A stretch of DNA of 42,769 bases, from assembly GCA_001779205.1 (NCBI GenBank), contig MFJM01000072.1, forward strand, positions 1-42,769, given 5' to 3'. This document shows, piece after piece, positions 1-42,769 of this stretch (positions are counted from its first letter, which is position 1; the number at the start of each line of letters is the position of its first letter). The DNA is from Candidatus Gottesmanbacteria bacterium RIFCSPHIGHO2_02_FULL_39_14. Lineage in GTDB: Bacteria > Patescibacteriota > Microgenomatia > 2-02-FULL-39-11. The notes beneath the pieces were generated by a model. The model was not told where the DNA came from. It made no database searches and saw nothing but the letters and a program-made list of their open reading frames with translations. The position numbers were made by a program, and so were the translations under genes.

Positions 1-1236
1 ATGAATATTACCGACGTCGGGCATTTAACATCGGATGCGGACAGCGGTGAGGATAAAATGGAGAAGGGAGCAAAACGCGAAAAAAAATCTGTTTGGGAGA
101 TAGCCGAATTTTACTCAGAGGATTTTTTCAAAATGCTGAATCTTTTAAATATAAAAAAGCCAGCTGTTATTACTAAAGCAACCGAATATATTCCGCAGAT
201 GATCGATTTGGTTAAAGTTTTAGAAGAAAAAGGTTTTACCTATAAGACAGATGACGGGGTTTATTTTAATACAAAAATGTTAAAAGATTACGGGAAATTG
301 ACCGGTAAAACGAGGGATGTATTGGAGAAGACGTTGAAGGCCGGTGAAAGAATTGAGATGGTAGCGGGGAAAAAAAATATTACTGATTTTGCCTTATGGA
401 AATTGACTCCAAAGGGAGTTAAGCGGCAAATGGAGTGGGACAGTCCCTGGGGAAAAGGATTTCCCGGCTGGCATCTGGAATGTTCTGCTATGGGCATTAG
501 TCAATTGGGAGAAAGTTTTGATATCCATACTGGAGGTGTTGATCACATCCAGATACATCATACCAATGAAATCGCCCAAAGCGAGGCATACAGTGGCAAA
601 CCGTTTGTAAAATATTGGCTACATGCCGGTCACTTGACGGTTGAAGGGGAAAAAATGAGCAAGTCTCTGGGGAATTTCATCAGAGTCGTCGATTTAGTTA
701 AGAAGGGATACAATCCTTTGGCTTTAAGATATCTTTTTCTGACAGCTTCATACGGTCGCGATATGAATTTTACTTGGGAAAGCATAAAAGCAGCCCAAAG
801 TGCATATGAAGAACTATTTGGCAGAATCAGTGAAATTAAAAATTCGGCAACCACAGATAAGCGGGTAAGTTTATCGGCAGAAAAGTTAGATAAAATTGAG
901 GATTATAGAAATAAATTTGATGAGAGTATTAACAATAACCTGAATACGGCGGAAGGATTAGCAGCTGTTTGGCAAGCGGTGAAAAGCAATATACCGGCAA
1001 ACGATAAGTTGGATTTAATTTATTTATTTGATGAAGTATTAGGATTAAATTTAAAGCAAATTCAGGCTACAAAAGAAATCGAAATTCCCAGAAATATTTC
1101 GGAATTAGTTGAAAAGAGAGAAGCAAAGAGAGTGCAAAAAAAATTTCCGGAAGCTGATAAATTGAGAAAAGAAATAGAAAAGGCGGGCTATGCTGTGGTG
1201 GATACTCTCCAAGGACCGGTAATAAAAGCCCTATGA
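1..1236 (+). CDS. cysS: cysteine--tRNA ligase, 5' partial (N-terminal HIGH region lies upstream of the window)
   Basis: KMSKS loop (EKMSKSLGNF) plus class-I CysRS-like blocks NITDVGHLTSDADSGEDKM, FPGWHLECSAM and HTGGVDHIQIHHTNEIAQSEA. The ORF is open from base 1, so the first ATG is probably internal. TGA stop at 1234-1236. Confidence 0.9.
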   Translation: MNITDVGHLTSDADSGEDKMEKGAKREKKSVWEIAEFYSEDFFKMLNLLNIKKPAVITKATEYIPQMIDLVKVLEEKGFTYKTDDGVYFNTKMLKDYGKLTGKTRDVLEKTLKAGERIEMVAGKKNITDFALWKLTPKGVKRQMEWDSPWGKGFPGWHLECSAMGISQLGESFDIHTGGVDHIQIHHTNEIAQSEAYSGKPFVKYWLHAGHLTVEGEKMSKSLGNFIRVVDLVKKGYNPLALRYLFLTASYGRDMNFTWESIKAAQSAYEELFGRISEIKNSATTDKRVSLSAEKLDKIEDYRNKFDESINNNLNTAEGLAAVWQAVKSNIPANDKLDLIYLFDEVLGLNLKQIQATKEIEIPRNISELVEKREAKRVQKKFPEADKLRKEIEKAGYAVVDTLQGPVIKAL

Positions 1237-1880
1237 AAGTTAAAATCGGCATTGATATTGATAATGTACTAGCTGAGTCTTACCCAGCTTATTTAGATAA
1301 ATTTAATTCCAGATTTGATGCCGAAGTCAAGTTGGAGCAGATAAGAGAATTTTATTTCCTGAATAGATACATCGAAGAAAACAGCATAAAACACGGAAAA
1401 GAGATGGTCGATTTCATTGACGAGATGGTTTTTGATGAGAAATTTCAATTAGAAATCCCGCCTATCGAAGAGGCAATTAATGTCATAAATAATTGGGTAA
1501 AGAAAGGTTATGATATCCATTATGTCACTTCCAGACCGGTCGAAATTAGAAAGATTACTATAGACTGGCTGAAAAAGCACGGATTTTGGGTTCAAAAAGC
1601 CAAAGTGGATTTATTTGACAGTGAAAAGAGATATCAAAGCGATGTTCCATATAAGAAGGAAATTGCTAACAAATACAGAATTAATGTTTTTATTGAAGAT
1701 GCAATAGAAATCGCTTTAGGGATGGAAATACCGGTTTTTCTGTTTGACCGGCCGTGGAATCAGGGAAAATTAACAAAAAACATCATAAGAGTTTATTCCT
1801 GGCAGGAGATTGAGAAAAAAATGACTACGGTATTGGGAGATTTTGGCGATAAAAATTTCGAGTGTGGGCTGCAAGAGTGA
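1233..1880 (+). CDS. HAD-superfamily 5'(3')-deoxyribonucleotidase-like hydrolase
   Basis: HAD motif I DxDxV near the N-terminus (IGIDIDNVLA), 215 aa, overall resemblance to NT5C-type nucleotidases. The ATG overlaps the cysS stop (ATGA). Confidence 0.6.
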   Translation: MKVKIGIDIDNVLAESYPAYLDKFNSRFDAEVKLEQIREFYFLNRYIEENSIKHGKEMVDFIDEMVFDEKFQLEIPPIEEAINVINNWVKKGYDIHYVTSRPVEIRKITIDWLKKHGFWVQKAKVDLFDSEKRYQSDVPYKKEIANKYRINVFIEDAIEIALGMEIPVFLFDRPWNQGKLTKNIIRVYSWQEIEKKMTTVLGDFGDKNFECGLQE

Positions 1881-2835
1881 TCCAGGAACCGCCATTGAAG
1901 TTGTGATTTTCGCCGGGGTAAGTAAAATAGACGGCATTTTTGTTTTTCTCCTTAAGAATTTTCACTAATTCGTCGGACCACCAGTAAGGAACTTCCTGGT
2001 CATTTAATCCTTGATGAATTGAGAGAGGAGCATTTATCAAGTCGAAATACTCGGTGATGGAATATTTCTCACTTTGGTAATTCCTTTCAAAATCGGAAAT
2101 AATTTTTCTTAAGGCTTTTCCCTGATCTTCAAATTCATCGGTATAGTAAAGAACGGAGTACGGGAATGGTTTGGAAACCGGTGCCCAGAGGACGGTAGGA
2201 TAATTCTGGCCAGTGATCTCAAGAACAGCAAGGGCAATATGTCCGCCGTTGGAATGACCGAAGAGGCCAATTTTAGCGGGATCAAAGTCGAAATTGAAGT
2301 CAGGATAGATTTTTTTAACGGAAGAGGGTAAATTGGGAAGAGAAGCTAACAGTTGGAGCGTGGTGGTATATGTTTGGAATCTTTCTGCCAAAGGAAAAGC
2401 TGAGGGAGAGCTTGACTGGCCGTAACCAAGAAAATCAGGAGCAAGGGTAATAAAACCATTGGAGGAAAGATATTCTCCGATTCTTTTAGTACCGGTGCCG
2501 GTGGTGTAAATTTCCCGATCTACATAACCTCTTAATAAAACAATAATTCCTTGTGGTGGCAGGTTATCGGGAAGGTTTATAAGTCCGCTTACGGAGGCAG
2601 AGTCACTTTTAAAATAAAAAAGATTCTGATCAGCCAGAATAATTTCCTGGGGGCTAAATCGTGTATTTTTCAAATTTTCAATTGAATAGTGATCTAAGGC
2701 TCTTTCTTTTACTTCGACCTGATAGACAACGGGAGAAATAATTTTTAATTTAGACAAACGAAATTGATATCCGATTAGTCCCAGGCCGGACATGATAAGG
2801 ATAAGGGAAGATAAAATTAAAATTCGAGCAAGCAC
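1825..2835 (-). CDS. membrane-anchored alpha/beta hydrolase (prolyl-oligopeptidase/dienelactone-hydrolase-like)
   Basis: Nucleophile elbow GHSNGG, later acidic and His residues (GENHNF), N-terminal hydrophobic helix. The first codon is GTG at 2835; the next ATG (2793) would truncate the helix. The 3' end overlaps the convergent nucleotidase gene by 56 nt. Confidence 0.65.
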   Translation of the reverse strand: MLARILILSSLILIMSGLGLIGYQFRLSKLKIISPVVYQVEVKERALDHYSIENLKNTRFSPQEIILADQNLFYFKSDSASVSGLINLPDNLPPQGIIVLLRGYVDREIYTTGTGTKRIGEYLSSNGFITLAPDFLGYGQSSSPSAFPLAERFQTYTTTLQLLASLPNLPSSVKKIYPDFNFDFDPAKIGLFGHSNGGHIALAVLEITGQNYPTVLWAPVSKPFPYSVLYYTDEFEDQGKALRKIISDFERNYQSEKYSITEYFDLINAPLSIHQGLNDQEVPYWWSDELVKILKEKNKNAVYFTYPGENHNFNGGSWITLAAHTRNFYRQNLPIP

Positions 2836-2891
2836 AATATGGAATTTAACCTATTTTATTAAAAATAGATATGATATACTACTAGCTCAAT

Positions 2892-3269
2892 ATGGATAAT
2901 TTATACGAAATGATGTTGATAGAAAGACCCGGGGTAAGTGAGAGTGAAGAGAAAAAATTGTTGGTAAGATTAGAAAAATTGCTTGAAGGAAACGGTAAAA
3001 TTGTTAAAACTGAAAACTTAGGAAAAAAAGCGCTTTCATACAGGATTAAAAAAGAAACGGAAGGAAAATACTGGTTATTAAATTTGGAAATAAAACCGGC
3101 TTCGGTTTCCGAATTTTCCGCCAAAATTAAAATGGAGGAGGATATCCTTCGGTTTTTAATTTTAAGAAAAAAAATTAAAGCGGCAAGCGTAAAGGTTGAA
3201 AAGAAAAATACAAAAGAGAAAGAAAATAAAAAAGTTTCGACCAAAGGCCGAAGTCAAAGGAGTAAGTGA
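2892..3269 (+). CDS. rpsF: 30S ribosomal protein S6 with Lys-rich C-terminal tail
   Basis: S6-like N-terminus (YEMMLIERP...EKLLEGNGKIVKTENLGKKALSYRIKKETEGKY) and the conserved rpsF-ssb-rpsR order. Confidence 0.85.
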   Translation: MDNLYEMMLIERPGVSESEEKKLLVRLEKLLEGNGKIVKTENLGKKALSYRIKKETEGKYWLLNLEIKPASVSEFSAKIKMEEDILRFLILRKKIKAASVKVEKKNTKEKENKKVSTKGRSQRSK

Positions 3270-3272
3270 GAT

Positions 3273-3875
3273 ATGTCAGTACGATCATTAAATAAAGTTA
3301 TACTTATAGGTAATTTAACCCGTGACCCGGAGTTGAGATATACACCGGCAGGAACAGCCGTTTGTACATTCGGATTGGCTACCAACAGACAATGGACCAC
3401 CCAGACAGGTGAAAGTAAAGAAGAGACAGAATTTCACCGTATTGTTTCCTGGAATAAACTGGCAGAACTTTGTTCGCAGCTTTTGTCCAAAGGCAGAAAA
3501 GTATACGTTGAGGGAAGACTGGCAACGCGTACCTGGACAGGACAGGACGGAGCCCAAAGAACTACGACCGAGATTGTCATTGATGACATGATTATATTGG
3601 ATTCCAAAAAGGTATTTAAAGAAGAAGGTGAGATTAATCTGCCTGTAAATATTGTCGGAACCAAAGCTGAACCGGTAGTTGGGAAGACGGTGTCAACGGT
3701 TGCAGAAGTAGTAACAGAGGCAGCTGGTAACGTTAATACGACAGTCCAAGTGGCAAGTGATGACAAAAAGAAGAAAAAAAAGAAGTCAGCTGATCAAGAA
3801 ACCGGAGCAGAATCGAATCCCTCGAATAAAGAAAAAGCAACTGAAGATATTACACCTGATGATATTCCATTCTAG
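3273..3875 (+). CDS. ssb: single-stranded DNA-binding protein
   Basis: OB-fold N-terminus (LNKVILIGNLTRDPELRYTPAGTAVCTFGLATNR...FHRIVSWNKLAE), long low-complexity linker with a K8 run, and the canonical acidic tip DDIPF. SD-like AAGGAG lies upstream. Confidence 0.9.
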   Translation: MSVRSLNKVILIGNLTRDPELRYTPAGTAVCTFGLATNRQWTTQTGESKEETEFHRIVSWNKLAELCSQLLSKGRKVYVEGRLATRTWTGQDGAQRTTTEIVIDDMIILDSKKVFKEEGEINLPVNIVGTKAEPVVGKTVSTVAEVVTEAAGNVNTTVQVASDDKKKKKKKSADQETGAESNPSNKEKATEDITPDDIPF

Positions 3876-3889
3876 TGTAGGAGGGCATA

Positions 3890-4141
3890 ATGGCGAGAAG
3901 TAAACCGGTCAGAAGAATAAGAAAAAGAATTATCAGAATTAAAAATTGTCCTTATTGCAAGCTTAAAAGTGAACCTGATTATAAGGATACGGAAAACTTG
4001 AAACATTACCTGTCGGAAAGAGGTAAAATTTTACCCAGGTCGTTGACCGGAATTTGTCAGAAACATCAGTTAAGACTTTCAAGGTCAATTAAACAGGCTA
4101 GATTCATGGCTTTCCTTCCGTTTATTGTCAAACCCAGCTAA
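3890..4141 (+). CDS. rpsR: 30S ribosomal protein S18
   Basis: CPYCK...DYKDTENLKHYLSERGKILPRSLTGICQKHQLRLSRSIKQARFMAFLPF. SD GGAGGG lies 5-10 nt upstream of the ATG. Confidence 0.9.
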   Translation: MARSKPVRRIRKRIIRIKNCPYCKLKSEPDYKDTENLKHYLSERGKILPRSLTGICQKHQLRLSRSIKQARFMAFLPFIVKPS

Positions 4142-4157
4142 ACGGCATTATTATCTC

Positions 4158-4883
4158 ATGAAGACGGTAGTCAAAATACTCCTCCCATACAACAGCAAAA
4201 TTTTAGTTTCGGAAAACAGTGATGTGGCAAAAGGAGAGGTTATTGCCATGAATGAAGAGGAAAATAAGGTTGAAATTAACCTATCGAATATTTTAAAAGT
4301 TAAGCCTTTAAATATTTATAAATATTTGAAAAGACGACCGAGGGATGTTATTTCAGAAGGAGAGTTATTAGCTGAAAAAAAAACTTTGGTTTCTCATTTA
4401 ACGGTGAAAAGCCCGATTTCAGGTAAAATTACCGAAGTTGATTTAAAAAAAGGTACTGTCAGAATAGTAAAAAATGGCGGACAATCCGGAAAAGTCACCA
4501 TACCGGTGGCGGGTAAAGTTAAAAGTATAGGCCAAGACAAAATAGAAATTGAAGTTAAAGGTATAAGAATTAAAGGTTTGACGGGAAGCGGAGAAAATCG
4601 GCTAGCCCGTTTAAAGGTTCTGGCGGATGAAAAAAGGTCATATTTTGACATAGGAAGTGAGGTAGAAAAACAATTAATCTTAATTAAAAAAGCCGGTTCA
4701 GAAATTCTGGCGAAATTGGATACACTTGAAGCCTTAGGTGTTATCTCTACAGAATTAGCGGAAAATAACGATTTTTCGGTATTGGTTGTATCAGATGATT
4801 CATTTTCCGAGCTGGAAAGGGCAGAAAATAAACTAGTCTGGTTGCGGCCGAAAGAGGCAGAGGCAATTATATTAGAAGAATAA
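4158..4883 (+). CDS. hypothetical protein with a possible lipoyl/barrel-sandwich-like segment
   Basis: Long ORF. I chose the ATG at 4158 (MKTVVK) because the track start at 4125 overlaps rpsR. The segment VKSPISGKITEVDLKKGTVRI resembles barrel-sandwich hybrid motifs. No family recognised. Confidence 0.45.
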   Translation: MKTVVKILLPYNSKILVSENSDVAKGEVIAMNEEENKVEINLSNILKVKPLNIYKYLKRRPRDVISEGELLAEKKTLVSHLTVKSPISGKITEVDLKKGTVRIVKNGGQSGKVTIPVAGKVKSIGQDKIEIEVKGIRIKGLTGSGENRLARLKVLADEKRSYFDIGSEVEKQLILIKKAGSEILAKLDTLEALGVISTELAENNDFSVLVVSDDSFSELERAENKLVWLRPKEAEAIILEE

Positions 4884-4885
4884 TC

Positions 4886-6181
4886 ATGCGTCTTGTTAGA
4901 AACATATTGCTAATTTTAGTTTTGGTAGTATTATCTTTCGGAACCGGTTTTAATCTGGGAAGTAAAAGGCAGGAGAGAGTGACTGTTGTTTCCTTCTCGG
5001 CAGCTGATAAAGAAAGAGCCAGGGGGAAGGAGTTGGATTTCTCACTTTTTTGGGACGTATGGGACCGTCTTTATACCTATTATCTGGTAAAATCAGATTT
5101 AGAACCACAAAAAATGATCTATGGTGCCATTTCGGGCATGGTTGCTGCACTTGGCGATCCGTATACCGTTTTTCTTTCACCTGAACAGAATGAGGAAGCC
5201 AAGGATGATTTAGGAGGAAGATTTGAAGGAATCGGGGCTCAGTTGGGAATTAAGGATAAAAAAATAGTGGTTGTTGCTCCGTTAAAAAATTCACCTGCAG
5301 AAGAGGCAGGGCTTTCGTCTGGAGATTGGATTGTCAAAGTTGACGGAAAAGAAACGCTTAATTGGACTTTACCTGAAGTTGTTTCTAAAATCAGAGGTCC
5401 GAAGGGGAGTAAAGTACGTTTATCTGTCATTAAAACAGGGGCAGAAAATAGTCAGGATCTGGATGTATTGAGAGATGAGATTAAAGTAGCTTCTGTCGAA
5501 TGGGAAGAATTCTTAGTTAATTGTCAAGGGGGAAAGAATGAAGATCAGTTCCGTTGTCAAGAATATGAAAATGATTGCCAATCCTGCCAGACTATCTTTT
5601 ATCTGAAATTATCCAGATTTGGAGATAACACCAACAATGAATGGTCTAAAGTTGTCAATGAAATTAATGACAGACGATCCAAATTACCTGTCAAGAAGAA
5701 ACTTGGTCTTATCTTTGATGTAAGAAACAATCCGGGAGGTTATCTGACCGGATCGGTTTTTATCGCTTCTGAGTTTATCGCCAGCGGAGAAGTGGTGACA
5801 CAGGAGAATGCAGACGGGACAAAAAAAACCTATAAAGTTAACCGTCAGGGGAAGTTAACCGACATTCCCATGGTTGTTTTAATCAATAAAGGTAGCGCTT
5901 CAGCATCGGAAATAGTAGCAGGAGCTTTAAAAGTGAGAAAAGATGTTCCTTTAGTAGGGGAAACATCTTTTGGTAAGGGAACAATTCAGGAAGCCCAGGA
6001 TTTGGCTGAGGGTGCTGGTATTCATATAACCACTGCCAAGTGGCTGCTACCCGATAAAAGTCATTTGAACGGAGAAGGAATTAAGCCGGATGTAATGATT
6101 GAAAATGATGAGAACAATCCCGAGAGTGATTTACAGTTGGATCGCGCCATCGATACCCTTTATCAACATAACAGTCAGTGA
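4886..6181 (+). CDS. S41-family carboxyl-terminal processing peptidase with PDZ domain
   Basis: N-terminal TM helix, PDZ-like block (SPAEEAGLSSGDWIVKVDG), catalytic-Ser region NKGSASASEIVAGAL and Lys region TSFGKGTIQE. Carries a Cys-rich insert (see findings). Confidence 0.85.
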   Translation: MRLVRNILLILVLVVLSFGTGFNLGSKRQERVTVVSFSAADKERARGKELDFSLFWDVWDRLYTYYLVKSDLEPQKMIYGAISGMVAALGDPYTVFLSPEQNEEAKDDLGGRFEGIGAQLGIKDKKIVVVAPLKNSPAEEAGLSSGDWIVKVDGKETLNWTLPEVVSKIRGPKGSKVRLSVIKTGAENSQDLDVLRDEIKVASVEWEEFLVNCQGGKNEDQFRCQEYENDCQSCQTIFYLKLSRFGDNTNNEWSKVVNEINDRRSKLPVKKKLGLIFDVRNNPGGYLTGSVFIASEFIASGEVVTQENADGTKKTYKVNRQGKLTDIPMVVLINKGSASASEIVAGALKVRKDVPLVGETSFGKGTIQEAQDLAEGAGIHITTAKWLLPDKSHLNGEGIKPDVMIENDENNPESDLQLDRAIDTLYQHNSQ

Positions 6182-6195
6182 TATAATGACTTTTA

Positions 6196-6245
6196 CCCTT
6201 TTAGCTAGATCCCTCGCTGGCGGCTCGGGATGACAAAGGGGTTTT
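6196..6245 (+). terminator. candidate intrinsic terminator after the S41 peptidase gene
   Basis: Nested stems CCCTTT(6196-6201)/AAAGGG(6235-6240) and ATCCC(6209-6213)/GGGAT(6227-6231), followed by G-TTTT (6242-6245). Only compatible with htrA starting at 6248. Confidence 0.3.
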
Positions 6246-6247
6246 AT

Positions 6248-7411
6248 ATGAAAAGAATATTAGTTCTAATAGGTCTTTTTGTCATTCTGGTTTTAATTGG
6301 TACCTCAACTAATCAATTGAATTTAAGCTTACCGGATGTCAAGAATTGGTTTGTTCCTAACAAAACCCCGGTTTTAGAAAAGCAGAAATTACAAATAGTT
6401 AACGAGGAATCAGTAATCACCAAAGTAGTTGAAGAGACATCTTCCTCGGTAGTAACTATTTCGGTGGTCAAATCAAGGAAAATAGGTAGAATATTTGAAA
6501 TCAATCCTTTTGATCCGTTTGATATTTTCAGACAATCCCCCAACCTGAGAGGTGAACAGCCGACAGTTCAGGACATAGGAACTGGCTTTATAGTTTCCAA
6601 AGACGGATTAATTGTGACCAATAAACATGTTGTTTCGGACAGCGGGGTTAAATACCGGGTCATAACTGGCGATGATAAAGAATATCAGATTGAAAAAATT
6701 TACCGGGATCCTTCAAATGATCTGGCTATTATTAAAATCAGCGCCAGCGGATTAAAACCCGTTGAGTTGGGTGATTCAGGCAAATTGAAAGTCGGGCAGA
6801 TGGCCATAGCTATTGGAACGGCATTAGGCGAATTTCGCAACACTGTGACTGTCGGAGTGATTTCAGGATTAGGCAGAGGCATTACGGCAGGGAGTCCCTT
6901 TGAAGGGTATGTGGAAAGGTTGGATGATGTTATCCAAACTGATGCAGCAATTAATCCCGGCAATTCTGGCGGACCGCTCCTGAATTCTGCCGGTCAGGTA
7001 ATCGGGGTAAATATAGCAGTTTCATCAGAGGGACAAAATATCGGATTTGCCCTGCCTATAAATGTCGTTAAGAGTTTACTTACGGAATTTAACAAAAGCG
7101 GCGGACGGTTTGAAAGGCCGTTTTTAGGTGTCAGATACCGGATGATTACCAGGGATTTGGCGATTATGTATGAGATTCCGCAAGGTGCCTATGTTCAGGA
7201 AGTGGTGGCGGATTCACCAGCTGATAAGGGAGGCATACAGGAAGAAGATGTGATCGTGGAAATCGGCGGACAGAAGGTAACTGAAGATAATGGCGGATTG
7301 GCTAAAATTATTGCCGGTAAGAAATCCGGGGATCAGGTTACGGTAACGGTATGGAGGAACGGGGAGACGGTTGAGTTAAAAGTGACCATTGGACAGACTA
7401 GCGGAGAGTGA
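6248..7411 (+). CDS. htrA: HtrA/DegP-family serine protease with C-terminal PDZ domain
   Basis: Catalytic triad contexts TNKHVV, NDLAIIK and GNSGGPLLN, a PDZ-like C-terminus (SPADKGGIQEEDVIVEIGG) and an N-terminal TM helix. An alternative in-frame ATG lies at 6230; 6248 is preceded by AAAGGGG. Confidence 0.85.
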   Translation: MKRILVLIGLFVILVLIGTSTNQLNLSLPDVKNWFVPNKTPVLEKQKLQIVNEESVITKVVEETSSSVVTISVVKSRKIGRIFEINPFDPFDIFRQSPNLRGEQPTVQDIGTGFIVSKDGLIVTNKHVVSDSGVKYRVITGDDKEYQIEKIYRDPSNDLAIIKISASGLKPVELGDSGKLKVGQMAIAIGTALGEFRNTVTVGVISGLGRGITAGSPFEGYVERLDDVIQTDAAINPGNSGGPLLNSAGQVIGVNIAVSSEGQNIGFALPINVVKSLLTEFNKSGGRFERPFLGVRYRMITRDLAIMYEIPQGAYVQEVVADSPADKGGIQEEDVIVEIGGQKVTEDNGGLAKIIAGKKSGDQVTVTVWRNGETVELKVTIGQTSGE

Positions 7412-8086
7412 GTCAAGGATTTTATCCAGCTTTCCTTCCATAATATCTTCCAGATTATGCCAGTTCTTATTGATCCGATGATCAGTCACCCGGTTTTGGG
7501 GGAAGTTATAAGTCCTTATTTTTTCCGCCCGCATACCGCGGCCAATCATTGATCTGGCTGTTCCCAAAATTTGAGTCTTTTTTTCCTCTTCCTGTTGCCA
7601 AAGTTTCGATCTTAATAGGGACTCGGCAATACGACGATTTTGTTCCTGAGATCTTTCCGATTGCGCTGTGACTATAATACCTGTAGGGTTATGTCTCAGC
7701 CTGACGGCTGTAGATACTTTATTGACGTTTTGGCCACCCTTACCTGACGCACGGTAAAATTCCCACTCCAAGTCGTTAGGGTTGATATTGATTTGAGTTT
7801 CGGGAATTTCAGGAGTTATCAGAACGATGGCAGTTGAAGTATGGATACGGCCATATCTTTCTGTTTGAGGAATTCTTTGGACGCGATGAACACCAGTCTC
7901 CGGAAGTAAAAGAGGATAGACATTAGATCCCTGAATTCTGATAATATTTTCGTCCAGAATTTGAGTTTTAAAGCCTTTTTGTTGGGCAAATCTTAAATAC
8001 ATTCTTAAAAGATCAAGAGCCCAAATTTTAGCTTCGTCACCGCCGGTTGCTCCGCGGATTTCTAGGATAGCGATATCGTTATTCAT
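7376..8086 (-). CDS. prfA: peptide chain release factor, RF1-type, lacking N-terminal domain 1
   Basis: GGQ motif ([19 protein letters not shown]) and a RF1-style tripeptide context [14 protein letters not shown] (PxT-like, not the SPF of RF2). The protein starts at the [13 protein letters not shown] block that opens domain 2 in full-length RF1. 236 aa. The ATG overlaps the rpmE stop. Confidence 0.8.
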
Positions 8087-8387
8087 TGCCCAGCAGCATT
8101 TCTCGGAGAGTTTTTGGTTGGCGGACAGTAGAGCTTTCTTCTATCTTTTTCTTTTTCTTTTCCCTCAAGATTTTGAGAGAAACTTCGGCCTCTTTAGCTT
8201 TTTTCTGGAATTTTTCCACCCGTCCCAGGGTATCAACAAATTTCATTTCACCGGTAAAAAAAGGATGGCATTTATGACAGACTTCGACTTTAATTTGAGG
8301 TTTGGTTGAACCGACGCGAAATATATTGCCGCAAGCGCAGACTATTTCGGCATCGTTATACCATTTCGGATGAATTGAACTTTTCAT
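8079..8387 (-). CDS. rpmE: 50S ribosomal protein L31 (Zn-ribbon type) with ~40-aa Lys-rich C-terminal extension
   Basis: [10 protein letters not shown]...VCACGN...[11 protein letters not shown]...[14 protein letters not shown] chose the ATG at 8387 (the track start at 8405 adds 6 residues). Confidence 0.85.
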
Positions 8388-8411
8388 AAGAAACGCATTA
8401 TACATTAATTA

Positions 8412-9344
8412 TCAGGCTAATTCCATGATGAAAAAGAGGATATAGATAATAAATAAAATAAAGCCTTCTTTTCGGGAAATATCATTTTTACTGCGGGTAA
8501 AATAATAAAATAGTGACAGTCCGCAGACAGTGAAAATAAAGGTTATCAGGAAATGGTTTTCCAGAACAACTTTTTTTCCATTGATTACCGTTAAAATGCC
8601 CAAGAGGACGGAGTTGGTGGCCGCTGAGCCGATGTAGTCACCGAGAGCGATTTCTTTTTTTCCGGTTGTGATCGATCTTAAAGCAATTGATATTTCCGGC
8701 AGATTAGTACCGATAGATAATCCTAAAAGGCCTAATATGAAGGTAGAAATCCCGAGATTGTTGGCAAAAATTACTGTTTTGTCTACCAGAATAGAACTGG
8801 ACATAAAGACGATATATGCCCCGACAACTATTTTAAAAAAATCCCTTAAAGTTTCTTTTTTATGGGATATAAATTTATCCCGGAAATGATCAAGAAGACC
8901 TTTTCTTTTTTCCATGGAATAGAAGAGGATAGGAAAAACCGTGATTAACAGGAGACTTTCAACTATGGTCAGATTTTTATCGATGATAAGGAGTGCCGGC
9001 AGTCCGATTACATAGAGGGAAAAGATAAGTCTTGGAGTATTTAACTGATGGCTAAGGATGATGCCTTTGCCCAAGATAGCAAGCATGGGAATAATCATTA
9101 AAAAAATAATAACCGAACCGCCAATGAGGTTTCCAACATAAATTTCCGGACGTTTTTCCAGAATGCTGTTGATACCGACGGATAATTCAGGAAGACTTGT
9201 TAAGAAGCCGAGAATAAAGAAAGAGGCAGCAAAAGTGGAAATTTCCAAGCGTTTGGAGATTCTTTCCAACGAATAGACAATAAGTCCGGCTCCCAGCCAA
9301 AGAACGATTAGAGAAAAGAAAAAGAATGACAGATCAGAGAGCAT
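8412..9344 (-). CDS. Ca2+/cation antiporter (CaCA, YrbG-like) family membrane protein
   Basis: About 10 hydrophobic helices and two alpha-repeat signatures (GNLIGGSVIIF and GDYIGSAATNSVL). Confidence 0.75.
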   Translation of the reverse strand: MLSDLSFFFFSLIVLWLGAGLIVYSLERISKRLEISTFAASFFILGFLTSLPELSVGINSILEKRPEIYVGNLIGGSVIIFLMIIPMLAILGKGIILSHQLNTPRLIFSLYVIGLPALLIIDKNLTIVESLLLITVFPILFYSMEKRKGLLDHFRDKFISHKKETLRDFFKIVVGAYIVFMSSSILVDKTVIFANNLGISTFILGLLGLSIGTNLPEISIALRSITTGKKEIALGDYIGSAATNSVLLGILTVINGKKVVLENHFLITFIFTVCGLSLFYYFTRSKNDISRKEGFILFIIYILFFIMELA

Positions 9345-9384
9345 TAATAAAATTATAGCGGTAAATTTCGATAAACTTCAATTT

Positions 9385-10293
9385 TCATAGTCTTTTATGA
9401 AATAAATGAAAAGGATGATAATGGAGCCGGCCTTCAGCGATAAAGATGCCTCCGAATACCAAGAAAGCACCTAAAAGATAAATGGAGGTAATATATTCTC
9501 CTAGAAGAGGTGCGGCAATCAGAATGGCTGAGAGCGGATCAATATAGGTAAAAATGCCTACATCTTGAGCGTCAATGTATTTTAGACCGTATTCAAAAAG
9601 AGAATAAGCCAAGGCAGATGATAAGAAGATACCAAAAACAATTCCGATAACACCCCGGTAATCCAAAGCGTATTTATTATTGCCAGCCATTATTTCGAGG
9701 ATAAAGAACGGTAAAAAGGTAATCGTGCCGATCAAAAATGACCAAAAGGCGATGGTGGAGGGATGATAATCGTGAAGGATTTCTTTGCTGATGATGATAT
9801 GCCCGACACTGCCAAGTGTGGCTAATATGAGGAACAGATTGCCGATAAGCTGGCCGTCAATATTTCCTTCCAGGAATGGTTGGCCAATAATGACAAGTAC
9901 ACCAATTAAACTGACAATTAGTCCCAGCAGAACTTTGAAATGCGGTTTTTCTTTTAAGAGAAATATGGAGAAAAGATAGATAAAAATAGGACCGGAGGAG
10001 GCAATGATCGGAGCATTAATTGAAGGGGCATATTTTAAACCTAAAAAAAAGAATGAGATATTAACAGTAACTCCGAAGAATGACAGCCAAAAAATTTTCA
10101 GATAATCCTTTTTATGTATTTTAAGGTAGGGATAGGCAAAAGGTAATAAAATAAGTGTTGCTCCATAGAATCTGATGAAGGCCAGGGTAAACGGGGAGAT
10201 ATTCTGGAGGGCGAATTTGAAAATAGGAGAAGCGGCACCCCAAATTATATTGGCAGTAATTAAGGCTAGGATGCCTTTTTGATGGGCAGACAT
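9385..10293 (-). CDS. EamA/DMT-superfamily transporter
   Basis: 302 aa, about 10 TM helices arranged as two similar halves, which is typical of EamA-domain permeases. Confidence 0.7.
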   Translation of the reverse strand: MSAHQKGILALITANIIWGAASPIFKFALQNISPFTLAFIRFYGATLILLPFAYPYLKIHKKDYLKIFWLSFFGVTVNISFFFLGLKYAPSINAPIIASSGPIFIYLFSIFLLKEKPHFKVLLGLIVSLIGVLVIIGQPFLEGNIDGQLIGNLFLILATLGSVGHIIISKEILHDYHPSTIAFWSFLIGTITFLPFFILEIMAGNNKYALDYRGVIGIVFGIFLSSALAYSLFEYGLKYIDAQDVGIFTYIDPLSAILIAAPLLGEYITSIYLLGAFLVFGGIFIAEGRLHYHPFHLFHKRL

Positions 10294-10297
10294 ATAA

Positions 10298-11506
10298 TCA
10301 TGATAACAAATCGGAAATCAGTTCTTCCAGGGGAACGGTTTTTTGCTGTTTATCTTTCATGTTGCGCACCGTCAGCACATTTTTTTGCGCTTCGTCGGGG
10401 CCGATAATAACCACATAAGGAATACCCTTTTTATCGGCATATTTAAGCTGTTTATCGAGTTTTACTTTCGGGTTTGGATATACCTCACAATTTATATTAT
10501 TTTTTCGTAGTGATTTGCCGGTAGAAAGAGAAAGTGTTTGATATTGAGCATTAAAAACTGTGATTAGGACTTTTGTAGAAGCATTGACTGATGGTATTAA
10601 ACCAAATTCATCAAGTGCTTCCAAGGTTCTATCAAACCCCAATCCAAAGCCCGTACCATACATTTCAATACCAAAGATGGTTTTGAATAATCCGTCATAT
10701 CTTTCTCCTCCCAACACTGAACCGGCAGTAAATCCCGGAATTACTACTTCCCAAATTGGGCCTTGAGAATAAGAAAAAGATCTGACAATGGTCGGATCAA
10801 ATTCATACCATTCTTGGGCAAAACCATAATCATTTAAATATTGAAGAATTATTTTTATGGCAACACTTGGTTTAAGTCTACTGATCTTATCAAGATAATA
10901 TTCTGCTTTTGCCTTATCTATACCTTTATTCATCATTTCTTTTATAACCTGTTGGTTACCTATCTTTTTCTGTTTATCAATGGCAACCAAAGCAGGGTAG
11001 GGAATATCGGTAAGGAGATTTCTATCATTTATCAATACTTTTACAACTTTAAAGCCCAATTGTTTATATATATCCAACGATAGAGCAATAGTTTCGGCAT
11101 CAGCATAGGCTGACGGATCGCCAAAAATATCGGCATCACATTGTACAAATTCCCGGTATCTGCCTTTTTGGGGCTTTTCTGCCCTGAAAGCCGGCTGAAT
11201 TTGGTATCTTTTAAAGGGAAGAGGAATGGTATTTAAATATTGACTGACCATTCTGACTGAGGGAAGAGTTTGATCGTAGCGCAAGGCAACATCGCGACCG
11301 CCGGGATCTTTGAATTTGAAGAATAATTTTTCATCCTCACCTATTTGTCCCTGAAAGATATCCAATGGTTCTAAGGTTGGCGTTTCGATAGGATCAAATC
11401 CCCATAATTGAAATATATTTTCCAGCCTGTTTCTTAGCCAAAGTCGTTTTTTGGCCTGTTGGGGCAGAAAATCACGGAAGCCTTTTAAAGTTTGGGGTTT
11501 AATCAT
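10298..11506 (-). CDS. hisS: histidine--tRNA ligase
   Basis: N-terminus LKGFRDFLP, class-II motif 2 context RYREFVQCDADIFG, and a C-terminal anticodon-binding-like domain. The ATG overlaps the stop of the upstream M24 peptidase gene (ATGA). Confidence 0.85.
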   Translation of the reverse strand: MIKPQTLKGFRDFLPQQAKKRLWLRNRLENIFQLWGFDPIETPTLEPLDIFQGQIGEDEKLFFKFKDPGGRDVALRYDQTLPSVRMVSQYLNTIPLPFKRYQIQPAFRAEKPQKGRYREFVQCDADIFGDPSAYADAETIALSLDIYKQLGFKVVKVLINDRNLLTDIPYPALVAIDKQKKIGNQQVIKEMMNKGIDKAKAEYYLDKISRLKPSVAIKIILQYLNDYGFAQEWYEFDPTIVRSFSYSQGPIWEVVIPGFTAGSVLGGERYDGLFKTIFGIEMYGTGFGLGFDRTLEALDEFGLIPSVNASTKVLITVFNAQYQTLSLSTGKSLRKNNINCEVYPNPKVKLDKQLKYADKKGIPYVVIIGPDEAQKNVLTVRNMKDKQQKTVPLEELISDLLS

Positions 11507-12585
11507 AAGATGATTATTTCTTTGGTTGATTTAGATAATATTTCAGGACCCTCTCGTCTTAATACTAGCAAATCTTCGATTCTGACTCCAGCGAAGCCTG
11601 GGAGGTAGATGCCGGGTTCGATAGTGAAAACCATGTTGGGCATAAGTTTGTCCGTACTTTGGGGATTTAACCTGGGATCCTCATGGATGGCTAGGCCGAC
11701 ACCGTGTCCGAGACCGTGTTGGAATGAGGGGAAGCCCTCTCTCTCAATCAATTTTCGGGCAATAGAGTCTATCGTTTTTGCAGATACTTGCGGGTGGAGA
11801 GCGTTAAGCGCTTTTTGTTGGGTATCAAGAACAGTTTGATAAATCTTAACCAGTCGATTTGTGGGAGTTCCAAAAAATACGACTCGGGAAAGATCGGCAC
11901 AATAATTATTTACTTTGGCTCCGAAATCCAGAAGAATAAGACTGTTGGCGGCCAGTTTAACCTTATCTGACGGAATATAATGAGGAATAGCAGCATTTTT
12001 ATTAAAGGCGACGATAGGCGAGAAAGCTATATTTTGGGCATTTTCTTTTATGAAAAATTCAATTTTTAAAGCTAATTCTCTTTCTGACATTCCCTTTTTA
12101 ATTTGTTTTAAGATAAAGCTGAAGGATCTATCAGTAATTTTGGCAGCTTGGTGAATATTTTTTATTTCCGAGTCTATTTTGATAATTCTTAATTTTTCAA
12201 TTATATCCTGAGTTAAAATCAGTTTGACAGGCAGCTTATTTTTTAACGATAAATATTCAGACAAATTTAGGCTATTTTTTTCAATGGCCATAGTTTTTAT
12301 TTTCTCTTTTTTAATAATTTCGGTTAGAATTGAGGTTAATTTATTAAAAGGAGTAGCATAGTGGACTTGCCAGCTAGATTTAATAGTATATAAACCGTAA
12401 TAAGTTGAAAATGTAATAAAGTAAGTATTATTCAGAGTGACGAGTAAATAGGCTTCGTGTTCATAAGGAGTAAGAAAGCTTACTCCAGTTAAGTAACTGA
12501 CATTAAATGAATCAGAGACAAGGAAAGATTGCCATCGCTGTGATTTTATTTTGCGCTTTAACTCTCGGATGCGGTTGGAGGTCAT
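11503..12585 (-). CDS. M24-family Xaa-Pro aminopeptidase
   Basis: Pita-bread metal-ligand contexts (DFGAKVNNYCADLSR, HGLGHGVGLAIHEDP, FTIEPGIY, IEDLLVL). Confidence 0.8.
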   Translation of the reverse strand: MTSNRIRELKRKIKSQRWQSFLVSDSFNVSYLTGVSFLTPYEHEAYLLVTLNNTYFITFSTYYGLYTIKSSWQVHYATPFNKLTSILTEIIKKEKIKTMAIEKNSLNLSEYLSLKNKLPVKLILTQDIIEKLRIIKIDSEIKNIHQAAKITDRSFSFILKQIKKGMSERELALKIEFFIKENAQNIAFSPIVAFNKNAAIPHYIPSDKVKLAANSLILLDFGAKVNNYCADLSRVVFFGTPTNRLVKIYQTVLDTQQKALNALHPQVSAKTIDSIARKLIEREGFPSFQHGLGHGVGLAIHEDPRLNPQSTDKLMPNMVFTIEPGIYLPGFAGVRIEDLLVLRREGPEILSKSTKEIIIL

Positions 12586-12587
12586 GA

Positions 12588-13343
12588 TTAAGGTGTGGGA
12601 GTAGGGGAGACGGATTGTGTGGGCGTGATAACACTGGCAGGCAAATTAATAATTCTTAAGGCGCTATAACGGTTTTCCTCTTTAGGGTTAGGAATGGCTG
12701 AGATGAAAACTGTATCGCCAAGTTTAAATTTGGAGAAGCCCCCTTTTTGGTTTCCTTTTCCTTTGATATAAATAGAAGTTACGGTATACTTTTCGAAATC
12801 GATTAACTTTGTCGTGTCTTTGGCTCTGACGTTCAAAGTAAAATTAGCTTTATCCACTTCAGCAATTTTTCCGTTAATCCTGACCAGATTTTCCTGGATA
12901 TAAAGATATTTGGCAAGAAGATTCTCTTTAGTCTCGTTGTAGTTTCCCATAACAGAAATAGTAATGCCAGGTTTAAGTTCAGTTATTTTTCCTTCAGTTT
13001 TAGTCTTGTTTTCCATTTTGAACACCAGGGTATCTTCAGAAAAAGTGAATTTTTGTTCACCCCCGGGACTTTGTAAAGTGATGAGATTGTTTTCAACAGA
13101 AATTATTTTTCCAAACATAGCTCCTTTTTGCTGGTTTCTAACCTCAGCCACCCGGGTAGCGATTTTTTCCTTAAGAATTTCGATCTGTTTTAACTTATCG
13201 ATTATTCCTGTATCTGTGGGTATAAGAGAAGGTTTTGAGGTAGGAAAAGGTGTCTTGGTTTGAGCAAAAGACGGTGAAGCAGAAATTGAGATAATCATTA
13301 ATAGTACGGCAATGATTATTTTCGGAAAATAATGTTCTTTCAT
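12588..13343 (-). CDS. hypothetical secreted protein (signal peptide, Pro/Thr-rich C-terminus)
   Basis: N-terminal signal-like helix ending SPSFAQ, C-terminal TPTQSVSPTPTP. No family recognised. Confidence 0.5.
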   Translation of the reverse strand: MKEHYFPKIIIAVLLMIISISASPSFAQTKTPFPTSKPSLIPTDTGIIDKLKQIEILKEKIATRVAEVRNQQKGAMFGKIISVENNLITLQSPGGEQKFTFSEDTLVFKMENKTKTEGKITELKPGITISVMGNYNETKENLLAKYLYIQENLVRINGKIAEVDKANFTLNVRAKDTTKLIDFEKYTVTSIYIKGKGNQKGGFSKFKLGDTVFISAIPNPKEENRYSALRIINLPASVITPTQSVSPTPTP

Positions 13344-13771
13344 AATTTTTCTGTAGTGTAAAACAGGGTTAGGGTTTTAGTTTCAGGTTCTCCCGATTCA
13401 TTTATGGTTGTAACATAGATTGGGTTACCGCCTTCGGTAAGTTTTAATGAAGCTTGGAAAGAACCGTTTTCATCCGGTTCAACGACAATACTTTCCAGAG
13501 GAGATTCGATGATAAGAGCGGTTGAAGGATCAGTGTTGCCTTTAAGGGTAGTATTGTCTTTGGTTAAAATAGCTTGATCTGACGGTTGACTAATATTCAA
13601 AGATGTTTTTTTCAGGTTTTTGATAACAGAGGGTTCCGATTTAGTTTGGGAAATTTCCTCTTTCGGTTTTTCCTGTTTATCCAAGACAATAGGGAGTTTG
13701 ACAGCCAATACAGCTAGAGTACTGCCGATGGCAAAACCGACCAAAAGTGCCAAAATGACGTCTTTTTTCAT
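13340..13771 (-). CDS. hypothetical membrane-anchored protein with Ig-like beta-rich ectodomain
   Basis: N-terminal TM helix and a beta-rich C-terminal half (GSFQASLKLTEGGNPIYVTTINESGEPETKTLTLFY). 4-nt overlap with the downstream gene. Confidence 0.5.
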   Translation of the reverse strand: MKKDVILALLVGFAIGSTLAVLAVKLPIVLDKQEKPKEEISQTKSEPSVIKNLKKTSLNISQPSDQAILTKDNTTLKGNTDPSTALIIESPLESIVVEPDENGSFQASLKLTEGGNPIYVTTINESGEPETKTLTLFYTTEKL

Positions 13772-13847
13772 AAAAATTTGAGAGGCGTCATAACATATTA
13801 AGTCTGATGTTTCCCCTTGTCAAGAAATCGTAAAAGTGATAATAATA

Positions 13848-13879
13848 CTTTACCCTAATAGCCAAGGTTCAGGGTAAAG
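13848..13879. promoter_or_regulatory. 9-bp inverted repeat in a divergent intergenic region, 20 nt upstream of the MBL-hydrolase start
   Basis: CTTTACCCT (13848-13856) and AGGGTAAAG (13871-13879) separated by 14 nt. It lies between divergently transcribed genes, so it is not a terminator. Confidence 0.2.
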
Positions 13880-13899
13880 CGGTTAAAGGTATTTATATA

Positions 13900-14547
13900 A
13901 TGGATATTACGCATATAGGACATGCTTCATTCAGGTTAAGAGGTAAAAAGGCGACACTGATTACCGATCCTTTCGATCCAGACATGCTCGGCCTGAAATT
14001 TCCTAAAACCGAGTCTGATATAGTGACAATTTCCCATGAACATCGCGATCATAATTATAAAGAGGGGATAAGCGGAGAAAAAATTATTTTTATTGAAGGA
14101 CCGGGAGAATATGAAGTATTGGGTGTGAAAGTAATAGGCATGTCCACCTATCACGATGATAATCACGGCCTGGAAAGAGGTAAAAATAACATTTATCGGA
14201 TTGATATGGATGAGATATCGGTGGTCCATTTGGGGGATTTGGGGCATAAATTAGATGAGAAAGCTGTAGAAATACTTAACGGGATTGATATCTTAATGGT
14301 TCCTGTCGGCGGAATTTATACCATCAGTCCTGTCATAGCCGCTTTGATCGTAAGCCAGCTTGAGCCGAGTATTATTATCCCCATGCATTATCTGATAGAC
14401 CGGATGAATAAGGAAAAATTCGGACAATTAGCCGATGTTGGTCTTTTTTTAAAGGAAATGGGAAAAGAGGGAGTGATACCCATGGCTAAACTTTCTATAA
14501 CCAAAGATAAGATACCAGTAGAGCAGACAGTAGTTGTATTGGAATAA
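13900..14547 (+). CDS. metallo-beta-lactamase-fold metal-dependent hydrolase (UPF0173-like)
   Basis: ITHIGHASFRLRGK...LITDPF N-terminus, the SHEHRDH metal motif, 215 aa. Confidence 0.75.
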   Translation: MDITHIGHASFRLRGKKATLITDPFDPDMLGLKFPKTESDIVTISHEHRDHNYKEGISGEKIIFIEGPGEYEVLGVKVIGMSTYHDDNHGLERGKNNIYRIDMDEISVVHLGDLGHKLDEKAVEILNGIDILMVPVGGIYTISPVIAALIVSQLEPSIIIPMHYLIDRMNKEKFGQLADVGLFLKEMGKEGVIPMAKLSITKDKIPVEQTVVVLE

Positions 14548-14551
14548 GCAT

Positions 14552-15877
14552 ATGCCAGAACCTCGCATTCCTCCTCATGATGAACAGGCGGAAGCTTCAG
14601 TCTTAGGAGCTATTTTAATCGATAAAGATGCCATAGCGGAAATTATCGATTTTTTGAAGCCCGAATTTTTTTACAAGGAGAGTCATGCTGATATATATGA
14701 GGCAATGATGGCTTTGTTTGAAAAGCATGAACCGGTAGATGTAGTCACAATGACGGCGCAGCTTAAGAAAATGGGTAAATATAAAGATGTCGGAGGAGGT
14801 ATTTATTTAACAGAATTAACCAATACCGTTCCGACCAGCGGTAATATTGAATTTTACGGGCAAATAGTGGCTGATCATTATGTCAAGAGAAAATTAATTG
14901 AATCAAGTGCCAAAATCACCAATTTGGCCTATGAAGGCAATCATGATACCAAAATTCTGCTGGACAAGGCTGAAGCGGAAATCATGTCTATTGCCCAAAA
15001 AAGATCCAGGCGGGATTTTATCAACATTAAAGATGCTTTAGCTGAGAGTTTTGACCGACTTGACGAACTTCACAAAAGAGGGACAAATTTGCGGGGCTTA
15101 CCGAGCGGATTTTATGATTTGGATAATAAATTAGCCGGAATGCAAAAGTCAAATCTTCTTATTCTGGCCGCCCGTCCCGGACAGGGAAAAACAGCCCTGG
15201 CTTTAAATATTGCCCAACATATTGCTGTCCACGAGAAATTAGCTGTAGGAATTTTTTCCCTGGAGATGAGTAAGGAAGAACTGGTGGACAGATTATTAGT
15301 TTCACAAGCCGATATTGATGCCTGGAGATTAAAGACAGGCAGACTGACGGATGAAGATTTTACCCGGTTGTCCGAGGCTATGGGTGAATTGGCTGAAGCC
15401 CCGTTATATATTGATGATACTCCGGGAATAAATATTTTCGAAATAAGGACCAAAGCCAGGCGGCTTCAGACAATGCACGATGCCAGATTTCTGATTGTTG
15501 ATTATTTACAATTGGTAGATCCCGGCAGGCGATTTGATAACAGAGTTCAGGAAGTATCCCTTATTTCCCAATCTTTGAAGAACCTGGCACGGGAACTGCA
15601 AATTCCGATATTAGCCGTTTCTCAGTTGTCCCGTGCCGTGGAACATCGGGGAGAAAAAAGGCCACAATTGGCTGATCTTAGGGAATCAGGAGCCATAGAG
15701 CAGGATTCTGATGTAGTAATGTTTATTTATAAAGAGGTTACAGAGGTTAAAAATTGGGAGCAGCAGATTATTAAACTGTTAATTGCCAAGCACCGCAACG
15801 GTCCCGGAGGGGAGATAGACCTTATTTTCAGAGGTGACCGGATCCGCTTCTATTCGGTGGAGAAACAAAAAGAATAG
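14552..15877 (+). CDS. dnaB: replicative DNA helicase
   Basis: PPHDEQAEASVLGAIL N-terminus, Walker A ARPGQGKTALALN, LIVDYLQL, and SQLSRAVEHRGEKRPQLADLRESGAIEQDSD. I chose the ATG at 14552; the track start at 14534 overlaps the upstream gene. Confidence 0.92.
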   Translation: MPEPRIPPHDEQAEASVLGAILIDKDAIAEIIDFLKPEFFYKESHADIYEAMMALFEKHEPVDVVTMTAQLKKMGKYKDVGGGIYLTELTNTVPTSGNIEFYGQIVADHYVKRKLIESSAKITNLAYEGNHDTKILLDKAEAEIMSIAQKRSRRDFINIKDALAESFDRLDELHKRGTNLRGLPSGFYDLDNKLAGMQKSNLLILAARPGQGKTALALNIAQHIAVHEKLAVGIFSLEMSKEELVDRLLVSQADIDAWRLKTGRLTDEDFTRLSEAMGELAEAPLYIDDTPGINIFEIRTKARRLQTMHDARFLIVDYLQLVDPGRRFDNRVQEVSLISQSLKNLARELQIPILAVSQLSRAVEHRGEKRPQLADLRESGAIEQDSDVVMFIYKEVTEVKNWEQQIIKLLIAKHRNGPGGEIDLIFRGDRIRFYSVEKQKE

Positions 15878-15888
15878 TATCAGATTAA

Positions 15889-16170
15889 TTACAATTTATT
15901 TGTTTCCTGTTTGATTTCCTCAATATCCTTTTCAAGTTCAAGCAGATCTAGGCTATTCAATTCCGTCTCCAATAGATCCATTTCACTGGCGTTTTCAAAG
16001 GTAGAAAAGGATATAGTCGAATCCTTATTATTGTTTGATGGAATTAATTCTTCTTTATTTTCCGGTTTATTATTTTTGTTGTAAATTGTTCCTGTTTGGA
16101 TTAGAACTGCGGCAGTAAAAATTGCCGCCAATAAAATTAATACTAAAATCGGAAATTTAATTTTTGCCAT
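15889..16170 (-). CDS. hypothetical small membrane-anchored acidic protein
   Basis: 93 aa with an N-terminal TM helix and an acidic Leu-rich C-terminus. Overlaps the upstream gene by 14 nt, which suggests co-translation. Confidence 0.4.
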   Translation of the reverse strand: MAKIKFPILVLILLAAIFTAAVLIQTGTIYNKNNKPENKEELIPSNNNKDSTISFSTFENASEMDLLETELNSLDLLELEKDIEEIKQETNKL

Positions 16171-17074
16171 AATTTTTTCTTAAGAGGCGGATAAGATCTC
16201 TGAGTAATTGTTGATACTCCTGAAGATCCGATTTAATGGAAATCAAATTTGTTATTTGCCGCCTGACTTCAGTTTTGAATATTAAAAAATCCCTTTCCTT
16301 ATTCAGGTCAGATATAATTATATTCAAATCAGATATTTTTTTATTAACAATTTTACTTTTCACTTCAGCCAGCGATATCTTTTTGACTGTCTCAGGGTCT
16401 TTATTTTTATTCTTATTGTATTTATCGCTTATGACTAAGATTTTAGATAAGATCCGATCGAAACGGTTAGTTGTATCCGAAATTTTATCAATAAATTTTC
16501 TTATTAATTCTAATATTTTGACAAGCAAATCATCGGTATTTGGCGGATTATTTTGGCCTTGGGAAGAAATTTCTATTGTTAAAGGGGTAAGTTTTTGACA
16601 ATCTAAAATATCATTGGAGTTACGAGCATCATTAATGTTGGAATCATTTTCCATGTTATTTTGGCAGATCAATACAAGTTCGGTGATACCGGATTTTAAG
16701 ATTTGAAAGCCAATTGTAGCCAGTGGAGTAGGACCACTTGATTTTTTAGGAGAAGCAATACTGGTTTGCCAACCGCTTAATAAATATTTATTTTGAGAAA
16801 GACCTACCAAAGTGCCAAAAAAATTGGAAAAGAAACCGTTATTGGTGGAAGAAAGTGGTTTTAAGTATTTAGGATCGAATTGTAGCAGTGCATCACCGGA
16901 TATTACAGGTTGGCCTGTTGTATCAATTAAAATTTGCAGCTTTAAAGTATCTCCCACGTTTATCAAACCCTTGTTTAAAATTTCCATTTTCAGGCTTTGG
17001 GCATAAGAAGTGGATGGAAAAGTCAATTTGAAGAAAAGAAAAAAAAATATAGTCAGGGCAGCTTTTTGTAGCAT
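16157..17074 (-). CDS. hypothetical secreted protein: cohesin-like beta domain plus coiled-coil C-terminal half
   Basis: Signal peptide ending TSYAQ. The block VGDTLKLQILIDTTGQPVISGDALLQFDPKYL...ATIGFQILKSGITELV resembles cohesin-type domains. The C-terminal half is heptad-like and Lys/Ile-rich. Confidence 0.45.
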   Translation of the reverse strand: MLQKAALTIFFFLFFKLTFPSTSYAQSLKMEILNKGLINVGDTLKLQILIDTTGQPVISGDALLQFDPKYLKPLSSTNNGFFSNFFGTLVGLSQNKYLLSGWQTSIASPKKSSGPTPLATIGFQILKSGITELVLICQNNMENDSNINDARNSNDILDCQKLTPLTIEISSQGQNNPPNTDDLLVKILELIRKFIDKISDTTNRFDRILSKILVISDKYNKNKNKDPETVKKISLAEVKSKIVNKKISDLNIIISDLNKERDFLIFKTEVRRQITNLISIKSDLQEYQQLLRDLIRLLRKNYGKN

Positions 17075-17185
17075 AGTAAATATTTGTTTATTTTGTTAAT
17101 ATAATTTTAACGATTTAATATTTAAAAATATAGAGGTATATTTGAAGTATAATAAATTTATTAATTAGATTTTATCTATTTTGTA

Positions 17186-17761
17186 ATGTCCGGAAGAATT
17201 CTAAAAACAATATTTGTAATCATTATATTTATAACATTAGGAGAGGTTGGATATTACGTTTACATTACTTTTAATTCAGCTCCTTCTAAATCATCAAAGA
17301 TCCCTTTTTTCAAAAGCAATAATATTAGTTCATCTCCCACAATAGAACCTATTTATAAAAAATCAATAAAATCAGGTCAGAACCTGAAGCCTTTGCTTTC
17401 CGATAAATCCAGTGAATTCTTAACAAACATTTACCCAAAATACCTAAAATCAAAGAAACAGAATAACAATCATTCCATTATCATTACAGAAAGAATAAAC
17501 GGGATCGTAGGGAAAATAGGTTTTGACAATCAGGAAAATGTTTATGAAATTTCAATCGTGGACGACAAGGGATTGATATTAACGGCCGATTTTTTTAATG
17601 AATCCAATTTGAGACAAGCAATTTATCTTAAGGAATCCGAACAGGGGAATACGGCAATAAAATTTGACCAGATAAAACAGGGCGATAAAATTGAAAAAAC
17701 CGTTAAATATGATCTAACGGATGATGCCAAAAGCGTTATTCAATATATAATAAAAACCTAA
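17186..17761 (+). CDS. hypothetical membrane-anchored protein
   Basis: 191 aa, a single N-terminal TM helix, no recognisable family. Confidence 0.45.
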   Translation: MSGRILKTIFVIIIFITLGEVGYYVYITFNSAPSKSSKIPFFKSNNISSSPTIEPIYKKSIKSGQNLKPLLSDKSSEFLTNIYPKYLKSKKQNNNHSIIITERINGIVGKIGFDNQENVYEISIVDDKGLILTADFFNESNLRQAIYLKESEQGNTAIKFDQIKQGDKIEKTVKYDLTDDAKSVIQYIIKT

Positions 17762-17782
17762 TTAGATGAAAAGCAGATTATA

Positions 17783-17977
17783 ATGGTAAAAAATTATTTA
17801 AAACCTGAAATCAAAATGAAGAAAATCACATTCTTGCTTTATTTTCCGTCCGACTTATATATTGATGATCTGTTAAGTCAGTGCGGTGCCTGTTGTGTTC
17901 CTAATAATTGTTGCGGAAGCGGTGGTCCCTCGTGTTTTTGCGAAAAAATCAGCGGTAATTATGAATGTTATTCTTGA
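17783..17977 (+). CDS. candidate cysteine-rich small peptide (8 Cys in the last 31 residues)
   Basis: ORF MVKNYLKPEIKMKKITFLLYFPSDLYIDDLLSQCGACCVPNNCCGSGGPSCFCEKISGNYECYS, with an alternative ATG at 17816. No strong SD. The 3' 105 nt overlap the convergent kinase-like gene, whose tail there is Thr/Ala low complexity, the antisense of Cys/Gly codons. Confidence 0.4.
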   Translation: MVKNYLKPEIKMKKITFLLYFPSDLYIDDLLSQCGACCVPNNCCGSGGPSCFCEKISGNYECYS

Positions 17978-18772
17978 TAATTGTTCTAGCAATTCCCTCC
18001 CGTTCTTTGTAAATCTAAGTAAATAAAATTCGTCAAATGAATTAATGAATCGGGTCAGACTTAATAATTGAGAAGACGAATGCTTCACATCAGACCATAA
18101 TTCATTCGATATTTTTACCAGTATATTAGTTTTACTGGTTATCTTCTCCAGCTTTGTTGAAGAATAAGATTTTTTTATTAAACAAATCGCTCTGATTTTA
18201 TACCTTCCCTTTTTCTTTTGAAACCAATTTATTTTTTCAACAAAAGGAGTCTGATAACAATAGAAATCTCTGCCGATTTGCCGTATAAATACGCTGTCAT
18301 CTGCTAAAGGAAGGGAAACGTTTTTTAAAAGAGTAATGATTGTTGATTTACCGGCATTCGGTCTGCCGATAAAAATAACAGATCCCCGGGGGAAGTAGGC
18401 TGCTGAGGCGTGGAGAATGAGTCCCTTATGTAAAGAAAGTAGTTTCTGTAAGACGTATTTGGATATTAAATTAAATTCGATAATACTCAAATGCTGGAAG
18501 GTTTGAATCAGGTTGCCCCGTTCCTGATAATAAAGTAAATATTTATTGTTTTTATCCTGAACCGATTTGAAAATTATTTGAAAGGGAGATTTATAAAGTT
18601 CAATAGTGAAATGTATAACTTTGGGTTTGCCTTTCAGAATAAATCCTTTGTAATATTTCAGGATTTCGGTCCTTAAACTATATGAAGAATAGTATCTTAA
18701 ATTGCGGGGTTTTTTATTTTTAAAACAAATTTTTAAATTAAATCCAGCAATATTCAGATAAATTATATTCAT
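17873..18772 (-). CDS. HPr-kinase-like P-loop protein (HprK C-terminal-domain superfamily, stand-alone)
   Basis: Motif GLILHASAAYFPRGSVIFIGRPNAGKSTIITLL (LHAS followed by GxxxxGKS). I chose the ATG at 18772 (MNIIYLNIAGF). The track ORF extends to 18976 only because it reads through the tRNA gene. Confidence 0.6.
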   Translation of the reverse strand: MNIIYLNIAGFNLKICFKNKKPRNLRYYSSYSLRTEILKYYKGFILKGKPKVIHFTIELYKSPFQIIFKSVQDKNNKYLLYYQERGNLIQTFQHLSIIEFNLISKYVLQKLLSLHKGLILHASAAYFPRGSVIFIGRPNAGKSTIITLLKNVSLPLADDSVFIRQIGRDFYCYQTPFVEKINWFQKKKGRYKIRAICLIKKSYSSTKLEKITSKTNILVKISNELWSDVKHSSSQLLSLTRFINSFDEFYLLRFTKNGRELLEQLSRITFIITADFFAKTRGTTASATIIRNTTGTALT

Positions 18773-18811
18773 TGAACCATCCGGCGGGAAGTCATGATAA
18801 TAAGATTCGGG

Positions 18812-18897
18812 TGGGCAAGGAGGGAGTCGAACCCTCACGGTATTTTCATACCACAAGTTTTTGAGACTTGCCTGTCTGCCGGTTCCAGCACTTGCCC
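18812..18897 (-). tRNA. tRNA-Leu, anticodon CAA, class II (long variable arm)
   Basis: Folded by hand on the minus strand. Acceptor GGGCAAG/CTTGCCC; 3-bp D stem CTG/CAG; anticodon stem CAAGT/ACTTG with loop CTCAAAA. The variable arm is GGTAT-GAAA-ATACC and the T arm is GAGGG-TTCGACT-CCCTC. The discriminator is A, and CCA is not encoded (followed by CCCG). Confidence 0.9.
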
Positions 18898-18959
18898 GAA
18901 AGAATGCGTTGACTACCAGAATTATATTTTGGTACACTTTGATAGTCAATCGGATCACT

Positions 18960-20459
18960 ATGAAATTTTCCCTCAAATCGAAGAAGATATCTCAGCTTGA
19001 AGTAGATACTTTAAATCTGTTTTTATGGGAAGATGAAGAAATTGAAAAATATAAAGAGTTTCCCGGCGAATTACTATTATACATTAAAGATGCCGTAAAA
19101 CGGGAAAATTTTAACCAGGATCGCGATGAAGTTTTATTATTATCTTCCAAGGGAATTATTTCTGCCTATAAATTAATTATCACCGGCCTTGGTAAAAAGA
19201 AGGATTTTGACCGGGGAATTTTAGCCGAACAAGTAGCTAAGTCAATCAGGAAATCGAAAGAAAATAAAGCGGTCAAAATCGGAATTGTTTTAGCTGATGA
19301 TTGGTGTGATCTATTTGGCATAAAAAACAGTGTTCAGACTATTGTTGAGGCAGTTAGTCTGGCCGATTACCGCTTCCTCAAATATAAAAGCGAAGAAGAA
19401 AAGAATAAAATCAGGATGTTGGAAGAGGTAATACTTTCCCTGCCTTTTGCCAGTCTATCCCAGGCAGAGGAGGGGATAAGGGAGGGTCAAATCATGAGCA
19501 AAGCTACTTTATTTGCCAGAGATCTGATAAATGAACCCCCTCAGGTGACCACTCCGACCTATTTAGCGCAAGAAGCCATGAAAATCGGAAAAAATTCTAA
19601 CGGATTAGTAAAAGTAACAATTTTAGAAAAAGAAGAAATAGAGAAACTGGGAATGAATTCATTTTTGGGAGTGGCCAGGGGAAGTGATGAACAACCGAAA
19701 TTTATCATCCTGAAATATAGGCCAGCCAGGCCGAGGAAAAAATTAGCGGTTATAGGCAAAGGGATAACTTTCGATACCGGAGGATTGTCCCTAAAAACTG
19801 CGGAATATATGGAAACCATGAAGTTGGATATGTCCGGAGCAGCTGCCATTTTAGGAATTTTTTCTGCCATATCTTCCTTTAAACCAAATGCTGAAGTCAC
19901 AGGACTGATTCCTGCCTGCGAGAATATGCCTTCCGGACGGGCTTTAAAACCAGGAGATATTTTACGAGCGATGAATGGAAAAACAATTGAAGTTATAAAT
20001 ACCGATGCTGAAGGCAGATTAACTCTGGCAGATGCTTTATCTTATGCGGTAAAGAAGGAAAAACCTGATGAAATTATTGATCTAGCGACGTTAACCGGTG
20101 CTTGTATGGTAGCTTTGGGTCAGGATATTGCCGGAATGTTCGGCAATGATGATAAATTACTAAAAACGTTTACGAAAATATCTTTAGAGACCGGGGATAA
20201 AGTTTGGCAGCTGCCGCTTGAAAAAGGGTATAAAGATTTAATAAAAAGCCATATAGCGGATGTAAGAAATATTGCCACAACAAAATACGGCGGGGCAATT
20301 ACAGCTTCACTATTTTTAGAGGAATTTGTCGATAATACATCATGGATACATCTCGATATAGCCGGCCCAGCCTATATGGAGAAAGATACGCCACTTATTC
20401 CTGCCGGCGGAGCAGGATTCGGGGTAAGGCTGATTCTTCACTATTTAAATTCTCTTTAA
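18960..20459 (+). CDS. pepA: M17 leucyl aminopeptidase
   Basis: VIGKGITFDTGGLSLK and the NTDAEGRLTLADAL signature. I chose the ATG at 18960 (MKFSLKSKK); the track start at 18861 lies inside the tRNA gene. Confidence 0.9.
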   Translation: MKFSLKSKKISQLEVDTLNLFLWEDEEIEKYKEFPGELLLYIKDAVKRENFNQDRDEVLLLSSKGIISAYKLIITGLGKKKDFDRGILAEQVAKSIRKSKENKAVKIGIVLADDWCDLFGIKNSVQTIVEAVSLADYRFLKYKSEEEKNKIRMLEEVILSLPFASLSQAEEGIREGQIMSKATLFARDLINEPPQVTTPTYLAQEAMKIGKNSNGLVKVTILEKEEIEKLGMNSFLGVARGSDEQPKFIILKYRPARPRKKLAVIGKGITFDTGGLSLKTAEYMETMKLDMSGAAAILGIFSAISSFKPNAEVTGLIPACENMPSGRALKPGDILRAMNGKTIEVINTDAEGRLTLADALSYAVKKEKPDEIIDLATLTGACMVALGQDIAGMFGNDDKLLKTFTKISLETGDKVWQLPLEKGYKDLIKSHIADVRNIATTKYGGAITASLFLEEFVDNTSWIHLDIAGPAYMEKDTPLIPAGGAGFGVRLILHYLNSL

Positions 20460-20470
20460 ACAATTCACCG

Positions 20471-21697
20471 ATGAATAGATCTATTGTACGGGTATTAACT
20501 AATTTCAATTTCCGAATGCTCTGGTTGGGTCAGATAATTTCCCAGATATCTTTAAATATACTTTCATTTGTTTTGGCGATTGAAGTTTATCAGTTGACCA
20601 TGTCCAATACTGCCGTATCCCTGATGCTGTTAACTTTTGGTTTGCCGGCAATTATTTTTGGAGTAATGTTTGGCGGAATAGTAGATCATTTCGATAAAAG
20701 ATCGGTGTTAATATTTTGTAATCTATCGCGGGCATTTATCCTGTTTTTTTATTTTTTATTTTCAGCCCACATATTTATGCTCTATTTACTATCAGTTCTC
20801 ATTTCCATTTTTACGCAATTATTCATCCCGGCTGAAGCACCCAGTATTCCGCAATTGGTCAAGAAGGATGATTTACTTTCAGCCAACTCGCTGTTTACCA
20901 TTACCTTTTATCTGTCGACGGTAATCGGTTCATTGACTGCCGGACCATTATTAAGAGTATTTGGCAGCCAGAACATTTTTATTATCATGACCATATTCAT
21001 GCTATTGGCATCTTTTTTTAACTATCGTTTACCAAGACTTTCTGCATCTAAAAAGGTAAAATTTGAATTCTATATAATTAATTTCGTCAAACCCGTTTAC
21101 GAGGGCTTTTTATTTATCCATCAGCATGAACGGATCAGACAAAGTCTCTACCTGCTGACTTTTTCCCAGGCGTTAATGGCTACCCTGGTAGTTTTGGCTC
21201 CCGGATTTGCCGATAAGATACTTCTAATTGATTTGAAGGATATATCATTAGTAGTGATGGGTCCGGCTGCTGTGGGACTAATACTGGGAGCTTTTCTGGT
21301 CGGAGTTAAGCCTAATAATATACTGCGGGGAACCATAATTCTTTCCGGAATTATAATTTCCGGAATTACTTTAATTATGTTAGCAGTAATCAGCTTTTTT
21401 AATCTTCATGGTATGATATACGCCATGATGTTTTTGCTTCTGGTTTTGGGGGTTGCGAATAGTTTTATAAATGTGCCTTCTTCGACAATACTCCAGGAAG
21501 AAACAGATGAGAACTTGCGCGGCCGGATTTACGGAGTACTTACATCATTGATAGGCGGTTTTTCACTTTTACCGGTACTTTTTTCCGGAATTTTAGCGGA
21601 TGTAGTTGGGGTTGGTAGAACACTTTTTATCATTGGTATAATGGTATTTTTAATCGGAAGTTATTTTGGGCAGAAGAGAATCAGGATAATTTATTAA
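20471..21697 (+). CDS. MFS transporter
   Basis: About 12 TM helices and an N-terminus NFNFRMLWLGQIISQIS, typical of MFS_3/EntS-like permeases. I chose the ATG at 20471; the track start at 20342 overlaps pepA. Confidence 0.75.
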   Translation: MNRSIVRVLTNFNFRMLWLGQIISQISLNILSFVLAIEVYQLTMSNTAVSLMLLTFGLPAIIFGVMFGGIVDHFDKRSVLIFCNLSRAFILFFYFLFSAHIFMLYLLSVLISIFTQLFIPAEAPSIPQLVKKDDLLSANSLFTITFYLSTVIGSLTAGPLLRVFGSQNIFIIMTIFMLLASFFNYRLPRLSASKKVKFEFYIINFVKPVYEGFLFIHQHERIRQSLYLLTFSQALMATLVVLAPGFADKILLIDLKDISLVVMGPAAVGLILGAFLVGVKPNNILRGTIILSGIIISGITLIMLAVISFFNLHGMIYAMMFLLLVLGVANSFINVPSSTILQEETDENLRGRIYGVLTSLIGGFSLLPVLFSGILADVVGVGRTLFIIGIMVFLIGSYFGQKRIRIIY

Positions 21698-21706
21698 TAT
21701 TTTTTT

Positions 21707-22507
21707 ATGTTGCCTGTGCTTTACACTATCGGTCCATTCAGCGTATACTCTTTCGGATTATTCTTAGCCTTATCCTTTTTATTATCAACCTTTGTGGTTT
21801 GGAAATATGCCCGGGAGGAATTTAAGGAGGAAGAGTATCTTGATGCTTATTTTTATACCTCTCTGGTTACGCTGGTTTCGGCCAGAATTGTATATATCAT
21901 CAGAAATTGGCCTGATTTTGGCTTAATGGTTTTAAAGTACATACTGGTAGTGGAAACACCCGGTTTATCACTGATTGGCGGAGCAATAGGAGGTTTTATT
22001 TTTCTTTACTTATACTCCCGGAAGAAAAAAATTAAATTTTTTCATTTTGCAGATATTCTTTCCTTGGCTGGGACATTAGCATTAATTTTTATTAAAATCG
22101 GCCAACAATTAGGAGGGGCAGCACATGGAACGGAAACCAATTCATACCTCAAGGTCAGAATTATCGGCAGACCGGGATTCTATCACCCGACCGAATTATA
22201 TGAAGCTTTTACATATTTATTATTATTTATTTTATTATTAATTCTTTTACGCCGGGCTTGGCGGAAAAAATGGAAAGAAGGGATCATCTTTGCTATTTTT
22301 GCTTTTTTTACAGGTGTCAGTATATTCGGACTTGAATTTTTGAAAGTACACCGCGTATACTTATATGGATTATCTTTCAGACAGATTTTGGCGCTGATGA
22401 TTATAACAGGATCAATATTTTTATTTGCCGGTCGGAGCGAAATTTATAAAAAATTTTTAAATTATTTTAAAAAGAAAAAAAATGAAGTTTCCCAAAGAGT
22501 TGCTTAA
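21707..22507 (+). CDS. lgt: prolipoprotein diacylglyceryl transferase
   Basis: N-terminus IGPFSVYSFGLFLALSFL, multi-pass membrane topology, about 266 aa. Confidence 0.7.
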   Translation: MLPVLYTIGPFSVYSFGLFLALSFLLSTFVVWKYAREEFKEEEYLDAYFYTSLVTLVSARIVYIIRNWPDFGLMVLKYILVVETPGLSLIGGAIGGFIFLYLYSRKKKIKFFHFADILSLAGTLALIFIKIGQQLGGAAHGTETNSYLKVRIIGRPGFYHPTELYEAFTYLLLFILLLILLRRAWRKKWKEGIIFAIFAFFTGVSIFGLEFLKVHRVYLYGLSFRQILALMIITGSIFLFAGRSEIYKKFLNYFKKKKNEVSQRVA

Positions 22508-22841
22508 TTCAATCTACCGTAATCTTCTCAAATTGCGAAAAGTCAGAGAAGAAAGAATATCGTCGATAAAACTTCAAGACCCGTTTTCTGATCCGGACAG
22601 GCTGAATGATAATGCCGCTTCCGATACGGAAGCAAAGGAAGAAAGTTCACATGAAAGAATGGAAGCCTTGGAGAAAGTATTGAGAAGAGGTCTGGAAGAG
22701 ATTAATCTGGCATTGACACGGATTAAAAAGGGAACCTACGGTAAATGCCAAAATTGCGGTCAGATGATTGATACCGACAGGCTGGGTGTAAAACCGACAG
22801 CTTTATACTGTGTGACCTGCGAGCGGAAGAAAGAGAAATAG
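22482..22841 (+). CDS. DksA/TraR-family C4 zinc-finger protein
   Basis: C-terminal CQNCG-x17-CVTCE zinc finger preceded by a coiled-coil-like region. Overlaps the lgt 3' end by 26 nt. Confidence 0.75.
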   Translation: MKFPKELLNSIYRNLLKLRKVREERISSIKLQDPFSDPDRLNDNAASDTEAKEESSHERMEALEKVLRRGLEEINLALTRIKKGTYGKCQNCGQMIDTDRLGVKPTALYCVTCERKKEK

Positions 22842-22847
22842 TCTTCA

Positions 22848-23576
22848 ATGGATATTTCCATTCTTTATGAAGATGGTTATCTTTTGGCGATTGATAAGCC
22901 TTCAGGAGTCGTAGTCAACCGGTCGGAGAATGTTTCTTCTCAAACAATCCAGGATTGGGCGGAAGATAAATTAAATATTAAGAATCAAGACACAAGAAAC
23001 AATAAGAGTAATTTTTATGATCGGGCCGGGATTGTACATCGACTGGATAAAGAAACTTCAGGAATATTGTTGATCGCCAAGGACAAAATAACATTTTTAA
23101 ATCTTCAGGATCAGTTTAAAAACAGAACTGTAAAAAAAAGCTATTTTGTTTTGGTTCATGGAAATATTGCTATTAGGAAGATGACCATTAAAGTACCTGT
23201 TGGAAGACTGCCCTGGAATAAAAGAAAATTCGGTGTTTTACCGTACGGACGGAATGCCGAAACCAGAATTTTAGTCCGCCACCATTATGAAGACGATAAA
23301 GCTAACAGGTATAGTTTAATTGAAGCAATTCCTGTAACAGGCAGAACACACCAGATCAGGATCCATTTAAAACATTTCGGTTTTCCGGTTGTTGCCGATT
23401 ATTTATACAGCGGAAGAAAGGTATACCGGGAGGCAATTAAATTTTGCCCGAGGTTGTTTTTACACGCTTACCGTCTGCAATTTAATCACCCGGAGACCTC
23501 AGAAAGCAAGTCAATAGAGAAGGAACTTCCTTTAGAACTTAATCAGGTTTTAGAGAAATTAAAATTAGTAGACTAA
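22848..23576 (+). CDS. RluA-family pseudouridine synthase (no S4 domain)
   Basis: Catalytic-Asp motif HRLDKETSGILLIAK and the conserved GRTHQIRIHL block. Confidence 0.85.
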   Translation: MDISILYEDGYLLAIDKPSGVVVNRSENVSSQTIQDWAEDKLNIKNQDTRNNKSNFYDRAGIVHRLDKETSGILLIAKDKITFLNLQDQFKNRTVKKSYFVLVHGNIAIRKMTIKVPVGRLPWNKRKFGVLPYGRNAETRILVRHHYEDDKANRYSLIEAIPVTGRTHQIRIHLKHFGFPVVADYLYSGRKVYREAIKFCPRLFLHAYRLQFNHPETSESKSIEKELPLELNQVLEKLKLVD

Positions 23577-23595
23577 TAAGCTATAATAATTGATT

Positions 23596-23736
23596 ATGGG
23601 CAAATTCGGAGGTTATTATCATGGTGAACAGAGAAAGAAGAAAAAAAAGGAGCTGGAAAAAAAAGTCCAGCAATTAGTCAATCGTTCATCATTTATTCTT
23701 CCCCAGATTGAAATCATCAAAAGAGGGAAAAAATGA
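23596..23736 (+). CDS. candidate 46-aa Lys-rich micro-protein
   Basis: Below the track cutoff; read by hand as MGKFGGYYHGEQRKKKKKELEKKVQQLVNRSSFILPQIEIIKRGKK. Its TGA overlaps the ATG of the next gene (ATGA at 23733-23736). No clear SD. Confidence 0.25.
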   Translation: MGKFGGYYHGEQRKKKKKELEKKVQQLVNRSSFILPQIEIIKRGKK

Positions 23737-24734
23737 GGAGAAAAACCTCACGGAAAAAAATAATCCTTTGGCGCATTAGTATTCTTATCATAGCCTTTAA
23801 TATAAGCCTGGTAATTTTTTTATCATTCAAAAACGGTTGGGATGGGGTAAACAGGTTTACGATAGTCCTGCAGAATATAGATAAGAGGAATAAAGCTACC
23901 GATTACGGTTTGGCAGTTATTTCGGTTGAGCCTAAAATGCATCAAGGCGTTTATTTATATTTAAAACCTAATTTCCTGATGGAGGCTCCTTACGGATATA
24001 AGACATACCCCCTTTATTCCATATATAAATTAGGAGAATTGGATACTCTACGGGGAGGAGGTAAGTTATTAAAAAAAGCAGTGGAATCCACCATAGGAAT
24101 TAAAACAGACAGATATTTACTATTTAAAAATAAAGAGGCGATAAAACTGCCAGACACCCGGGAGAAATTAAGCGAGTTTAAGCGTGATAATTTTAGGTTA
24201 ATAACAGGTTTACCATTCATAAAGACAATGATTACAGCCGGGATTGTTACAGACATGTCTTTTTGGGAAAGACTTCGTTTTTTTTGGGCTGTGCGGAATT
24301 TAAGATTAGATCAGATGATGTACCTTGATCCGACTGAAAGCGCGGCCGGCAGGAAGGAAGAACTGCCTGATAGAACTCAAATATATACTTTAGACTGGGA
24401 ACTTTATGATAATTTTATTCTTAATGACTTCCAGGATATAAGAATCAGGGAGGAAAATTTCACGATAGAAGTTCAAAATGCCAGCGGTGGCGAAAAAATT
24501 GCCAGACAGTTTGCCAGAATTTTGAATCATATGGGAGCTCATGTAGTTTTTACCACCACCGCAATTGAAACAAATAAAAATTATTGCCAAATAAAATTTT
24601 ATAATGCTAAAGCCCGGCAAAGTATAATTGCTCAGATTCTTAAAAAAGATTACAATTGCCGGGAAGACAACCAGAATATCAACCAGTCTGCCGCCGATAT
24701 TAAAGTTGTTATCGGAGAAGGATTCCTAAAATGA
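23733..24734 (+). CDS. membrane-anchored protein with C-terminal LytR_C-like domain
   Basis: N-terminal basic region plus TM helix. The C-terminal block FTIEVQNASGGEKIARQFARILNHMGAHVV resembles LytR_C domains. Confidence 0.55.
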   Translation: MRRKTSRKKIILWRISILIIAFNISLVIFLSFKNGWDGVNRFTIVLQNIDKRNKATDYGLAVISVEPKMHQGVYLYLKPNFLMEAPYGYKTYPLYSIYKLGELDTLRGGGKLLKKAVESTIGIKTDRYLLFKNKEAIKLPDTREKLSEFKRDNFRLITGLPFIKTMITAGIVTDMSFWERLRFFWAVRNLRLDQMMYLDPTESAAGRKEELPDRTQIYTLDWELYDNFILNDFQDIRIREENFTIEVQNASGGEKIARQFARILNHMGAHVVFTTTAIETNKNYCQIKFYNAKARQSIIAQILKKDYNCREDNQNINQSAADIKVVIGEGFLK

Positions 24735-24919
24735 ATATTTATCTGATACTCCTTATTATTCTTATAATTTCCTTACTTTTAGCAATCAGTGAATCAAGAC
24801 GAGAGTTATCTGTACCAAAACAGATTGCTAAAATAAAAATAAAAAAGCAAAAAAAGCTTTCAGGTGTTATACTTTTTTTGAAGGAAAAAATTATTCATTA
24901 TTCCTCAGATTCATCCTGA
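24731..24919 (+). CDS. hypothetical small membrane protein
   Basis: 62 aa, N-terminal TM helix, ATGA overlap with the upstream gene. The 3' end overlaps the convergent TPR gene by 22 nt. Confidence 0.35.
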   Translation: MNIYLILLIILIISLLLAISESRRELSVPKQIAKIKIKKQKKLSGVILFLKEKIIHYSSDSS

Positions 24920-25614
24920 TGGATTTCTTCTTCCTCCAAGGGATCAGGAGAGACTATCTTTTTAATTTCCCTGTGGATTGTTGCGGAATATTCTTTAAAA
25001 GTGGTCGGGATGAAAGTAGACTGGTGTGATAATTTTTTACCTCGGGAAATTTCCCTGATGAATACCCAAACCTGATTTTTCTGAATATTTTTAATACAGG
25101 CAATATAACTGTTACCGACAGCAATAAATTTTATTAATCTAAAAGCAATATCATCAGGCAGAGCACCATAATAAGTTTTATTCAAACCCCTTATTTCTAC
25201 GGAATGTTTTTTCGGATGGATGATAACCGTATCCCCGATATTTAAGTGGTTCAGGATTTTAGTCGGAGCTACATTAATCAGTAGGACCGTTTTAGATTTT
25301 CCCGGTTCTTCAATAAATAATCCGGGTGCGACGCGTTCGTGAGGAATAATACTGTTTGATTTTTTCTCATTCAGATTACTAATCTTGTCGAGGTTTTTGA
25401 CGGCTAAAGTATTATATTTATCCAGTAATAAAATTTTGCGGTAGATTTTTTTAGCTTTTTCGATTGACCCTGTTTGAGCATAGGCAAAAGCCAGCCGGGC
25501 TAAGATATCAATATCATCCTTATTATTTTTAAGAAGTTCTTTATTGATTTCAATGGCCGTGTCCCATTTTTGGGCTAAAGCAGCTTCGATTGCAGCTTGA
25601 AGGAGGGTGGTCAT
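24898..25614 (-). CDS. TPR-repeat protein
   Basis: The N-terminal ~90 aa show TPR-like repeats (ARLAFAYAQTGSIEKAKKIYRKILLLDKYNTLAVKNL). Acidic C-terminus. Confidence 0.6.
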   Translation of the reverse strand: MTTLLQAAIEAALAQKWDTAIEINKELLKNNKDDIDILARLAFAYAQTGSIEKAKKIYRKILLLDKYNTLAVKNLDKISNLNEKKSNSIIPHERVAPGLFIEEPGKSKTVLLINVAPTKILNHLNIGDTVIIHPKKHSVEIRGLNKTYYGALPDDIAFRLIKFIAVGNSYIACIKNIQKNQVWVFIREISRGKKLSHQSTFIPTTFKEYSATIHREIKKIVSPDPLEEEEIHQDESEE

Positions 25615-25676
25615 GAGTTCTATTTTCCGGTTAGTTTATCTACGTTATTGAGAAATGTCAAGGGGAGATATAAAAT

Positions 25677-25737
25677 AGCTGTTAGTCATTGGTCATTAGT
25701 CGTTAGTCTAAAGACTAACAGCTAAAGACTAATAGCT
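25677..25737. promoter_or_regulatory. cluster of five TTAGTC/GACTAA half-sites forming interleaved palindromes upstream of yebC
   Basis: TTAGTC at 25682, 25696 and 25703; GACTAA at 25713 and 25727. The inner palindrome is GTTAGTCT-AA-AGACTAAC (25702-25719). AGCTGTTAGTC (25677-25687) is the exact reverse complement of GACTAACAGCT (25713-25723). Confidence 0.3.
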
Positions 25738-25745
25738 GATTTCCT

Positions 25746-26480
25746 ATGTCTGGACATTCCAAATGGTCAAAAGTTAAACATCAAAAAGAAGCGGTGGATG
25801 CCGTTAAGGGTAAATTATTCACCAAAACAGCCAATGCCATTATTATAGCCGTTAAAGAAGGCGGCGGAATAACAGATCCGGAAAGTAATTTTAAGTTGAG
25901 ATTGGCTGTGGAGCGTGCCAAATCGATAAATATGCCAAAAGAAAATATTCAGAGGGCAATAGAGCGGGCTGGAAAGGCAGATTCGGTATCCAACCTGACG
26001 GAAGCAATTTATGAGGCATTCGGTCCTCGGGGTATAGGAATTCTGATTAAAGTAACAACTGATAACAGGATGAGAACAGTTGCCGAACTGAAAAACATTC
26101 TTGAAAGATCAGGAGGAGTTTTGGCGTCAAGCGGGGCCGTGTCTCATCTTTTTCAACAGGTAGGGTTAATAGAAATAGCCAAGGATGGAAAAAAATATGA
26201 TGAAATATTGGAGGATGCTTTAGAGGGAGGAGCCATTGATATTGAAGAGAGTCCTGATAATATATTAATTTATACCAATCCCAATGATCTACATAGAGTA
26301 AGGGAGTATTTAGTTTCCAAAGGGGGGGGAGTTAATTCTTTTGAACTTTATTTCCGACCGATAACCAAAATTCCCGTTTCTCAAAAAGAAGATATCGAGA
26401 AAATTGAAAAACTACTGGAAGCGCTTGAAGAGAGAGAAGACGTGCAACGGGTTTTTTCAAACTACCAAATCAATGTATAA
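25746..26480 (+). CDS. yebC: YebC/PmpR-family DNA-binding transcriptional regulator
   Basis: Hallmark N-terminus MSGHSKWSKVKHQK, followed by family-typical blocks (KLRLAVERAKSINMPKENIQRAI). Confidence 0.9.
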   Translation: MSGHSKWSKVKHQKEAVDAVKGKLFTKTANAIIIAVKEGGGITDPESNFKLRLAVERAKSINMPKENIQRAIERAGKADSVSNLTEAIYEAFGPRGIGILIKVTTDNRMRTVAELKNILERSGGVLASSGAVSHLFQQVGLIEIAKDGKKYDEILEDALEGGAIDIEESPDNILIYTNPNDLHRVREYLVSKGGGVNSFELYFRPITKIPVSQKEDIEKIEKLLEALEEREDVQRVFSNYQINV

Positions 26481-27345
26481 AAGGTTGATTCTCAAACGAG
26501 GCAAAAAAAAATCCTACAGAAGATTTCTAAAAGGGAAGCTTAGAAATCTGGCGAAGTATAAGCATATCCTGACCTTTTTAGAAAAAAGAGAAAGGTTTGC
26601 CGTCACGACGATTATTTTAACCTCAGGTGTATTGACAATCCAGCTGATTTGGCAAGATGTTCGTTTTTACCTGGTTTTGTTTTTGGCCTTTATATCATAT
26701 CTTTTGACAGCCTGGTCGTTAAAGGAAGATATAAAGAGTAATGAATGGATACTTTTATTTATTTTACCGGTATTTTTTACTGCCTCGGTTTCTCTTTTTT
26801 ATTTTTTACTACCACCTCGCTGGATTATCCGTTTGACAACAACGACTATGTTTGCCTTAGGTACCTATGCCATTTTGCTGGTGGAAAATATTTATAATGT
26901 AGCAGTAGAGCGATCAATACAACTTCTAAGAGCAGCGCAAAGTGTCGGATTACTGGTAAGCTTGGCAGTGATTTTCCTGACTTCCAATATTATATATTCC
27001 TTGAGGCTGCCTTTTTGGGCCAATATGCTGATAATGACAATTATCAGCTTTTTTCTTGCCATGCAGTCATTGTGGTCGGTCAATTTAGAAAAACATTTCA
27101 ACAAAGAACTTTATCTGTATTCTTTAATCATTGCCGTGGGAGTAGGGGAGCTGTCAATGGCATTATCCTTCTGGCCGATTGAGAATGCCTCATTTTCCCT
27201 GTTTCTTTCAGCAAGTTATTATTCTTTGGTTGGAGTAGTTCAACAGCATATTCTGGAAAGGTTATTTATTAATGTCATCCGGGAGTACATAATAGTCTTT
27301 ATTCTGACTTTCATTTTGGCTTTTGTAATTACCAAATGGGGATGA
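26473..27345 (+). CDS. hypothetical polytopic membrane protein
   Basis: I chose the ATG at 26473 (MYKRLILKRGKKK), which overlaps the yebC end by 8 nt. Basic N-terminus followed by about 7 hydrophobic helices. Confidence 0.55.
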   Translation: MYKRLILKRGKKKSYRRFLKGKLRNLAKYKHILTFLEKRERFAVTTIILTSGVLTIQLIWQDVRFYLVLFLAFISYLLTAWSLKEDIKSNEWILLFILPVFFTASVSLFYFLLPPRWIIRLTTTTMFALGTYAILLVENIYNVAVERSIQLLRAAQSVGLLVSLAVIFLTSNIIYSLRLPFWANMLIMTIISFFLAMQSLWSVNLEKHFNKELYLYSLIIAVGVGELSMALSFWPIENASFSLFLSASYYSLVGVVQQHILERLFINVIREYIIVFILTFILAFVITKWG

Positions 27346-27585
27346 TAAACCTCAGGAGAGGGGAGTAGCATATTGCTTAAAGATGATCTAGTTTGATATG
27401 TCCTATAGTTTACTAGGTTTTGTGGATATTTTTCACAACGAATTTTTCACGAAATTGAAATCGTAATATAGATATTATTGAAGAGGATGAAGATAATTGA
27501 GGCTAAATCAGCAATTTAGCATATAATGATGCACTGTTCTTCTCCTTCTTATCTGATTGAACACTATTATTACGCATAAAAATAA

Positions 27586-27900
27586 TTGTTTGGAGCATTA
27601 GAAAGCTCTAAATTAAATTGAATACCGCTATTTACTCTAGAAAATAGCTTCAAATATGATAGTTCAGATTATTGTAAAGCCCTAAATTAACCGAAAACTC
27701 GTTCTTAAATCCAAAATATCAGCCTCATAAATAATGGTTAAGATTATCATAATGCTCTAAACTATTATTTCTTACATTACCTCCGGCTTTAAATTAGAGG
27801 AATAGTTCATTAATTCTGCCTCGAAACGATTTATTTGGAGCATAGTAGCGCTCTAAAATATTCTTACATTAAAAAACCCGAAACTTAATATAACTCCACT
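27586..27900. repeat. four degenerate repeat modules, each with a GCYCTAAA box; two carry a conserved-stem hairpin
   Basis: TTTGGAGC-N8-GCTCTAAA at 27589-27612 and 27834-27857. AGATTATnnTAAnGCnCTAAA at 27666-27686 and 27741-27761 (17/21 identical, 75 bp apart). TTCTTACATTA at 27769 and 27861. AACCGAAAACT at 27689 versus AACCCGAAACT at 27875. Confidence 0.4.
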
Positions 27901-28030
27901 AACTTCAAAAGCAAACTTAGATAATTAAATATGATCCTTTCATTTAATGTTAATATGTCAAGTGAAAGTAATTTTGATTACATTATATAGGTAGACTTCT
28001 CTTCCGAAAGTGTGTAATTTAGTTAGTCTC

Positions 28031-28059
28031 TTGACGGAGGGGATTAAATAATTTATAGT
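28031..28059 (+). promoter_or_regulatory. near-consensus sigma70-type promoter for the recombinase operon
   Basis: TTGACG (28031-28036), 17-nt spacer, TATAGT (28054-28059). The predicted start falls about at the left edge of the palindrome, about 40 nt upstream of the ATG. Confidence 0.45.
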
Positions 28060-28065
28060 TTAATA

Positions 28066-28093
28066 ACTTCGTTAAATGTATCTTTAACGAAGT
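28066..28093. repeat. perfect 28-bp 11-6-11 inverted repeat (dif-like tyrosine-recombinase core-site architecture)
   Basis: ACTTCGTTAAA-TGTATC-TTTAACGAAGT. The arms are exact reverse complements, and the flanking bases (A at 28065, G at 28094) do not extend the symmetry. It ends 12 nt before the recombinase ATG. The sequence itself is certain; the confidence value refers to the functional interpretation. Confidence 0.4.
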
Positions 28094-28105
28094 GTTTGAA
28101 CGAAT

Positions 28106-29053
28106 ATGGGAGAAGAAGCTTCAAAATCAATTAATCAATATATTACTGATTTTTTGGAATATTGTGAAATTGATAAAAATTTATCATCCGGCACTATTAA
28201 ACTCTATCATTACTATCTGTTCAATTTTTTGTCCTTTTTAACCAGCCAAAAAAAAAGCGATATTAAACCGGACCAGATTACACAGGAGTTGATCAGGAGC
28301 TATAGAATATTTCTGAGTCATTATATTAATCCTAATAAAGGGCCACTCAAAAGAAACACCCAAACATACTTCCTCATTGCCATTCGAGCCTTTTTAAGGC
28401 ATTTAGGAAGGCTTGGCATAAGGACCATGTCAGCTGAACAAATTGAGCTGGGAAAAACCCATGATAGAAATTTGAAGTTTCTAGCACCAGAATATCTGGA
28501 GAGACTATTAAATTCGCCAAGCATAAGCTCAAAATACGGACTTAGAGATAAGGCAATTTTAGAGATGCTATTTTCCACTGGACTTAGAGTATCCGAACTA
28601 GTAAAACTTGACCGGGATAAAATCAATTTAAAATCACGGGAGTTTGGAGTCATCGGTAAAGGAAGTAAAGTCCGGGTTGTTTTTTTGTCAAAAAGAGCTG
28701 TCTATTGGGTAGATCAATATTTGGCAAAACGCGTTGACAATTTCAAGCCATTATTTATTCGTTATTCTAGTTTAATAAAGAAATCTGATACAGATGATCA
28801 TCGTTTGTCAGTAAGATCTATAGAGATGTTAGTTGATAAATATGCCAATAAAGCAAGATTACCCATAAAAATCAGTCCACATGTTTTAAGACATTCGTTC
28901 GCCACCGATTTATTAACATCAGGAGCCGATTTAAGGAGTGTTCAAGAGTTACTTGGTCATGCTAATGTATCTACTACCCAGATCTATACTCATGTTACAA
29001 ACCCGCAACTTAAAAAAACTCATGAAAAATTCCATTCGGGTAATAAAGAGTAA
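28106..29053 (+). CDS. tyrosine recombinase, XerC/XerD-like
   Basis: N-terminal SAM-like core-binding domain. Catalytic contexts TGLRVSEL (Arg), HVLRHSFAT (His-x-x-Arg), LLGH and TTQIYTHV (Tyr). 315 aa. Confidence 0.9.
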   Translation: MGEEASKSINQYITDFLEYCEIDKNLSSGTIKLYHYYLFNFLSFLTSQKKSDIKPDQITQELIRSYRIFLSHYINPNKGPLKRNTQTYFLIAIRAFLRHLGRLGIRTMSAEQIELGKTHDRNLKFLAPEYLERLLNSPSISSKYGLRDKAILEMLFSTGLRVSELVKLDRDKINLKSREFGVIGKGSKVRVVFLSKRAVYWVDQYLAKRVDNFKPLFIRYSSLIKKSDTDDHRLSVRSIEMLVDKYANKARLPIKISPHVLRHSFATDLLTSGADLRSVQELLGHANVSTTQIYTHVTNPQLKKTHEKFHSGNKE

Positions 29054-29058
29054 GCTTA

Positions 29059-29499
29059 ATGACTACTATTGATATATTACAGCGAGTAGTTTTTCCATTA
29101 TCCAGAGGGTCTTATTTATTTTCCGAAAGACCGTCTTTAGAAGGTGTTCATTCTTTTTTATGTGCAAAGGAAATTTATGAACTGATCAAATCAAATAGAA
29201 TTTTCTTGGACACCGTACATCGGCAAGAATTCATTACCCATAAAGAAGGTAAAAAGATAGTTGTTGATTGGGCAGTTAATTCAAAACTAGATTATCAGAT
29301 GGAAGTTGACATATCAGTAGGTGTAGTTGATGTAATTATTTATGCTGATGATACCGGTTTATTTGAGATTGGGACCACCAGGCCTACAAAAATAATATTA
29401 TTGTTACATTATATTTCTAAAATGAACGGTTTTTATACAGTGCATTTTTGGCCTTATAGCAGTAAAGAATCATTTGTATTTCGTAATTGGACAATTTAA
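29059..29499 (+). CDS. hypothetical 146-aa protein, possibly PD-(D/E)xK nuclease fold
   Basis: Starts 5 nt after the recombinase stop. The segment GVVDVIIYADDTGLFEIGTTR resembles the Asp-strand/Glu-x-Lys-strand pair of YraN/Hjc-like nucleases, but with Gly where the Lys is expected. The fold call is weak. Confidence 0.4.
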   Translation: MTTIDILQRVVFPLSRGSYLFSERPSLEGVHSFLCAKEIYELIKSNRIFLDTVHRQEFITHKEGKKIVVDWAVNSKLDYQMEVDISVGVVDVIIYADDTGLFEIGTTRPTKIILLLHYISKMNGFYTVHFWPYSSKESFVFRNWTI

Positions 29500-29540
29500 A
29501 TTTGACAATGTCGTACAATTTTAGGTAGTCTTAGACATAT

Positions 29541-30428
29541 ATGCAGCTTTCAGATTTTATTAAACAGTACCTTCAATCAATTGAAAAGCAGAATAAATCT
29601 ACTTTTACCATCAGGAATTATTCCCATTATCTTTTAAGATTTTCTCAATTTATAAGTAGTCACTTCCCTACTTCAACAATTTCGACTGTAAATTCAGATA
29701 CAATTGAGAAATATAGAAAATATATAGGCGAATTTAAAGATGTTAAAGGTCATAATTTAGATTTAAAAACTCAATCTTATCATTTGATTGCCTTAAGGTC
29801 ATTTATTAAATATTTACGATCAAGAAACTTAAATACTATTAATCCTGAGATTATAATAGTTCCTAAAGCTCAAAGTAAGCCATTAAAATTCTTAGATAAT
29901 AATCAGATTGAGACTCTTTTAAGATTGGCTGAAAATAAAAGAGACAAATGCATTTTGGAGATTATTTTAGCGACAGGACTTAGAGTTTCTGATTTGGTCA
30001 GAATAGACAAAAAAGACATTAATTTCAAATCAAAAGCTATCATTTTCGATGTCAAGGGAAATAATAGATCAATTTTTCTGTCAGATAATGCTTTGTATTG
30101 GTTAGAACAATATTTAAAAGAACGAAATGACGATTCACAGGCTTTATTTATCAGAACCGCCGGCCGAAAAGACGGAACTTTAAGATTAACTGTCAGGTCA
30201 GTTCAAAGGATTGTAGAAAAGTATGTCAAGAAAGCCGGTTTGCCTATTAAAGCTACTCCCCATTCATTAAGGCACACTTTTGCGATACATCTTCTTTCGG
30301 AAGGAAAAAATTTACTGGCTGTGCAAAGAATATTAAATCATAAGAATATCTCAACCACCCAAATTTATACCCATGTTACCAATCCTCAGCTTAAGGAAAT
30401 CCACCGCAAGTTTCATCACAAAGTTTGA
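29541..30428 (+). CDS. tyrosine recombinase, XerC/XerD-like (second paralogue)
   Basis: TGLRVSDL, HSLRHTFAI, ILNH and TTQIYTHV. It shares the 15-aa block STTQIYTHVTNPQLK with the first recombinase, with synonymous differences in 9 of the 15 codons. 295 aa. Confidence 0.9.
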   Translation: MQLSDFIKQYLQSIEKQNKSTFTIRNYSHYLLRFSQFISSHFPTSTISTVNSDTIEKYRKYIGEFKDVKGHNLDLKTQSYHLIALRSFIKYLRSRNLNTINPEIIIVPKAQSKPLKFLDNNQIETLLRLAENKRDKCILEIILATGLRVSDLVRIDKKDINFKSKAIIFDVKGNNRSIFLSDNALYWLEQYLKERNDDSQALFIRTAGRKDGTLRLTVRSVQRIVEKYVKKAGLPIKATPHSLRHTFAIHLLSEGKNLLAVQRILNHKNISTTQIYTHVTNPQLKEIHRKFHHKV

Positions 30429-31228
30429 GAGGCGGCTTTGATTAAATTCTTAAACAACATAGCGACGTTGACGGGTCCCACGCCGCCCGGGACTGGTGTG
30501 TAAAAGCCAACTTTATCTCCTATGTCTTCCTGTTGGTAATCCGGTCTTAATTTATTCTCCTCCGGATGGAGGCCGACACCGATTAATATTGAGTCGGACT
30601 TAACCATATCATGTCGCACAATATTTGGTCTCCCCACGCAGGGGATGATAATGTCGCAGGCAAGACAAAGTTTTTTGAGATTACTTGTTTGACTATGGGC
30701 TATGTGAAGTTGAAGACATTTTTTACTGAAATATTTTGCTATAGGCTTACCGGCTGTCTCTCCCCTACCGATAATCAATATCTTCTGATTTTTTAGCCAA
30801 TTTAAATAATTTAACGGATGTATTGATTTTAGAATTTCAGCAATAGCCAAGGCCACAGGAGGATCAAATAGAGATCGGGGATGAAAACCGTCAACATCCT
30901 TGTCCGATCTTATCATTAAATTCAACTTATCCGGTTTTAAATTTAGCGGTACAGGTCGTTGAATAATAATACCTTGAATTTGATTGTCCAGATTAAGTTT
31001 ATCGACTAATTTTGTTAATTTATCTATAGAAATTGAGGTATTATAGCGGTAGACAGAGACAGGAATTCCCAATTTTCGACCGGTTTTAATTTTCTGATTG
31101 ACATAAATTTGGGAATTTTTATCCGTACCTATTAAGATTACTGCTAACTGCCCAAAGATATGGGGGGATAATTCTATTTGAAGATTGGTTAGTATTTTAT
31201 CGGCAATTTTGGCCCCGTCGATTTTCAT
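30416..31228 (-). CDS. folD: bifunctional methylenetetrahydrofolate dehydrogenase/cyclohydrolase
   Basis: IDGAKIA N-terminus, [11 protein letters not shown] (Rossmann), [16 protein letters not shown] chose the ATG at 31228 (MKIDG), which overlaps the gyrA stop (ATGA). The track start at 31237 is a TTG. Confidence 0.9.
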
Positions 31229-33732
31229 GTAAGACAAGTGGCAGCTGCTACAGCATCAGTTTTATCCGAGAAGCGCATCAGGATTACTCCCTGGGTAGCT
31301 CTGGATAATGACGGTACACTTTTTAGCGGTAATTTGACGATTTGGCCTTTGATTGAAGTTAAAATGACATTTTGGCAATCAGCCGGTACCATCTGGGCTG
31401 AAGCAATTTTACCGGTTTTAGGCGTAATTACGGATACTTTTACTCCCTGACCGCCGCGATGCTGTTTGGGAAATTTGGCAAAAGGTGTTTTTTTACCGAT
31501 ACCCTTTTCGGAGATAGTGAAAAAATGATTATTTTTATTATCATCTCTGATTATTTCCATGCCTACTACATAATCATCTGCTTTAATATTAATTCCTCTG
31601 ACTCCCTGTGTATCACGGGCTGTCGGGCGGACTTCGTTCTCCGAAAATTTGATTGATTTACCATCGTGGGAAACCATCAGGATATCATCCTTGCCGGTTG
31701 AGAGAAGTGCCCAGCGAAGTTCATCAACCGTTTCCAATTTTATAGCTACTAAACCGTTTCTTCTGATTTTTTCGTATGCTGCAAGTCTAGTTTTTTTAAC
31801 GGTTCCTTTTTTTGTAGCCATAACTATGTTGGCGTATTTTTTACTTTCTTCGCCTTTTAAGGCATAGGACAAAACACTAGTGACAATTTCACCCTGATCA
31901 ATATTGAGAAGATTGACGATGGCTTGGCCCTTACTTACTCTTGTTCCTTCCGGCAGATCCCAGACTCTCAACTGATAAACTTTACCCTTATTGGTAAAGA
32001 ATAAAATATTGTCATGAGTGTATGATGATAACATGTGTTCAATAGTATCTTCTTCTTTGGTCGTCATGCCGATAACGCCTTTGCCTCCACGGCCCTGAAC
32101 TTTAAAAGAGAGCGGAGATTGTCGTTTGACGTAACCTGTTTTGGTGATAACGATGACTGTTTCTTCATTACGGATAAGCTGTTCTTCTGAAAATTCTCCG
32201 ACTTTGGATTTATAGACTTTAGTACGCCTCTCATCAGCGTATTTTTCCTTAAGTTTTATAATTTCATCTTTTATAACTTTTAAAATTTTTTCCTGATTGT
32301 TTAGTAAATTTGTTAAGTAAGCAATCGTTTCCCTAAGTAGTTCCAATTCATCCTCTATTTTTTGACGCTCCAAAGCAGCCAATCTTTTTAACTGCATGTC
32401 TAAGATGGCTTGGGCTTGAAGGTCTGATAATTTAAATCTTTCCATTAAATTTTTCTTGGCCTGGTCGACATCCTTGGCTTTTTTAATAATACTGATGACT
32501 TCATCAATATGATCTACGGCAATTTTTAAGCCTTCCAAGATATGTTCGCGTGCACGGGCTTCCTTTAGTTCGAATTCGCTTCTTCTTCTGATTACGGAAT
32601 GACGGTGTTTGATAAATTCTTCAAGGATCATTTTCAGAGTCAGTGTTTGGGGAGTACCATCAACCAAAGCTACCGTGTTAACCGGAAAAGACGATTGCAG
32701 ATTGGTGTGTTTATAGAGATTGTTTAATACTTTTTTAGGTGCGGCATCGCGTTTTAACTCCACCATGACTCTTATTCCCCGACGGTCGGATTCATCCCTA
32801 AGATCTGATATCCCGTCAATTTTTTTATCCTTGACCAATTGAGCGATATGGGCAATCAGCATGGCTTTATTGACCTGAAAAGGCAGTTCGGTGACAATTA
32901 TGGCCGATTTTCCCTGGCCGACATCTTCAACTTCAGCTTTAGCACGCATGATAATTTTTCCGCGGCCGGTTAAATAGGCATTTTTTATCTCGTTAATATC
33001 GTAAATTGATCCGCCTGTCGGAAAATCAGGTCCCTGAATGTAAGTTAAAAGCTCATCGATGGTAACTTCGGTTGTCAGGACGGCTTTTTTTTCATCCGTG
33101 TCTTTTCTGGAAGTCATTACTACTTTTGTTTTATTGAGCATGCAAATAATGGCATCAACTACTTCTCCCAAATTATGGGGCGGGATTTTGGTAGCCATAC
33201 CAACTGCAATACCGTCAGATCCCATCAAGAGTAGATTTGGCAGTTTGGCCGGCAGCCAAACAGGTTCTTTTAATGAGGAGTCAAAATTAGGAATGAAGTC
33301 AACGGTTTCTTTTTCAATATCAAAGAGCATTTCCGTGGCTATTTTAGCCAGTTTTACTTCGGTATAACGCATGGCAGCCGGAGGGTCTCCATCTACCGAA
33401 CCGAAATTACCCTGGCCGGAGATAAGCATATAACGCATAGAGAAATCCTGGGCAAGCCTGACCAAAGCATCATAGACTGATACGTCTCCGTGCGGATGAT
33501 ATTTACCCAGGACTTCTCCGACGACTTTAGCGCTTTTGGTGTATTTGGAGGTGAAATGAAGGCCTATCTGGTGCATGGCGAAAAGAATGCGGCGGTGAAC
33601 CGGTTTGAGGCCATCGCGGACATCGGGAAGAGCGCGGGAAACGATGACGCTCATAGCATAATCCAAATAACTCCGCTTCATTTCCGAAGTTATTTCAATA
33701 GGTTCTATTTTACCAATTGGATTATTATCCAT
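31225..33732 (-). CDS. gyrA: DNA gyrase subunit A
   Basis: [26 protein letters not shown], the active-site Tyr context [10 protein letters not shown], and a C-terminal beta-pinwheel repeat region. 835 aa. Confidence 0.95.
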
Positions 33733-33768
33733 AAACGTTATTTAACTTCAAGGGCAGCCCTTGTATTA

Positions 33769-35793
33769 TTATTTTCCGATGAATTGAATCACAAACGGGG
33801 CTATCAGTAATGCCACAATCTGGACAATTTTCATCATCGGATTTAAAGCCGGACCGGCAGTATCTTTTAAGGGATCGCCTAACGTATCGCCGACAACGGC
33901 AGCTTTATGGGTATCTGATCCTTTACCGCCGAAATTACCGTCTTCTATATATTTTTTAGCATTATCCCAGGCACCACCCGTGTTACACATAAAGAAAGCC
34001 AGCATTAAGCCTGTAACTACTACTCCGCCCAAGAATCCGCCTAAAGCAGCTGCTCCGAAAAGAGAAGTTAAGATCGGTAGAGTAATAACCATGGCGGCTG
34101 GAATTACTAATTCCTTTTGGGCAGCAGCAGTGACAATTTGAACTGCTTTGGAGTAATCGGGTTTTGCCTTTCCTTCCATAATGCCTTTGATTTCTCTAAA
34201 TTGTCTTCTGACTTCTTCAACAACCTGAAAAGCAGCCCTGCCGACGGCGTTTATCAAACGGGAGGAAAATAGGAAAGGCAAGGATCCGCCAATTAAAAGA
34301 CCAACAAAAACCTTCGGCTGAGCGATATCAATTGAGGAGAGACCGGTGGCCTCAAAATAGGTAGCAAAAAGAGATGAAGCGGCAACAGCAGCAGAGCCGA
34401 CTGCAAATCCTTTGGTTAAGGCTTTGGTGGTGTTGCCTACGGCATCAAGTGAAGCTGTTACTGCCGGAGCTTTTCCTTTTAGACCTGCCATTTCCACGAA
34501 CCCTTGAGCATTATCGGAAATAGGGCCATAGGTATCCAAAGACATGATAATTCCGGTGGTGGCCAGCATACCCATGCCGGCTAAGGAGATACCGTAAAAC
34601 CCCAAAAAGTAGTAACCGGCCAGGATGGTAGCTGCCACAATGATTACTGATACAAAAGTAGATTCCAACCCGAATCCTAAGCCTGAAATTAGATTGGTGC
34701 CGCTGCCGGTTTGAGCTGATTTGGCAATTTCCACGATAGGTTTTTCTCCGGGACCGGTATAATATTTGGTGACATAAAGAAGCGCCAGCATGGAAATAAT
34801 ACCTGATACAGCAGCATATCCTGCTCTAGGCTCACCTAAAAGAAAAATGGCTAAACCCATGAAAATAACTATGGCAGAAAGAGCTGATATGATAAAACCG
34901 CGAATTAGAGGATTAATGGGATTTTCTTGGTCATTTTTAGCCTTGACAAAAAACGTACCCAGGATTGAAGTCAGAATAGCTCCGCTTCTTGCTAAAAGCG
35001 GAAAAACAACACCCGGCAAACCAAAGAGAGTTCCGCCTAAAATCATGGCGGCAACAATAGTTAAAGCATAAGATTCAAAAACATCGGCAGCCATACCGGC
35101 GCAGTCACCGACATTGTCTCCAACATTATCGGCAATAACAGCCGGATTCCTGGGGTCATCTTCAGGAATGCCTTTTTCAACTTTTCCAACCAGATCGGCT
35201 CCGACATCAGCAGCTTTGGTAAAAATTCCTCCTCCTACCCGCATAAATAAAGCAAGCAAAGCTGCTCCAAATCCGTAACCGACCAGAACATTGGTTGCTT
35301 CCTTAGCAACAATATCAGCACCTTGGGAAGAGAAGGAAAAGTAGGACCACATATAGATTAAGGAAACACCGAGTAATCCTAAACCTACTACCAGCATGCC
35401 GTTGACTGTTCCGGCAGAAAATGCTGTCTGAAGTGCCGGATTTAATCCTTTTAAAGCATTGTTAGCGGTGCGGACATTAGCTCTAACTGCAATCCACATA
35501 CCGAAATAGCCGATTATGGCAGAAAATATTGCTCCCAGTAAAAAAGTTACAGCCGTACCGGTTCCCAAAGCGAAATTGATAAGGACTGCCAGGATAAGCA
35601 TTATCGGCATGACAACGGAAAATTGACGGTTGAGATAAGCCATGGCGCCCTCACGGACAGCTTTAGCAATTGATTTTAATTGGTCGTTTCCTTCGTCCTC
35701 TGCCAAAACCTTAGCGGAGAGATAGATTCCGTAAATAAGAGCAATAACTGCGGTTAACGGGGCAACGAATAAAGCGATCAATTGAATATCCAT
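33769..35793 (-). CDS. hppA: membrane-bound ion-translocating pyrophosphatase
   Basis: [26 protein letters not shown] and [21 protein letters not shown], with about 16 TM helices. 674 aa. Confidence 0.93.
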
Positions 35794-35806
35794 AATTTAA
35801 ATATTA

Positions 35807-38514
<2,708 letters not shown>

Positions 38515-38560
38515 AGTTTATAGTTATTATTGGATATTATATACTGATTTTAGCAGAGTC

Positions 38561-40261
38561 ATGGAATTATCCCAGAAAATACTATCTATTCTCGTCGATC
38601 AGGGAGATATTAAAGAAACAGATGCCCAGGAAATCAGACAGTCAGCACTTAACTCAAATATCCCAATACTTGAAGTCTTGCAAAGAAAACGCCTGGTTAG
38701 CGAGGAGAAAATATTAGAAGCCAAAGCCAAAGCAATAGGAGTGGCCTATATAACCCTGTTGGGACGGGGCATTTCACCTGAAATACTAAACTATATACCT
38801 GAACCGGTTGCTAAAAAAAACAAACTTATACCGTTTGACTTTGATAAGGATAGCGGTCAATTGTGGGTAGCGATGACTGACCCTTTAAACTTACCGGTGA
38901 TTGAATTTTTGGAACAGAAGAGCGGCAAAAAGATTACTCCATTTTTAGCCAAAGAAGAAGATGTTACAGCTAAAATTGACCAGGAGTATTCCCAGAGTCT
39001 GGCTGTAGATGTATCAGAAGCTATTAAAGAGACAGCTACCGGACAGGTGCGGACGATTGAAGCTGAAAACATCGGCCAAATAATCAAAGAGGCGCCGATT
39101 GCAAAAATTGTCACCACCATACTTGAATATGCCATCCGCAATAAAGCTTCAGATATCCATATCGAGCCCCAGGAGACCAGAACCCGCGTCAGATACAGAA
39201 TTGACGGAATTTTACATGAAAAATTAGCCTTACCCCGGGCAGTTAACGAGGCTGTTATATCAAGAATTAAAATTCTGTCCAATATGAAAATTGATGAAAA
39301 AAGACTGCCGCAGGACGGTCGATTTAATTTTAAATTAGGCAGCGAAGAAGTAGATTTAAGAGTATCAACTTTACCGACCGTTTTTGGAGAAAAAGTTACT
39401 ATGAGATTACTGCCTAAAACGGGCGGTATTCCTTCCCTGCCTGAGTTGGGATTGTCAGGACCTTCTTTAAGAAATTTGGAGTTCGCCATCAGCCGTCCCC
39501 ATGGCATCATTCTTATTACCGGTCCAACGGGATCGGGTAAAACGACGACACTTTATTCTATTTTATCCAAGCTAAATAAAATTTCCGTAAATATTATTAC
39601 CTTGGAAGATCCGGTTGAATATGAAATTGTCGGATTAAACCAAGTGCAGGTTAATACGACTGCCGGTTTAACATTTGCCTCAGGCATGCGGGCATTTTTA
39701 CGCCAGGACCCAAACATAATTTTAGTCGGGGAAATCAGGGATAAGGAAACAACTGGATTGGCTATTCAGGCTGCTCTGACCGGTCATCTGGTTTTGTCAA
39801 CCTTACATACCAATAATGCAGCCACAGCCATTCCGAGACTGATTGATTTAGGTGCAGAACCCTTTTTAATAGTCTCGGTTCTTAATGTTGTCGGAGCCCA
39901 GAGGATTGTCAGAAGAATTTGCCAGGCGTGCCGTGAAGAGTTCATACCCGATCAGCTGACTTTAAATAAGATCAATAATGTCTTGGGTAAACTTTTACCA
40001 GAAACGGACAAGATCAGATTATATAAAGGCAAGGGTTGTAATGAATGCGGAAATAGCGGGTATATTGGCAGGATAGGTATCTTTGAGACTTTGCCGGTTT
40101 CTTCTGCGATAACAAAACTAATTTTTTCAAAAGCTTCAGCTGAAGAAATAGAAAAACAGGCAGTTGTTGAGGGTATGATTACCTTGAAACAGGACGGTTT
40201 TTTAAAATCGTTAAGCGGAATTACGACTTTGGAGGAAATTATCAGAGTCGCAGAGGAATAA
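38561..40261 (+). CDS. pilB: type IV pilus assembly ATPase (GspE/PilB family)
   Basis: N-terminal T2SSE_N-like domain, Walker A GPTGSGKTTTLYS, RQDPNIILVGEIRD, and a tetracysteine CQACR...CNECGNSG. I chose the ATG at 38561; the track start overlaps holB. Confidence 0.9.
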   Translation: MELSQKILSILVDQGDIKETDAQEIRQSALNSNIPILEVLQRKRLVSEEKILEAKAKAIGVAYITLLGRGISPEILNYIPEPVAKKNKLIPFDFDKDSGQLWVAMTDPLNLPVIEFLEQKSGKKITPFLAKEEDVTAKIDQEYSQSLAVDVSEAIKETATGQVRTIEAENIGQIIKEAPIAKIVTTILEYAIRNKASDIHIEPQETRTRVRYRIDGILHEKLALPRAVNEAVISRIKILSNMKIDEKRLPQDGRFNFKLGSEEVDLRVSTLPTVFGEKVTMRLLPKTGGIPSLPELGLSGPSLRNLEFAISRPHGIILITGPTGSGKTTTLYSILSKLNKISVNIITLEDPVEYEIVGLNQVQVNTTAGLTFASGMRAFLRQDPNIILVGEIRDKETTGLAIQAALTGHLVLSTLHTNNAATAIPRLIDLGAEPFLIVSVLNVVGAQRIVRRICQACREEFIPDQLTLNKINNVLGKLLPETDKIRLYKGKGCNECGNSGYIGRIGIFETLPVSSAITKLIFSKASAEEIEKQAVVEGMITLKQDGFLKSLSGITTLEEIIRVAEE

Positions 40262-40262
40262 A

Positions 40263-41327
40263 ATGGATATCAGAGAATTATTAGCCTTAACCATTAGCCG
40301 GGCAGCTTCGGATCTTCATCTGGTTTGCGATTATCCTCCTACTTTACGGATAAACGGAGAATTGAAACCAATGGTGACCTATCCCCTATTGAACTCCCCG
40401 ATGATTGAAGAGATGGTTAATGCCTGTCTAAATTCAGCCCAAAAAGAAATATTAAGCAATAACCGCGAAATTGATTTTTCCACCGTTTTTCAACTAAATA
40501 ACGGCGATAAATACCGTTTCAGGGGTAATGCCTATTTCCAGAGAGGAACTACTGCTGCTTCTTTCAGACTAATTCCGGCAAAAATCATGACCATCAGCGA
40601 ATTGAATTTACCCGAAATTTTCAATAATTTTACCCAACTTCGGGACGGTTTTGTTCTGTTAACAGGTCCGTCAGGGCAGGGAAAATCGACGACCATTGCT
40701 TCAATAATCCAGATGATTAATGAAAACCGCAGTGTTCATATCATATCCATTGAAGACCCGATTGAATATGAGTTTGTCAAAAAGAAGGCTATTATTTCTC
40801 AGAGAGAAATGTATCAGGATACCCATTCCTGGAGAAGCGCCTTAAAAAATGTTTTAAGAGAAGATCCGGATGTGGTTTATATTGGTGAAATGAGGGATTT
40901 TGAAACCATTTCGGCTGCCCTAACCATAGCTGAGACGGGTCATTTGGTTTTTTCAACCCTGCATACTAATTCGGCTTCCCAGACGGTTGACCGGATTATC
41001 GATATTTTTCCCTCTTCCCAACAACCTCAAGTCCGCATGCAATTATCCATGGTTTTGAGAGCCGTAGTGTCCCAAAGATTGGTACCGACTTCAGCCGGGA
41101 GCAGATTACCGGTTTGCGAAGTACTTTTGGGTAGCGATGCGGTTAAAAGTGCGATCAGGGACGGACATACCCATATGATTGATAATATCATTCAGACATC
41201 AATGGAGGCGGGAATGATGCTTTTCGAAGAACATTTGAGGCAGCGGGTGGAGAATAATTTGATTTCCCACGATGTGGCCATCCAGTATGCCTTACGGCCA
41301 GAAACATATCTGCAGCTTATTAGATAG
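40263..41327 (+). CDS. pilT: type IV pilus retraction ATPase
   Basis: ASDLHL, Walker A GPSGQGKSTT, REDPDVVYIGEMRD and GHLVFSTLHTNSA. 354 aa. Confidence 0.88.
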   Translation: MDIRELLALTISRAASDLHLVCDYPPTLRINGELKPMVTYPLLNSPMIEEMVNACLNSAQKEILSNNREIDFSTVFQLNNGDKYRFRGNAYFQRGTTAASFRLIPAKIMTISELNLPEIFNNFTQLRDGFVLLTGPSGQGKSTTIASIIQMINENRSVHIISIEDPIEYEFVKKKAIISQREMYQDTHSWRSALKNVLREDPDVVYIGEMRDFETISAALTIAETGHLVFSTLHTNSASQTVDRIIDIFPSSQQPQVRMQLSMVLRAVVSQRLVPTSAGSRLPVCEVLLGSDAVKSAIRDGHTHMIDNIIQTSMEAGMMLFEEHLRQRVENNLISHDVAIQYALRPETYLQLIR

Positions 41328-41338
41328 TAAAGAGTTTT

Positions 41339-42541
41339 ATGGCTAAATTTAAATATAAAGCCAGGCGTTCAGACAGCCGTCCGGCTGAAGGTTTTGTTGA
41401 GGCTGATAATCTTAAGCAGGCACAAAGTTTGCTGCATGAACGGGGCTATTTTATTATTTCCTTAAAAGAACAGGCCAGTAATATATTTTCTAACCAATTT
41501 ATTCCTCAGGGGATATCATTTCCGGAAATGGTTCATGTTACCCGCCAGTTATCAACGATGATTACCGCCGGTTTGAATATTGACGAAGCACTCCTTATTC
41601 TTATTCAGCAGGTTAAAAAAGCCAGACTTATAAACTTGCTTAAAAAAATTGAGGAAGAGGTCAGATCCGGTAAATCATTAACTTCCGCCCTGGAAAAATA
41701 TCCCAGAATTTTTTCACCGGTTTACCTGGCTTTGGTAAGAGCGGGAGAGGCCTCGGGTAAGCTGGATCTGGTTTTGGAAAGACTGGCCGATAATTTAGAG
41801 AAGAGTCGTGATTTCAGAAACAAAATAAAGGGAGCTCTTGTCTATCCTACTTTGATCGTATCAGGAATGGTAGTAGTTACTTTTATCGTCATGACGGTGG
41901 TTGTTCCACGCTTAACCGGATTATATAAAGAGTTTGATATAGAGTTACCATTGCCCACCAGATTGTTGATTGGGACCTCTGATTTTTTTGTAGCTAACTG
42001 GTATTACATACTGATTTTTGCCATAGTTTTTTTCTTACTGTTATTAAAGATAAGACAGTCGAAATACGGTCAATTCATAATAGCGACTTTCATGATGAAT
42101 ATTCCGATTTTCGGACCTATTTTCAAACAATCGACTTTGGTTGAAATAACCAAAACATTGGCTATTTTAATCGAGAGCGGTGTACCTATTTTGTCTGCAT
42201 TGGCTATAGCCCGCAATGCCACCAATAACATTATCTTTAAAGATGCTTTTGATTTGGCAGCCAAAAAGGTGGAAAAAGGATTTCCTTTATCGGATCCCTT
42301 GTTGGAGAATAAAATGATGCCGTCCATCTTGGGACAAATGGTGGCTATTGGCGAACACACGGGTAAACTGGGAGAATCGTTGACTAAATTATCCCGTTAT
42401 TTCGAGACGGAAGCCGACATTGCAGTGAGGACCTTGACAACTCTGATAGAGCCACTTATCATGGTTATATTAGGAGTCGGTGTAGGATTTTTAGTATTGG
42501 CAGTTTTACTACCAATATATTCGTTAACTAGCAAATTTTAA
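41339..42541 (+). CDS. pilC: type IV pilus platform protein (GspF/PilC family)
   Basis: Two T2SSF-like repeats (SLTSALEKYPRIFSPVYLALVRAGEASGKLD and GFPLSDPLLENKMMPSILGQMVAIGEHTGKL) and 3 TM segments. 400 aa. Confidence 0.9.
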   Translation: MAKFKYKARRSDSRPAEGFVEADNLKQAQSLLHERGYFIISLKEQASNIFSNQFIPQGISFPEMVHVTRQLSTMITAGLNIDEALLILIQQVKKARLINLLKKIEEEVRSGKSLTSALEKYPRIFSPVYLALVRAGEASGKLDLVLERLADNLEKSRDFRNKIKGALVYPTLIVSGMVVVTFIVMTVVVPRLTGLYKEFDIELPLPTRLLIGTSDFFVANWYYILIFAIVFFLLLLKIRQSKYGQFIIATFMMNIPIFGPIFKQSTLVEITKTLAILIESGVPILSALAIARNATNNIIFKDAFDLAAKKVEKGFPLSDPLLENKMMPSILGQMVAIGEHTGKLGESLTKLSRYFETEADIAVRTLTTLIEPLIMVILGVGVGFLVLAVLLPIYSLTSKF

Positions 42542-42571
42542 TAATATTTTAAACTATTAAGGAGGTCGATT

Positions 42572-42769
42572 ATGAAGACAAAAATAAAATTTAGGAGTGG
42601 CTTCACATTAATAGAAATATTGGTGGTAGTAGCTTTGATGGGGGCATTGTTTATTGGAATCCTGGCTTCGATTGATCCGTTGGAGCAATTGAAGAAGGGA
42701 ACCGATACTTCAAGAAGGAATTCTACGGCAGAAATATATAACGGCATGGTCCGATATTATTCAGTCAAG
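42572..42769 (+). CDS. type IV pilin/pseudopilin, 3' partial
   Basis: Read by hand. SD AAGGAGG lies 7 nt upstream of the ATG. Prepilin signature MKTKIKFRSG/FTLIEILVVVALMGAL (cleavage after Gly, then an F-T-L-I-E N-terminus). Open to the window edge. Confidence 0.8.
   Translation, partial: MKTKIKFRSGFTLIEILVVVALMGALFIGILASIDPLEQLKKGTDTSRRNSTAEIYNGMVRYYSVK

Follow-up and report, generated by a model that had tools for sequence, protein, structure and literature searches.

Among the systems that join an HprK-like kinase to a ribosomal precursor peptide, the closest described relatives of the locus reported here are the LPP (linear polyphosphorylated peptide) clusters of Bacillota, whose genes are named LppA/K/B/S/N/D (Popov et al., Nat Commun 2026; PMC13381572). 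These clusters encode a SpI-like peptidase and an RRE, together with an HprK-like kinase, NTP_transf_5 and YxxP-leader precursors whose C-termini vary; in the core it is Ser3 that LppK polyphosphorylates, and it accepts neither Thr nor Tyr; the kinase is annotated TIGR04249 in 67 LPP neighbourhoods and Hpr_kinase_C in one; and the class has been called Bacillota-restricted (PMC13381572). Kinase-containing lasso peptide clusters (paeninodin PadeK, ThcoK, BsfK, pseudomycoidin PsmK/PsmN) likewise direct an HprK-like kinase to a ribosomal YxxPxL-leader precursor and encode a PqqD/B1 RRE and a nucleotidyltransferase partner, the transferase being fused in some clusters to the leader peptidase (PMC8498205; PMC10368454). 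Leader motifs of the [Y/W]xxPx[L/V/I] type are bound by the RREs of both lasso and LPP systems (PMC10368454; PMC13381572). The SynChlorMet cassette combines ScmC (TIGR04249) with ScmD (PqqD) and the radical SAM/SPASM proteins ScmE/ScmF. HprK-like kinases of this sort receive no mention in the RRE-Finder papers.

The stretch of DNA that we analysed (42,769 nucleotides, hereafter the window) comes from a CPR genome of Microgenomates type and holds, at 17186-18772, a candidate module of three genes encoding a membrane protein, a peptide and an ScmC-family kinase-like protein. A sequence-only reading had described the peptide and kinase genes as a two-gene arrangement that matched no known class. 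Both parts of that description need revision. The neighbouring membrane-protein gene is conserved alongside the other two, making three genes, and relatives of the module carry a PqqD RRE, a signal peptidase I of archaeal type and NTP_transf_5, the genes that make up the LPP set. Since the window lacks an RRE, peptidase and transferase while relatives have them, we favour reading the locus as an LPP-like RiPP module in reduced form, carried by a CPR genome, rather than as a new class, and we think this reading probably correct.

The precursor-peptide gene (17783..17977, plus strand) encodes 64 residues and a stop, with a conserved leader and a hypervariable core carrying eight Cys. The ORF list bears out the coordinates and the Cys pattern reported earlier: the final 31 residues, CGACCVPNNCCGSGGPSCFCEKISGNYECYS, fit C-x2-CC-x4-CC-x6-C-x-C-x8-C-Y-S. 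An open reading frame antisense to the 3' end of another gene could arise by chance, and this one was missed by gene callers and is absent from the protein database; a word-index homologue search there with the peptide as query returned nothing, not even itself, the ORF never having been called as a gene. Against chance stands its conservation. A hidden Markov model built from 13 peptides that occupy the same position beside homologous genes elsewhere, with the window peptide left out, was compared with 852 six-frame ORFs of the window, and the 64-codon ORF was the sole significant match (E=3.3e-10; the runner-up scored 0.25). Moreover, leader-bearing ORFs recur at the same position at 13 other loci, and the homologous ORF in L081 is a called gene. 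A chance origin is thus extremely improbable, and we regard it as already refuted by conservation. These comparisons show the 64-codon ORF to be a genuine and conserved gene for a precursor peptide; identical copies of the peptide occur in 6 other assemblies.

The leader of ~31-33 residues is conserved, while cores are hypervariable among homologous loci. Its motif, Y5-L-K-P-E-I10 (17795..17812, plus strand), is of the [Y/W]xxPx[L/V/I] type, and in an alignment of 19 leaders its Y, K and P never vary. Because this motif lies upstream of ATG 17816, which had been offered as an alternative start, we take the peptide to begin at 17783. The description of the N-terminal stretch as leader-like and non-Sec holds: we found neither a Sec nor a double-glycine signal. 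A leader profile had no match in the PDB. At the leader/core junction, L29-L-S-Q-C33 (17867..17881, plus strand) fits a conserved [LFY][LF][AS]-x-x pattern; taking F(-3)/T(-1) in LppA as a guide, we infer cleavage here, to within two residues either way. The core peptide would then comprise about 31 residues with eight Cys and a Tyr-Ser end (17882..17974, plus strand). A likeness to ranthipeptide leaders (YxKPxL) was considered and dropped, as the PapA leader reads LKQINVIAGVKEPIRA.

LPP precursors share with these peptides an N-terminal YxxPx[V/I/L] motif and a highly variable C-terminus. They differ in the remainder of the leader. After YxxPxI the window peptide reads KMKKITFLLYFPSDLYIDDLLSQC, in which the rest of the LPP consensus (VLxHQxIxFETxxS; in full YxxPxVLxHQxIxFETxxS) is absent, and the window leader is longer. 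Nor is the Ser at core position 3 of LPP peptides conserved in those of CPR: nowhere in the aligned cores is a Ser conserved at a set place, and two residues beyond the conserved A/S stand C, S, T, V and others. The C-terminal Ser, proposed earlier as the kinase target, fares no better: the CPR peptides end most often in C, other final residues including S (twice), T, Q, N, L and G, and the acceptor in LPP is not the C-terminal residue either.

The kinase-like gene (17873..18772, minus strand, with its ATG at 18772) encodes 299 residues, one fewer than first counted, and its ORF carries GLILHASAAYFPRGSVIFIGRPNAGKSTIITLL. An AlphaFold2 (AF2) model of the protein (pLDDT 87, pTM 0.83) matched solely PEPCK (2e-7) and HprK/P (1knx 4e-6, 1jb1 3e-5) in Foldseek, with E values ranging from 2e-7 to 1e-4. 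This agrees with the HPr-kinase likeness originally read from an LHAS motif and a P-loop, and speaks against an unrelated, non-HprK family. The catalytic-site residues are invariant in the alignment: H121 and S123 of L-H121-A-S123-A (18401..18415), G141, K142 and T144 of the P-loop G136-R-P-N-A-G-K142-S-T144 (18341..18367), and D158 and D159 of L-A-D158-D159-S (18293..18307), the counterpart of the HprK/P 'ADD' catalytic aspartates, all on the minus strand. H121 matches in position the catalytic-site His of HprK/P, an assignment aided by a profile match to residues 108-184 of 1ko7 (E=0.004). Most other matches of the profile to PDB sequences were generic P-loop/ABC proteins, and PEPCK and 1ko7 alone extended past the P-loop. 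HprK/P and ATP-dependent PEPCK thus share with the 299-residue protein a fold in which His, P-loop and Asp-Asp follow in the same order at the same spacing. Yet the protein is ~13-16% identical to them and unmatched by Hpr_kinase_C or TIGR00679, its N-terminal domain differs (~95 residues, mostly beta strands with one helix in the AF2 model), and its presumed substrate is a peptide, not HPr.

Family membership was assigned through relatives. Searches with curated models left the 299-residue protein unmatched: TIGR04249, HprK_rel_A/B, TIGR00679 and Hpr_kinase_C all gave nothing, even at E<=1. Its relatives do match. We found 34 homologues, nearly all with PF27840, which is ScmC (31 of the 33 counted); 30 of 33 family members match TIGR04249, and 18 of 33 match TIGR00679, weakly. 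ScmC, cited earlier among several cassette examples, is the best-matching curated kinase-like family, although scores against TIGR04249 (best E=1.6e-9; 24-39 bits for three members scored individually) lie far under its 125-bit cut-off. The family is large (at least 675 clusters at 50% identity, E<=1e-30). The model and these matches together give the protein a PEPCK/HprK fold and place it in the ScmC family (PF27840/TIGR04249-like). A kinase of TIGR04249/ScmC type with an HprK-like fold is a further feature shared with LPP clusters, with the caveat that the 299-residue protein itself has no TIGR04249 match at E<=1.

The peptide ORF converges on the kinase-like gene, and the two overlap by 105 nt (17873-17977), as had been noted. 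In homologues the sequence finishes around residue 268-272. The profile match reaches no further than 269, and the 150 best-scoring relatives have lengths of 257-291 residues. What follows in the window protein, residues ~270-299 and the stop (17873..17965, minus strand), is a non-conserved tail antisense to the peptide core, unique to this protein, predicted to be disordered and modelled with pLDDT 40-59. The overlap exists because the kinase gene reads beyond the usual end of its family through the stop-free antisense of Cys/Gly codons. As judged from this comparison, the tail is without a conserved role, and the proposal that the plus-strand peptide frame is the constrained one appears supported. 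Copies of the locus are at least 99.9% identical and the next relatives at most 42% identical in protein sequence.

The third gene (17186..17761, plus strand) encodes a 191-residue protein with an N-terminal membrane anchor and ends 21 nt before the peptide ATG. It has no match in Pfam, a word-index homologue search returned itself alone, and a single-sequence AF2 model was unusable (pLDDT 33). Even so, a similar protein of ~170-213 residues is encoded ahead of the peptide gene in 13 further modules (two each in L007 and L010, and one each in L034, L035, L036, L037, L075, L081, L083, L085 and, as a divergent 166-residue form, L073), its gene always co-directional with that of the peptide. By this recurrence the 191-residue protein is a conserved third partner of the module. 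Export, anchoring or immunity are guesses at its role.

The pairing of peptide and kinase, which had been suggested for a synteny check, recurs widely. Seventeen further cases, at 13 other distinct loci, have an ORF with the same leader converging on the 3' end of an ScmC-like gene. In 16 of these modules (12 measured, and L073, L081, L084 and L085 taken from gene tables) the distance between the leader-bearing ORF and the ScmC-like gene's stop is -31 to +30 nt; in the remaining case, L036, the two genes also converge, but a PqqD gene stands between them. L007 and L010 each contain two tandem units of a kinase gene met by convergent peptide and membrane-protein genes, and the two modules of L007 have one shared PqqD/peptidase set. 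The three-gene layout also occurs on the unrelated contigs L037 and L081. Precursor genes of this kind, of 42-74 codons, escape annotation; their direction is towards the kinase gene, with which many of them overlap. The kinase gene is the most constant neighbour of the peptide, whose core may be rich in Cys, devoid of Cys, or joined to a Hint or S74 domain.

As a rule, relatives also have a PqqD RRE and a fusion of signal peptidase I with NTP_transf_5, and sometimes a YcaO or radical-SAM enzyme. PqqD is present in L007-L010, L032, L036, L038, L073, L077, L083 and L085; compared with the PDB, the CPR PqqD proteins match lasso B1 structures only. The peptidase part of the fusion scores 63.7 bits against TIGR02228, for which the cut-off is 51.85. 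Peptidase and transferase thus form one fused protein in CPR relatives, unlike in LPP clusters, from which these loci also differ in their Cys-rich cores, in the YcaO or radical-SAM genes of some relatives and in their hosts, which are CPR and not Bacillota; siting in polysaccharide or glycosyltransferase loci is frequent in both. Relatives at a greater distance, those of Acidobacteria and Thiolapillus among them, combine an HprK-like protein, a PqqD whose best match is ScmD, a radical SAM/SPASM protein, an S24/S26 peptidase and a YxKPx[IVL] precursor. Five loci (the window, L037, L072, L075 and L081) lack PqqD and NTP_transf_5 within 6-43 kb, and all but L072 keep the membrane protein.

The window itself is sparse. 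Tblastn and a Pfam inventory, in the matches listed, yielded no RRE, SpI peptidase, NTP_transf_5, radical SAM or YcaO in its 42.7 kb, and four PqqD queries gave no tblastn match at E<=1e-2. Among the Pfam matches listed for the window there is likewise no lasso cyclase (Asn-synthetase-like C), no transglutaminase-type B2 protease, and no ABC transporter or MsbA-like exporter, the sole transporter being of MFS type; for ORFs of at least 100 residues, housekeeping families alone appear among the matches listed (25 of 31 families). Full LPP-type maturation is therefore not encodable locally, because RRE, peptidase and transferase are missing. Where an LPP cluster has these and an MsbA-type exporter, the window has the precursor and kinase only, plus a membrane protein foreign to LPP. 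It differs from lasso kinase clusters in that neither it nor the related loci examined have a cyclase or B2 protease, in its un-lasso-like core and in the lack of a conserved C-terminal Ser, and from SynChlorMet in having no radical SAM or PqqD.

A tRNA-Leu(CAA) does lie beside the kinase-like gene on the same strand, as first noted; ARAGORN places it at 18810..18897 (minus strand), 37 nt and not 39 nt upstream of the ATG. An Rfam search of 15-21 kb at the gathering threshold had zero matches, missing even this tRNA. Promoter and terminator scans, in which a promoter-like site at 18949-18921 appeared, scored at best as well as shuffles. Beyond the tRNA lie an M17 aminopeptidase gene and an MFS_1/MFS_3 transporter gene (20342-21697), neither linked to the peptide/kinase pair. 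The earlier statement that no cyclase, radical-SAM enzyme, protease or exporter is nearby is thus inexact as regards proteases and exporters.

How might such a module work? If it behaves as LppK and the lasso kinases do, the ScmC/LppK-type kinase would transfer one or more phosphates from ATP to a hydroxyl residue of the precursor, candidate acceptors being Ser31, Ser43, Ser47, Ser54 and the C-terminal Ser64. For the majority of relatives, the PqqD RRE and the signal-peptidase-I/NTP_transf_5 fusion would remove the leader and presumably extend the phosphate, and in some, YcaO or radical-SAM enzymes may modify the core. Since the window peptide keeps an intact RRE-binding motif, its RRE, peptidase and transferase are probably encoded at some other place in the genome.

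Three other explanations of the locus deserve weighing. The module could instead be a self-sufficient minimal system, in which the ~95-residue N-terminal domain of the kinase reads the leader, no RRE or dedicated leader peptidase takes part and the membrane protein, co-transcribed with the peptide, handles it in phosphorylated or disulfide-rich form. The five loci with peptide and kinase but no nearby PqqD or NTP_transf_5 fit this idea, as does the finding that lasso kinases phosphorylate their precursor even with the YxxPxL motif mutated (PMC10368454). Retention of the Y-x-K-P motif in orphan modules, though, argues for an RRE acting in trans, for which the single PqqD/peptidase set shared by the two L007 modules offers a parallel, and the mostly beta N-terminal domain does not suggest a winged-helix RRE. 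We consider self-sufficiency unlikely. We give somewhat less credence to a decaying remnant that has lost its kinase stop and its accessory genes and makes no product. The unique read-through tail would be expected of such a remnant, the module stretch is low in GC (0.30-0.34 against about 0.38) and adjoins a tRNA, and in a sibling assembly a transposase-like gene has been inserted at the locus and ~125 nt deleted from the membrane-protein gene. Decay sits poorly, however, with catalytic residues and a leader motif that are whole, with three open ORFs, with at least 99.9% identity of the locus in 7 assemblies (the six other copies being 99.9-100% identical over the module) and with the same layout in the unrelated L037 and L081.

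An unmodified, disulfide-rich secreted or bacteriocin-like peptide, served by the membrane protein for immunity or export, would account for the eight-Cys core and for the constant direction of the membrane-protein gene; the ScmC-like protein, rather than being its kinase, would then act as a chaperone dependent on ATP, as a regulator, or as an enzyme on some other substrate. Outside LppK, ScmC itself is not known to have a demonstrated function. LppN-type chemistry is unsettled (PMC13381572). This explanation is improbable: the leader is of RRE-binding type and has neither a Sec nor a double-glycine signal, the kinase gene is constant whatever the type of core, and LppK genetics demonstrate direct phosphorylation (PMC13381572). 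The reduced LPP-like module accordingly remains our preferred reading.

CPR bacteria (Patescibacteria) have tiny genomes and are thought to be poor in natural-product capacity. Our analysis points to a large family of ScmC/LppK-type kinases in these organisms, paired with precursor genes that had formerly gone uncalled, and supplies candidate substrates for the uncharacterised ScmC family. It would carry the LPP class, which the 2026 description confined to Bacillota, into another branch of the bacterial tree, with unusual variants that include Cys-rich cores, peptidase/transferase fusions, Hint- and S74-fused precursors and three-gene orphan modules. There is also a lesson for annotation: genes of 42-74 codons that converge on a kinase gene, often overlapping it, are missed. 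A bolder proposal, which we hold to be doubtful, is that the triad is a self-sufficient, RRE-independent minimal RiPP system and that the CPR clade forms a distinct, large branch of phosphorylated-peptide natural products, its hypervariable Cys-rich cores joined in modular fashion to YcaO or radical-SAM enzymes or to self-cleaving Hint or S74 domains at the C-terminus. If that were true, LPP-type chemistry would reach far past Bacillota.

The 64-codon peptide ORF (17783-17977, +), whose last 31 residues are CGACCVPNNCCGSGGPSCFCEKISGNYECYS, is real. The DNA beside homologous kinase-like genes contains small ORFs that converge on the kinase 3' ends. These ORFs share an N-terminal region, Y-x-K-P-x-[IVL]-x-x-K-K-[IL], followed by an [LFY][LF][AS]-x junction; the tails beyond the junction are mutually unrelated and mostly Cys-rich. 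An HMM of 13 such peptides, built with the window peptide excluded, recovered the window ORF at E=3.3e-10, and the second-best of the 852 six-frame window ORFs scored 0.25. The Y, K and P are invariant across 19 aligned leaders, and they lie upstream of ATG 17816, so that alternative start falls away and translation begins at 17783. The 21 distinct loci of CPR type hold 23 kinase genes; 18 of these loci have a leader-bearing ORF and, counting the window's, 18 such ORFs are convergent with a kinase gene. In L007 and L010 (L numbers denote database loci with related kinase-like genes) there are two tandem [kinase -> <- peptide <- membrane protein] copies each. The HMM match, the invariant leader residues and the homologous ORFs at the same position bear out the sequence-only reading, which had put the peptide forward as a candidate and its frame as the one that looked constrained.

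The peptide ORF shares 105 nt with the gene for a 299-aa kinase-like protein (ATG 18772, end 17873, -; motifs LHASA, GRPNAGKST and LADDS), whose first residues, MNIIYLNIAGF, align with the N-termini of homologues and so confirm this ATG. In the alignment those homologues terminate at about window residue 268-272; the best 150 relatives are 257-291 aa long, and on the window protein the profile alignment reaches no further than residue 269. The remaining tail (residues 270-299), with a pLDDT of 40-59, is encoded by the strand opposite the peptide core. Elsewhere, the stop-to-stop distance between kinase and peptide genes is -31 to +30 nt in 16 modules (12 measured; L073, L081, L084 and L085 derived from gene tables). 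Given this short spacing and the earlier end of the homologues, the long overlap is a local read-through into a stop-codon-free stretch, and of the two frames it is the peptide's that is conserved. Six other contigs carry this locus and match it across the module at 99.9-100% identity, too similar for a comparison of the frames by codon.

The 299-aa protein has the fold and active site of an HprK-like kinase. Single-sequence Pfam and NCBIfam scans gave P-loop-level matches only, with no match to Hpr_kinase_C, ScmC or HprK-related A/B at E<=1. It has 33 homologues (26-42% identity, E down to 5e-46), of which 31 carry PF27840 in precomputed Pfam, a family named 'ScmC' in other outputs. Among 33 sequences scanned singly, 30 matched TIGR04249 (SynChlorMet cassette protein ScmC), 18 HprK-related kinase A, 18 HPr(Ser) kinase/phosphatase and 11 HprK-related kinase B, though three homologues scored individually against TIGR04249 reached 24-39 bits against a 125-bit cut-off. 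H121, S123, G141, K142, T144, D158, D159 and P176 are invariant in an alignment of 32 homologues plus the window protein. A confident AF2 model made with that alignment (pLDDT 87, pTM 0.83) was compared with PDB structures: the 50 top-ranked matches, none weaker than E 1e-4, consist of ATP-dependent PEP carboxykinases (best E 2e-7) and of HprK/P (1knx, 4e-6; 1jb1 and 1kkl, ~3e-5). The sequence profile likewise extends to PEPCK and 1ko7 outside the P-loop, and the original HprK-like call therefore holds for both the fold and the active site. This is a large family: clustering at 50% identity gives 675 clusters at E<=1e-30, rising to 4792 at E<=1e-10.

The supposed two-gene arrangement has a conserved third member. 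In 14 modules the peptide gene follows a co-directional gene for a 166-213-aa protein; in the window this is a 191-aa ORF (17186-17761, +) ending 21 nt ahead of the peptide ATG. The protein's N-terminus forms a membrane helix (LKxIFVxLLxxTxxExxYY), and its small C-terminal domain closes with an L-K-x-G-D motif. The membrane-anchored protein has no Pfam match, and a word search detected no database homologues of the 191-aa protein. The anchor motif LKxIFVxxxxxTxxExGYY (window 17195-17260) also opens an unrelated 381-aa FGE-sulfatase-like protein (L077, 3434-3502); the two may have an anchoring or recognition segment in common.

Most related loci encode two further proteins. One is a ~85-aa PqqD (Pfam E 1e-8 to 1e-10) whose PDB matches are lasso-peptide B1 RREs only; lasso-peptide RREs bind a Y-x-x-P-x-L leader motif (PMC10368454). 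The other is a fusion of signal peptidase I with NTP_transf_5. YcaO genes, some accompanied by a nitroreductase-type gene, occur in L073, L079, L084 and L085, and L077 has three radical-SAM genes, of which the one scored matches the PapB family best. In more distant clusters, among them those of Acidobacteria and Thiolapillus, an HprK-like gene (best match ScmC) and PqqD (best match ScmD) occur together with radical SAM/SPASM and S24/S26 peptidase genes and a YxKPx[IVL] precursor.

Precursor architecture varies. Very short Cys-free cores follow the leader in L032 (6263-6403, -; ...LAVETTPL) and L083 (8262-8390, -; ...LLSMLIS), so Cys-richness does not define the family. In L073 the ORF (6817-7392, -) that converges on the ScmC-like gene encodes 191 aa: the same leader (KKYSKPIIKKEKVHINFF...GDLLAA) is followed by a short core, CPPSCG, that runs straight into a Hint/intein-like domain beginning CFLPGTKITL, an arrangement that suggests thioester activation of the core C-terminus; this cluster also carries YcaO, PqqD and NTP_transf_5. 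A 159-aa variant in L085 (6423-6902, -), adjoining YcaO, nitroreductase, S24/NTP_transf_5 and PqqD genes, joins the leader to a domain of the self-cleaving intramolecular chaperone type, Peptidase_S74. Outside CPR, six SynChlorMet-like clusters pair an HprK-like gene with radical SAM/SPASM; most of them also have PqqD and an S24/S26 peptidase. Each holds a small YxKPx[IVL]-leader ORF (L024 7083-7244; L012 6823-7014; L023 4413-4571; L050 575-802; L062 3222-3407; L063 1279-1425) with an ALAC-type junction, ~2 Cys and, in most cases, Ser as the last residue. These ORFs are candidate precursors for cassettes of this kind. A DUF4330-type ~270-aa protein lies near modules in three unrelated loci (L077 10847-11662; L007 574-1371; L081 3866-4630), and AbiEii, HEPN/MNT and HicA genes surround the L081 module.

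The module region borders a strain-variable insertion point beside a tRNA. The tRNA-Leu(CAA) gene (ARAGORN, 18810-18897, -) lies 37 nt upstream of the kinase-like gene; Rfam at gathering threshold returned no family for 15000-21000, not even this tRNA. GC is 0.30-0.34 around the module (16000-19000) versus ~0.38 elsewhere, which with the adjacent tRNA suggests an acquired or fast-evolving islet. In four other assemblies (L001, L002, L005, L006) the match to the window ends at 18909, 12 nt past the tRNA. In L001 (1-1452) an HTH transposase-like gene occupies this point, and a ~125-nt deletion (window 17582-17705) disrupts the 191-aa gene. Promoter-like sites lie 32 nt ahead of the peptide ATG (17724-17751, +) and, a strong one, ahead of the tRNA (18949-18921, -), and a terminator-like hairpin lies downstream of the kinase gene (17720-17700, -), all in counts not above shuffled controls; with the hairpin there, the kinase transcript would run antisense over the entire peptide gene.

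The arrangement had been thought to match no known class. However, Popov et al. 2026 describe linear polyphosphorylated peptides (LPP), stated to be restricted to Bacillota (PMC13381572). LPP precursors measure 35-200 aa, keep a conserved YxxPxV... start and vary at the C-terminus; core genes include an SpI-like archaeal-type signal peptidase, an RRE, an HprK-like kinase, NTP_transf_5 and an MsbA-like pump; LppS and the RRE jointly remove the leader; and the paper's neighbourhood table lists the kinase as TIGR04249 in 67 cases and as Hpr_kinase_C in 1 (PMC13381572). With the same precursor type, peptidase/transferase and TIGR04249-type kinase, the CPR clusters share the LPP gene set but depart from it in several ways: peptidase and transferase are fused, the ABC pump is absent, a membrane protein is added, the leader is longer, the cores are Cys-rich, and YcaO or radical-SAM are optional extras. 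As in LPP, several CPR loci lie among glycosyltransferase, Wzy or Bac_transf genes.

This analysis establishes homology, fold, conserved residues and synteny; the 299-aa protein would phosphorylate the precursor in an ATP-dependent manner. The proposed target, the C-terminal Ser, is a weak candidate: about half of CPR peptides end in C, the others in S, S, T, Q, N, L or G, and it is the distant radical-SAM-type relatives whose peptides are mostly Ser-terminated. LppK polyphosphorylates Ser3 of the core (PMC13381572), also the residue phosphorylated for BsfK (PMC10368454); no Ser is fixed at the equivalent CPR position across the 19 aligned leaders.

Searching the 42.7-kb window with tblastn gave no match to PqqD, NTP_transf_5/SpI, YcaO or radical-SAM. 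Among the Pfam families listed for the other ORFs of at least 100 aa, all are housekeeping (tRNA synthetases, release factor, ribosomal proteins, SSB, DnaB, gyrase, H+-PPase, type IV pilus ATPases, Lgt, M17 peptidase, MFS transporter). The claim that no protease or exporter is nearby fails literally, as an M17 leucyl aminopeptidase gene (18960-20459) and an MFS_1/MFS_3 transporter gene (20342-21697) lie just beyond the tRNA; it holds in that nothing ties either to the module. Four other loci (L037, L072, L075, L081) are similarly stripped, L072 also lacking the membrane-protein gene. Kinase, peptide and membrane protein may form a self-sufficient triad needing no further genes, or the module may be a remnant. 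Since the module retains every catalytic residue as well as an intact RRE-binding motif, we think, from sequence, that it is functional, with RRE and peptidase probably supplied in trans. The window module is a reduced, Cys-rich CPR version of a recently described LPP-like system.
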